NCBI GenBank assembly: GCA_963575745.1
Contig: CAUYUJ010000169.1
Coordinates: 62,001-117,286, forward strand
From: Prorocentrum cordatum
Lineage: Eukaryota
Length of the DNA stretch: 55,286 nucleotides
Direction of reading: 5' to 3'
The notes below the pieces were generated by a model. The model was not told the origin of the DNA and searched no databases. It was given only the letters and a program-made list of their open reading frames with translations. The translations under genes and the position numbers were made by a program. Within the stretch, counting starts at the first letter, position 1. The number at the start of each line of letters is the position of its first letter. Below are positions 1 through 55,286 of the stretch, one piece after another.

Positions 1-1829
1 GGCGAGATGTGGTACTGTACTGGGACGCCGAGGGTGGTCCTGGGCCTCAGGCCCTCGACTACGGCATCGACCTCGGGCTCATCGGGCCCATCGCGGAGGA
101 GTTCAATCGTCAGGCTGACGCCCTCGCCACAACGGCGGCACGTACTCATAACCTTCCAGACGACATTGTCGAAGCTGCCAAATCACGACATCGCCAAGCG
201 ACCGTGCTGCATGGAGTCGCTGTCGCCATCTACGAGCGTAGACACCGTACACTCCCCCTCCCACACCGCAGGCCTGGGTTCACAGCTGCGGAACTCAACA
301 AAATGGAACCAAATCCCCTGCTGTCTGACCAGGCACCACCCGCGGCTGGACCAGACATCCCACAGAACCCGGACGCGCTCTGGGCCGAGGCCCAACGGGC
401 GATATTCGACGAACAGGAGGACGACCCGTTCGGCTTTGGTGGGGGCCTGGACTTCCTGGGCGACGGGCCAGCCAGCGCCAACCCTGCCCCGTCGGTTACC
501 CGCACGGCGCCCCCGACTCCGCCATTGAGAGCGGCAGCGCACCCACATGACAACGCCGCTCATTTTCAAGACGCTGACGAACAGGAGGATGACCTGTTCA
601 GCTTCGGTGGGGGATCGGACGCTTTGGACGACGGACCAGCCAGCGAAAACCCCGCCCCGTCGGGAAACCTCTCGATCCCTACTGCGACTCCGTCCCCGAG
701 AGCGATATCGCCCACATACGATGATATCGGCCACCGCCAAGACGCCGACCATGACCTGGGTGACCCCCGCGGACTGAGTGGCATGGAGGACGCACCGCCG
801 ATACCACACGCTGCCGACCATGCCGCCCTACCGAGACGCCAACCTTCTACGCGACCGACCTCAGAACCCTTGCACGGCATCACGACTGGTCCCACCGCGC
901 AAACCACTCCGCCCCCCCACCGCCGGCAGCCCGCGGGGGCGGCTTCAGCCCCCCCGCAGGGTACTAAACCAGACAGGCCCTCGTGCCCCATCCACGCTTC
1001 CATCGTTGCTGTGCGAGAGGAAGCGGCTCTCCCGACCTCTCGGGGCGTGGCCCTAGCGGCTCCAGCCCTGGGGTCGCGTCGGCCCCTCCAGTCACCCTTC
1101 AAGGGTGACGGACGTCAGCGTACAGGGACCCGCACTACGCTAGTCCACCATTTGGACAGGCGTACCGAGGACCTCGCCTCTGTCTCGAGGCCCTCGGCTG
1201 CTGGCACTGAGCAGCCACCCCGCACCGACCGCGAAACCGAGCTGTCACAGGCTATGGCTGCCCTCCAGCAGAGGTGCTTAGCTCTCGCCGCGGACCTCGC
1301 CGCCGCCCAAGCTCGTCAAGGCCCTCTTCTCCAGCGCCTCCACAGTGCTGGGCGAGCCTTCGCCGAGCTGCTCACGGCCTCGCCCGATGGTGCCGTGCCG
1401 ACACTCAACATCCAAGCCATGTTGTCATCGTTCCGCGGCGCTCCACCTGGTGCCCCGCGCTAATCTCCTCCTTTCTGCCTGCCCGTGTGTACGCGTGGCT
1501 CCGCGTCCACGGTGTCAGGGCGCGGGGGCGGGGGGTGCCCCGTCACTGCGCGCCGCTTAGCGGCCAAGCGCCCAACTGGCGGTCTGCCAAGCCGCCTAGC
1601 CACGTGTCAGCACGTCGCCTTTCTTGTTGGGGCCTCTTTCTTTACGCGGTCTGACAGGTGAGATCATCATCGTCTGTCCGCCGTCTGTAGCGTCTGTCGC
1701 ACTGCGCCGGGGGAGGGTTTTTTTGTTGCCCGCCCTCGTATCTAAAGGCTGCACCGCCGCAAATAGTGCATGCGAGTTGTCGCACTGCAGTGCGCCTCGC
1801 GGACGGACCCTGGTCCGCCTACTTGTCCG

Positions 1830-1852
1830 ATCTCTCTCTCTCTCTCTCTCCT

Positions 1853-1907
<55 letters not shown>

Positions 1908-1942
1908 TATAATATATAATATATATCTTCCTCTGCTCTCTC

Positions 1943-1984
<42 letters not shown>

Positions 1985-2026
1985 CCCTCCCCCCTCTCTC
2001 TCTGTGTCTCTCTATTTCTCTCTCTC

Positions 2027-2060
<34 letters not shown>

Positions 2061-2076
2061 GCTCCCTCGCTCTCTT

Positions 2077-2110
<34 letters not shown>

Positions 2111-2111
2111 G

Positions 2112-2177
<66 letters not shown>

Positions 2178-2185
2178 CTCTCCCG

Positions 2186-2218
<33 letters not shown>

Positions 2219-2232
2219 CTCTCTGCTCTCTT
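1830..2232. repeat. (CT)n microsatellite
   Basis: Directly visible; mirrored by (GA)n at 5250-5322. Confidence 0.95.
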
Positions 2233-2439
2233 CGCTACTGGCTTCTGACGGAGTCTGGGTTAGGTGAGCCTGAGTGTGGGTGAGTCTGAGTACGGGTGCG
2301 TCTGTGCGTGCCTGATTCTGAAGAAATGAATCTGAATGTGAGTGAGCTTGTGTACGAGTGAGTCTGGGTGCGAGTCTGAATCCCAATGGTGCCCCTGGCA
2401 GTGTCTGGCGACTAGGAGGCCCGGGTCTTCTCTTTGGGA

Positions 2440-3625
2440 AGCCAAAATGCTGCCCCTGGCAGCGTTTGGTGACTATGAAGCCCCTGGTGGACCCCCCCTG
2501 GGGCTCCCAAATGATGCCCCTGGCAGCGTTTTGTGACCATGAGGCTCTCAAGAGATACATGTTGGGGGAGGCCAAACGGCATTCTAGCTGAGGCGTCCCA
2601 CCAAAAATCGGCGGCGAACGGGCTCGTGAGATCACCAGGGCGGGCTCCCCCCTCGGGGCTCCAAATGATGCCCCTGGCAAGCGTTTTGTGACCATGAGGC
2701 TCTCAGAAGAGATACATGTTGGGAGGCCAAACTGCCAATTCTCTGCTGGAGGCGTCCCACCAAATCGGCGCGAACGGGCTCGTAGATCAGCCAGGGTGGC
2801 TCCCCCTTGGGGCTCCCAAAATGATGCCCCTGGCAACGTTTTGTGACCATGAGGCTCTCAAGAGATACATGTTGGGGGCGCCAAACGGCAATTCTAGCTG
2901 AGACGTCCCACCAAAATCGGCGCGAACGGGCTCGTGAGATCAGCAGGGTGGCTCCCCCTTGGGGCTCCAAATGATGCCCCTGGCAAACGTTTTTGTGACC
3001 ATGAGGCTCTCAAGAGAGACCTGTTGGGGAGGCCAATACGGCAATTTTAGCCTGAGACGCCCCCACCAAAATCGGCGCGAACGGGCTCGTGAGATCAGCA
3101 GGGTGGCCGCCCCCTTGGGGCCCCAATGATGCCAGTGGCGAAGCGTTTTGCGTGCCTATAGGCTCTCCAGAGAGACATGTTTTGGGGAAGGCCAAACGGC
3201 GAATTCTCATCAGGAGACGGCCGCTCTGACCAAAACGGCCGCGAACGGGCTCGTGAGATCAGCCAGGGTGGCTCCCCCTGGGGCTCCCAAATGATGCCCC
3301 TGGCAGCGTTTTGTGACCATGAGGCTCTCAAGAGATACATGTTGGGGACGCCAAACGGCAATTCTAGCTGAGGCGTCCCACCAAAATCGGCGCGAACGGG
3401 CTCGTGAGATCAGCCAGGGTGGCTCCCCCTTGGGGCTCACAAATGATGCCCCTGGCAGCGTTTTGTGACCATGAGGCACTCAAGAGAGACATGTTGGGGA
3501 GGCCAAACGGCAATTTTAGCTGAGACGTCCCACCAAAATCGGCGCGAACGGGCTCGTGATATCAGCCAGGGTGGCTCCCCCTTGGGGCTCCCAAATGATG
3601 CCCCTGGCAGCGTTTTGTGATCATG
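2440..3625 (+). repeat. ~152-bp tandem satellite, ~7 copies
   Basis: Unit AAATGATGCCCCTGGCAGCGTTTTGTGACCATGAGGCTCTCAAGAG...GGGGCTCCC recurs at ~2509, 2663, 2818, 2969, 3125, 3289, 3441 and 3593. Confidence 0.95.
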
Positions 3626-3682
3626 AGAGAGTGTGAGTGTGAGTGAATGTGACTGTGAGTGAGTCTGAGCGAGAGTGAGTCT

Positions 3683-3945
3683 CATCTTATCTTATCGAGT
3701 CCTATCTTATCTTACCTTTATTACCCTCTATCTTATCTTATCTTGAAATCTCTTATCTTGTCTTAGCTTATATTATATCAACTCATCTTATCGCATCATA
3801 TCTTGTCTTATCTTATTACTCCATAGGCTGTCTTATCTTATATATTATCCTACCTTGTCATATATCTTATCTTACCTTATCATATATTGTGCTATCTTAT
3901 CTTATCTTGTAGTATCTTAGCTTGTCTTGTCTTATCTGGTGATTA
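3683..3945 (+). repeat. Degenerate (TCTTA)n tract, probable LINE 3' tail
   Basis: Directly visible pentamer repeat; a short reverse-complement version lies at ~4057-4090. Confidence 0.8.
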
Positions 3946-4139
3946 TCATTGGGAGGAGGGAGGCGCGAGCGGGAGGAAGAAGGAGGAGGAGGAGTGGGAG
4001 GCGTCAGAGTAATAACAAGAACCCCAATCCTTAGTATATGGGGAATAAGGTCACGGTAAGATAAGAGGGAACTCGATAAATAAGAATGAGACCCTCACTC
4101 CACTCACTCACTCACAGTCCACATTCACAGTCACACTCC

Positions 4140-5030
4140 GGACCCCCGAGACATCCAAACGCTGCCAGGCATCCCCGGTGTGTCCCCAAGGGGGAGCCAC
4201 CCTGGCTGTCTCCACGAAGCCGTCGTCGGCCGAATTTTGGTGGGACGCCTCAGCTAGAAATTGCCGTTTGGCCTCCCCAGCATGTCTCTCTTGAGAGCCT
4301 CATGGTCACAAAACGCTGCCAGGGGCATCATTTGGGAGCCCCAAGGGGAGCCACCCTGGCTGATCTCACGAGCCCGTTCGCGCCGATTTTGGTGGGACGT
4401 CTCAGCTAAAATTGCCGTTTGGCCTCCCCAACATGTCTCTCTTGAGAGCCTCATGGTCACAAAACGCTGCCAGGGCTGCAATCTTTTGAAGCCAAAAAAA
4501 ACGAAAGAAAAAAACAAGGGGGAGCCACCCTGGCTGATATCACGAGCCCGTTCGCGCCGATGTTGGTGGGACGTCTCAGCTAAAATTGCCGTTTGGCCTC
4601 CCCAACATGTCTCCCTTGAGAGCCTCATGGTCACAAAACGCTGCCAGGGGCATCACTTGGGAGCCCCAAGGGGGAGCCACCCTGGCTGATATCACGAGCC
4701 CGTTCGCGCCGATTTTGGTGGGACGTCTCAGCTAAAATTGCCGTTTGGCCTCCCCAACATGTCTCTCCTGAGAGCCTCATGGTCGCAAAACGCTGCCAGG
4801 GGCATCATTTGGGAGCCCCAAGGGGGAGCCACCCTGGCTGATCTCCCGAGCCCGTTCGCGCCGATTTTGGTGGGACGTCTCAGCTAAAATTGCCGTTTGG
4901 CCTCCCCAACATGTCTCTCTTGAGAGCCTCATGGTCGCAAAACGCTGCCAGGGGCAACATTTGGGAGCCCCAGGGGGGGTCCACCAGGGGCTTCATAGTC
5001 ACCAAACGCTGCCAGGGGCAGCATTTTGGC
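4140..5030 (-). repeat. ~152-bp tandem satellite, ~5 copies, inverted relative to 2440-3625
   Basis: Reverse complement of the same unit (CTCTTGAGAGCCTCATGGTCACAAAACGCTGCCAGGGGCATCATTT). Confidence 0.95.
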
Positions 5031-5251
5031 TTCCCAAAGAGGAGTCGACCCGGGCCTCATGGTCGCCAGACACTGCCAGGGGCACCATTGGGATTCAGAC
5101 TCGCACCCAGACTCACTCATACACAAGCTCACTCACACTCAGATTCATTTCTTCAGAGTCAGGCACACACAGACGTACCCATGCTCAGACTCACCCACAC
5201 TCAGGCTCACCTAACCCAGACTCAGTCAGAAGCCAGTAGCGAAGAAAGCAG

Positions 5252-5327
<76 letters not shown>

Positions 5328-6374
5328 ACAAGTAGGCGAACCAGGGTCCGTCCGCGAGGCGCACTGCGGTGCGACAACCCGCAAAACACTATTAGCGGCG
5401 GTGCAGCCTTAAGATACGAGGGCGGGCAACAGACCCCCTCCCCCGCGCAGTGCACTACACGACGCTACGACGCGTGACAGACGATGATATCTCACCTGTC
5501 AGACCGCTGAGAAAAGTTCGTCGCCACAAGAGAGGCGACGATATACTGGCCGTGGCTAAGGCTCTTGGCGGACCGCCTTTTGGGCGCTTGGCCGCTAAGC
5601 GGCGCGCAGTGACGGGGCACCCCCCGCCCCCACGCCCTGACACCGTGGACGCGGAGCCACACGTACACACGGTCAGGCAGAAAGGAGGAGATTAGCGCGG
5701 GGCACCAGGTGGAGCGCCGCGGAACGATGACAACATAGCTTGGATGTTGAGTGACGGCACGGCACCATCGGGCGAGGCCGTGAGCAGCTCGGCGAAGGCT
5801 CGCCCAGCACTGTGGAGGCGCTGGAGTAAAGGGCCTTGACGAGCTTGGGCGGCGGCGAGGTCCGCGGCGAGTGCTAAGCACCTCTGCTGGAGGGCAGCCA
5901 TAGCCTGTGACAGCTCGGTTTCGCGGTCGGTGAGGGGTGGCTGCTCAGTGCCAGCAGCCGAGGGCCTCGAGACAGAGGCGAGGTCCTCGGTACGCCTGTC
6001 CAAATGGTGGACTAGCGTAGTGCGGGACCCTGTACGCTGACGTCCGTCACCCTTGAAGGGTGACTGGAGGGGCCGGCGCGACCCCAGGGCTGGAGCCGCA
6101 AGGGCCGCGCCCCGAGAGGTCCGGAGCCCCTTCCTCTCTCAGTCAACGAAGCCCTATGCAAGATCGTGGGCACGAGGGTGCTGTCCTGGTTTAGTAAGCC
6201 CTGCGGGGGGGCTGAAGCGCCCCCGCTGGGGCTGCGCGTGGGGAAAATAAGAAATAGAAAGGGCAGAGGAACACGGGAAATAAGGAAAGGGGGGGGGAAA
6301 TGCAGAAAGAGGATCAAAAATTGAGTTAGCGGAGTGGGTTCCTAATGATCTTTGGACCAGTCGTGATTGCCTTG

Positions 6375-9300
6375 TTACGAAAAAAAGTGGTGTGGGGGTC
6401 GCTGAGGGGTAGGTCCGCGTGGGAGGGAAGGTTGGCGTCTCGGTGGGGCGGCATGGTCGGCAGCGTGTGGTATCGGCGGTGCGTCCTCAATGCCACTCAG
6501 TCCTCGGGGGTCGCCCAGGTCTTGGTCGGCGTCTTGGCGGTGGCCGATGTCATCGTATGTGGGCGTTATCGCTCTTGGGGACGGAGTCGCAGTAGGGGTC
6601 GAGAGGTTTCCCGACAGGGCGGGGTTTTCGCTGGCTGGTCCGTCGTCCAAAGCGTCCGATCCCCCACCGAAGCTGAACAGGTCATCGTCCTGCTCATCAG
6701 CGTCTTGAAAAGGAACGGCGTTGTCGTGTGGGTGCGCTGCCGCACTCAATGGCGGAGTCGGGGGCGCCGTGCGGGTGCCCGACGGGGCAGGGCTGGCGCT
6801 GGCTGGCCCGTCGCCCAGGAAGTCCAGGCCTCCACCAAAGCCGAACGGGTCGTCCTCCTGTTCGTCGAATAACACCCGTTGGGCCTCGGCCCAGAGCTCG
6901 TCGGGGTCTTGTGGGATGTCTGGTCCAGCCGCGGGTGGTGCCTGGTCAGACAGCAGGGGATTTGGTTCCATTTTGTTTAGGTCCGCAGCTGTGAACCCAG
7001 CCCTGCGGTGTGGGAGGGGGAGTGTACGATGTCTACGCTCGTAGATGGCGACAGCGACTCCATGAAGCACGGTCGCTTGGCGATGTCGTGATTTGGCAGC
7101 TTCGACGATGTCGTCTGGAAGGTTATGAGTACGTGCCGCCGCTGTGGCGAGGGCGTCAGCCTGACAATTGAACTCCTCCGCGATGGGCCCGATGAGCCCG
7201 AGGTCGATGCCCATGTCGCCCCGGTGGCTAGCGACTTTCTCGACGCGGAACATGTTTGGCTTGGCCATGACGCATCGGTGGACCTTTTCCCAGAGCTCCA
7301 CGTGCGTGCCCTGCGGTGGTGAGTGTCCGTCGATGATCCTTTGGAAACCGTCAACCACCGCCTGGTTGTCCACGAAGACGTGCACAGGCCGTTCGGCACA
7401 TGCCGTGAGGTGGACAATGGCGAGGGTCTCCGCAAGCTGTGCGTTCTGCGTGATGCCGTGAACGCGCGCACTGTAGTTCATGCGGTGGTCGATGCCGTAG
7501 TAGACGCCGTAGCCCGCTCGTGCTAGCAATGGGATGGCTTGGTTGGTGCATGCACCGTCCGTGGCAGCGTAGACCCATGTCCAGCCAGTGTCGTGGTCAA
7601 GGTAGGTGGTGTAGGAGTCCTGGGCTGAAGCCGCAGGATCTCCCTCAGGTGGGGGGCGCGGTATGGGCTGAGGTAGCGGGTCCCTCGCGAGGTCGGCCTG
7701 CAGGTCGAGGAGGGCTGGGTCTTCATCGAAGAGCCCGCAGTGTCTTGCGCGCGGTGGAAGACGGGCCCACTGCTCGTCACTGATGAGGGTGGTAAGAGGG
7801 ACTCTTTCGCGGGCCCAGCACTTGCAGTCGCGAACAGTGTGCTCCTGAGTTTCCTCTTCCTCGTCGCAGTAACGGCAGATGGGGCTGGGGTCAGCGGACG
7901 TGTTTGATCGAGATCGTCGCTGTTGGGTGTGGTCCCCGCCCGACAGGTAGTTGAGGAGGAGCGCCAGCTGCCATGCGTTGCATTTGGCTGCTCCTTTCGT
8001 GCGGGCGAGCCACGTGCTGGCGAAAAGGTCGGGGCCCTGTCTGACAGAAGCCAGATGTCCAAGGTCATGACGCCGTGGCTTGATTTTTCTCAGAAAGGCT
8101 CTGCGTTGTGAGGCGCGCAGCATGTGAAGGAAGGCGTTTTGGGGAAGGTTCAGCCAACTGATCTGACAGCCCCAGTCGTCGTACATGATGCCAAATGTGG
8201 GCCAGGTCCAACGGAGCTGCTGAAGCGTCTGGACAAGTCGTCCAACAGGTCCTCCCCCGAGAAGGGTCTGGACATGGTGTTTGAGATCCCTGACGAGACC
8301 GCAAAGAGTGGCGTCGCGGTTGACCTGTCGCCGCAGACACAGGAAGACTTCACGCTGCATAATGGCGTCAATCTCCAGGGCGTGTCCTGGGGCGCACACG
8401 GCCATGAGAGTCCAAAACTCGACCCACCTGTTTCCCTTGGGGCGGATAGCCGCCTTGAGGGCATGGTTGTAGGCAGTTTTGACGGGGCCTGATGGGGCTT
8501 GAATGTCAGTGCCTGTGGTACAGACGCTGGCAGCAAGGGAGCGGGCGTGCCGCGCCTTAATACGCATCGGTGATGGGAGCTTGCCAATACGCGGCAGACG
8601 ACTAGTCGCCCTGCGAACACGGGCGTCAGCGGTGGCCGTGAGGTTGAGCGCGGCTGGAGCCGGCGCTGCCTCGGCGTTGATGTAACTTCCGACGAGCTTG
8701 AAGGAGTCGACCACTCGTAAGGGCCGTTCCGCCAAGGTGAGCTGGGTAACGGCGGTGTGAAGCTCGTCAGTAAGCGCCCACCCCGCCACTTTTCCAGGAT
8801 GAATGCGTTGACCAGAAAATCGATCAAACTTGGCGGTTTCATCAAGAGATTTCTGCAACTCGGGCGCGGTGTGGGTAGTGGAGTTGCTGTCATCAACAAA
8901 AGTAGTGCTGAGTGATCGCGGCACGTAACGATGCTGTCTCTTGGTCCAGACGCACATGAGCAGCTTAATGTCGTCCAGGGACCAAGAGCTTCCCTGGAGG
9001 TGACCGTTTGTCCTGGCCAGTTCCTTAGAGTACGCACCGTTCATGCGGATGTAGCGTTTGTGGCGACTGTAGAAGTTTCTGCTGACAGTAACGATGTCTT
9101 GGGGACACCCCGCGTGAAGCGCAAGGTTAAGGCATATGTCCGTGATGAGATAGTCGAAACACTTCTGTCGGTCCAGGGCAGCTCCAGCTAAGGGAAGGAG
9201 TAAGGCCCTGGCGTGTTCGATGCGCAGGGCAAGAGATGTGCTGACGTCCCCAATGGTAGCTTTGGGGACAGCGCCAAAACTCGTGGCGTGGGTCCATCCT

Positions 9301-9620
9301 TTCCGCCAGTCCGTGAGGCTGCGGTAAGCTGGCGTTTCCCACGCATACATCCAAACGGAAAGCACCGAGAGAAGACGTTGGTCCGTTGGGAGTTCGCCTC
9401 GGCCTTTTCGGAGGCACGGGTTTGGCACGTGGAGGAGGGGTTCTGGGATGGTGCCAGTGCGTTGCATAGCTCGTAGGACGCTGGCGAAGAGGCGAAGAAT
9501 GTCGTCGGGTAGCTCCTTTGCCTCCTTAGTAGTCCAGCCGTCCAGTCCCCCCGCGCGGCGCGGTGAACGGGTGCGAATGAAGTGGATGAGTTGGTCGTCG
9601 GTGAGGTGGAAAGGGGGTAG
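6375..9620 (-). CDS. LINE A polyprotein, C-terminal part: reverse transcriptase, zinc finger, RNase H
   Basis: RT motifs AGGLDG, QRLLSV, LDRQKCFD, GHLQGSSWS, FVDD (8889-8900), FKLVG. ZnF CRYC..ETQEH...C (~7823-7878). RNase H motifs TDGAC, AETLA, VDNQ, KVASH, NCQADALA (~7130-7570). By comparison with the sister copy the true stop is 5692-5694; 6110-6450 is garbled. Confidence 0.92.
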   Translation of the reverse strand, partial: LPPFHLTDDQLIHFIRTRSPRRAGGLDGWTTKEAKELPDDILRLFASVLRAMQRTGTIPEPLLHVPNPCLRKGRGELPTDQRLLSVLSVWMYAWETPAYRSLTDWRKGWTHATSFGAVPKATIGDVSTSLALRIEHARALLLPLAGAALDRQKCFDYLITDICLNLALHAGCPQDIVTVSRNFYSRHKRYIRMNGAYSKELARTNGHLQGSSWSLDDIKLLMCVWTKRQHRYVPRSLSTTFVDDSNSTTHTAPELQKSLDETAKFDRFSGQRIHPGKVAGWALTDELHTAVTQLTLAERPLRVVDSFKLVGSYINAEAAPAPAALNLTATADARVRRATSRLPRIGKLPSPMRIKARHARSLAASVCTTGTDIQAPSGPVKTAYNHALKAAIRPKGNRWVEFWTLMAVCAPGHALEIDAIMQREVFLCLRRQVNRDATLCGLVRDLKHHVQTLLGGGPVGRLVQTLQQLRWTWPTFGIMYDDWGCQISWLNLPQNAFLHMLRASQRRAFLRKIKPRRHDLGHLASVRQGPDLFASTWLARTKGAAKCNAWQLALLLNYLSGGDHTQQRRSRSNTSADPSPICRYCDEEEETQEHTVRDCKCWARERVPLTTLISDEQWARLPPRARHCGLFDEDPALLDLQADLARDPLPQPIPRPPPEGDPAASAQDSYTTYLDHDTGWTWVYAATDGACTNQAIPLLARAGYGVYYGIDHRMNYSARVHGITQNAQLAETLAIVHLTACAERPVHVFVDNQAVVDGFQRIIDGHSPPQGTHVELWEKVHRCVMAKPNMFRVEKVASHRGDMGIDLGLIGPIAEEFNCQADALATAAARTHNLPDDIVEAAKSRHRQATVLHGVAVAIYERRHRTLPLPHRRAGFTAADLNKMEPNPLLSDQAPPAAGPDIPQDPDELWAEAQRVLFDEQEDDPFGFGGGLDFLGDGPASASPAPSGTRTAPPTPPLSAAAHPHDNAVPFQDADEQDDDLFSFGGGSDALDDGPASENPALSGNLSTPTATPSPRAITPTYDDIGHRQDADQDLGDPRGLSGIEDAPPIPHAADHAAPPRRQPSLPRGPTPQRPPHHFFS

Positions 9621-12600
9621 CTGGTGATGGCGTAGGCAGCTCCTGTTGGTACTCGTCGTAGAAGTCGGCCCACGTCGGCATGGCTTCGGCGTCGTGTCCC
9701 GCACGTGCACGGTACCTGCCCAAGATGGGCTCCCAGGTGTCGACCATCAGCTTCAGCATGTCCTTGGTGTTAGCAACAATGGCGTTGGCAGGGAGGATGT
9801 CGGGGACTTGCGCAGGTGGTGGTTCACGAGGGTGGTCTTCGTCGCTGTCCGTGTCGGGCGAACTACCGTCGCTGGGGCTGAAGCCGCCAGCTTCGGTGTC
9901 AGCGTCGCTGTCGTCCGTGCAAGCTTCGTCAGGTTTACAGGCGTTGGTGTCGCAGTGGAGTTGCGTATCGTCAGGAGTGGTAGGCGTGCGGAGATACGCC
10001 GTGGGCGAGCTGTCAGCAGCCCGTGCGTATATGGCCGCCTTTCGCCCGCTTGGCTCCCGGACGCCCTCAGCCCATATCCTGATGCGTTCAGCTTTGGCAC
10101 GGTTCGCGCGTCGCGCCAGCTCCAAGTCGAGGTGTTGGATCAAAACGTCAAGGTGCTCTCCGTGCGGCACTGGCTCGTCGGGGGACCAGGCCTCGGGGAA
10201 GTCTAGGAGACCCGTGGGGCGCAGCTTGTGGCATAAGAGGCGGGCCGCGGCCCACGTGCAGTCGATGCGCTGCGCGAGGTACGGCGGGATGGCACGGCAA
10301 TCCAAATGATGGTGCAGTCCGATGAAACGGAGCTCGCAGAGTTGCCGATGGAGCTTGCGCAGTCGGTTCATGTGTATCGTGGAAGCTCCGTAGGTGGGGA
10401 AGGCGCGGGGGACAACTGGTCGATCTTCGAACGTGGGCGTGAGCCCGTGCATGGTGGGGGGCTTCTTTTTTGGGTGGTCGGACGGTGGAGGTGGCAGGTC
10501 GCGCAGACGGGTGAAATGGCACTCATGACTGGCCTCGTTAGCCAGGGCGAACATGCGCTCCACGTCGTCTCGTGTGTCGGCCTGCTCCATGCGGTCCTGA
10601 TATCGCTCAGCGATGAGGGTCCCTAGTGCCTGCAGCTCGTGACCCTCATGAGCTCCATCGTCGGGCGGATAGGGCGTGGGGGCATGAAGACGTCGGGCCG
10701 TATGGTCGAGGCGACTGAGGTCAAGCGTGACCTGCAGGCCAACGTGAGACTTCGCAGGCAAGTCGCGAAGGTAACAGAAGTCGGTGACAAGGGATCGCGC
10801 CGCTTGGTTGGCAATGATATAGTCGATGCGCGAAGTGCGGGGGCTCTTGGTGAGGCGGTCCCAGTCAGGGATATTGCCGTAAGTGTGCATGGTGTGGTCT
10901 GGTGTGCCCTCAGCAACGTTGAACCATCCGTGCTGCAACATGTGCAGAAGGTGTGGATTGTCGTCAATGTTCGTATTGGCGTCCATGCAGATGAAGTAAG
11001 GGGCTGAGCCGACCCTAGCGGCGGCGCAGTCAGCGAGCCGAAAAAGAGCTGTGCTGTCTCCTCCAGCAATCCCGTAGAGGCTCGCTATGTAGATCCCCGC
11101 GGGCCCGTGGTTGTTTCGTCGCCGCCTGTGGCGGTGTTGAGTGCAGAGCGGGAGAAAGACCTCGTGCCATCTTTTCTTGGCCTTGAGGGCGGCGATACAG
11201 GGCGTATTGTCGTCGACAGTGGAGTCGACGATGGCATCCTTAGAGAGAATGGCGACCCCTCCCGAGGCGCCAGTGTTTCCCACAACGGTGTGATCAGTGC
11301 CGCCGTGGGCAGCTCTGCGATGGGCTCGCGCCAGATCAAGGTCAGGTCCAAGACTGGCGTGGTATCCACCGTGGAGAGGATTGGCGGCGCTGGTAGCGAT
11401 GGCTTGCCTAGTCGGCTTGGCGTGTCGGGTCTCCTGCAGTGCTATGACAGCGGCATTGTGGTCGACACCAAGGGCGGTGATGGTTGGCCAGTTCGCTGAG
11501 AGACTGGTGATGTTAAGGCTGACGAGGTGTATGGAGCGACCTGGCCCGTCTCCATCGGTGGAACTGGGGTTTGCACGCCCCGCACGGTGAAGGTCGGCTT
11601 GACCCTCACCCAGGTAGGAGGCTTGGCCACAGTAGGAGCTCATGGCGTTCCCATGGATTAGCTTGACCGGGGCTGAAGCCGCCGTCAGGCCAGAAATATA
11701 GGCGGGACACGGTCGGCATTGCGCCAGGGGGGGTTCATAAATGTCAGTATAAATGTTACGAAAATTCCTCCTCACTCCAGTACCGTAGGGGACGAGGGGA
11801 GGAGAGGTGAGACGGCAGCAGAGGGGGAGGGAGGCGACTCCTCGATCCGTCCTGCCGAGCACAAAAACAAAAGCGAACCAGCGGCGGCGGCTAGGCGCGG
11901 CGGCGGCACAACGCACGCGCATGTACTGCGCACGCGACACCGCTGGTCCCTCCTGCGGTGGCGCGCCCGCCCCGTCAGTATCTTGATGAGCAGCATCTGG
12001 TGGAACAGCTCCAGCAGCACGGTCGGAGGCCTGGCGCTGGGCCTCTTCCATGCCCGCTGCCGTGAGGCCCACGTTGCGGACAGGGCTGATTCCCCGCGGG
12101 GCCGCCGCAGCCGCAGCAGCCGAGGTGGCGGGGGCTCCGCCCCGACTCTGAGGGGAGAGCGGTGAGCCCCCGCCGAAACCCGCCACAAGGTTCTTGACAC
12201 GGTACTTGTTCTTGAACGGGTCGAAGGTTGGCGCCTCGTCGATGGGGACGATCACGCGGGTGAGCAGCGGCGGCTCGTGGTCCGTGGACGGCGTCGGCGA
12301 GAGGTCGACCTGGCCAGGATCAATGACGCTGGCTCCGAAGCGTGGCACCACTTCGGGGGCTCGGCCATCGGCCTGAGTCTCGCGAGGCGGCGAGCTCGGG
12401 GAGCTCCCTGGGGCCTTGCGTGAACTGTGGCGGCTGCAGGTCCTGCTGCGCGGGACGCGCCCGCCCGTGTGGCGGTCGCGTGGCGAGGTCGCCTGCGCAT
12501 TAGCACGCTCGGAATCCGCCCTGCTCGGGGATCGGATCGGCGCCGCGCAGGGTGATGGGCTGGGCTGGCGAGGGGCGCTTATGCCGCCTTCCGCCGTGGC

Positions 12601-13305
12601 TGTGGCCTGGTCGGGGTCGACCGCGTCGGGGCGGGGGCTGACGTGGTGGGCGCTTCCCTCGCTGTGCCGCGGGGAGGCGCTGTGATGCGCCTGGATGTGC
12701 GTGAGGACGAGCGGGGTAAGCGGCTGCCTCCCCCGCTCAGGTGGGGCAGGTTTTGCCTGGGCAGGGCGCAGTGCTGCAGCTACGTTTGGCGGGGGCGTGT
12801 GCTGGCGAGGTTGCCAAGCGCGCACGTTCGCATCACGCCATCCTTCGGGGCGCCCAGCCCTGCCACGGTTTGTTGCAGCCCCCTGGGCTGAAGCCGCAGG
12901 GGTTATCACTGCGGGCTGGTTTCTGGAGGAGCCATCCTGTCGGCCTGAGTAAAGGCCCCAGGCGCGCGTAGACCCTGGCACTGGCGAGGTGGCCCTTAGG
13001 GCCTGCACGGGTGCACGCGGGTAGCCGATGACCGCTGGGTGTACCCTAGCATGGGGGGCGTGGCCGTAGCTGGAGGCGGCTGCTCCAGCAGCCGCGGGCC
13101 TGGCGCCTATGGGGCCACGGTAGTAGGCGGCAACCCCGTCGTAGGCCGTGTTGCCGCCTGTCGGGACTCGCGCCGGGGAGCGGTAGCGTGGCGTGCCGTG
13201 CTGTCCTGCGTCACGTTTGTCCCGCTGCTGGATGCGCTGCTGGTGCTGTTGGTGACGCTGCCAGTCGGCTCTCGAGAGGGGACGGGTGTCGGGGAGGATG
13301 GTGGG
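9526..13305 (-). CDS. LINE A polyprotein, N-terminal part: low-complexity region plus AP-endonuclease domain (~10720-11535)
   Basis: APE motifs LVSLNI, IALQETRH, GGVAIL, IASLYG, ICMDAN, SRIDYI, SHVGLQV. The frame switches to ORF 6375..9710 near 9603-9620. The ORF-track extension across the N gap is not real. Confidence 0.85.
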   Translation of the reverse strand, partial: PTILPDTRPLSRADWQRHQQHQQRIQQRDKRDAGQHGTPRYRSPARVPTGGNTAYDGVAAYYRGPIGARPAAAGAAASSYGHAPHARVHPAVIGYPRAPVQALRATSPVPGSTRAWGLYSGRQDGSSRNQPAVITPAASAQGAATNRGRAGRPEGWRDANVRAWQPRQHTPPPNVAAALRPAQAKPAPPERGRQPLTPLVLTHIQAHHSASPRHSEGSAHHVSPRPDAVDPDQATATAEGGISAPRQPSPSPCAAPIRSPSRADSERANAQATSPRDRHTGGRVPRSRTCSRHSSRKAPGSSPSSPPRETQADGRAPEVVPRFGASVIDPGQVDLSPTPSTDHEPPLLTRVIVPIDEAPTFDPFKNKYRVKNLVAGFGGGSPLSPQSRGGAPATSAAAAAAAPRGISPVRNVGLTAAGMEEAQRQASDRAAGAVPPDAAHQDTDGAGAPPQEGPAVSRAQYMRVRCAAAAPSRRRWFAFVFVLGRTDRGVASLPLCCRLTSPPLVPYGTGVRRNFRNIYTDIYEPPLAQCRPCPAYISGLTAASAPVKLIHGNAMSSYCGQASYLGEGQADLHRAGRANPSSTDGDGPGRSIHLVSLNITSLSANWPTITALGVDHNAAVIALQETRHAKPTRQAIATSAANPLHGGYHASLGPDLDLARAHRRAAHGGTDHTVVGNTGASGGVAILSKDAIVDSTVDDNTPCIAALKAKKRWHEVFLPLCTQHRHRRRRNNHGPAGIYIASLYGIAGGDSTALFRLADCAAARVGSAPYFICMDANTNIDDNPHLLHMLQHGWFNVAEGTPDHTMHTYGNIPDWDRLTKSPRTSRIDYIIANQAARSLVTDFCYLRDLPAKSHVGLQVTLDLSRLDHTARRLHAPTPYPPDDGAHEGHELQALGTLIAERYQDRMEQADTRDDVERMFALANEASHECHFTRLRDLPPPPSDHPKKKPPTMHGLTPTFEDRPVVPRAFPTYGASTIHMNRLRKLHRQLCELRFIGLHHHLDCRAIPPYLAQRIDCTWAAARLLCHKLRPTGLLDFPEAWSPDEPVPHGEHLDVLIQHLDLELARRANRAKAERIRIWAEGVREPSGRKAAIYARAADSSPTAYLRTPTTPDDTQLHCDTNACKPDEACTDDSDADTEAGGFSPSDGSSPDTDSDEDHPREPPPAQVPDILPANAIVANTKDMLKLMVDTWEPILGRYRARAGHDAEAMPTWADFYDEYQQELPTPSPATPFPPHRRPTHPLHSHPFTAPRGGTGRLDY

Positions 13306-13405
13306 NNNNNNNNNNNNNNNNNNNNNNNNNNNNNNNNNNNNNNNNNNNNNNNNNNNNNNNNNNNNNNNNNNNNNNNNNNNNNNNNNNNNNNNNNNNNNNN
13401 NNNNN
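13306..13405. other. Assembly gap (100 N)
   Basis: Run of N. Confidence 1.
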
Positions 13406-15029
13406 ATGCCAAATTCCTCTTTGAAACTTGAAGGAAAATCGCAGATTGTTGTGTACTCCCTCTTTCGATTCCGATGGGCCCCCGGGGCCTCCAGATGGCT
13501 CCAATATGTCCCACGGGGGCTCAAATAGACGCCCAATATTGCCCCAAAGCGGCCCCGAGAGCGCACAAACGCACCCAGAGAGCGCCTCAAGAGGCCCCCA
13601 ACAAGCGACTGTGGCTCAAGAGGGGCGCCGTAAAATAAGGACCCCCCCCTCTTTGATCGATCCGTTCCAAAATTGTCTCAAGAATGCCTCCAAAGCCCCC
13701 GACAAGGCCCAAATATGGCCCCAAGAGGCCACGCGAGGCCACCCAAACGCCCCCAAATGGTCCCCAAACGGCCCTTCAGAAGCACCCGAGACGCCCCAAG
13801 AGGTCCCGGGGGCCGCCAAGAGAACGCCAACGCCTTCCAAGATATATCCAAAAGGAATTCCTCCTGCTGCTTCTCGCTCCTCCCTCATCCCCCCTCCTCT
13901 CATCATCCGCCTGCTCCTCATCCTTTTCCCTTCTTCATCATCAATCCTTCTCCTCCCCATTATGCTTCTCCTCCTCCTCCTCCTTCGACCGATAACGGCT
14001 GCCCCTCTTCGTTCCGACATATCCCTAATCACCTCAACTCGGCTGGGCGTCCTTTCTGGATGGGCTGGTGATCGCGCGCTGGCACCGGTTGCATTTGAAA
14101 GGCGTTATCCTCCTCACTTGCAGGTTTGGAACATGCTGCCCTTGAAGAGCGCGAGGCAGAAAAGGCCGCTCAAGTGCAACCGCTCTGGGCGCGGGGCCCG
14201 GCGGCAGAAAAAAAAAAAAAACGCGTCTCGACAGCAGCAGGTTCCAGTTGCTCTTGAAGTGCGCTTGGTTTCTCACCACCAGGTTGCGCGCCGGGGGCGG
14301 CTGCGTTTGACGGGCGGTTTCTTCCTCATTTGCAAAATTGGGACATGCTTCCATCGAGGCGCGCGACGAAGAAAAGGCCACTCAAGTGGAACCGCTCTCG
14401 GCCCAGAATCTGGCGACAAGAGACCAAGCCCTTTTTCACGAGCATTCTCCTAACGGGCGGTGTCTTGCCAGCGTGCCTCCACCTCCCTCCTGCGCCGGCT
14501 GCGCCCCTCATCCCCATGCTGCTCATCCACCGCGTGCCCCCCTCAACTTCGCGACGGTTTCTCTCTGAACCTCCTGCGTGGGGTCGGAGGAGATGGGGTC
14601 GGAGGATCACGCTGCATAACCGATGCATCGCCGATGCGGTTCGATGCGGGGCCTGATTTGCGTCGCGCCGACGTCGCCGATGCACCGCCGGCGTCTTTGA
14701 TGCATCGCTTGTGCGTCGCCGATGTTTCGCCGATGTATCGGCGATGCGGCGAGATCCCCCGACCCATCTACTCGGGCCCATCTAGGAGGCGTCTATGCTC
14801 CGCCGCCGCAGTCCCCCCTGCGCGTTACAGCGCTGGTCGCCGCGCTGGCCCCCGACGCCGTCTACGCCTGGCACGCGCCAGCGCGACTGCGCGCCAAATC
14901 TGGCTTTCGCAACCGCGAGTTCGCGGGCTCGATATCGAAAACATGCATCACCTGGGTAATTTAAGCCATCATATGTAATTCGCACCAGCCCTTTAGGGCG
15001 TGATTGGTTGACAACGTTTCCCTTTTACC

Positions 15030-16060
15030 ACCGCCCCTTCCCCCTCCTCCTCCTCCTCCCCCTCCTCCTCCTCCTCCTCCTCCTCCTCCCCCTCCCCCTC
15101 TTCCTCCTCCTCCTCCTCCTCCTGGCGCAGTCTCCTGGTGGTGGTCGCCAGTGTTCGCAGGGCAAACCCCTCCTCCTCCTCCTCCTCCTCCTCCTCCTCC
15201 TCCTCCTCCTCCTTCCCCTCCTTCCCCTTCTCCCCCTCCTCCTCCTCTTCCTCCTCCTCCTCTCCATCCTCCTCCTCTTCCTCCTCCTCCTCCTCCTCCT
15301 TCTCCTCCTCCTCCCTCTACTCCTTCTACTCCCTCCCTTCTTCGATGTGTCGGGCCGGACGAATGGAAGGGATTGGGAACAAGGGGGGGTGCGAAATCTG
15401 TCGCACGCAGCTGGCCCCACCGAAGGGCCCACCCGTCGATGCATAGCCGCCTCTGGCGCCGGGGGGCGCCGGGAAAATCAGCTACGCGAGCTGATTCTCA
15501 AGACCCCCCTTTGCTATGCCTTTTGCTATCCCCCCCTTTCGACCAACCCGACTTTGCCGCGCGGGGCGGACGGCGCGCCTTGCCTTTCGGCCTCTTCCCC
15601 TATCCTTCGTCCGCCGCCAATATCCTCCTCCTCTCCTCCCCCCCCTCCTCTCCCCCCCTCCCCCCCCTCCCCCTCCTCCTCCTTTTCCTCCTCCTCCCCC
15701 TCCCCCTCATCCTCTCCTCCTTTCCTCCTCCTCCTCCTCCTCCCCCTCCTCATCCTCATCCTCCTCATGTTTTTCCTTTTACTTCAATGCTGGCCGCCGC
15801 CGCTCTCTCTCCAGTGGGCCGGACCGGCGGCCAGCTCGGTCTCCCTGGTGCTGGCGCCCTGTTCGTGCACCTGCGCGTCCCTTTGGAGAGATGCGCCGAT
15901 CCCCCAGAGCGTGCGCCTTGGGCCTTGGCAGACGCGCGGATGTCAAACAATTGTCGTCCTCCTCCTTTTTCTTCTCCTCCTCCTCCTCCTCCTCCTCTTC
16001 TCCTCCTCCTCCTTCTCCTCCTCCTCCTCCTCCTCCTCTCCCCCCCTGCCCCCCTTTGCC
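15030..16060. repeat. (CCT)n low-complexity tracts with an embedded ~200-bp MITE-like element (~15350-15551)
   Basis: Visible triplet repeats. The insert shares GGGAAAATCAGCTACG(C/T)GAGCTGATTCTCAA with 21128-21322. Confidence 0.8.
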
Positions 16061-16549
16061 CCGTGCTCCCGCCCCCCATCCTTGGAGATGAGGAACAAAA
16101 CGCGTCTCAAATGCAACCTCCCGTTTGCTAGAAAACATCACGCCGCCAGAACCGCCAAGCGATCTCGTTTGCACCTTCGCCCCCCTCCTGCGCCCACCAC
16201 CCTGCCCCCCTGCGCCCCCCCCCCGCGCCAGGCCTCCGAGGTCGCGGAGGAGGCCGCTGCGGTCGTCCAGGGCGGCCGCGCCGCGCGCCGCCGCGCGGCG
16301 CGGGCCGTGCGGCGGCGGCGGCGGCGGCGCGTCGTTGGCGGCGGCCGCAGCAGCAGCGGCGGCGACGACGACGCGACCGCGAGCAAGCGTTGCCCCCTCC
16401 GGCCTCCAGGGGCCTCCAATAATTTCGGGGGCTTCCGGGGACTTGGATCCGGGGGGGGCAGCGCTCGCCGAGCGTCGTCGTCGTCGCCCCCTGAGATCCG
16501 TGCCCGACGGGCCCCGCAAGTCAAAATCCAGGGAAAAGCGCCTGACTGA

Positions 16550-17080
16550 AAACATCACATCCTCGGATCTCTAGGTCGTCGTCGTCGTTGTCGTTTTCGA
16601 CCCGCGGCCCCAGAGGTCCCGCCCCTTCGCGGGGAGTGGTTTTTCGCCCCTGAACCCTTTTCAATGGCCCCCAGGCCCGACGACGGGCCCCGCGTGCCGA
16701 AATCCAAGAACAAACCGCCGGACTGAAACAATCACATCCTCGGATCTGTGGGTCGTCGTCGTCGTCAACGTCGTTTTCAATCCGCGGCCCCAGAGGTCCC
16801 GCCCTCTCCCTGGGAGTGTTTTTTTCGCGCGGAAGCCCCGTTCGATGACCTCGGGCCCGACGACGGGCCCCGCGTGCCGAAATCCAAGGAAAAACGCCAA
16901 ATGGAAAAAAAGCACATCCTCGGATCTCTGGGCTGTCGCGGTCGTCTCCCCGGGAGTGGTTTTTCGCCCTGGAGCCATTTTCGATGGCCCCTGGGCCCGA
17001 CGACGGGCCTCGAAGTCCAAAACTCAGAAGAAACAAAAAAATATGGAAACACACACACATCCTCGGATCTGTGGGTCGTC
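16550..17080 (+). repeat. ~180-bp tandem repeat, ~3 copies; another copy at ~37705-37865
   Basis: ACATCCTCGGATCT...CCGCGGCCCCAGAGGTCCCGCCC...GGCCCGACGACGGGCC recurs. Confidence 0.85.
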
Positions 17081-17082
17081 GC

Positions 17083-18480
17083 GTCCTCCTTCCTCCTCCT
17101 CCTCTTCCTCCTCTTCCTCCTGCTCCTCCTCCTCCTCCTTCCCCTCCTCCTCCTGTTTCTTCTCCGCGTAGTCGTCTTTTTCTTTTTCTTCTTCTTCTTC
17201 TTCTTCTTCTTTTTCTTCTTCCTCCGCCTCCTCCTCCCCCTCCTCCTCCTCCCCCCCCCTCTCCTCTCCTCCTCCTCCTCCTCCTCCTCCTTCTCCTTCT
17301 CCTCCTCCTCCTCCCCCTCCTCCTCCTCCTCCTCCCTCCTCCTCCTCCCCCTCCTCCCCCCCTGCCTCCTCCTCCTCCCCCCTCCTCCCTCCTCCTCCTC
17401 CCCCTCCACCTCCTCCTCCTCTCCTCCTCTGTCTCCTCCTCCTCTTCCTCCTCCTCCCCCTCCTCCTCCTGCTCCCCGTCCTCCTCCTCCCCCTCCTCCT
17501 CCTCCTCTTTCCCCTCCTCGCCCCCTCGTCCACCTCCTGTTTCTCCTCCTCGTCGTCGTCGTTGTCGTCGGTTGTCGTCCGCTGCCGTCCGTCGTCCGTC
17601 CGTCCGTCCGTCCGTCCGTCCGTCCGTCCGTCCGTCGTCCACGTCGTCTATCATCGTCGTCGTCCTTCGTCGTCGTCGTCCGCCATCGTCGTCGTCCGTC
17701 GTCGTCGTCGTTCACCGTCGTCGTCTTCCGTCGCTGTCCGTTGTCGTCGTCGTCGTCGTCCGTCGTCGCCCGTTCGTCGTCGCCGTCGCCCGTCGTCGTC
17801 GCCCGTCGTCGTCGTCGTCGTCGTCCGTCGTCGTCGTCGTCCATCATCGTCGTCGTCGTCGCCCCTCTTTAAATTCGTCGTCGTCGTTGTCGTCCTCGCC
17901 GTCGTCGTCATCCGCCGTCGCCGTCCGTCGTCGTCGCCCGTCGTCGTCGCCCGTCGTCGTCGTCGTCGTCGTTGTCGTCGTCGTCCGTTGTCGTCGTTGT
18001 CGTCGTCGTCCGTCGTCGTCGTCGTCGTCCGGCGTCATTGTCGTCCATCGTCGTCGTCGTCGTCGCCCCTCTTTGAATTCGTCGTCGTCGTTGTCGTCCT
18101 CGCCGTCGTCGTCATCCGCCGTCGCCGTCCGTCCTCGTCGCCCGTCGTCGTCGCCCGTCGTCGTCGTCGTCGTTGTCGTCGTCGTCCGTTGTCGTCGTTG
18201 TCGTCGTCGTCCGTCGTCGTCGTCGTCGTCCGGCGTCATTGTCGTCGTCCGCGGTCGTGGTCGTCTGTAATCATCGGTGTCCGTCTGTGGTCATCGGTGT
18301 CCGTCGTCGTTGTCGGTGTCCGTCGCGTCGTTCGCCCGTGGTCGTGGTCGTCGGCGTCCGTCGTCGTCGTCGTCGTCGGCGTCCGCCGTCGTCGTCGACG
18401 TCGTCGTCGTCGTCTTCTCCGCCTCCTCCTCCTCCTCCTCTTCCGTTTCTTCCTCCTTTTCCTCCTCCTCGTTTTTCTCC
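17083..18480. repeat. (CCT)n, (CGTC)n and (GTC)n microsatellite block
   Basis: Directly visible. Confidence 0.95.
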
Positions 18481-19119
18481 TGGCGGACATGTTTTTGCCC
18501 ACGGCCGTCGAGGATCGAGGCAGGGCGTTTTCGGGCGTTTTCGGTGAACTTTGGCCGTCGTCGGCTTCCTGGAGCCCAGGGGCCTACTGGGGCTTCGCGG
18601 GGGGCGCTGCCTGGCTAGCCCCGACATTGCCCTGGCGCGGCCCCCATGCCGCGCCTTTGCGCACAACGAGTTTGGAGAATTTGTCGCCCCCTGGCTCCCA
18701 GCAGCTCCCTCTAAACAACGGCCAGCATGTGTCTGTGTAGGTACGCATGGATGCAAGGGGGGTCTGAAACCGCCCTAAGCACGGGCGCTTCGAAAGCCTT
18801 CCGCTGGAAGGGCCTCCCGCGTACAGCTGAACCTAGGATTATGAGCAGCCTTAGCTTTGGAGGAATACCCCGATGTGATTCGTGCTTGGGCTCTCCAACT
18901 TGAAATGGCCTGCGCTTGGCGTGTCTCCATGGGGACTTGAGCTCTCGGCGAATGGGCGCGTGTTCTTGTTGAACGGTCGTGTGCCCATGTCTCGACTGTT
19001 AGAGACTGCAGCGAGGTGTATGCCGATGAAGCAGCTACACCTCGAAGTTTTGCGTGGCTCTGTACCAACAACAAATGTACCAATCGATGTGCATTGTGAG
19101 TGTGCATGCTTCCTGCTGT

Positions 19120-19720
19120 GGCTCGCGTCGTCGCCGTCGCCGGGCGCGGCGCGGAGGCCCAGCGCCTCTGGCCACGCCGACGCGGCCGCGGGCGTCGCCG
19201 TCGGTCTGTCGTGGTCGGTCGTGGTCGGTCGTGGTCAGTCGTCGTGGTCGGTCGTGGTCAGTCGTCGGCGTCGTCGCCGGCGTCGTCGTCGTCGCCGTCG
19301 CCGGCGGCGGCGTCGTCGCCGTCGCCCTCACCCTCGCCGTCGTCGGCGTCGTCGTCGTCGCCGTCGGCGTCGTCGTCGTCGGGCGCGGCGCGGAGGCCCA
19401 GCGCCTCGGGCGACGCCGACGCGGCCGCGGGCGCCGCCCCCGCCGCGCCGCGGCCCGCGGCGCAGCCCGGGGGACCCACGCCGCCGGCGAGCGGCAGGCC
19501 GGCGCCGCCGCCGCCGAGCCGCCTCGGACGACGACGACGCCGCCGACGCCGCCGACGATGACGGACGACCGCGACGCCGTCGGCGACGACGCCGACGAAG
19601 GCGACGACGACGACCCCGCCGACGCCGACGCCGACGCCGCCGACGAAGAGGGCGGCGGCGGCGACGACGGCGTCGACGACGACGACGACGACGACGGGGA
19701 CGATGACGACAGCGGCGACG
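19120..19720. repeat. (GTC)n followed by (GAC)n degenerate triplet tracts
   Basis: Directly visible; the two halves are mutually complementary. Confidence 0.85.
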
Positions 19721-20714
19721 AGCCTCCAGAGGGTCACATAGGCCAGATGCTTTCGACGCGTTCGCTGGTTCCCGGAGGTGTTCCAGCCTCGGGTTGTTTT
19801 TCAGCGGCTCCGCCACGTCGAAGGCGTTCCGGGGCTACCCGGATTGTCCCGAACGGCCGCCGAAGGCCCGTGTCATGGCCCGGCGGCGCCGCCGACGGCG
19901 ACGAGCCCTCCTCGGGGGCAACGATAGGGGGGATAGGCTCAGGGGAGGATGCATCGACACCCCATTGGCCCAATGATCGTCGGCCCCCCGCCCGGGAAGG
20001 TGCGCACTCGCTATTGAGAGCCCATCGCCGAGATATCGGCGATGTACCGCTGCTTATCGATATTTCCCCCCCTGCCCAGACATCTGGCTGCTCCAATTTC
20101 TTTGATGCCGGGGCCCCAGAGGTCCGGACCACTTCCCTAAGGCCGGTGTTTCGTCCTGAGTTGTTTTGTTGACGCTCCCAAGCCCCATCGAGGGCCCCAA
20201 GAGGCCGGAAACGGCCAGAAACCGCCCGCTCCAACTTTTGTCGGCAGCTCATCGCCGAGCTATCGGCAATGCACCGCCGAGACCAGGTGAGCGACGCAAA
20301 AGGGGGGGGGTCGTATTCACCGACATTGGCGCGTAAGTTGCCCGCGTAGGGTCGCGCGTCAGCACTCTCGTCTCCAATATGGCGTGCCGCGCTGGCGGCC
20401 CGCGTGACGAAGCCTCCGCGCAAGGCCGCTACGTCACCTCGCGTACGACCCGTTTCTGTTCGTCGTTCAGGTCGATGTGCCCTGCCCCCCTGAGCCTAGG
20501 CCTCCCAGATGGGGTCCGAGTAGATGGCGTCGGAGAGTCGCGCCGTATCGTCGATGCATCGCCGATGCGGCTCGATGTGGAACCCGAGTATCTCCACGCT
20601 GGCGTCGCCGATGCATCCCCGATGTCGCCGATGCATCGGCGATGCAGCGGCGATGTATTGCCGATGCAACGGCGCTGCATCGGCGACATAAACTTAATTT
20701 TTGGAGCTTTAAAC

Positions 20715-20884
20715 GCCGTAAACATAAACGTTTGGAGCTCCGCGCGGATTTCTTAGATCCGCGCTGGGCGCCCCCGGCAGCGCCTCCGGCGCCGCCCCTG
20801 GCGCGCTCCGCGCGCCACGGAGGGGGGTCCAGCGCAGATCCAAGAAATCTGCGCGGAGCGCCAAGACTTTATGTCTATGCGTTT
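20715..20884. mobile_element. Foldback MITE-like element (second copy at ~54924-55124)
   Basis: Long inverted repeats AAACATAAAC..CTCCGCGCGGATTTCTTAGATC / GATCCAAGAAATCTGCGCGGAG..TTATGTCTATG. Confidence 0.75.
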
Positions 20885-21127
20885 TTACATATTCGAATCT
20901 GCTCCGACAGCATCTTGGACCGAGCATTTTCTTTGGGTGGAGGGCAGTTGGTGAAATCTGAAACGCCGTTTCGATGGACGTTCGAGGCTTGAATCTGCAG
21001 AAGGTGGATCACAAGACGGATTGATTGTCGAGGTGCAGAAGCCCATATGGATTTCACCCTGAGCCTTCCACCCTGAGAGAATGCTCAGTTGGAGGCATCA
21101 AGTGCGCCAGTCCCCCCCCCGATCGTT

Positions 21128-21322
21128 TCGGGTCGGGCGAAAGGGGGGGACTGGGAAAGGGGGGGTTACGAAATTTGCTGCATGCAGCCGGTTTCGGCCT
21201 TACCGAGGGGCCCATTCCTCGATACATAGCCGCCTCCAGCGCCGGGAGGCGCCGGGAAAATCAGCTACGTGAGCTGATTCTCAACCCCCCCCTTTGCTAT
21301 CCCCCCCTTTCGCCCGACCCGA
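21128..21322. mobile_element. MITE-like element with TIRs
   Basis: TIR TCGGGTCGGGCGAAAGGGGGG / CCCCCCTTTCGCCCGACCCGA; flanked by a 5-bp direct repeat TCGTT. Confidence 0.75.
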
Positions 21323-21788
21323 TCGTTGCCTCTCACCTCCAGAGGCCCACAGACCCGGATCTCCGACGATGCGGCTCGCTCTCCCCTTCGGCGGCGCTTC
21401 CTCGGCCTCGCTCGGCCTCTCGTCGGCGGGCCTGTCCTCTTCCAGAGGGGGGGGGGAACACACACAGGCACAAGGGAAAGTAGTCGGAGGTGGAGAGCCC
21501 TCCTACCCCGACACGTCGATTAAGGAATTGGCCGTTTTCGGTTCGCGAGAGGGCGTCGCGGCTGTCATTTTTGCGGGGCCAGGTCCGTCGGTTTCGGTCC
21601 CAGGCCGTTTTCATTAAGGGGAGGTTTATTAACGGGAGGTTTGACCACCGCCGAAGTAGAGGAAGGGAAGTGGAGGGGAACCCAGACCCCCCCGCGCTGT
21701 GACAAAAAATCGCGGCGGCAGGTTTTTCGCTATGATCAGCCTCCCAGGGCCCTCCCTGGGCCTCGGAACTGTCAAAAAACGACTCGGG

Positions 21789-21924
21789 TTAAATCGGGCC
21801 TGTCCCTCTACACGGGGAATATTCAAAAATAGTCAAAAAATTGTCTGGGGACTATTTTTGAATATTTTGGGGCATCTTTGGCGCATTTTTTGAATATTTG
21901 CCTGTAGGGACACGCCCGACTTAA
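21789..21924. mobile_element. hAT-like MITE (family M)
   Basis: TIR TTAA(A/G)TCGGGC..GTCCCT / AGGGACACGCCCGACTTAA; 8-bp TSD GACTCGGG at 21781-21788 and 21925-21932. Confidence 0.85.
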
Positions 21925-22679
21925 GACTCGGGATGAAAAACTGGTCCGGGTCAAGGGGTCCAGACCTCTGGGGGTCGACGTTGCGAAAAAATCACGACGT
22001 CGGGGGACTTGGAAGACGAGACTCGAGAAAATATTGGAAAAGAGTGGAGGGGGAGTCGAAGCTCCAGAACATGTGGGAAAATATGCGGGGGATCCTGGGA
22101 CTTGTGTCCATTTATTTGAGCGTGTTCCTGGGCCCCTTTGCCATCACCTGGCCCCGGCACCATCAGCAACGGATACCGGGCGACAAAGCTTGCCGCGGGG
22201 GGAACGGCTCGGGACCTCTGGGGCCGCGCATGGACACATCACGTCGGATGCCTTTGGGGAGGTCCCGCGAGGCCCAGAGGGCCGGAGGGCCCTGAAGGTC
22301 CCTTGAGGGCCTCCGGAGGTCTCCCGGGGTCCCCGTCGAGCTTCCAGAGGGCCAACTGAGCGACGCAAGAAGACGGGTTCGATTGCGCCGACATTTGCGC
22401 GTAAGCTGCTCGCGTAGGGTAGGCGCCCTCGCTTCCAGCGTAGCGTGCAGGGTGGGCGGCCCGTTCCAGCCTGTGCCACAACCTAGGCCCTGTCCTTCAG
22501 CGGAGACCGCGCCCGTTCCAGCAGTCCCAGTCCAGTGGCGGTGGTGGCGGCCATGGGGGAGAAAGAAGAAGAGTTTGTCACATAGTTGGGCAGTCGTATG
22601 CGTCTTGTTGCACCACCACCACCACCAGGACGTCTTCAGAAGAGTCTTATTACCACCACCACCACACCTAAGTCAAGGG

Positions 22680-23700
22680 CGTCTTTCAGAGGAGTCCTTA
22701 TTACAGGGGGCTCTTACTGAAGGGATCCTTACGAAAAGGCATCCCCACAAATGAGGCTGCATTGAAACCATCCGTCTAAAAGATCCATTAGCAACATATC
22801 CTTGCTCAGGAACCCGCATCCTTTTCAAAGAGCCATTATCAAATGCAGTAGTAATAAGGGAACCATACTACAAAAGATCCTCACCGAGAGGACAAATACT
22901 AAAGGATCCGCCGTGAGGATGCCGTATGAAAAAGGCATGTATACGAAGGATCTCGTAGTAAAGCTGCCAGTTCCAAAAGGGCCCGTACGAAAGGAAGCAT
23001 AAGGAATAAATACATACCACAGGGATCCTTACCGAGGGGATCCTTATTGAAGGCATCTTTGCCTTGTCCAGGACTCCTTACATAATAGATCCATAGTAAG
23101 GAGCCCTTCATCATTACTATCAAAAGTACCATTGGATCCTTACTAAGGGGGGGAAAGGGGGGGTACTGATGGATCCGTACAACGGCGTCCCCACTAAGAA
23201 GACCTCATTACATGCATCCATATTAAGGGAACAGCAATAAGAAGGGTATCATTGTTCAGGTACCCGCATCTTCCTTCAGGAGCCATTACCAAAGGAAGTA
23301 GTAGCAAGGGATCGTTGCCACAGGGGTCCTATCCGAGAGGGCACAAACTAAATGAACCCTCCCGATGGAGCATTACCAAACGCATTATGATTAACGACCC
23401 CATTGCTAAAGGTATTCGTGCAGAGGGACCCTTACTAAATGAGGCACGAACAATGAGTCCTTACTACAGGGATCCTCATTGAAGGGGTCCTTATTAAAGG
23501 CATCATTGCTAATGACCCCTCGCCCAAGGAATCATCACTAAGGACTCCTCCCGTACAGGAACCCTTTTTCTAACGAATGCTTATCATAAGCATCCTCATT
23601 CCGGATCCCCCAGTAAAGGAAATTTGCTCTGGACCTTTTGGAACAAAGGCATCATTCAAGAAATGTGTGCAAAGGATTCTTCACTAAAGGAGTTCTCAGT
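22680..23700. repeat. Degenerate short-unit tandem repeat rich in AGGGATCCTTAC
   Basis: Recurring GGATCC/CCTTACTAA motifs; lower GC than the flanks. Confidence 0.7.
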
Positions 23701-24329
23701 CTGGATCCCTGCGAGTTTCGCAGGGGGAGATTCGACCCTTGAGCCCGTTGCAAGAGGGCCTGGGGGTCCAAGGCCCCTGAGGTAGCCCGTCCTGGGAAGG
23801 AGAAGCGACACCACCACCGCCAGGGGGGGCACCTCCATCGAGGAGGTCCACGATGCATCTCCGAGCTGGGGATAGTGGGTGTCTCGAGCGAACAGGGGGG
23901 GCCATACCACCAGGGTGACCCCTTGGCTCGTCCCGCTGAGCGGTGGTCCCTGGTGGTAGTGGTGTCGCCTGTCCTTGCTCCAACGAAGATAGTCCAAGAA
24001 CCCCGATACCGCCGAAGCACCTGCCAGGATGTCCAGAATGGCGTCAAACAAGCTCCTGTATGGCCAAAAGATGGCATCAGGAGACCCACCAGACGACCCA
24101 ATGAAAGCTTCTGGGTGTTTAAATCAATGAACGGACCATGATGTTTCTGAGTTCCCAACCATCCTGTGGTGTTGTGTCTTCGTTTTGAAGAGACGACGCC
24201 CCGCGCCTCTTTCCTTCCCTCCCGCCGCCCTCCCCCATCCTCCCATCTTTGCTTCTGCCCTACGCATGTTCTCATCATCACCGTCAGCGTCAGCATCTTC
24301 CTCCTTTCGGTACACCCACATGTTTTGAG

Positions 24330-24700
24330 CCCCACCGAAGGCCTTTGTGACAGCGCCCGCATGGCGGCCACGTGCAATTTCGGCACATCTCTCACATGTT
24401 TCGTGGCCCCATACGGAGATCCACCGAAGGCCCCAGTGGCAGCGCCCGCATGGCGGCCACGCCCCATTTCGGCACTCACACGCTCCGTGGTCCCCATAGG
24501 AGCTTCACCGAAAGCCCCAGTGGCAGCGCCCGCATGGCGGCCCCACCCAATTTTGGCACACCCTTCACACGCTTCGTGGCCCCATAGGGAGCTCCACCGA
24601 TGGCCCCGATGGCAGCGCCCACATGGCGGCCCCGCCCCATGTGGGCACACCGCTCACGCGCTTCGTGACCCCATCGGGAGCTTTCCCTCCTTCGTCGCGC
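24330..24700. repeat. ~88-bp tandem repeat, ~4 copies
   Basis: GCAGCGCCCGCATGGCGGCC...CGTGGCCCCATAGGGAGCTCCACCGAAGGCCCCAGTG recurs. Confidence 0.85.
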
Positions 24701-25946
24701 ATGCCTTGCGATTCTAAGGCCTGTATATGGTTGGGTCCTTCGCCAGGATAATGTTTGCTGCGCGTTTGGGACTCCGCCGGAACATTCAGAGCACGTTTCC
24801 CCTTGGGGGATCTGCCGTAATTGGTTGCCACGCAATCCTGCCGGTTCGAACGTTTGGCACATTATAGTGAATTCAGTATGTTTTGCTGGAGCTCCGCCTG
24901 AACACATCCCGAACGTATTTACCATTATTTTTCTCTCTGGGGGCAACGTCAGGGGGGGATAGGTTTCAGGGGGGATGCATCAACCGCCAATCGCCCATTC
25001 ATCGCCGACAGGGGCCCGACAGACCCCCCCCCCGTCCAGCTCCGTGCAGTGTCGCTATCGAGGGCTTATCGCCGACCTATCGGCGATGTATCGCCGATTC
25101 AAGGTCGACGTTCCCCCTTCCCTCCACCTGAGCTGGTCCCCCCCTAACGTTGCCCCATCGCCTCCTCCACTGTGCGGTAGGAGCGCTGGGTAAGAGTTGC
25201 GTCTGGCCTCAGACCCAGGGGAACTCCTTCTCTGATGAGGGCGGCAGTGATATCCGCGGCCAGTCCACGAGTAGAGTTCCACCTGCTTCCAGGCGCTGGA
25301 GCGGCCGCGAGTGGCTCCAAGTTTTCCCTGGAGATGTCTCTGGATTCCCCTGGTGGCTCACCTGGGTTTGCCTCGATTTATGCTTGGATGTGCCTGGATG
25401 CGCCTCGCTTGATCTGCCATTGACCTGGATTTTTGTCTGGCTCGGTCCCCACAAGCCGACGGCGACAAGTCGACAAGCCCCCAGGGATTACCCGATGCCC
25501 TCACCGCAGTCTGCCCCCCTGGAGACGGTCAGAGGCCGCCTGGCGAGGGCCCAGCGTCGGGCCCGAGCCCGCCCGAGCACGCCGTGGGCCGTCGGCCCGG
25601 GGCGCCGCGCAGACGTCCTGGAGGCGTCCAAGTCAAGCAGTGGCGAAGCGCCCCGGCGTGCCTATAGGCCCACCAAACAGTGTCCTAAGAGCCTCTTGTG
25701 TGGCTTCCGCAGAATGTTGGCGGAACGCTGCTGGCTGGGACTGTCTTGTTTGGACACATCGGCTTCACGTTCTAAGGACACTGTTTTGGCTATCGGGACA
25801 GTGCTGTGTTCTAAGAACATGCCGTAGTAGGCCTGCAGGAATGCCAGGACGGTCGGTCCCTGCTCAACCAAGACGGACAGCTCAACGTCTCCCCCAGAGG
25901 CCCCAGAGCACACCCAGACGGCCTCCAGATCACCAGAAGGCCCACT

Positions 25947-25967
25947 CCCTGCCCGCTTTGGCTCAAG
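25947..25967 (+). other. Degenerate dinoflagellate spliced-leader relic
   Basis: CCCTGCCCGCTTTGGCTCAAG matches CCGTAGCCATTTTGGCTCAAG at 16/21 positions, with the last 11 identical. It lies 63 nt before the in-frame ATG at 26031 and at the switch to lower-GC coding-like sequence. Confidence 0.65.
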
Positions 25968-26030
25968 GCGATGTGGCGCTAGACGTTGCGGTTCAAACCG
26001 GCATTCCTTGTTCGAGGCATCATTCTCTTG

Positions 26031-27615
26031 ATGCATCGTCGCATCGCCCCAGTTGTACATGACTTTCTCTGCCAGCCATCGTTCAGGCCTGTCAAGGCAT
26101 ATTTGAAGGTGATGACACACAGACAAACGTTGTTATCGAACGGCCAATTCTTCCAGAATGATTTTGCGACGCAGCTAAAACAACTGCGGAGTTCGGAATT
26201 GCACAAAACCGTTTCTGCTATGCCTAAGGGTGCCCTTCTACACACACATCTTGCTGGCATGGGTGATCGATTGTCTTTGCTTCAGAGCGCACAAACATAC
26301 TTCACGGACCGTGACGATCAATGCTGGGTCGGCGCGAATGGTGTTTGCCGCGTTTCGTTGCGCAGCGATGCTGGAGAGGTTTGCCTTGCTGATGTTGATG
26401 TTGTAGAGTTGTCACGAGACATGATGTTGCAGCCACCTGATGGAACTGGTGCCGATCTTTCCAACCTGCAGTGGAAGAAATTCGAGGCATGTTTCGATCG
26501 TTTCGATAGTCTCTTTTTTTACGAACCCTTCTTTGTAGATCACGTACTGCCAGCGGTTTTCACGAGCTTACGCAACGACCACGTGTGTGCAGTGGAGTTA
26601 GCCCTGAATCCGTGTCGCAAGCTTCACAGGGGCAGCGGAACAATCGATCCCACAGGAACCCGCCTCATAGGCCTAATCAAAGATTTTGCTGACCATATTG
26701 CTTTTCCGCTGCAGTTCCGCTTGACTTTGAGCCGCCGCAAGTCGATAGAGGACCTACGCGGCGATTGCGAGAGATTTATCGAGTTAAGGAGGTTGTTTCC
26801 AGACAGTGTGACGACATTCGATGTGTCAGGTCAGGAGGGCATTGGGAGGACATTGAGAGAGATGGAGCCTCTGGCAATCGCTTTACGCAAAGGTGGGTTT
26901 AAACACTGCGCTCTGCATGCTGGAGAAATCAATGATGTCCGGCATCCCGATGTTGTGCAAGCGTTGTTCAGCAGGTCCTGGGAACCATTGAGGCTAGCCC
27001 ACCCCATTGCAACAGCGAAAGCAGGTGATCATATTCTCAATGCTATCAGGTAGAAGGGCATTTGGCTGGAGGTAATGCCTTTCAGCAATGTGTTCTTGGG
27101 ATATACTGCAAACATTCAGAACCACCCAATCGTATCTCATAGGGAATTGCTGACATCGCAAGGAGTGATGGCGTCTGATGATGATGGTATATTTGGAAGC
27201 ACAAATTTAACTGACAATTTTGCATTCGCAAGTCTAGCTTGGGAGCTAGAAGTACCCAGCATGCGGAAATTGGCTGAAAACAGCATCGTTGCAAGTGGCT
27301 TTCCAGAGGATGTAAAGCACAAGCTTCAAGCACAGCATAAAAAAGATTGGCAGCAGTGGGAAGCTGAATGCGCAGCACCTGCCGATCGCGTCATCGGCCA
27401 AATTCTCAGCGCCTCAAAACAAACACATCAGGAGACGCACAACCCCGATCTACTTCAGATGTTTGATCAATTCGTAGGCAACCCGATCGCCAGGTTTCGG
27501 AGAATGGATGGCATTGCCCTCCAGTATGCTTTTACGATCGAGATGTACACTGCATTGATTCCACCGTTCAGCTCCGAACTTGATGTTGTGTTTGTTGCAT
27601 CAAACAGACATGGAT
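26031..27615 (+). CDS. Segment 1: ADA2/ADGF-like adenosine deaminase domain plus start of PA domain (in-frame TAG at 27051)
   Basis: Motifs MPKGALLHTH, FDVSGQE, LHAGE, RLAH, LEVMPFSN, HPI, ASDDDGIFG, LAENSI. All Zn-binding and catalytic positions appear intact. ORFs 25986..27053 and 27075.. share a frame. Confidence 0.9.
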
Positions 27616-29085
27616 ATTGGGAAGACCTTACGGCCGGTGCCGCCGACCCTGAAGGGGGGGACGACGACCACGACGGCGGCGTCGGCGACGACGACGCTGA
27701 CGTGGGGCAGAGATGCTTCGTGGGGCCTCTTCGGAGCGCGCCCGTAGGCCTCTGGGGGGCAGTTTTGGGTCCTCTTGGGAGCATTTTGGGGCCCCTTGTA
27801 AGAGCCTCTTGGTGGTCCCTTCGGGCTTCCTAGGGGGTTCTTGGGGCCTCTTGGGGGCCTCTTGGGGCCTCCTAGGGGGTTCTCAGTGCCGAGGGCTCGA
27901 AATGTTCGTTCGGGTTCCCGTGTGGTCACCCTCTTGGAGCCGTTTTGGGGCTTCTTGGGCCATCCTGCGGCCGTCTTGTGTTGATTTGGGGCCGTCTTAG
28001 AAATCTCTTGGGGGACTCTTGTGCAGATTTTTGTGGCATCTTGGGCCGTCTTATGGCGTCGGGAAACCGAAAAGGCGAGAACGCCAGATTCTTTCGAACA
28101 CCAGATTGAAATCATTGAGTTCTGCTTCTTGGGGCTCTATTGGTGTGCTCTTGGAGGCCTCTTCGAGCCTCTTGGCAGCCGCTTGGGCTGTCATGAGGCC
28201 ATCTCTGGCGTCTTGTCTCCTTTGCCTTGGCTTTGGGCTGGGTAGGGCGAATGCATGGGGGGCTGACCGCTCGGCGGGAGGCACCGCGAGCGCGCTTCTC
28301 GCAGGGCGCGCCAGAGGTGACCTCGCCCCCCCACTCGAGCGAGTCGCTTTGCGAAGAGGGCGCAAGCGCGTTGAATGGCCCCGCCCACCCGCACCTGCCC
28401 CGCCCCAGAACGCGGGGTTCGGGCGGGGGCTTCTTCCCACCCCGAGCGCAGAGGCTCGAGGAGGTCCCCCTCCGCGCGGTTCCAGGACCACTCGAGAGGT
28501 GTGACTCACGCGTGCACGCGCAGACCAGAGCCTGCTCCGCAGGACCATGCCCTGGTGGAGGGCCTGGCCCCTCTCCCCCACGTTGGCGCGGTCCTGGCTC
28601 GTCTCTCTCTCTCTCTCTCTCTCTCTTGCGGCACTCCCCCACGTGCTTGCCGCATTCGCTTCGCTGCAGCTCGCTCCGCGCCGTCGGGACCGATTGTTTG
28701 GCGATTCGGGGCTTTCTTGGACCGTCTTGGGCGCCTCTTGGGCTGTCTTGGGGCCTTTTTGGGCCCCAGGACCCCCTCGGGGGAGGATGGCATTCTGACC
28801 CGGGACCCCCCCCCCCTTGGGACCCCCCTCAGGATATCCCCAAGAGGGGGAAGGGATCAAAGGCAATGGGCTTCCACTCGACTCAACTGCGGCGTTGCTC
28901 AATCTCGCTTTGGTTTTGCTTTGGCTGGTTCGCTCGACGAGGAGAGCCCAGTGAAAGGGGGGGGGAGCGGCGAAGGGCTCTGGGAAAGGAGGGTCAAACG
29001 CGACGGCGATGGCGACGACGACGACGACGACGACGACGTCGAGTCAAAAAGAACAGCGTCTTCCACACGCCGACTGGGTCGGCGG
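27616..29085 (-). mobile_element. Non-autonomous Helitron2/Helentron-like insertion (boundaries +/-3 nt)
   Basis: Asymmetric IR CCGCCGACCC (27640-27649) / GGGTCGGCGG (29076-29085); terminal hairpin CGCCGAC-TGG-GTCGGCG; no TSD; CTCTTGGGG-rich interior shared with 47980-48600. Confidence 0.7.
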
Positions 29086-30913
29086 ACTGTGATTTCGTGC
29101 ATGAACACATTGCAGGAAAGGCTGTCGTTGTGTTTTGGAAGAATAGAGAGTCTGTCGGTGTTGCTATGAGAAACGCCGTGGGCGCTTCGGCATCAGCACT
29201 CATATGTGTCCTACCGACTAACGAGCTCCTCAAGATCAAGACAAGTCCTTGGGCTACCGCAGGCTTCCCTGATGATGTGTTGGCCCATGATGACAAGCTG
29301 ATCCCTTTTGTGATCATTGGCCGGAGTGATGGGATTGCTTTGTGCCGCGAGTTGCGTGCAGGCAGTCGAATACCAGTTTTGTTCGAGAAAGATGATGTCC
29401 TACAGCGCATCGGCGAATTCACAGCAAAGTTGGGTAGCATTTTCTTGTGCATGCAGCAGACTGAGTTGATTGAAGACATCTCCGAGCAGTTCGATGCACT
29501 CATGCGTTGTATGACTGGGTATCCCAGCTTTGCAGACTTACAACGTCTTATTGCCACAGGAAACAGTGAAGATGAGGCAACACGCCTCGCCATGTACATC
29601 ATTTGGTTGACAGTCCTGTCAGTTGACATTCGCAGCTTTGCCAGGCTCGCAAGTCAGATGCTCAGTGCATTCGAAGCCGATTTGAGATTTGTTTTGAGCC
29701 CACGGCAGATCGACCTCCACAAGTCGATGCTTGTGCATCTGAGGGAAGATGCTAGTGCTAAGCGCAAAGTCTCCGAATCAGCTCTTTTTGAATCGTTAAC
29801 ACAAATGGAAGCGATCTTAGCAGATTTCAAACAAGCTGCAAAGGATGACACCTTTAGTCGGCATTCTACGCATGTGATGGAGTCTATCACTGATATGTCA
29901 GACCCACTTGCGGCAATGAAGGCTCTGCATTTGATCTGCACAACCGAGATGCTTGCTAATATTCCTGCTGTTTTGCAGCAACACGTGGCCACGATAGAAA
30001 GCATTATTGAAGACCTCAACTGCGTGACGAGCCCTATGGACATGATCCTTCAGGAAATAGGGTTTGCTCGCATTGCAGTGAAGGTCTGTACGACGAAGCA
30101 AAGGTTGGAGTTGCAAATGGCTTTTAGGGCTTTTAGATTTGCGCAGAAAGATTTCGCGCTATATAACAGTGTATTCGGCGCTTGGTGCTCCCATGCCGCT
30201 ATGAACACGATGAGAGATATCTTCGGTGCACACTGGCAACCTGAAGCCTTCCGGGAATCAATCGCAGCTGCACTTAGTGAGGCAGATGCATGGGTTTGGC
30301 ACGAACTTACGACGAATATGAACGCGCTCCTATATGTTGAAAATCCGAGGCAGCAGTCGCAGATTTTAGTGCAGATATTGACTTTGGTTCGGACGACGCT
30401 CTTGAAGCTTCTCAGTGGTACCGACTCGCAAATGAAATTTGTGGAAGGTCAGCCAGACTCAGCACCATCGCCCAGTCATCAGGTGATGCTCTACACGCGG
30501 AGCCATTTCAAGCTGGAAGAAGTCAAATGCGCCTTGGATGTGGTGGATTCAGAAGCGCCGATCATGAGTAATAAACCCCGCGTCGACGTCAGTGTCGTCA
30601 TGTGCACTGAGACCCCCGAGGATGCCCTTCAACAGGGGGCAGATGCTATCCCATTGCGAGCATATCTATCAAATCGTTGCAAGATGGCGTGCGGTATTCA
30701 GGGGTGCCCCATTCTAATTGAGAGTTGTTTTCTGTTGGACGCAAGGGTGGCAGAAATTGATGTTGATATGATGACCATCAGCGAGCTCAGACAATCCGGA
30801 AGGGCTTCGCCCTTTGCCGCCCCCACTCTCTGTATTAGAATTGGAGATGTCCGCGCTATGCTGGGACGTGCCGGCGCTGTTTGGAAAGTTTCGGGGAGCA
30901 TTTGGCGAGGACG
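29086..30913 (+). CDS. Segment 2: PA (protease-associated) domain, ~370-aa helical region, N-terminal half of Ham1-like domain
   Basis: PA-like CDF..IAGKAVVV..NAVGASASALI..IPFVIIGRSDGIAL. Ham1-like VMLYTRSHFKLEEVKCAL and NRCKMACGIQGCPILIESCFL (compare human ITPA VFVTGNAKKLEEV and [21 protein letters not shown]). Confidence 0.8.
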
Positions 30914-31548
30914 ATTGGCACTCCACAAGCACCTTGAGCTGTTGCTGACCGCTTCGCTTCCTTCTCGGAGCGCGAAGCTGGCGTAATCTGAAAGAGACTC
31001 TGGCCTGAGAAGCGCGCGCCTGGCATACTTTACAAAAAGGATTCTTCTCTCGGGAGCGCGAGCCCGGCGTAGGTTGTTCAAGATTCTGGCCTCGGGAGCC
31101 CGGCTTTGGCGTAATGTGCCAGGGATTTTGGAATCGGGGGCGCGAATTCGGAGTAATCCAGTTATGGATTCTCATTTCGGGAAGATCCATACGGCGTAAT
31201 CTGCAAGAGAATCTCGCCCCGGGAGCGCAAATTCGGCGCAGGTCACGAAGGATTCTGGCTTCGGGAGAGCGAGTCTTGCGTAATTTACAAAGGGCTCTGG
31301 CCTCAGGAGCGCGAGTCTGGCGCAACTCACTAAGGATTCTGGCCTCGGGAGTGCGATTCCGGCGTAATTTGCGAAGGATTCGGGTTTCGGGGCGCGAACC
31401 CGGCGTAATCTGCAAAGGATCATTGGCCCGGGAAGGCGAATCTCACGCATGGTTACGCGTTCCAGGGCCACGCAGATTTCTGAGAACCTTTAAGGGGGTG
31501 GGTGGAAGCGGGGTGGCGCTGGGCTACCCCCCTCGCGCGGACAGCAAC
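30914..31548 (-). mobile_element. Second asymmetric-IR (Helitron2-like) insertion containing a ~40-bp tandem repeat
   Basis: IR GTTGCTGACCGC (30941-30952) / GCGGACAGCAAC (31537-31548), 11/12 complementary. Starts with ATTG like the first insertion. Interior repeat GGCGTAATTTGCGAAGGATTCTGGCCTCGGGAGCGCGA. Confidence 0.7.
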
Positions 31549-31978
31549 GATTGACAGCAGGAAGCAGAACGGACGTAGCATCACAACATTGGGAAGAGGC
31601 CACCTCAGCCCCGCAGCTTGGTGGCCCCACAGGGAGGCCAGCGGATGGATGGTTTGGGATACGGCAGTCAATGCGTTCAGGGGAGGTGAGCAGAATTGGT
31701 ATGGCCAGCTTGCCCTTGAATTGTCTTATCTCGCTTACTTCGATTCGCAGGGTATGGAGCAGCCCAAAGTGTTTCGTCGGGCTGGGCTCGGCATGATAGG
31801 AGCGCCTCAAGGTGTGCGATGCTTTGGGTGGGATCGGTACTTTCGGCCGCTGTCACCACACGCATCTCCATTCACATACGCACAAATATTGCCGCGCCGG
31901 AAGGCTGAGATGTCCGCACGCGGATTTAATGTTCGGCAGTTGAACACTTTCTTGCAGGAGAGCCACCTCAGGATCTGA
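31549..31978 (+). CDS. Segment 3: C-terminal half of Ham1/ITPase-like domain
   Basis: KVFRRAGLGMIGAPQGVRCFGWDRYFRP..TYAQILPRRKAEMSARGFNVRQLNTFL aligns by eye to ITPA [55 protein letters not shown]. Confidence 0.85.
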
Positions 31979-32576
31979 ATAACAAATTTGTCCAGTGAAG
32001 GATTTGGATCATGCATGGTCTTGGTTGACACAGCTGAGATCCGCAGGGGACTCCAACATGACCCTCCACTCGGTCCCGCAACGGCTCCAATGTCCCCCCC
32101 GCCAGATGCCCCCGAAAACCTCGATGAGATTTCCACCAGCCTCGCCACGACGCCCCCTGCAAAGTCTCAACGATCTTACACTCACACTCCAAGAAGAGCC
32201 CCACGCAGACCCATAGACCTCAAGCCAGCCCACTTCATATTGCGAAGGCCTTACGGCCGGTGCCGCCGACCCTGAAGATGAGGACGCTGACCACGGCGAG
32301 GTAGAAGGAGGAGAAGTAGGACGAGCAGGGGGATGAGCCGCATGAGGAGGAGGAGGGTGAGGAGGATGGGGAGGAGGAGGTGGAGCCAGAGCTTCAGGGA
32401 AAGGGGGGGGGAATGGAGGCGGGTTAGAACCCCACACAGACCCACAGACCTCAAGCCAGCCCACTTCATATTTTGTCTCGCACTTGCCCTGGACAGCTCG
32501 AGGGTCCGCAGTGACAGCTTCGGGCACCCGAGTGCAGCCCTCAAGGGCCCGTGGGGCTCCGTAAGACCGTGGGGCA

Positions 32577-32735
32577 TTAAGTCGGGCGTGTCCCTCTACA
32601 GGAGGAGTATTGAAAAATAGTTAAAAATAGTCTGGGGACGATTTGTTGACCATGTTTGAATATTAGTCGAGTAGTTTGAGGGTATGTTTTATTTTTCGCC
32701 TAAAATCCGCCTGTACGGGGACAGGCCCGACCTAG
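32577..32735. mobile_element. MITE family M copy
   Basis: Same TIRs and AAAATAGTCTGGGGAC core; no clear TSD. Confidence 0.75.
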
Positions 32736-34845
32736 TATTAGCACGCTCGTTCCAGATAATTCCAAGAGGGCGTGGGAGGAGTTTCAGGCGTTCCAGGAGG
32801 CCAGGGCCTCTTTGCGGTTGTTTGGGAGGCTCTTCGAAAGAGATTGAGTCTAAGGGCGTGCGAAACGCGCGCGTGGTTCCAGTAGAGCCTTATGCACGGA
32901 CAAGCCCGGAGTGACAGAGCGTTGTGCAGTGCTAGTTGGTGTGCAGGCGGTGAAGGGCAGCGGTACTGAACAGTCCGTGCTGTGCAAAGCGGGTCTGCAG
33001 TTTGTGCAAGCAGTGCCGATGGCTGTTGTGCTAGTTTGCATCTGCAGATGTGCCCCCGATCCTCGATTCTCGCGCCCCGATCCACGACCCTGAGCGGCGG
33101 CGGGCGCGCCGCGCCGCGCCCCCCGACGCGACGCGCCGACAGCCTGCCGGCCTCGCCGTCGCCGCCGCCGTCGTCGAAGATCGGGGCTCGAACATCGACG
33201 TCAGGCCACCCGCTGGGGCGCGAAGATACCCTCGCTGCGTGATTTCCGACCCCGAGCCAGACCGCTGCGTCGGTGTTGGATCTGCCACAAGAAAATACAC
33301 AGACAGCTTCCAATGGACTGTTCCTGGGCCCCAGGGGAGGGTCGCGTATGAATCACCAGTGGGAGCCGGCGATTTTCTACACCCCCGCCCTCTCTGAAGG
33401 TGCACGCAAAATTCGTCGGAGGGTCGTTGTGTATATTTTGTTCGTGGCGTACTGGAGGTCGCCGCGACGGTCGCGGCGGGCACAAGTCGCGAAATGGTTT
33501 TGTCGAGGAGTGGCGTGCCCCAGCCTCCCCCCCGCTCTGCGATGCATACGTGGCCGAAAGTTCATTGTATAGCGACAGGCGATTGTCAAGTGTATGCCCC
33601 TCACGAGCAGTCATTCTTCTTGAGTTAGTGCTCGACTACCACGCAACCATGATCGCACGTCGCCAGGCACGATGACCGAAGGTAGGCGACCCAGATAGGT
33701 CATCGAAGGCCCAGAATGAAGTTTCCTTGCAGCTGCCGAGCCTTTTCTGGGCCTCGGGAGACCTCAGGTAGCCCTTGCCTTCTGCCTCCAGAGGCCCCGA
33801 GGCAGGCGCGTCGCCGTCGTCCTCGCTGTCGCTGAGAATCGGGGCTCGACGTTGGGGGATTGAGAGAAGAGGGTCCTGGTTTTCGGGCTGCTGTCCAGGA
33901 CCCGTCCCCTCCAGCATTTGCTTCGCTCAAGCCAGGCCTTGCCATCGTCATAGCATACCTACACGACCACCCTTCGGGTGACAAGGAGGCTGGGGGAGGG
34001 GGAAGAACCAGCTGCTGGCAACCGCGATGGGCGTGATGGTGACGATGCTGGCGGCGCGCCCTCGAGTTGGCGACGAGGCGTGATGACGATGTTGCGATGT
34101 GATGTCACTATCGACCTCGCGGCTAGTATTAGTACCGATATCATTATCGGTCTCATTGCCGCTCACACGATCAATGCAACTACCGATCTCACCATCGATC
34201 CAACTATTGATATCACTACCGATCTCAACACATCTCGGTCGTTATCGATCTCACGATCGATCTCACCATCGATCGGGACACCACTGGACACCACGGGACA
34301 CCGCCGGACACCACTGTGGGACACCACGGGACCACCACGGCACACCATGAGACACCATCGGGACACCACGGCGGGACACCACGCGACACCATCGGGACAA
34401 CGCGGGACACTACGGCGGGAGGCCCCCGGCCACCGCGCGCCCACCAGAGGGCCGGAGTTTTGCATCCGAAAGACCATAGCGACGGCGGGATCATTCCTCG
34501 CGCGCGCCCACGGCGAGGCACCGCGGGACACCATCGGGACAACGCGGGACTAACGGCGGGACGCCCCTGGCCACCGCACGCACCACCGGAGGGCCGGACT
34601 TTTGCATCCGAATCGCCCTGGCGACACGCGGGATCATTCCTCTCGCGCGCCGACGCAGCTTCGCCTCGCCCGCCCGAACGGCACGAGCACGAAGCAGAAA
34701 CCGATGTCCTGGTGGGGAGTTCCCCGTTCTGCTGCGATCTCACCCGCCAACCTCCGATTCGAGGATCGGGGCTCGAAGGTCGCTGGTCGGGGGTCGAGGA
34801 CCGAGGTTCCAGGACCCCGAGGTGATTCGACGTTCTTGAGTAGTC

Positions 34846-35001
34846 TTGCGTCGGGCGTCTCTCCAGGAGGAAAATTCAAAAATAATTCAAAAATAGTCTG
34901 GGGACGATGTTCGCCGTATGTTTAAACATTTTTGGAATATGTTTCGACTATGTTTCATTTTTCGTCCAAAATTTGCCTGTGGGAGGACATGCCCGACCTA
35001 A
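34846..35001. mobile_element. MITE family M copy (degenerate)
   Basis: GTCGGGCGT.. / ..GCCCGACCTAA with the same core. Confidence 0.7.
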
Positions 35002-35069
35002 GGGCATTTTCGGGCCTCGAAGGGCCTCGTCGTCGTCGTCATGGAGGTCGTCGTCATCGTGCCATTCTG

Positions 35070-36630
35070 GCCAAAGACGGCCTACGGCTGCGGCTACATG
35101 TATCCGTACACAGCCAGTGGTCTGACCTCCTTCGGACAGGTTTTCAGTCGACCGCTGAGACCACTTGGAACTCCTCAGACCTCGACTAAAATACGAGACA
35201 TTCCCGCGATGGCTCCCTTCGCGGCAACCTCCGCGACTTCGACCAGATTTCTTGTTGGCCATTGCTTGCCGCAGACGATGAGGCCATAGGCATGGGAGAA
35301 GGAGCAGGAGGGATCCTTGCCCCATGACGGGCGGGACAAGCGGCCCCGATGCGGCAGCACAGCGGTCAGAGTAGGACAGCAGCTAAGAACAATTTCGATG
35401 AGGGCCAGACCCTCTTTGCTATCGGCAATCGTGGGCCTCATGTCAGACCAGTGAGCTTGTCAGGCAGAGACATCTGCATTGGCGGCTTCGCGTAGGACGA
35501 GGTCGAGAAACTTCCCACGCTCGTCCAGGAGACTCAGGGTGGATGGCGCCCAGCTCATCGAGAAAACACACCCCACGGGCGCATTCGCAGACAGGGTTAA
35601 GGCATTACGTTGCCATTCCTCAGGACACGCAAGGTCCGCAAGATCAGAAATGGCGTTCCCTGCCGCTACTAGCAAGCCCCCCCTCCGATCTCGAACCAGG
35701 GGGGAGGGTAAAACAGCCTCCCACTCTGGGGGGGAGGGGAAGGGACTCCATTACAGCAGGATCCAGCCCTAGTAGGGCTCTTTTACAGCTGGATTCAGCT
35801 TTCGTAGGATTATAGTATATCTGGATCGGGCCACAGTAGGGCTGAAGTACTGGATCGAGCCCTAATGGGCTCTATGAGAGCTGCATCTAGACCTTGGTAG
35901 GATCCAATTTGAATTGGACCAAGCACCGGTAGGATCCCATTAATTCTGGATCCAGTTGACAACAGGATCCTATTAAAGTTGGATCGAGCCCGAGTGCGAT
36001 TCTGCCAGAGCTGGATCCAGCTCTGGTAGCAGGATTCGAGTAGAGCTAGACCGAGCCATTGCAGGATATCATTTGATCTGGATCCATCCCTAGCACCCTA
36101 GTAGGATCCCATTAGAGCTGGACCTACATAGCCTTTGCAGGATTCTATTATGGAGCTTGATCGAGCCCAAGTAGGATGTAAGTAGTGCTGGATCCAGCCT
36201 TAGTGGCAAGATTCGATTGGAGCCGACTCGAACCGCCCCTCCCCCCTTGGTTTCCAGGCACCCCCCGGCTCCCGGGGAAGAGGGGGGGGGATGTTTCACC
36301 CCCCTTTCCCCTCCAGTTTCCCCGGAGGGGGGTATTTGTTCCAGTCAAGCGACGGCAGATCGTGCTCCGCCCAAGAGCACGAAACAGGATTTGACGGACA
36401 ATCCGGGGGTGAGCTTTGACGCGGCACAGAGCAGTATGGTTGGAAGCTTGCTCAGGGCAAGCAGAGGACAACCATGGTCAGCCGCCTGATCTCGGAGATG
36501 AGCGCGAGGCCATAGACAGCGGACGAAACGATAGACAAGAGTAATTACGGCGACGTCGTCGTCATGTCCCTCCGTCCAGTGGGCAATTTCTGTGCGCCTG
36601 TCTTCCGCTGTGGCGTGAGACAGCATTATG
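35070..36630 (-). pseudogene. Unidentified decayed coding sequence split by a TIR element
   Basis: ORFs 35460..35675 and 35175..35441 share a frame separated by one stop. ORF 36345..36626 joins that frame if ~35673-36340 is removed. Confidence 0.35.
35671..36340. mobile_element. TIR element with internal degenerate ~38-bp CTGGATCCAGCCCTAGTAGGAT repeats
   Basis: Ends AGCAAGCCCCCCCTCCG / CGGAGGGGGGTATTTGTT are imperfect inverted repeats. Confidence 0.55.
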
Positions 36631-36698
36631 GCTGTTTGTGTTCGTCATGTTCTTCTTACGCCTCGCTCTCCACCTTCTCCGTTTGCCACTCCCCCTCG

Positions 36699-36748
<50 letters not shown>

Positions 36749-38065
36749 ATCATCAACTCCAACGTCAACAGCAGCAGCATCATCATGATCAGCATCAGTA
36801 TTATCAGTATCCCCTTCCTCCTCGCTCGCATCCTCCACCATCCCCTTCCCCCCCTCCTACGCCTCCTTTCAATTACGCTACCTCACCGAAGCTCACGAAA
36901 GCTCCCGACGACCACCGAGAACCAACAAAGACCGCCAAGTGCCTCCGAACATCTCACGGTTCTTACCGTTTATTCCTCTTCTCCGTCCGCAAAGGGTGGA
37001 TCGCAGCCCGCCCCGCGCGAGTCTAGAGCCACAGTGATGGCCGACAGCGACACCCGTGACGCAGCGACGCGAGGATCGTCGCGAAAATTTGCTCTAGTTG
37101 GCCTTGGGCCGCGCTGTTCAGTTCACTATTCGGCGATAACTGCCAGGGCCCAGTTGGGCATCCCAAAAAGGATGAGGCGACTTGCCAAGGGCACCTTGCA
37201 GCCTTGCCTTGCTTCGGCCTTGCCGGACCCCTTTTGCTGGCCAGCTGTAGCCGCCAGGGCGCCCAAAAAGCCCTGACTGACCCCTCAACTTGCACGCTTG
37301 CGCCTAGCGGCGGCGTTGTCGCTGTGGGAACACACTCCGCCCGAGGTTGGTTCGTCCCCTGATCGCTCTCGAGATGTCTGCTGACTCCGAGGTGCAAACA
37401 GGCTGGACCTGACGTGTCATAGCATCGCACTTCGCTTTGCCTTGCCCAGAAACAAAACTCCGCCCAGATGGGCGTGGCCAACCGTGGCGGCGCCGCAGCC
37501 CTCCCCGGAGCTGGCCGCTGTCCGCCGCTCGCTGCACTCGGCCTTGGACCTCGAGGCGCCCCCCGTGCGCGCCGCTGTCCGCGCCGCTGCTGCCGCTGCC
37601 ACGGCTGCCGCCGCTCCCGCCGCCGCCGCCGCCGCCGCGGCTGCCGCGGCCGCCGCGGCCGCTGCCGCCGCCGCTGCCTTCCCCAGACATCCACCGATAT
37701 AATATTTTCAATCCGCGGCCCCAGAGGTCCCGACCCCTTCCCTGGGGGTGGGCTCTCGCCCCGGATGCACTCTCGATGGCCCCCGGGCCCGACGGCGGGC
37801 CCCGGAGGCCTAAATCCAGGAAAAAACGCCGGACTGAAGAGATCTTGTCCTCGGATCTCTGGGTCGGCCCTGGACCTCCAGGCGCCCCTTGGCGGCAAGC
37901 TGCTGTTCACGCCGCCGCCGGGCCCGTGCGGCGCCAGCGCCGCCGCCAGCGAGCCCCGGGCGAGCCCCGGGCGGCCGGCCTGCGGCGCCGCGGCGGCCGC
38001 GGCGGAGCTGCGCGCGACGCGCTACCGCCTCAGCCAGGGCTTCCGGGCGGCCGCCCTCCAGGTCT

Positions 38066-38219
38066 CAGGAGCGAAAGACGGACGTACACGTACATGAATC
38101 CACGCTGTTTTCGAGATTTCGCATTAGGCGAATATTCGTATCACGCGGCCGGTCTCGCGGGTCAAGGGGCCGTGTTCATGTACATAGCTGGGCGCGTACG
38201 TCCTTTGTGGGCTCCCTAA
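38066..38219. mobile_element. Small MITE-like element (second copy at 53702-53852)
   Basis: GGAGCGAAAGACGGACGTAC / GTACGTCCTTTGTGGGCTCC imperfect TIRs; the two copies are highly similar. Confidence 0.7.
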
Positions 38220-38246
38220 GGTCGGGCGCGCCTCGGCATGCAAGAC

Positions 38247-38398
38247 TTCGGTCGGGCGTGTCCCTCTAGGAGGAGCGTCCAAAAATAATAATCCACAAGC
38301 TGGTCTGGGGGGCGATGTTTGGCGTATGTCGGAGCATCTTTGGGGCGTGCTGTCCTTGCCCTCCAAAGTCCGCCTGCAGGAGGACACGCCCGACCGAA
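38247..38398. mobile_element. hAT-like MITE (family M)
   Basis: Perfect TIR TTCGGTCGGGCGTGTCC / GGACACGCCCGACCGAA; 8-bp TSD TGCAAGAC at 38239-38246 and 38399-38406. Confidence 0.9.
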
Positions 38399-38779
38399 TG
38401 CAAGACCTGAGATCCGAGCGCCGCAAGAGTTTCGCGTCCGGCTTTTTCACATCTGGGCGGTGGGGTCCCACGTGAAAAAGACCACACACACAAGGTTCGA
38501 GCCCCAGGAGAGGGGCACCCCTCCCTCTGGGAAGCTGGAGCTCCCCTGTCGGCCCCCCTTTTGAAAGGAGGACGGTTTCGACCCCCCCCCGACCCCGCTT
38601 TCGACGCCGGGGTCAGCCAGGGGGGTTGGGGGGCATAACGGAGGCCCGCGTTTCTACGATGTCCATATTGTTGAAGATGACGACTGCGATGATGATCATG
38701 CTTTGGGCTCTCGGAGGTGCAGATGATGCCAGCGCGTCTCGTGGGCGTCTGCGGGACCTCCTTCTCTTTCACCCAGCAT

Positions 38780-40675
38780 GTCCTCCTTCCTCCTCCGCGT
38801 GGAGTGTCTGGCATTGGCTGGTGAAGAAGGAACCTCCTCCTTCTCCGCCCTGAGGGACAGGGAGTAGAAGGAACCTCTTCCTTCTCCTCCTTCCTGAAGG
38901 AAGGGAAAGGAAGGAATTCTCACCTCCTCCTTCCTGAGGGAAAGGGGAGGGAATGCTCCTCCTTCTCCTCCTCCTCCTTCTGAGGGAATTGGGAAGGGAA
39001 TGAGCCACATCCTCTCCTCCTCCTTGGGGGGGCAGAGAAGGGGGAGGGAACCTCCTCCTCCTTTTTCTCCTGCTCCTCTTCCATCCTGAAGGAAAGGGGC
39101 AGGGAAAGATCCTCCTCATTCGCCTCCCCCTTCTCCTCCGGAGGGAAAAGGAAGGGCAGGAGCCGCATCCTCTGCTTCCCTCCGGAAGGAGAGGAAGGGG
39201 AGTGTGCCTGCTCCTCCTCCTCTTCCTCCTCCTTCTGATGGTAATTGGCAGGGAGGGAACCTTCCTTTCCTCCTCGTCCTCCCTGAAGGAGAGGGGAGGA
39301 AAGGAGCTTCCTCCCCTTCCTCTTCCTCCTTCTGAGGGAAAAGGAAGGGAAGGGACCTCCTCCCCCTCTGTCCTGAAGGGCGGCAAGGAAAGGAAAGAAC
39401 ATCCTCCTCCTCCTCCTCCTCCTCCTCCTCCTCCTCCTCCTCCTCCTAAGGGAAAGGGAAGGGAAGTGACCTCCTCCTCCGCCTCCTCCCTCTGATGGAA
39501 AGGGATATGCAAGAACCTCCTCCTCTTCCTTCCTGACGGAAAAGGAAGGGACGGAACCTCTCCCTCACCCTTTTGAGGGAAAGGGAAGGGAAGGAACCTC
39601 CCCATCCTCCTCCTGATTCCTGAAGGAAAGGGCAGGGAATGAACCTCCCCCTCCTCGTCCCTATTCATGAGAGAATGGACTAGGAAGGAACCTCCTCCTT
39701 CTCCGTCATGAAAGTAAGGGAAGGGAAGGAACCTCCTCCTCCGCCTCCCCCTCGTCCTCCTTCCTGGGGGGAACGGGAAGAAGGAGTGTCCTCCTCCTCC
39801 TTCCCGAGGGAACATGAAAGGAATGAGCCTCCTCCTTCAAGGAAGCGAATGGCCTTCCTCTTCCCTCTGAGGGAAAAGGAAGCGAATGGCCTTCCTCATC
39901 CTCCGACGTCCTGGGGGACAGGGAAGGGAAGGGAACCTTCTCTTCCCTGATCCTGATGGAAAGGAAAGGAAGGATGTTCCTCCTTCTTCTCCCCCGTCCC
40001 CCTCCTGAGGGAAAGGGACGGACAGGAGCCTCATCCTCATCCTCCTTCCTGAGGGAAGGACGGGGGTGAGCCTCCTCCTCCTCCTCCTCCTCTTCCCCCT
40101 CCTGCTGGTGGAAGGTGGCAGGACGGGGACCTCCTCCTTTTCTTCCCAGAGGCAAAGGGAAGGGAAGGCACCTCATTTCCAACCTCCTCCTCCTCCTCCT
40201 CCTCCTCTTCCTCCTCCTCCTCCTCCGCCCGACCGTCCTTCCTCACCGCGGGGGCTCTTCTTCGGATTAGTCCCCGCCCAATTCGTTTTGTCTTGCCTGG
40301 ACTTCGTCCTTTCATGGTTACTTCTGGTTACTTCTGAAGGAAAGGGAAGGAAAGGAACCTCCTCCTCCTCCTCCTCCTCCTCCTCCTCCTCCTCTGCACT
40401 GAGCGGAAGGGAAGTGAAGGAACCTCTGCATTGAGCGGAAGGGAAGTGAAGGAACATCCCCCTCCTTCTCCATGAGGGAACGCGAAGGGAAGGGGACCTC
40501 CTCGTCCGTCATGAGGGAAGGGAAGGGAATGCGCCTCCTCATCCGCATCATCCTTCCTGAAGGGATGGGGAGGGAAGGGAAGCTCCTCCTCCTCCTCCTC
40601 CTCCTCCTCCTCCTCCTCCTCCTCCTCCTCCCCCTCCTCCCCCTCCTCCTCCTCCTCCCCCCCCTCCCTCCTCGT
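38780..40675. repeat. Degenerate minisatellite of alternating pyrimidine/purine blocks (CCTCCTCCTTCCTGAAGGAAAGGGAAGGGAAGGAA)
   Basis: Directly visible, ~35-45-bp units. Confidence 0.85.
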
Positions 40676-40769
40676 AGCCGCTCTGGCACAGGCAACTGTG
40701 ATTGTTGGCATCTACTGCAGAGCGGCACAAGGTGCCAACGAACCATCCTGGCACGATTCTCTCAACGCC

Positions 40770-42008
40770 ATGGCCCCGTTCAAGCCCATGCCATGGGGGC
40801 CGACCCCAGCCTGGGCTCATGGGTTCGCCTACGCGCCACAGTGGCCACAGTGGGGCGCCACGCCGTTTCCTGGTGCACACCCTGGCGCGCCCGGCTACAA
40901 TGACGACGGCGGTCCTGCTGGTCGTTGGACATGTACATTCCCAGACTGTCGATGCAAGAAGAACGACTCCCGTGCCAATGCTTGCAAGCATTGCAAGCGG
41001 CCGAGAGGTGCTAATCCAGGGACGGCTCCTCCAGGCTCATGGGCGGGGGGTGCGTCTTCAGCGCGGCGACAAGGCGACTTCCCTCCTCTCCAAGCGGCTT
41101 TAGGCGGACAGCCGCTCAAGGCTGGGCCACAGTCGCAGAAGTACGACAACTATACGGTGGACGAGCTGCAGCAGCTCCTCGACATCGCAAATAAGCACAA
41201 CGACACAGCCAACGTGGGTTCCTACAAGGCGGCCCTCGAGCGACGCCAAGCCAAAGATCGCCCTGCACCTCCGAAGCCTCTTCAGCGACAGGCCAACGAT
41301 GCTCATCAGGCCCTCAAGATCATTGAGCGCAGGCTCGAGAAGGCGCTGGACGAGTTGGATTCGGCTCGCGTATGGGTCACCAAGAAGCACGAAGATGTGG
41401 TCAAGCTCAAAGCGGAGTTGGCAGAGAAAGACCGCATCCACACCGACCTCGTTGGCCAGCTACACTCTACAGTGTGTAAGCTCCAGCAGCAGGCCAACAG
41501 CACGGCGACGCAGATCAATGCACGCGACCTTCTCGAGGGGCGGTTGTCGGAGATCAGCATCGTTGGTGGCGACGAACTGTTGGGCATCCCGTCAGCAGGG
41601 TATGATTTCAGTTCTGAAGATATCACTTTCTTGCAGGGCAAGCAGAAGGAGCTTCTGGCTGGTGCGCAGGAGCTGGCCAGCACGCTGTACGCCGACCTGG
41701 TCAAGACTCTCGACACGGCGAAGAAGGAGTACAGAGAGAACCTCTCGAGGCTCTCGCAGGTCGAGGACGGCGCCGTCCCTGGAGGAGGCGAAGGAGACGC
41801 GCCTGCCGCTGCGGGCGGCGGAGGCGCCCCAGGTGCTGCCGCGGCAGCGGCGGCACAGGCAGCCCCGCAGGACGACGCTGCGGCCGCCAACCTCCGGGGG
41901 CGTGCCGCCCGTGCTGCTGCCCAAGCCCCTGAGTCACAGGGACCCCCCCCTCCCCCCCCCCGAGCCATCGCCACGAGCTCGGGGGGCGAGCCAAGTGAGT
42001 GGAGGTAA
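40770..42008 (+). CDS. LINE B ORF1-like protein: RanBP2-type zinc finger plus coiled coil
   Basis: WTCTFPDCRCKKNDSRANACKHCKRPR followed by a heptad-rich helical region; lies directly upstream of the APE domain. Confidence 0.7.
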   Translation: MAPFKPMPWGPTPAWAHGFAYAPQWPQWGATPFPGAHPGAPGYNDDGGPAGRWTCTFPDCRCKKNDSRANACKHCKRPRGANPGTAPPGSWAGGASSARRQGDFPPLQAALGGQPLKAGPQSQKYDNYTVDELQQLLDIANKHNDTANVGSYKAALERRQAKDRPAPPKPLQRQANDAHQALKIIERRLEKALDELDSARVWVTKKHEDVVKLKAELAEKDRIHTDLVGQLHSTVCKLQQQANSTATQINARDLLEGRLSEISIVGGDELLGIPSAGYDFSSEDITFLQGKQKELLAGAQELASTLYADLVKTLDTAKKEYRENLSRLSQVEDGAVPGGGEGDAPAAAGGGGAPGAAAAAAAQAAPQDDAAAANLRGRAARAAAQAPESQGPPPPPPRAIATSSGGEPSEWR

Positions 42009-42049
42009 GCCTTTCCAGCAGCATGGCCCCGCACAGGGGGCGAACTTTT

Positions 42050-45000
42050 TACCATATGCAACCTGGCCAGTCTAACATGACCCAGTGTAATGGTGTCTTC
42101 AGAGTCCCAGCCCACCCAGGCCCTGACGATTTTGAGTTACTTTTGAGACCATTAACACCAGCAGTTGGACGTCGGCCAAGCCCTGGCTTTTAAACCCCCC
42201 CGCCCGTGTAACTTTAGTTCAGGAGCATCACTTAGCAAATCAGGCTGCGGTTGATGAAGCTTCGTCCTGGTGCCCCTGGCCACGCCCGATGGGGGCTCGT
42301 CTGGTGGTACGGCGATTTTGGCTCGAGACTGGCTAGGCTGTTACGACATCACTACGGGGCCAGATATCTACCCAGGCCGAGTGACGGCCTGCTGGGTGCA
42401 AGTACCTGGCGGCGTCACCATTTTGCGTTGCTCCATCTACCTCAAGGACTCCGAAGGATTATCTGAACTCAACCTTGGCGTTATAGCCAAACCCGGTTCC
42501 CCCCTCAGTTCCTGCCCCTCCCCCATACCTTGTGGCGGGGGGGGGGGGGGGGGATTTTAATATGCCCCCGTCTGAGCTCGCCGAGCGCGGTTTCGCGGCG
42601 GGCCTGTCAGCCAACATTGTGCACCCACCCAACTCCATCTCCTGCACTAGCACGGCTGCGGGAGGTGGATCCATGCTCGATTATTTTGTCTGTAGCCCAG
42701 GACTCGGGAAAAGGGGTTGCTGGTACTGCGGTCGCGTTGAATGCGGACATTCGCCCCCATCGACCCGTCCGAGTCAGGTTCCATCAGTCTCTCGCGGACC
42801 TCCAGGTCCTCACTTTTGCGCGCCCCCCCCCCCCCCCCCCCGATCCCTGGACCCATCCCCGTCGGGCCCTTCCCCAAACCAGCCTGCTGGCAGGATGCTC
42901 TCGATTGTGCCGAGCATGCCCTTGCCTTGGTTCGTTCGGGGGCGCCCAAATCGCCCATCCAGCGTCATGTTAGTTTGTTATATAAGTTTTGGGCCAATCA
43001 ACCTGAAGAGGAGCTCGAGGCTGCGCACCAGATGGTTCTGCCGATCCGAGGAACCCGAGGCAAGGTTCCCAAGCTCGCGTGGAAGTCGGTGCTCGCCCAA
43101 GACCGCAGCCGCAAGCCCAGGCAGCCAGCGCTCTACGCTCTCAGGTGGCTCGAGGGCAGTCTGAGGATGTTCATCGTTTGCGCTAGCACGTACAGCTGGC
43201 GCCAGGCCAGGGATATCTCCAAAGTGTTACTTACGCCACCCAATGACATCAGTGATCATTTGATTTTGTTTCAGGACCTGGCCCTGCGAGTCAAAGATCA
43301 TGCGAAGCCTATTTTTGACGGCGCCACTAGCATAGGAGACCAGTGGCAGGCTGAGGGCCATGATGCCCTTGCTGCCGTGAGCGAGGCTCTCGGCTCCTAC
43401 TCGGCCACTGCCAGGGCCGAGGCTGCCGCTATTTGGAAGGAGCGGTTGTGCGACGGGCTGGAGGGGGGAGGCAAGCGCGCTCACAAGTGGACCTGCCCCC
43501 CCACGGCCTGGACCCCAACCCGCACCGTCTCCTCCAAAGGTAAGGTTCTTGCGGACCCCGAGAGTTTGTTGCAGACTGAATGCGCCCGTTTCTCGGGGCT
43601 TTGGATGGCCCAGGGGGCCCCCATTCCCCCCCAAGCAGGGCTTCGTCAAGTTTTTGGAACCTTTAGAGCGGCTCGAACCCGACCGTATTCGCAAGGCCTC
43701 CAGGTCGTACAAGCCTGCCTCTGCCGTCGGAGTCGACGGGTTTCACTTGCGGCATTTCCAGGCTCTTAGTGACGATGCCCTCCATGTTTTGATGACCCTT
43801 TGGTCGGTTATGGAAAGCACCGGTGTGATTCCGAAGCAGGTTCGCATTTTGAGTTCGGCCCTTCTTGAAAAACCGACTGGGGGGGTGGAGGCCTATAGGC
43901 ATCTTTGCTGGCTTTTACAGGCTATGGGGAAGGCAGTGGCGGCCTGTCCTCCAGGCTCGGGAGACCAGCGTGCACAGGCCCTACCTTGCCGCCTCGGCCT
44001 TTGCTGGAGCAGGGGACGCGGTGTGGCGGCAATCACTCCGATCGGAGGCTGCTGTTACCAATTCGCAGGTGTCTTGCAGCTTCCTTTGGGAAATCATATG
44101 CCTCGATAGGCTGAAGGAACGCTGCAAGCACCTGGGCTTCCCGCCGCAGATAGCCTACGTCTGCCTCAACATGTATGCAGGACCGCGTTGTATCATGTTG
44201 GGCACGATGCTCCAAGGACCATTTTTCGCTCTTAGAGGTGTCATAGCAGGGTGCTCGGTCGCCACCAGCTTTGCGCGTGCTTTCGTTATCCCGTCCCTCG
44301 ATCTTTTCCCCCCGAGAGTGCAGCGTTGCCTTGATGTTTACATTGACGATTACGGCTATTATGTTCAGGCTCGTCCTTGTTCGATCATTATTATCGTCGT
44401 CGAAGCCGCCACCGAGCTTCACCACGTTATCACGGAAGATATGGATTGCACTACTTCCCTCGATAAGGCTTCTCTTGTCTGTTCCTCTTCCCCGCACGGC
44501 ATTCGCATTAAGAAACTGCTGGGCCCGCTGGCTGGACAGACAAAGGCCACTGATGTGAATATGGGCGTTGATGAGACGGCGGGAATGCGGAGGAGAGATG
44601 GCAGGAGAGGTAAAAAGTATGCTAAAAGGCGCTGCATATTTAAACGCGGGAAGCGAGGTTCCAGCGGCGCAAGGCCATGCTTGGCCGACACACATGCCGC
44701 ATTTTTAGCACTGGCCCGCTTGCAGGACTGAGTTATGACGCCGACACCCATGGTATTTCAGACTACGAACTTGCCTGTGCCAGGAAAGCTTTAGGTGCCA
44801 CCCTGAAGCCTTCCTCGGGCCAGCGTTCCCTCACCCCCCTCCTTATCCTCTACCATGACCCCACGTGGAGGGCCGCTGCGGCCCCGATCGTTCGATTTTC
44901 GAAAGAGGTTTGGGGGGCCCAGTCGAGGTTGTCTGACCACGCGTTGCCCTTCTCTGTGCTGGGTGCGGCTTGGAAAACTAGCTTTGTTGACCACCCCGCT

Positions 45001-46560
45001 CCCGTCTGGCGTCAGGTCCGAGGCCCTATGCAGGCCGTGCGTTTATCTCTTACTAGGATCGGATGGCACATGCCATCATGGCACACCCTCGTCAATGATT
45101 TCGATGACGAGATCCCGCTCACGACTACGTCGCCAGCTCTAGTGGCCGATCTTCTGCATGAGGGGGTCATCCGCTCGCGCCAGAGGGCGGCGGGCGCCGC
45201 GCGATCGTGGAGTGATCAGGATGATCGCCTGCGATGGCGCCTGGACTAAGGACCGCGCCATCGAGCGCGGGTACCTGCTTCAAGACAATCTGTGCCAGCT
45301 TTGCGGCGCTGCTCCTGATAGTTTGGTGCGCCGACTGCGGCAGTGCCCGAGCGTCTCCGAACAGCGCCAAGAGGCCTGCGACGCTGCCATTGCGCAAGAC
45401 GCCCTACGTGTTATTGACGAGGGCAGTGACAGTGAAAAGATTTTATTTTCCAGGGGTATCTTCCTTCACCCAGGGGACTGGTTGCCGAGGCCCTCGGAGG
45501 CTGGCAATATCGTCCACGTTTTTGCTGGTGGTCCTGGGTCCGCTCCTGGAGCCGCCGGCGTTTCTGGTGATGTTTTCTGGGACGGTTCGTCCTACAAGCA
45601 TGTCATCAAGGAGCTGTCCAGGGTTGGCTGGGGCTTCGTCTCAGTGGACCCTCTAGGAGAAGTTATTGTTTCAGTCTCGGGGGCGGTGTCCAAGCCCTTT
45701 TCCCCAGACCTCTCAGGCTGGGGAGTACAGTGCCTACGCAGTCACTGCTCAGTGCTTGGAGGGGCCCACAACGGGCTATGCGGATTGCGAAGGGGTCGTT
45801 AGGGCCCACTCTGCTCCCAGAGTTGTGCGATTCTCTCATAGGAAAAATGTTCTGGCATTGCTGCATTTGCTTCCTCCAAGTTTTGGCGCGATGTGAGGAA
45901 AGTGAAGGCTCACACTGTCGAATCTGCCGACATGACGGATGAGGAGACATTTTTCAAGCTCGGCAACGACGCGGCTGACAGAGCTGCGAAGCACGGTGCT
46001 TCACTCCACCCACAGGCCAGTGCGGACGAGATGGCGCAGATAGATCGAACAGTTGCTTGTGCTCGTGCTGTATGTAGAGTTGCCGCCGCGGTATTACCCA
46101 GCTGGCCGAAGTTAGATCTCAGTGAAGTGCAGCGTGCCATTCCCATGCCACCTCCTCCTTCGCTTGAGCCTCGCTTCGATCACCTATGGGAATGGTATCG
46201 CGGTATCTGGCGGTGCATGTGCTGTCTCCGTTTTCGTCGCTGCGTTGAGCGACCTTCCGTGGCAGGATGCCGCGGTGAGCCACCGCGTGCTGTGCAACTG
46301 ATTTCGAATTTAGGTCACCGCATGCTCGCTTTGCAATGCAGTGACGAGTCGCCACTCTTCGTTTGCGTCAGGTGTAAAGCCTACACTTGTCTCGGCAGAG
46401 TGTTGCGGCTTAGCCGCCAATGTGATCCCGCCAAGACTGGCCGTAATGACTGGGACCTCTGGCGGCTCATGCAGCGTCGGCATCACCCTAAGCTCAAAGG
46501 GTTAGTGCCGAGCCCATGCCCGATATGGATTCGTGAATCCCACGGCAATATTTTTTCTTT
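42050..46560 (+). pseudogene. LINE B pol (APE-RT-ZnF-RNase H), multiple frameshifts
   Basis: APE: VQEHHL, GGTAIL, SIYL, GDFN, LDYFV, PHRPV. RT: AVGVDG, WRPIGIF, GVIAGCS, YIDD (44339-44350). ZnF: CQLC. RNase H: WDGS, AGEYSA, ADCEGV, KVKAH, GNDAAD. Confidence 0.88.
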
Positions 46561-47902
46561 CCTTCAGGTCACCTGTAGGGCGGTGTCGAATGGAAAAAAA
46601 AACCCTCCTCCTCTTCCTCCTCCTTCCTGAATGAAAGGGGAGGATTTTATACTGCTTGAAGCTCTTGAGGAGCTGCACCTCGCCGAGAACGTTCGAGAGT
46701 CCCGACCTAAGACCCGAAAGTGGTTCGAGGGTAGACGAGAAGACGGAGCAGGAGAAGAAGGGGGCGACGATGAGGACCACGGGAAAAGAGGAATCTGAGG
46801 ATAGGAATTCGGAGAAGGAGGCGGAGGAGCAGGAGGGAGACGAGGAGGAGGGGAAAGAGGGTGAGGAGCAGGGAGATGAGGAGCAGGAGGAGGAGGAGGA
46901 GGCGGACGAGGTGCCGCCGACGCCCACGAGCCTGCCTGCTCGCTCAGGGGCTGGGCCGTCGGCCCTGGGGGGAAGGTCCCAGCAAAAAAAAACGCCTCCC
47001 CCCCTGCTGCACGGGCGTCGTTTTTTTTCGGGCGGGCCCGAAAAAAAAATAACTGGACCAGTGGATTCAGGGGGGCGTTTTTTGTTTTTTGTTTCCCCCT
47101 GGGGCCTTTCCCCCAGGGCCAGACCTTGCAGCCCCCCACAAAAGGGAATCAACTTGTACCCCCTCATACAAAAGGGAATCAGGACAGAGGAAGAGAGAGG
47201 AGAGAGAGAGAGAGAGAGAAGGAGAGAAAGAGAGTCAGAGAGAGAGAGGAATTTGACAAAATCGTAGAAACGCGGGCCTCCGTTATGCCCCCCCTACCCC
47301 AGCCAGGGCTCCCCTTTGCAAAGGGGAGGGGAGGGGGCTTCGGAAGCTGCCCCCCCCTCCCCAGGGTGAGCCTGGGCCCCCCTTTCGAACGGAGGGGGGG
47401 GGGGCTTCACAAGCTACCCCCCCTCCCTTTGCGAAGCAGGGGGTCGCCGGTCAAGGGGGGGGCTCTCCGAAGCTACCCCCACTCCCCCCTTGTCTCTGGG
47501 CTGGGGGTGAGCCCGGGTTCACTTTTGTAAGGGGGGGCTTCGGCATCTACCCCCCTACTCCGTCCCGTCCCTTTGTGTAGATATGTGCAAAATCTCGTCG
47601 TCGTCTGCGTTGTCGGCGTCGTCGTCGTATTTGCCGTCTTCGTTGTCGCCGTCGTCGCGGTCGTCCTCGTAGTCATTGTCGTCTTCGTCGCCGTGCTTCT
47701 CGTCGTCGTTGTTGTCGTCCTCGTCGTCGCCGTCGTCGTCGTCATCGTCCTCGTCGTCGACGTTGTCGTGGTCGGGCGCTGAGTCCATCGCATCGCAGAC
47801 AAGTAAATACTGGTTGGTTCCGCTCCCTGCGTGTCCATTTTACGGCTAGCGTGGAATAGTATTTCTGCGCCCCTTTGCTTAGCCACATGGCAGATCGCAT
47901 TT

Positions 47903-48732
47903 ATTTAATCGCTTCGCTCATTCCGCCGGCCCATACAGTCTCATGTCTGCCGTTTGCCCGAGGGCCTGGTGTCAATGCGGCGCTTTGGGGGTTCCTGGGG
48001 CCGCTTGGGGCACTCCTGGGGCGCTCGGGGGGGCATTTGGGGGGCCTCCTGGGGCCGCTTGGGGGACTCTTGGGGGCCTCCTGAGGGCCCCGTGGGGGCC
48101 TCTTGGGGCCTCTTAGGGGCCTCGTAGGGGCTTCTTAGGGCCGAGGGCTCGAAATGTTGTTTCGTGTTCCCTCTCTGGGGCCCCTTTGGGGGCGTTCTTG
48201 GGGCCCTCTTGGACCGTTTTGGAGGCTTCTTGGGCCGTCTTCGAGCCCTCTTGGGCCATCTTGGGGCCCTCTTGGGTGCCTCTTGGGCCCTCTTGGGGCG
48301 ATCTTGGGGGCCTCTTGGGCCGTCTTGGGGCGTCGGGAAGCCGAAAAGGTGGAAGCTCCAAAATCTCTCAAAAACCTATGGAAAAACAATGATTTTTGCC
48401 TCCGGGGGCCCTATTGGGAGTGCTCTTGGAGGCCTCTTGGGGCGTCTGGGGGCTATCTTGGGCGTCTTGGAGCGATCTTGTGGCATGTCGGACCCCTCGT
48501 GTACCATCTTGGGGGCCTCTTGGGGGCCTCTTGGCCTTTCTTGGGGCTCTCGGGGACGTCTCGGAGCCCTGTTGGTGCGCTCATGGAGCGCTCGGGGGGA
48601 CCCGGCCGGGACCTGGTCGGGGTACTTTTCGTCCGGGGACCCCCAGGGGCCGCCCCGCGCGCGCGAACTAGAAAATTGTTAACCAGTTACCGGAGATCTT
48701 AGCACGCCTCTGGCCCGTTGGGCCGGCGAATT
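47903..48732 (-). mobile_element. Helitron2-like non-autonomous element
   Basis: Asymmetric IR CGCCGGCCCA (~47924-47933) / TGGGCCGGCG (~48719-48728); terminal hairpin GGCCC-GTT-GGGCC; interior homologous to 27720-28210. Confidence 0.65.
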
Positions 48733-49364
48733 ATTAGTTGTGCGCCATCCCAGGGCTGCCATGTAGTAAGCAGAGCAGCTTTTTGGTTGTTTCCGCCCTC
48801 TGCGGTGCCACGCGACAAGCACAGTCGACGATCGAGGACATCCGAAGGAAATCATAAATCTTCAGACGGATCCATGAGAGTCTCGTGGGTTCCTTGAGGA
48901 TTTGGATTGTTGCCAAGCTTGGAGATGGAGGGGGGGAGTGGGGGGCAGAGAACTGGGCTTCGGGCTGGGGAGGTCCAAAAAAAGGGGGGGTAGATCGTCG
49001 TCGTCGTCGTCTTCACTGTCGTCGTCGGCGAGCGGAGAAGCATATTCGTTGTTTCCCATCCCATTCCCTCGGCATTGTCATGTGGCGGGTAGACATGAAT
49101 GCTCCGTGTTCCGCCCCCACCTGCGTTGCCACGTGGCGAGTGCATTAGAATAGTGTGTTTGTTCGCTCCGTAGGGCTGCCACGTGGCGAGCATTCTAGAA
49201 CAGCATAGATTCCCCCAGGCGCTGCTGCGTGACGAGTACTGTAGGATGGTAGGCGTGTATCGCTTTTAGCGGCGCCGTGCGACGAGTATAGCCCGCGATC
49301 GGCGGTTTCCGGCAGATGTCATACATTTTCCGCCGGACCCCTGAGGATTCAGTTGGGATCATCT

Positions 49365-49835
49365 CGCGCGCGCGAGCGGGTGGGCGCACGGGCGAGCGGG
49401 CGGGCGGGCGCGCAGGCGGGTGGGCGCGCGGACGGACGGATGGGCGCGCGTGCGCGCGGGCTGGCGTGCGGGCGGGCGAGCGGTGATGAAGGGTGGTCGG
49501 CGTCGTCGTCGTTCTCGTCGTCATCGTCGGCGTGCGGGCGAGCACGCGGGCGTGCGCGCAGGCGGGCGGGCGGGCGGCCTGGGCGGGCGAGCGGCCTGGG
49601 CGGGCGGGCGGGGGCGCGCGGGCGGCCGCGAAGGCGGGCGGGCGCACGTGCAGGCGGACGGGTGGGCGAGCGGGTGGGCGGCGAGCGAGCGAGCGCGCGG
49701 GCGGGCGCCAAGCGGGCGGGCGGTCGCGCGGGCTGGCGGGCGCACGGGCGGGCGAGGCGGGCGGGCACGCGCGCGCGCGGGCGGGCGGGCGGGCGGGCTC
49801 GCGTGCGCGCGAGCTGGCGGGCATGCGGGCGGTGG
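49365..49835. repeat. (GGGC)n/(GC)n low-complexity tract
   Basis: Directly visible. Confidence 0.9.
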
Positions 49836-50039
49836 CTGGCGGTGGTAGACGTCGTCGTCGGCAGTCGTCGTCGACGGCGCCGTCGCCGAACCATTTCCCT
49901 CTTTGTCGCCCTTGTGGAGCACAGCCAGTATCTGATTGGTTTCGCCCATCCGTGCGCTGCCGAATAAAGTTAATGTGTGTGTGTGTGTGTCCGCTCCTTG
50001 CGTTGCAGTATGGCGAGTAGAGTAGAGTCGGATGGTACG

Positions 50040-51060
50040 TATTGTTCGCCCCCCAGGCCTTGCCACTTCACGGGCCGAGCAACACACGATCAGTGTTCGC
50101 CTCCCCGTGTTGCCACCTGACGAAAGTAAGCGGGCGGGGGGCCCGACGGGGTGCTGGGCGGGCGAGCGGGCGGGCCGGCGCGCATGAGGGCGGGCGGGCG
50201 AGTGGGCGAGCGGGCGCGCGCGCGCGGGCTGGCATGCTGGCGGGCGGGCGGTGGTTGGGAGTGGTCGACGTCGTCGACTTCGTCGTCGTCATCCTCGTCA
50301 TTCTCATCGTCGTCAGCAGTCGGCGTCGTCGCCGATACAGTTCCCCGTTGTCCCCGGTGGAATACAGACGAATCTCACTGGTGTCGCCCTCCTGTGGCTT
50401 GCCACCTGAAGCTTCGAACAATGTGCTCCCGTCCCCTGCGTTGCCACGTGGCGAGCAGAGAGTGTGTGTACGGTGCGCCCCCCAGGCCTGCCACTGCACG
50501 GGCCGAGCAGAACACCATGTGGCTTCGCACCCCTGCGGTAAGGAACTGTGCGTGTGTCTTCCGTGTTCTTGCGCTGGCACGCAGCGAGGACAGCAGAACG
50601 TGTGGTCGGTTCCCTTCCCCAGGCGGTGCCGCGTGACTCGTAGAGCAGGGCAGAACGAGCCCACGCGTGGCCACGTGACGAGTAACGTATAGATGGCCCA
50701 ACCGTTGCCGAACGACTCCGCGGGGCCTCTTCGGATTCTCGAGGAAGGACCTCGAGGGCTCCGAAGCTTTCTGGCGGGCCGCCCGGCTCCTGCGTGGCCA
50801 CGTGATGGGCAGAGCAGAACACGATATGCTTCCGCCCCCCGGCGTTGCCAGTTGACGAGTAAAGTAGCTGCCCACCGTGTTGCCACGTGGGGACATTGGG
50901 ATAGTAGATAGTATCGTGCTCGCCCCATGTGGCGTTGCCGCGTGACGGATATAATAGAATAATATGTGTTCCAGTTCCTGGCGATGCCTCGTGATGAGAA
51001 CACTAGGATAGTATTGTGGTCGCCCTTCCTCTCAGGCATCGCCGTGTTGTGACGAGTAGA
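50040..51060. repeat. Degenerate ~50-60-bp tandem repeat with a GTTGCCACGTGGCGAG core
   Basis: The core recurs many times, also at ~49070-49200. Confidence 0.65.
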
Positions 51061-52035
51061 ATGGTTTTGCATTGGGCGGGGCGGTCTAAGAGCGAGAAAA
51101 CGGAGGGGATGCGGAGGCTTCCGACTGGGGAGGTCAAGGCAGGGTGGGGGGGAGTTTGCAGGAGCAGCACGGGGAAAGGGGGGAGGGAGGTGAGAGGGCG
51201 TTCGGCAGGGGGGGCGAAGGGGGAGGGCGGGGGGAGAGTTACGGGTAGTTTCCGGAGCGCAAGAAACGGGAGAGGGAGGGGGGGGTCCAATTGGGGAGGT
51301 GAAGGGAGGTGGAGGAGCTTGCAGAGGCCGCGTGTGAAAGAGGGCTTCCGTGGGTAGGCAAACAGGGGGAAGGGGGAGAGAGCGCTTTCGAACTCGGGAG
51401 GTGAAAGGGACAGGGGTGGCTACTCGCTGGGGGAAAGGAAGGGGCTGAGCTCCTGGCGGAGGAGCCGAAGCGGGCGAGGGAGGGGGTAGCTTCCGACGCG
51501 CGAAAAAAAAACAGGGAAGGGGGGGGGGTCCGATAGGGCAGAGTACAGAGGGAGGGGGATAGCTAAGGGGGCACCTCCCCCCCTTTGCTCGGTCTCCCCC
51601 CGTGGCGCGCTCTCCCACCCGATGGCAGGAAGGGGCCCAGAGGCCCAGCAGCCACGCGTCGTAAAGATGCGGCGACGGACGCCCAGGGAGGGGAGGAAGC
51701 CCCATTACCATTGGCAGGGCCCCGTCCAAGAGATGTCCCTCTACAGGGGGAAGATTCAAAAATAGTCAAAAGATAATCTGGGGACGGACGCCCAGGGAGG
51801 GGAGGAAGCACCCGAAGGAAAGAAGGGGCCCAGAGGCCCAGAAGCCACACGTCGTAAAGATGCGGCGACGGACGCCCGGGGAGGGGAGGGAGCCCCATTG
51901 CCATTGGCAGGGCCCCGTCCAAGAGATGCCTCCCCGAGCTGGACACTGGAGATGGCCCTCGGGACTGCCGAGGCGGAGCGACACGCCAACATCACGAGGG
52001 CGGTCCCTTTGCATCTTGCGCTGGCTCTGCTGGTG

Positions 52036-52204
52036 TTAGGTCGGGCCTGTCCCTCTACAGGGGGAACGCTCACAAATCGTCAAAAAATAGTCCCGGGGCG
52101 GGGGCTGTTTTTTGGGTATCTTTTGACCATTCTGGAGTTTTGTTTTGCACATTTTTTATATCTTTCATCCAAAACCCCCCTGTAGGGGGACACGCCCGAC
52201 TTAA
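52036..52204. mobile_element. hAT-like MITE (family M)
   Basis: TIR TTAGGTCGGGCCTGTCCC / GGGACACGCCCGACTTAA; 8-bp TSD TGCTGGTG at 52028-52035 and 52205-52212. Confidence 0.9.
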
Positions 52205-53675
52205 TGCTGGTGTCGACCGCCCCTGCCCCTGCCAAGGGCGCCGCGCCGGGCTGCGGCAGCGGCAGGGCGCGGCGGAGCCTCAGCGCCGAGCCGGCGGGGT
52301 GGCTGTGTGCAACGGACGTCGCGGTGCCGGACGACGACAGCGACTTGGAGGACTCGGCTGCACGCAGGGGTACAGCCAAGACGCTGAAATAAGGAACGCC
52401 TCGGGTGCGGAAGGGGCTCGCTGTTCCTTAAGCTCTTCCATGGCTTCTCCTCCATCACTCCTCGTAAGAAGGGGCTTCGTTCCTATGTAGCGTTCCTTCT
52501 GGTAGTGCCTCGACTGCAACCATTCGACGGAGCGACACTTGGTGCACCCCAGACAAGCTCGCGTCGTGAAAAAACAGAGGCGGGAGGCTTCTCACCGTTC
52601 TAGGCCCCCGGGGGCCCTCGCTGGGCCCGGGGTCCACCAAAAAGCGTTTCGGTCGGGATGAAGAACCAGCCCTGGGGAAAACGGTCAGGACAACCGGGGG
52701 GCCCGAATCGGAAAAGCAAGGGGTCCGGGGGGGGGAACTTGAGTTGGAGGACAAAGTCCACTTGCTTCCTGAAGGCAAAGATTTGGGGCATGCGCCAGAT
52801 ACCTTTCTCGCTTTCTAGTTACAAGCGTCTGTGGACACATTGGGCGTCACGTACGTAGATGCACTCAGGGTGGGTCCGTGTATAGATAACGTGGCAGTTG
52901 CGTTCGGCGCATGGCAAGGCTAGAGAACGGGTAGATCCGCCCTCGGTAAGCTCTTATTCCAAAGCAGATGCAGGTGCACGCCGATCGTTGGAAATGGGTA
53001 TTTCTGGATACCCAGATCCCAATTTACACTTCAAGCGCCTTCCCACTTCAAGAGCTGGCCTGTTTTTGCTGCTTCGTGCTATTCGTTAGGCAAGCCCGAA
53101 CCCAATCTACTTGATCCGCCTTCCTGCTGCATGTTTCCACCTACTTCTTCCGACGGGGCGGGTACTCCCAACCCAGACCCCCGACGTCATGATTTTGTTC
53201 ATATCGTCGACCCCCAGAGGTCTGGACCCGTTCCCCGGCTGCTTTTTCGTCCCGAGTCGCTCGTTGACGGTCTCGAGGCCCGGCGAGGGCCCCCAGACGC
53301 CGAAAACCATCAAAAACCTCCCCTCGTGATGTGTTCATGGCCCCGAGGGGATCTGGGAAACCCGCCGTGCGTTTTTTTGGCGTGGTCCGAAGGGCGGGGG
53401 GCCTGGGAGAAGCCCGAGCCCAGAGGCCGAACACCGCGGAAAGCACCCCGCCGTGGCGTTTTTGTTCTGGTCGTTGCCCGAAGGGGGCCTGGGAGAGACC
53501 CGAGCCCCGAGGCCGCAGACGGCGAAAAGCACCCCGCCGTGGTGTTTCTCTTGTCGTGGCCCGAAGGGGGCCCGGGAGAGTGCCCGCAGCGCGCGGGCCG
53601 CCGCGGTCGCACAGCACGCGGCGCGGCGGGGCCGGGCCGCACCCCCGGGGGGGCCCTTGGCGCCTGCCCATGGCT

Positions 53676-54306
53676 GTAAGGGCGGGCCTGTCCCTCTGCA
53701 GTCAGGAGCGAAAGAAGGACGTACACATACATGAATCCACGCCGTTATCGAAATTTCGCATTGCGCGAATACTCGTATCACGCGGCCGGTCTCGCGGGTC
53801 AAGGGGCCGTGTTCATGTACATAGCTGGGCGCGTACGTCCTTTGGGGGCTCCCTCTACAGGGGGAAGGTTCAAAAACAGTCAAAAGATAATCTGGGGACG
53901 GACGCCCAGGGAGGGGAGGGAGCACCCGAAGGGAGGAAGGGGCCCAGAGGCCCAGAAGCCACACGTCGTAAAGATGCGGCGACGGACGCCCAGGGAGGGG
54001 AGGGAGCCCCATTACCACTGGCAGGGCCCCATCCAAGAGATGCCTCCCCGAGCTGGACACTGGAGATGGCCCTCGGGACTGCCGAAGCGCAGCGACACGC
54101 CAACATCACGAGGGCGGTCCCTTGCTCCTGCGCTGGCTCTGCTGGTGTTAAGTCGGGCCTGTCCCTCTACAGGGGGAACACTCAAAAACAGTCAAAAAAT
54201 AGTCTGGGGACTATTTTGGGAGTATTCTGGGCATCGTTTGAGCATTTTTCGAGTAGTTGTTATTGTTCGTCCAAAATCCCCCTGTAGGGGGGCAGGCCCG
54301 ACCTAA
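53676..54306. mobile_element. Composite family-M element carrying captured DNA
   Basis: Outer TIR-like ends; flanking 8-mers CCATGGCT (53668-53675) / CCATAGCT (54307-54314). The interior duplicates ~51737-52204 and contains the 38066-type MITE. Confidence 0.65.
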
Positions 54307-54923
54307 CCATAGCTTGTATGCGCCAGTCTTGAGTCGGGCGTGCCCCTGTACAGGGGGAATACGGTGAAGGCGTTTGTTAAGGAGTAGTCCCAGGAGGCCT
54401 CAGACACTGGATGATTCCTTGTCTGATGAGGGCGGCGGCGATATCTCCATGGCCAATCCACGATTGGAGTTCCACCGGCTTCCAGACCCTGGTTTCCTTA
54501 TCCAATGGTTCCTGATTCAATGCCCCCACCGTATGCAAAAATACTCAAACAATAGCTTGGGGGCGAGTTGCTTTATTATTGTTTGATTTCTGCCTGGCGG
54601 AAACACGTTAAGCCCAGACCCCCTCGCGCCGTGAAGAAATCACGACGGAAGGTTTTCCGCAATTTTCGGCCTCCAGGGTCTCTCGCCGTGCTTCGGGACG
54701 ACTCTGGATGTTTTGGCTGTGGAAGGTTTCTTGATCTTCGATGGTTTTGCTGTGGAAGGCGCGACGTCCCCATAAAAAACATGAATGGCCATCCTGGGGC
54801 CTCACTGTTGGGTTTCTTGTGGAAGTCTTCTTGTGGTCGAGCCCCCACTGCAGGTGGAAACGTGGGTGCGTGTTTTGATGATTTGCAATCGGTATACACA
54901 TTCGCTAAGCTATATTACATTGA

Positions 54924-55124
54924 TAAGGGGAACGAGCACTGACATAAACATAAAAACTCTGAGGTCCGCGCGGATTTCTCGGATTGGCGCTGGACCCTCC
55001 TCCCTGGCGCGCGGAGCGCGCCAGGAGCGGCACCAGGGGCGCCGCCAGGGGGCCCCAACGCCGATCCGAGAAACCCGCGCGGACCTTCGGGCTGTTATGC
55101 TTACGTCCTTGCTCGCTCCCCTAG
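54924..55124. mobile_element. Foldback MITE-like element
   Basis: Long imperfect inverted repeats TAAGGGGAACGAGCA..GAGGTCCGCGCGGATTTCTCGGAT / ATCCGAGAAACCCGCGCGGACCT..TGCTCGCTCCCCTAG. Confidence 0.75.
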
Positions 55125-55286
55125 CTGGTCTTACAAAGTGTTCATCTGAGGCTACGGGGCCACGGTAGGCCACTCGTGGCGCGCGGCCGCAGGAGTCGGC
55201 GCCGTCCCCCCCCGGGCGGTGTCGAGGCGGGGCCGCCGGGGCGCGCCACACGCCCGCGGGCACGCCCAGCGCGGCCTCGAGCGACG

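Follow-up and report, generated by a model that had tools for sequence, protein, structure and literature searches.

Organization and transcription of the locus

The window, that is, the whole 55,286-nucleotide stretch of Prorocentrum cordatum DNA that was analysed, carries on its + strand a genuine nuclear gene, which is transcribed and belongs to a genome of dinoflagellate type. The initial annotation had described four + strand open reading frames that become a single frame when two stretches are removed, and all four were found where it had placed them. A single spliced mRNA was recovered in two RNA contigs, 3765 and 3759 nt long, joining positions 25967-27615, 29086-30793 and 31645-32051; this confirmed the single frame, which runs from the ATG at 26031 to the TGA at 31976-31978, and supplied the mRNA across the deaminase and Ham1 parts for which a search had been proposed. 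The spliced coding sequence has 1208 codons rather than the approximately 1280 amino acids estimated earlier. The features of the gene are as follows.

25986..27053, 27075 onwards, 28227..30986 and 31502..31978, + strand: the four ORFs of the gene
25957..25967, + strand: remnant of the dinoflagellate spliced leader (its 3' end), TTTGGCTCAAG, an exact match ending at the start of the RNA contigs
25967..26030, + strand: 5' UTR from the RNA contigs, with a three-codon upstream ORF (ATG 25971, TAG 25980-25982)
26031..27615, + strand: coding exon 1, with the ADA2/ADGF-type deaminase, a linker and one or more strands that open the PA-like part
27616..29085, + strand: intron 1, 1470 nt, 64% G+C, AT..GG ends, dispersed and simple repeats
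29086..30793, + strand: coding exon 2, with the PA-like part, the helical region and the Ham1-like N-terminal half
30794..31644, + strand: intron 2, 851 nt, AT..GG ends, mostly 42-nt tandem repeats
31645..31978, + strand: coding exon 3, with the Ham1-like C-terminal half and the TGA stop
31979..32051, + strand: 3' UTR, reached by the RNA contigs to 32051 in X1 and to 32046 in X2

The 3765-nt contig, from RNA run X1, showed no difference from the window and the 3759-nt contig, from run X2, showed one. Both exon joints (27615 to 29086 and 30793 to 31645) were present in all four RNA runs, among which were unassembled stranded reads (4 and 11 of them); the RNA run shares, at 0.57-0.60, are what the exons make up of the query. 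Low-depth X1 contigs lying inside the introns, again with no differences from the window, and a 68-residue EukProt fragment that spans exon 2 into intron 2 indicate that this locus itself is transcribed. On the RNA data used, an intron-less expressed copy may also be present elsewhere in the genome. The 21-nt DinoSL string given in published papers ends in the 11 letters TTTGGCTCAAG, of which the window holds one exact copy, and the RNA contigs begin at its last letter, position 25967. Because of this relict leader end at the 5' end of the transcript, the gene is most likely a dinoflagellate retrogene.

Introns

The initial annotation had described the two removed stretches as insertions bounded by inverted repeats. 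The RNA joints identify both as introns with non-canonical AT..GG ends, and the inverted ends held only weakly, and for the first alone. The end-to-end duplex of intron 1 (−61.9 kcal/mol) is modestly stronger than that of its shuffles (−46.7 ± 5.3, best shuffle −62.9), and 27641-27650 is a perfect 10-nt complement of the last 10 nt of the intron; for intron 2, the duplex energy (−50.1 against −48.0 ± 5.2 kcal/mol) gave no end pairing above shuffles, so that this part of the description was not borne out. Positions 27756-28175 in intron 1 are 72% like positions 48007-48450 of the window. The repeated boundary letters at the two intron borders amount to 1 and 2 nt only.

Repeat-derived introns with borders other than GT-AG are shared with the introner elements and non-canonical introns described in dinoflagellates, namely in Amoebophrya (PMC7789003) and in Prorocentrum cordatum (PMC10666404). 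In the Amoebophrya introner elements, as these are described, the two ends are joined by inverted repeats, the borders carry direct repeats of 3-5 nt, and the introns average 120-240 nt (PMC7789003); the introns found here are far longer, their border repeats are shorter and the ends of intron 2 are unpaired beyond shuffles. The locus offers a clean, RNA-supported case of a probable dinoflagellate retrogene with two gained, repeat-derived AT..GG introns, one of which (intron 2) splits a conserved domain, the Ham1-like one.

The deaminase domain

An ADA2/ADGF-type deaminase had been proposed for the N-terminus, and the profile and structure matches agree with it. The segment and its motifs, all of which align to ADA2 columns, are as follows.

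26163..27359, + strand: residues 45-443, match to the ADGF model TIGR01431 (96.8 bits, E 1.3e-27), with the four motifs inside
26241-26249, + strand: HTH, residues 71-73
26916-26927, + strand: HAGE, residues 296-299
26991-27002, + strand: RLAH, residues 321-324
27174-27185, + strand: SDDD, residues 382-385

The TIGR01431 match covers model positions 58-474 of 479, Pfam A_deaminase (PF00962) scored 52.9 bits against a cut-off of 27, and the ADA2/CECR1 structure 3lgd was matched with an E value of 1.1e-18 and with the HxH, HAGE, His and Asp-Asp columns aligned. The HxH, HAGE, RLAH and SDD motifs are therefore intact, as had been claimed, and on these matches the deaminase assignment is solid; the domain would be expected to convert an adenine nucleoside or nucleotide to its inosine form. 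Helix pomatia AMP deaminase and Aplysia AGSA (9nte, 9nti) match residues 45-442 with E values of 1.3e-10 and 4.2e-10. They belong to the same ADGF-type subfamily and, by their entry titles, are examples of nucleotides serving as substrates of ADGF-type enzymes, but their chains have no C-terminal Ham1-like domain.

An N-terminal secretion signal is typical of ADGFs. By simple hydropathy, no N-terminal hydrophobic signal was seen here (mean −0.04 over residues 1-30), and the highest value for 19 consecutive residues anywhere in the protein is 1.53, at residue 696. The protein thus shares with ADA2/CECR1 and the ADGF family a near full-length model match and the catalytic motifs, and differs from them in a score far under the family cut-off of 315 bits, in lacking the N-terminal signal, in carrying about 740 further residues behind the domain and in having a stop codon within it.

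An in-frame TAG at codon 341

27051..27053, + strand: in-frame TAG, codon 341, within the conserved deaminase core and upstream of the SDDD motif

The first two ORFs lie in the same frame and are parted by this TAG, which the initial annotation did not mention, and not by an insertion. The deaminase frame of the window is consequently not uninterrupted, and the TAG is kept in the X1 RNA, where no other letter was found (0 of 44.1 depth). Codon 341 is CAG in the other three of the four RNA data sets, the C accounting for 18.7 of 18.7 depth in X2, 6.4 of 6.4 in X10 and 4 of 4 reads in X23. The 1208-codon frame is accordingly open in three of the four data sets, and codon 341 is its sole interruption.

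In the sequenced strain the gene would be a null allele, or the site would be an edited one if U is changed to C. According to the latter reading, the TAG is no defect: editing, possibly under certain conditions only, would turn the U at 27051 of the mRNA into C and thereby regulate translation of the full protein. The single difference between X2 and the window is this very site, so that the two could be the same strain, and widespread mRNA editing has been reported for a high-G+C dinoflagellate (PMC10666404). Editing is nevertheless quite unlikely, as the X1 RNA carries only T at the site and strain polymorphism explains the TAG/CAG data with fewer assumptions, in a comparison made on the RNA of the C-bearing samples alone. 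The codon, read as a stop here and as sense in other samples, would be either a strain polymorphism or an mRNA editing site.

The PA-like stretch and the helical middle region

29106..29342, + strand: PA-like stretch
29388..30413, + strand: helical region, about 340 residues long, predicted as helices by a model of low confidence (pLDDT 37)

The PA domain that had been assigned behind the deaminase did not reach the Pfam threshold: the profile (PF02225), run on the unjoined sequence although the PA-like stretch crosses intron 1, gave 12.9-14 bits (E 0.057-0.13), where the cut-off is 23.9. No family or structure was matched by the helical region in profile and structure searches, and the middle region probably serves assembly. 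When 1.84 billion representatives were searched with a 648-residue query (window 29040-30983), the one match was a 68-residue fragment of this very gene, and no homologue was found. Likewise, no relative with the deaminase-Ham1-like architecture was found in the sequence searches, and a full-text literature search returned no paper on a deaminase-Ham1/ITPase fusion protein.

The Ham1/ITPase-like domain

30474..30793, + strand: Ham1-like N-terminal half, residues 992-1098, from hhalign of the joined domain
30495-30521, + strand: TRSHFKLEE, the Ham1-like N-terminal motif
30711-30734, + strand: ILIESCFL, in the N-terminal half
31823-31834, + strand: FGWD, in the C-terminal half
31913-31921, + strand: SAR, in the C-terminal half

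The initial annotation had placed a Ham1/ITPase-like domain at the C-terminus, and Pfam on exon 3, hhalign and the RNA contigs put it there in the same polypeptide frame and the same mRNA. Ham1p_like (PF01725) scored 24.5-25.1 bits on exon 3 against a gathering cut-off of 22.5, covering only profile positions 116-184 of 186; a match to this profile and one to A_deaminase had been set beforehand as a check, and both were found. The best solved match of the C-terminal half was human ITPA (2car), a weak one with an E value of 0.0046. When the joined domain was aligned with a 31-row RdgB alignment, hhalign gave a probability of 81% over 180 columns (template 1-197) and a score of 40.3, while 100 shuffles of the domain scored 14.3 ± 2.9 with a maximum of 24.0. 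The N-terminal half alone was not significant (score 18.0 against shuffles of 12.2 ± 2.2, maximum 20.4), and no match to it was found in Pfam and PDB searches. Judged from these alignments, the domain is real yet divergent.

In the joined-domain alignment, the domain seems to share its fold throughout with the house-cleaning pyrophosphatases ITPA, RdgB and Ham1 (PF01725); it keeps FGWD, the Thr, Lys and Glu in the N-terminal motif, a Lys...S-x-R tail and a Glu at the E41 column. It differs from them in that the Asn of the T-x-N-x-x-K-x-x-E motif is Ser, the ADDSGL of RdgB has become IE-SCF, with one acid in place of two adjacent ones, and the His of the family's SHR is Ala. The loop that follows the acid pair in RdgB is not aligned here. 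Moreover, an intron interrupts the domain, which stands behind 990 other residues and of which the C-terminal third alone passes the Pfam threshold. Since at least one of the two adjacent acidic residues of the family is lost, an inactive binding module is possible; whether Ham1-like activity is lost may hinge on gap placement, for in the hhalign alignment a gap or Ser stands in the column of the catalytic Asp, and Glu if the gap is shifted.

If that Glu, the one in ILIESCFL, served as the catalytic acid, the protein could instead be a two-step enzyme whose deaminase makes ITP, dITP or IMP-type products and whose active Ham1 domain hydrolyses the triphosphate, thereby draining or cleaning the adenine nucleotide pool. 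Both domains act on one class of compound, the ADGF family includes deaminases of nucleotides (the second-best solved match is one, the AMP deaminase of Helix pomatia), and one alignment puts Glu beside the Asp column, in addition to the kept Lys, Glu, E41-column Glu and FGWD. In comparison with run X10, the Ham1-like part showed no differences in 611 nt. Each of the changes at Asn, at the SHR His and at the acid pair, together with the unaligned RdgB loop, points to impaired catalysis, and the two-step enzyme is held to be an unlikely alternative, albeit one of some weight. With one acid for the family's two and the Asn and His of its motifs lost, we infer that the tail would rather bind a 6-oxopurine nucleotide (of ITP, dITP or XTP type) and hydrolyse it hardly or not at all. 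It would then work in cis, binding the product or regulating the protein, and not as a house-cleaning enzyme.

Comparison with the Kongming system

It had been suggested that the protein represents inosine-nucleotide signalling of the Kongming kind. Kongming is described as consisting of the deaminase KomA, the inactive HAM1 protein KomB and the SIR2 protein KomC; in KomB the catalytic Asp is replaced by His, while Asn9, Lys12 and Glu15 are kept, the Asn being needed for function (bioRxiv 10.1101/2024.12.20.629578). What the two have in common is that a deaminase of the PF00962 family is paired with a PF01725-family domain in which the catalytic acid is altered. In an imagined single-chain eukaryotic analogue, an inosine nucleotide made by the deaminase would be the signal; the inactive Ham1-like domain would detect it and turn on an as yet unrecognised effector. 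As the middle 340 residues match no known family, an effector role of the helical region is conceivable.

Such an analogue is very improbable. Profile searches of the four gene ORFs and of 118 further ones turned up no effector family, be it SIR2 (KomC, PF13289), TIR, a nuclease or another, in keeping with the earlier remark that none was visible; these 118 were drawn from the 131 window ORFs of at least 150 aa, the other 13 being the four gene ORFs, scanned separately, and nine intronic or antisense ones. PADLOC returned only a generic deaminase match (CARF_ADA, 53.7 bits). When compared through the published KomB residues, the KomB signature was not seen: the required Asn is Ser, and the Asp column holds Ser or Glu instead of His. 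Unlike Kongming, the system here is eukaryotic, in a single chain and with an ADGF-type deaminase, and shows no sign of the trigger kinase, a viral nucleotide kinase that activates Kongming with dITP as the messenger; in the sequenced strain, the frame is also broken by the TAG. The ADGF-type deaminase and the weak match to human ITPA indicate that any likeness would be convergent, which fits the earlier view that convergence was as plausible as homology. The signalling proposal is thus not upheld, and the findings so far have no bearing on immunity. Least probable of all is a combined reading, in which one chain would hold the Kongming logic (an ADA2-type deaminase, a dead Ham1-like reader and the 340-residue helical region as a new effector or assembly switch), with the full protein perhaps gated by U-to-C editing at codon 341.

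Proposed origin and function

The best explanation, to which a probability of about 45% is given, is a transcribed retrogene for a lineage-restricted purine deaminase with a Ham1-like tail that would bind 6-oxopurine nucleotides in a product-binding or regulatory role. Retroposition of the gene would have left the relict spliced-leader end at its 5' end, after which two repeat-derived introns, spliced at AT..GG borders, would have been gained. The mature mRNA encodes, in order, the ADA2/ADGF-type deaminase, the PA-like stretch, the helical region of about 340 residues and the divergent Ham1/ITPase-like domain. The deaminase would turn an adenine nucleoside or nucleotide into its inosine form, and the tail would bind within the same chain.

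Alternatively, the gene could be a chimeric retrogene that is young, restricted to its lineage and more or less without function, transcribed and spliced but drifting, the TAG allele being a step of its decay. The relict spliced leader, the TAG in both the assembly and the X1 RNA, the degenerate Ham1 motifs and the lack of homologues of the 648-residue query are in accord with such drift. The overall dN/dS against run X10, of about 0.5, is so too; it comes from only 16 substitutions (6 synonymous and 10 non-synonymous) plus the TAG/CAG site, and so reflects either weak constraint or too small a sample. Against decay, the frame is open in all data sets but X1, with codon 341 as the one affected site, the deaminase motifs are all intact and both introns are removed with the frame kept, which makes this alternative rather doubtful. 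The two end domains also vary less against X10 (3 differences in 2021 covered nt) than the middle (14 in 1424 nt). If functional, as the retrogene reading with a nucleotide-binding tail holds, the gene would represent an undescribed eukaryotic coupling of adenine deamination to a 6-oxopurine-nucleotide-binding domain.

Gene structure and transcript

The deaminase–Ham1-like fusion gene is expressed as one mRNA, which encodes a deaminase of the ADGF type that looks intact, followed by a Ham1-like tail. All four forward-strand ORFs reported in the initial annotation are present in the ORF listing of the window, and the claim that they form a single mRNA with a single frame was borne out by RNA contigs and splice joints. 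The elements of the gene are as follows.

Elements of the fusion gene (window positions)
25957–25967, forward strand, presumed relict end of a spliced leader
26031–27615, forward strand, exon 1, from the ATG
27616–29085, forward strand, intron 1
29086–30793, forward strand, exon 2
30794–31644, forward strand, intron 2
31645–31978, forward strand, exon 3, to the TGA at 31976–31978

For the stretch 25900–32100, 24 public runs were listed and 20 of these contain part of it; at least half of the query words occur in 8 runs, which come from 8 studies, and the highest shares of the query words in any run, 0.57–0.60, equal the fraction of the query that is exonic. Four RNA data sets (X1, X2, X10 and the raw stranded reads X23) were compared along 25500–32400. 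A contig of 3765 nt from X1 (no differences) and one of 3759 nt from X2 (one difference) both span 25967–27615, 29086–30793 and 31645–32051. The joints 27615->29086 (1470 nt skipped) and 30793->31645 (851 nt skipped) were found in all four runs, being carried in X23 by 4 and 11 reads, respectively; the first mates of X23 all map to the minus strand, which makes the RNA a forward-strand product. RNA depth within both skipped stretches is about zero, and the G+C content is approximately 49–54% in the exons and 59–64% in the introns, with a window average of about 60%.

These joints replace the insertion borders given earlier, which were wrong. The joined frame, starting at ATG 26031, has 3627 nt, i.e., 1208 codons plus TGA, and not the roughly 1280 residues first claimed. 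The break between ORF 25986..27053 and the ORF starting at 27075 is due to one TAG at 27051–27053, in the same frame and with no insertion. The 5' UTR contains, after the relict leader and ahead of the main ATG, an upstream ORF of three codons (ATG TGG CGC TAG, 25971–25982).

The stop codon at position 27051

The TAG (codon 341) falls after RLAH and before the conserved LEV-P-SN stretch of the deaminase core; it would cut the protein of the assembled strain short after 340 residues. The letter at 27051 differs among the data sets, and this site is the sole difference between X2 and the window.

Letter at position 27051 in the RNA data sets
X1: T, other letters 0 of 44.1 depth
X2: C, 18.7 of 18.7 depth
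X10: C, 6.4 of 6.4 depth
X23: C, 4 of 4 reads

A strain polymorphism explains these observations with fewer assumptions than U-to-C editing, by which a T in the DNA would be read as C in RNA; editing is considered quite unlikely, and the question is independent of how the protein functions. Reassignment of TAG as a sense codon was also considered and is unlikely, with TAG occurring once among the 1208 codons and TGA serving as the gene's own end.

Deaminase and middle region

The ADA2-like deaminase described initially was confirmed, with all catalytic columns kept (ADA2/CECR1, E 1.1e-18; Pfam A_deaminase, 52.9 bits). The ADGF model TIGR01431 was matched over nearly its full length with E 1.3e-27, the score of 96.8 bits being far under its cut-off of 315. 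The deaminase has no hydrophobic N-terminus. For the proposed PA domain, the match stayed below the threshold, with 12.9–14 bits against a cut-off of 23.9. For the helical region (about 340 residues), searches of PDB and Pfam at E values up to 10 gave neither a family nor a relative of solved structure; a match to ATP synthase gamma (E 0.27) was at chance level and was rejected. AlphaFold prediction of the exon-2 protein without an alignment gave a pLDDT of 37, and the model was therefore left out of fold searches.

The Ham1-like domain and possible function

The assignment of a Ham1/ITPase-like domain was upheld for exon 3, which alone exceeds the Pfam Ham1p_like threshold (24.5–25.1 bits; threshold 22.5) and matches human ITPA with E 0.0046, but not for the N-terminal half taken by itself. 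An RdgB alignment of 31 rows was built from K-12 rdgB and 30 further loci, the best among 121 proteobacterial genomes, each of which gave a match. Against this alignment, the joined domain reached a probability of 81% in hhalign over 180 columns (template 1–197), with a score of 40.3 compared with 14.3 ± 2.9 (maximum 24.0) for 100 shuffles. The N-terminal half alone scored 18.0 against 12.2 ± 2.2 (maximum 20.4) for shuffles, which is not significant, and an HMM from the 31 sequences in local mode found the C-terminal half only (15.1 bits).

Of the residues typical of the RdgB family, the N-terminal motif retains Thr, Lys and Glu, and the E41-column Glu, the FGWD motif and the Lys...S-x-R tail are kept as well. 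In the N-terminal motif, Asn is changed to Ser; SHR has Ala in place of its His, and a single Glu followed by Ser stands in place of the two adjacent Asp residues. The alignment shows a tail in which catalytic motifs are damaged and predicted phosphate-binding and base-binding positions are preserved. Depending on gap placement, the column of the catalytic Asp contains Ser, a gap or Glu, so that catalysis by this domain is probably impaired, a loss not being proven. A true two-step deaminase–pyrophosphatase, which the kept motifs would suit and the altered acidic positions would not, is doubtful. The preferred reading, to which a probability of about 0.45 is assigned, is that the deaminase would convert an adenine nucleoside or nucleotide to the inosine form, and that the tail may bind, but not efficiently hydrolyse, a 6-oxopurine nucleotide and act in cis on activity or assembly.

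Conservation and relatives

Comparison of the gene with X10 revealed 17 differences, of which 6 were synonymous, 10 non-synonymous and one the TAG/CAG site (dN/dS about 0.5).

Differences from X10 by part of the gene
Deaminase: 3 differences in 1410 covered nt
Middle: 14 differences in 1424 covered nt
Ham1-like part: 0 differences in 611 covered nt

Five of the six synonymous changes also fall in the middle, so the better-kept ends are weak evidence of selection. A HMMER search with 29040–30983 against 1.84 billion representatives gave one match, an identical 68-residue fragment. This sequence, P0001 from EukProt, is alone in its cluster and is a fragment of the same gene (30684–30887); it reads through the end of exon 2 into intron 2 for 31 codons, and its origin is hence either unspliced RNA or a gene prediction made on DNA. 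In a word-based search with the deaminase, which is a weak test, none of 7999 sequences of near length and none of 8000 longer ones reached E 0.001, and two metagenome scans yielded 160 and 77 pattern matches with none confirmed; across these three approaches, no relative with the architecture of the gene was found. A young chimera that is drifting in sequence is judged unlikely.

Comparison with the Kongming system

In the available text of the preprint on this bacterial defence system, KomA is a PF00962 deaminase, KomB a PF01725 protein in which the catalytic Asp is His and whose function requires the kept Asn9, Lys12 and Glu15, and KomC a SIR2 effector (bioRxiv 10.1101/2024.12.20.629578). 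The present gene likewise pairs the PF00962 and PF01725 families and has a damaged acidic pair; unlike KomB, its Ham1-like domain lacks the Asn and has no His at the catalytic Asp column. It also differs from Kongming in having no effector and in its deaminase, which is of the eukaryotic ADGF type, and the best solved match of the C-terminal half of the Ham1-like domain is human ITPA, a weak one. No SIR2, TIR or other effector families were found in the gene's four ORFs or in 118 of the 131 window ORFs of at least 150 aa; the other 13 are the gene's own four, scanned separately, and nine intronic or antisense ORFs, which were unscanned. The sole PADLOC match was the generic CARF_ADA, to the deaminase. 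The Kongming-like system proposed at first is not supported by these features: the likeness is one of parts and not of system, signalling of this type is very improbable, and the resemblance, if functional, would be convergent.

As KomB-like comparators, two divergent Ham1 matches in bacterial genomes (G020 and G033) were rejected, being Ham1–AAA-kinase fusions beside GHMP kinases and not Kongming. In two proteobacterial genomes (L113:4304–5875, minus strand, and L114:3106–4785), a divergent Ham1 domain shares its chain with a kinase domain of the AAA_17/AAA_18 (Zeta-toxin-like) kind and has a GHMP-kinase gene adjoining, and a D12 adenine methyltransferase is nearby in one of them; this is not Kongming either.

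Probable retrogene signature and introns

The RNA contigs start at 25967, where an exact TTTGGCTCAAG (25957–25967) ends that has no other exact copy within the window. At its 3' end, the spliced-leader string of dinoflagellates (21 nt) has these 11 letters. A relict leader in DNA is the mark of a gene copied back from processed mRNA, as in dinoflagellate retrogenes; on that reading, both introns were gained after retroposition.

Both introns have AT..GG ends, and the border ambiguity is merely 1 and 2 letters, which makes a GT/GC/GA..AG reading impossible for either. Their 5' ends are alike (ATTGGGAAGACCTTACGG and ATCCGGAAGGGCTTCGCC), and a third copy, 87% identical to the opening 60 nt of intron 1, is located at 32237–32298, about 190 nt past the end of the mRNA contigs. 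The two introns look like members of a single family of non-canonical introns that derive from repeats and were gained by the retrogene. Intron 1 contains simple repeats and a dispersed repeat (27756–28175, 420 nt) that is 72% identical to 48007–48450, this repeat of 420–450 nt being rich in 21-nt TCTTGGGGCC-type units; intron 2 consists mostly of 42-nt tandem repeats. The description of the insertions as bounded by inverted repeats is only partly retained. End-to-end pairing is modest in intron 1 (−61.9 kcal/mol compared with −46.7 ± 5.3 for 200 shuffles, the best shuffle reaching −62.9), with a perfect 10-nt complement between 27641–27650 and its last 10 nt, and is absent above shuffles in intron 2 (−50.1 compared with −48.0 ± 5.2 kcal/mol). 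The available texts describe non-canonical, repeat-derived introns with hairpin-forming ends in Amoebophrya (PMC7789003) and introner elements in the high-G+C genome of Prorocentrum cordatum (PMC10666404); both serve as comparisons only.

The first 40 nt of the 32237–32298 copy have very high RNA depth (about 3770 at most, in X1) and are flanked by many different sequences, indicating that the motif sits in many transcripts. (CT)n microsatellites occur at 28598–28626 (inside intron 1), 1855–2217 and 5256–5317. Just upstream of the gene, 25633–25678 and 25827–25868 show RNA depths of hundreds to thousands, and contigs of X1, X2 and X10 as well as one X23 read carry a joint 25663->25842, with AT..AA ends and one extra G; these segments are probably a repeated, highly expressed element and not part of the gene.

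A LINE-like endonuclease was the sole domain match in the 118 scanned ORFs. On the minus strand, 6378–13677 carries two long ORFs (1123 and 1383 aa) that overlap, and the second matches Exo_endo_phos weakly (22 bits, E 1.5e-4). The region is likely to be a LINE-type retrotransposon, and such an element may have supplied the reverse transcriptase from which retrogenes arise.

Follow-up and report, generated by a model that had tools for sequence, protein, structure and literature searches.

Kongming is a bacterial anti-phage system which, as outlined in the preprint that describes it (bioRxiv 10.1101/2024.12.20.629578), comprises the adenosine deaminase KomA, the catalytically dead HAM1 protein KomB and the SIR2 protein KomC. 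According to the same outline, the catalytic Asp of KomB is replaced and dITP hydrolysis is lost, and KomB senses and binds dITP made through the deaminase. A role of dead Ham1 domains as sensors of deaminated nucleotides was shown only recently, and in bacteria. An expressed eukaryotic chain that joins an intact-looking deaminase to a degenerate Ham1-like domain would be a natural place to seek the same logic outside bacteria, and the gene described here encodes such a chain. The Kongming pair of deaminase and dead HAM1 sensor is its closest analogue. Common to both are an adenosine deaminase and a HAM1-type module with the catalytic Asp replaced, the latter conditional here on the alignment of the N-terminal half of the module.

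The two systems also differ in several respects. The Kongming components are separate bacterial proteins, whereas here a single eukaryotic polypeptide carries a deaminase of the ADGF type. As far as the preprint describes KomB, His occupies the Asp site, with Asn9, Lys12 and Glu15 kept; here the site would be Ser, with the Lys and Glu kept and the Asn replaced by Ser. Kongming has a SIR2-like NADase effector in the preprint's account, whereas searches of the ~450-residue middle region here with Pfam, PADLOC, NCBIfam and the ESM Atlas revealed neither SIR2 nor another effector family. The sequence relationship to Kongming is seen at the family level only. The protein also departs from its two parent families. 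ADGF/ADA2 (CECR1) enzymes lack the C-terminal extension of ~700 residues that ends here in the Ham1-like domain, and no obvious signal peptide was seen by eye in the present protein; ITPA/Ham1 proteins stand alone, whereas the Ham1-like domain forms the C-terminus of a 1208-residue fusion.

The gene lies on the + strand of the window, the whole stretch of 55,286 nt that was analysed, and has three exons, all covered by RNA contigs. Exon 1 (25967..27615) contains the start codon (ATG at 26031) and the ADGF/ADA2-type deaminase domain. Exon 2 (29086..30793) encodes a weak PA-like stretch, a helical region of ~350 residues, a linker and the N-terminal half of the Ham1-like domain; exon 3 (31645..32051) encodes the C-terminal half and a 3′ UTR that extends to about 32046-32051. 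The spliced coding sequence comprises 1208 codons, ending with the stop codon at 31976-31978. Joining the exons gives a single reading frame with open runs of 356 and 867 codons, in which one TAG is the sole break. The domain order is accordingly an ADGF/ADA2-type adenosine deaminase, ~450 mostly helical residues without an assigned family, and a C-terminal Ham1/ITPase-like domain of ~215 residues. Two RNA contigs (record 4 of X1 and record 16 of X9) begin at 25967, the last base of an 11-nt match (25957..25967, + strand) to the spliced leader of dinoflagellates, in its 3′ part; it is the only exact match of this kind in the window. Contigs of 3759 nt (X1) and 3765 nt (X9) carry both splice joints, and transcription with precise splicing was observed in four RNA data sets from different years.

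The interval 30480-31978, read in the preliminary description as one Ham1-like domain with a segment of ~120 residues between IESCFL and LALELSYL, in fact spans the last part of exon 2, exon 3 and, between them, an intron of 851 nt. The genomic sequence is not open across it: the N-terminal half lies in frame 0 and the C-terminal half in frame 2, with stop codons and a tandem array between them, and the N-terminal frame ends at the TAA at 30984-30986. The array (30980..31442 by self-BLAST, with TRF rows at 31192-31420) is a degenerate repeat of a 42/84-nt unit within the intron. All four RNA runs skip 30794-31644 (intron 2, + strand, GC 0.585) and join 30793 directly to 31645. This joint was found in one contig each of X1, X5 (contigs of poly(A) RNA) and X9, and in 11 reads with 8 distinct starts in X15 (stranded raw reads, the first mate of which maps to the minus strand). 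Read depth inside the intron was 0 in X1, X5 and X15. The upstream joint, 27615>29086, which removes intron 1 (27616..29085, + strand, 1470 nt, GC 0.64), is present in three contigs and in four stranded raw reads of X15. A template-switching artefact of reverse transcription was ruled out, as both joints preserve the long frame, coverage drops to zero within the intron and the four data sets concur; an intron-less DNA copy could formally still be the source of the RNA, the comparison having covered RNA runs. After splicing, the spacer is 41 residues, as in ordinary ITPases, and the domain is of ordinary length (~215 residues vs. 176-194 in the reference set). The proposed inserted subdomain is thus absent from the mRNA, and the gene illustrates how reading through an intron can create a false one.

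The deaminase type of the N-terminal domain is supported by several profiles and structures. Two matches to TIGR01431 (E=9e-15 and 1.2e-8) are collinear over profile positions 58-332 and 371-474, although their scores of 54 and 34 bits fall well short of the curated cut-off, which is 315. PF00962 was matched at E=6.4e-7, with the C-terminal part of the domain scoring 29.2 against a cut-off of 27. The HTH, HAGE and SDDD motifs are kept; in two matches to human ADA2 (3lgd; E=2.6e-6 and 2.7e-7) the HxH, HAGE and SDD motifs are aligned, and the structure of the Helix pomatia AMP deaminase also matches the domain (E=4.4e-5). Downstream of the deaminase, the PA-like stretch of exon 2 reached only E=0.24 for a PA domain in Pfam, and a single-sequence AF2 model of exon 2 had a mean pLDDT of 37 and was unusable.

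The one break in the frame, a TAG at codon 341 (27051..27053, + strand), falls inside the deaminase domain in the assembled strain. The assembly and run X9 carry it, whereas X1, X5 and X15 read CAG (Gln): C at 27051 accounts for 18.7/18.7 in X1, 6.4/6.4 in X5, 0/44.1 in X9 and 4/4 reads in X15. In the assembled strain and in X9, the TAG would end translation long before the Ham1-like domain. The preliminary description had argued against simple recent pseudogene decay from the two substitutions that a change of Asp to Ser takes; the TAG upstream of the domain, read as CAG in three RNA sets, is a new fact for that remark.

The TAG, carried by the assembly and all X9 RNA, also bears on whether the gene is a lineage-specific retrocopy that is drifting towards a pseudogene, with the Ham1-like part as a decaying, functionless remnant. 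We consider this unlikely. A spliced-leader-like relic directly upstream is what a retroposed copy would be expected to carry, and the GC content of the coding sequence (0.50) differs from that of the introns (0.58-0.64). Moreover, a comparison of two strains gave a pN/pS of 0.52, which is not significantly below 1 and, coming from 6 synonymous and 11 non-synonymous differences only, is indistinguishable from neutrality. The same strains, however, showed none of their 17 differences in the Ham1 part (none in 614 nt; X5 record 12). The 1208-codon frame is open across two joints apart from the one TAG and includes the 867-codon run, three other RNA data sets carry CAG, four data sets show transcription with exact splicing, and the deaminase motifs are intact, all of which argues against decay.

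The failure to find relatives would also fit a lineage-specific copy. No orthologue or paralogue was found in any collection searched. Protein similarity searches with exon 2, the C-terminal half and the N-terminal part of the deaminase returned nothing usable. HMMER with exon 2 against 1.84 billion representatives gave one match, a TPR-repeat protein (E=3e-4) that was judged spurious. None was confirmed among the 196 pattern matches to exon 3 in JGI metagenomes or among the 5 and 3 pattern matches from two viral scans, and a tblastn search with the spliced protein revealed no paralogue elsewhere in the window. Standard gene-model pipelines for dinoflagellates accept introns with GT/GC/GA-AG ends only, according to the part of the literature consulted (PMC10666404), and this restriction could be why the collections searched held no predicted protein for the gene.

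Homology to Ham1 is clear for the C-terminal half of the domain, and only this half is recognisably Ham1 by sequence comparison. The exon 3 translation scored 24.5 bits against PF01725 (cut-off 22.5, E=2.8e-5), with the match covering only profile positions 116-184 of 186. A local HMM gave about 30 bits, and hhalign against 32 Ham1 proteins gave a probability of 95.6% (E=1.1e-8, 78 columns). The same region aligns with residues 129-180 of human ITPA (PDB 2car/2j4e, E=0.01), and in this alignment the FGWD, TYA and Lys equivalences drawn in the preliminary description, together with S-A-R opposite S-H-R, are all seen. FGWD (TTT GGG TGG GAT, 31823..31834, + strand) is invariant in 32/32 references, as is the Arg of S-A-R (TCC GCA CGC, 31913..31921, + strand). 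FGWD is followed by Arg here rather than by the Pro of the ITPA/Ham1 family, and the His of SHR is replaced by Ala. The latter change, taken earlier as a sign of lost catalysis, is weak evidence because ITPA-like Ham1 proteins vary at this position (H in 10/32 and M in 19/32 references).

The N-terminal half (30480..30793, + strand; QVMLYTRSHFKLEE ... PILIESCFLL ... ISELRQ) was placed by a collinear MAFFT alignment with the 32 reference Ham1 proteins, which share 17 invariant columns. The residues listed in the preliminary description were all found in the sequence and its translations: I-E-S-C with AGT at 30723-30725, FKLEE, NRC with Arg in the place of the QKC Lys, FGWD, TYA, and the Lys before S-A-R. 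In this placement, Glu-Ser (GAG AGT, 30720..30725, + strand) lies opposite the Glu-Asp of VEDT. The column after the invariant Glu (Asp72 of ITPA) holds Asp in 26/32 and Glu in 6/32 references and would hold Ser here, conditional on the N-half alignment. A change of Asp to Ser takes at least two substitutions (GAY to AGY), as had been stated. In this alignment, 10/17 invariant columns are kept (2/7 in the N-terminal half and 8/10 in the C-terminal half) and 7/17 are lost; replaced are Asn9 (by Ser), Lys48, the PG loop, Gly124 and Pro143.

These replacements suggest that the Ham1-like domain is likely a non-hydrolysing binding module. The earlier claim of a pseudoenzyme is still plausible, though weaker than it was put. 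If the collinear alignment is right, it is favoured by Ser in a column that is acidic in 32/32 references and by the loss of 7/17 invariant columns, but the N-half alignment on which the Ser depends is statistically unsupported and S-A-R carries little weight. Taken together, the best explanation, which we hold to be probable, is a spliced and expressed fusion protein with a strongly diverged Ham1 fold that has lost hydrolysis and binds purine nucleotides. The C-terminal half retains FGWD for base stacking and the Arg for specificity, while the N-terminal half would have drifted beyond statistical recognition. Such a domain would no longer efficiently hydrolyse (d)ITP or XTP and may act as a purine-nucleotide-binding module. 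Its most likely ligands would, speculatively, be nucleotides of the inosine type, akin to what the deaminase on the same chain produces, and nucleotide binding might regulate or localise the deaminase. By analogy with Kongming, the protein could even be a single-chain eukaryotic counterpart of signalling by deaminase-made inosine nucleotides, in which the ADGF-type domain makes the ligand, the dead Ham1 domain senses it and the middle module is switched. We regard this extension as very speculative and improbable; if true, it would mean that the logic of Kongming, so far one of immunity in bacteria, also operates in a dinoflagellate-like protist.

The domain might instead be an active pyrophosphatase for non-canonical NTPs with an unusual catalytic constellation, and the protein a two-step enzyme on one chain that converts an adenine nucleotide to an inosine nucleotide and then to IMP and PPi. 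The first Lys, the invariant Glu, FGWD, the Lys before the S-A-R motif and the specificity Arg are all retained, the SHR His is dispensable in the family, and another acidic residue could serve, given the uncertain alignment of the N-terminal half. Structures have also been solved of ADGF-family enzymes that act on adenine nucleotides, such as the Helix pomatia enzyme. However, the collinear alignment places Ser in the acidic column and changes Asn9, Lys48, the PG loop, Gly124 and Pro143 as well, and in KomB, as outlined in the preprint, a change of the corresponding Asp accompanies the loss of dITP hydrolysis (bioRxiv 10.1101/2024.12.20.629578). An active enzyme is thus doubtful, to about the same degree as a decaying retrocopy, and a diverged binding domain remains the preferred reading.

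The strength of the N-half alignment was assessed separately. The N-terminal half gave nothing at E<=10 against Pfam, no match in the PDB and an hhalign probability of 0.45%. A local HMM scored it at -0.6 bits, a value that 203/3000 shuffles equalled or exceeded (P = 0.07), and nothing related was found in the ESM Atlas, where the best match (0.76) was an unrelated family. The T-x-N-x-x-K, PE, Lys and Glu-Asp motifs are not recognisable by profile, while a collinear resemblance at the motif level remains. The spacings between motifs are 70 (K-E), 84 (E-F) and 32 (F-R) residues, broadly similar to the values of about 49, 76 and 29 in the references. Of the equivalences proposed earlier, IESC with VEDT, FKLEE with the first Lys and NRC with QKC, the residues stand, whereas the equivalences themselves are only partly supported, as the half carries no significant Ham1 signal. 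The alignment of IESC with VEDT is plausible but unproven, and the Asp-to-Ser equivalence could be an alignment artefact because the half was not significantly similar to Ham1 in any test.

Ham1 proteins build their sheet from both halves, as seen in ITPA structures. A Ham1 origin confined to the C-terminal ~80 residues, with 110 unrelated residues upstream, no equivalent of the Glu-Asp and no complete fold, is in keeping with the uniformly negative profile tests and with an HMM score that adding the N-terminal half does not lift (28.4 bits for the whole domain vs. 30.1 for the C-terminal half), but it is the least likely of these alternatives, since the two best sub-threshold HMM pieces of the N-terminal half (profile positions 5-22 and 44-63) are correctly ordered and about as far from the C-terminal half as expected, and a lone C-terminal half would be unlikely to fold, given the two-half sheet.

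Both introns have non-canonical ends. Intron 1 reads AT..GG, or TT..GA when shifted by 1; intron 2 reads AT..GG, TC..GA or CC..AT; and the ends ATnnGGAAGnnCTT...GCGG are common to the two. U12-type AT-AC introns were ruled out by the 3′ ends GG or GA. Non-canonical introns of Amoebophrya, as far as they are described in the portion of the report consulted (PMC7789003), are similar to the present two, whose joints are confirmed by RNA, in being removed from the mRNA without GT/GC/GA-AG ends and in being related to repeats. The introner elements described there carry, within ~30 nt of each end, inverted repeats (8-20 nt) and direct repeats (3-5 nt). Intron 1 resembles them in an inverted repeat of 10 nt that reaches its 3′ end; the 5′ copy (CCGCCGACCC, 27640-27649) lies 25-34 nt inside the intron and the 3′ copy (GGGTCGGCGG, 29076-29085) at its very end. 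The direct repeats are shorter than those given for Amoebophrya (PMC7789003), at 1 and 2 nt.

At the ends of intron 2, no inverted repeat of at least 7 nt was found. Duplex energies between the intron ends were no better than those of shuffles (P = 0.13 and 0.17), the whole-intron fold gave z = -0.59, and Rfam gave no match around the locus; an intron 2 defined by a hairpin is unsupported because these tests gave nothing. An origin of the introns from Helitron-like or TA/AT-target transposons was rejected as unsupported: intron 2 would allow such a reading, with TC...GGA as the insert between an A and a T, but intron 1 does not fit it. The first ~60 nt of intron 1 are found again at 32237-32298, downstream of the gene.

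All residues named in the preliminary description were found in the sequence and its translations on the plus strand: Q-V-M-L-Y-T-R-S-H-F-K-L-E-E from 30480, GAG AGT (Glu-Ser) at 30720-30725 within P-I-L-I-E-S-C-F-L-L, FGWD from 31823 and S-A-R at 31913-31921. The two parts of the Ham1-like domain, the N-half (30480-30793) and the C-half (in exon 3), lie in different genomic reading frames (0 and 2, respectively), and the frame-0 ORF carrying the N-half stops at TAA 30984-30986. A degenerate tandem array of 42/84-nt units lies between the halves (30980-31442 by self-BLAST, 31192-31420 by TRF rows).

The gene structure was evaluated using RNA. A run search indicated that RNA data sets contain 0.39-0.60 of the words sampled from 25900-32100, and four runs (X1, X5, X9 and X15) were mapped on 25500-32300; two of the data sets found are poly(A) runs that carry a marine metagenome label, one of them from a metatranscriptomic library. 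The long contigs, 3759 nt in X1 and 3765 nt in X9, comprise the segments 25967-27615, 29086-30793 and 31645-32046/32051. Each joint was also spanned by one contig of the poly(A) run X5, and by 4 (intron 1) and 11 (intron 2) stranded raw reads of X15. The first mate of every X15 joint read lies on the minus strand; therefore, the transcript is plus-strand. Coverage of 30948-31628 did not exceed 1.03 in X9 and was 0 in the other three runs. When joined, with codons T-AC (Tyr) and CA-A (Gln) across the joints, the exons gave a single frame of 356 + 867 codons broken only by a TAG. Thus, the segment between the halves is an intron. The ~120-aa inserted subdomain proposed earlier is refuted, since RNA joins across the intron, the halves are in different frames, and the spliced spacer between IESCFL and LALELSYL is 41 aa, against the ~35 aa originally given for ITPA. 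The spliced-looking RNA might in principle derive from an intron-less DNA copy; however, X9 RNA agrees with the locus throughout, private TAG included (zero mismatches in the 3765-nt contig), and shows weak intron coverage.

The spliced frame comprises 1208 codons from ATG 26031, and the Ham1-like domain forms the final ~215 residues. Residues ~45-470 are predicted to be an ADGF/ADA2-type adenosine deaminase: TIGR01431 matched with E=9e-15 and 1.2e-8, collinear across positions 58-474 and far under its curated cut-off, PF00962 scored 29.2 bits (cut-off 27), and human ADA2 (3lgd) matched with E=2.6e-6 and 2.7e-7, with HxH, HAGE and SDD aligned. Exon 2 contains a weak PA-like stretch (E=0.24) and ~350 aa predicted to be helical, the model of which (pLDDT 37) was too poor for use; this helical part matched no family in Pfam, PADLOC, NCBIfam or ESM Atlas.

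The Ham1 assignment was assessed against A1, a reference alignment of 32 ITPA-like Ham1 ORFs (176-194 aa) chosen by eye out of 120 prokaryotic loci. The C-half is Ham1: it scored 24.5 bits against PF01725 (cut-off 22.5; profile positions 116-184), aligned with human ITPA (E=0.01) at FGWD, TYA and Lys, with S-A-R facing S-H-R, and matched A1 by hhalign (95.6%, E=1.1e-8). The N-half showed significant Ham1 similarity in none of the tests, with no match in Pfam (E<=10) or PDB, nothing related in ESM Atlas, 0.45% by hhalign, and -0.6 bits with a local HMM, a score equalled by 203/3000 shuffles. Its best two sub-threshold HMM pieces, MLYTRSHFKLEEVKCALD (profile positions 5-22) and LSNRCKMACGIQGCPILIES (44-63), coincide with the pairings proposed earlier. 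MAFFT aligned the whole domain collinearly at full length with only small insertions, and the collinearity of these pieces and of the alignment speaks for the N-half being Ham1. In that alignment, 10 of the 17 invariant A1 columns were retained (K12 and E63 in the N-half, and 8/10 in the C-half), and E35, Q37, K48 (to R), P76, G77, G124 and P143 were lost.

The pseudoenzyme reading is plausible, depending on the unproven N-half alignment. In its favour, the Ser (AGT) faces a column with D in 26/32 and E in 6/32 of A1. The SAR signature is present as described but is a weak argument, as the SHR His occurs in just 10/32 of A1 (Met 19/32; Q, P and L one each), Arg alone being invariant. According to a T. 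brucei ITPA paper, Glu44, Asp72, Arg178 and F149 are crucial in human ITPA. In the Kongming preprint, the HAM1 protein KomB, which carries His in place of the catalytic Asp, is reported to have lost dITP hydrolysis and to bind dITP, made via the Kongming adenosine deaminase, as a signal (bioRxiv 10.1101/2024.12.20.629578). Kongming thus combines an adenosine deaminase with an Asp-replaced HAM1, whereas here a predicted deaminase and the Ham1-like domain share one chain. Sharing a chain with an apparently competent deaminase is suggestive, and by analogy a non-hydrolysing nucleotide-binding role is most likely. This is not a Kongming system, because no SIR2-like effector was found in the gene product (Pfam, PADLOC, NCBIfam, ESM Atlas).

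Expression and precise splicing in data sets spanning several years speak for a living gene, as does the 1208-codon frame with apparently intact deaminase motifs. Contrary points are the TAG, a non-significant pN/pS and missing relatives. The in-frame TAG (27051-27053, plus strand), in the deaminase domain, occurs in the assembly and all X9 RNA but is CAG in X1, X5 and X15 (4/4 X15 reads); either U-to-C editing or a nonsense mutation private to the strain could cause the difference. Apart from this codon, X1 and X15 match the window exactly across the exons. The X5 strain differs at 17 sites (6 synonymous, 11 not; pN/pS 0.52, not significant), none in the Ham1 part. No relatives were found in any collection searched (protein representatives, JGI metagenomes, viral scans).

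Neither RNA joint fits a GT/GC/GA...AG placement. Intron 1 (27616-29085) can only have the ends AT..GG or TT..GA, and intron 2 (30794-31644) AT..GG, TC..GA or CC..AT. Both introns start with ATnnGGAAGnnCTT (10/14 identical in register; chance ~7e-4 by our own estimate) and terminate in GCGG; the ATnnGGAAGnnCTT...GCGG motif, derived from these introns, occurs in the window at just these two places. Intron 1 carries a 10-nt inverted repeat (27640-27649 and 29076-29085) extending to its 3' end; none was found at the ends of intron 2, where pairing was no better than in shuffles. Published core-dinoflagellate gene models allow GT, GC or GA donors only (PMC10666404), and non-canonical, repeat-derived introns are described in Amoebophrya (PMC7789003). 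Both introns may belong to a non-canonical, repeat-derived family, and such intron ends merit a genome-wide survey.

The 11-mer TTTGGCTCAAG, which corresponds to the 3' portion of the spliced leader of dinoflagellates, has a single, exact plus-strand match in the window (25957-25967), its last base coinciding with the start of the RNA contigs. Its position upstream of the gene suggests a retroposed gene copy or a trans-splice acceptor region. Taken with the marine poly(A) runs, it points to a dinoflagellate-like protist as the source. GC content was 0.50 in the CDS and 0.58-0.64 in the introns.

Several repeats were also observed. Pieces of ~42 nt at 32237-32298, 25633-25673 and 25823-25868 recur in many different RNA contigs with unrelated flanks, at 10-100x the depth of the gene, and resemble a transcribed family of dispersed repeats; 32237-32298 shares 87% identity with the initial 60 nt of intron 1. 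A 47-nt direct repeat (32195-32241 and 32426-32472, 93.6% identity) flanks a segment that begins with intron-1-like terminal sequence followed by an AGG-rich simple repeat. Within intron 1, 27756-28175 (~450 nt) is 72% identical to 48007-48450, 20 kb downstream, and is a putative further interspersed repeat. Finally, 6375-13590 on the minus strand, where a 100-N gap lies at 13306-13405, holds a pair of long ORFs (1111 and 1354 aa) that overlap, and may be a LINE-type retroelement; the longer ORF matches Exo_endo_phos below threshold (E=1.5e-4, 22 bits vs. 24.5).
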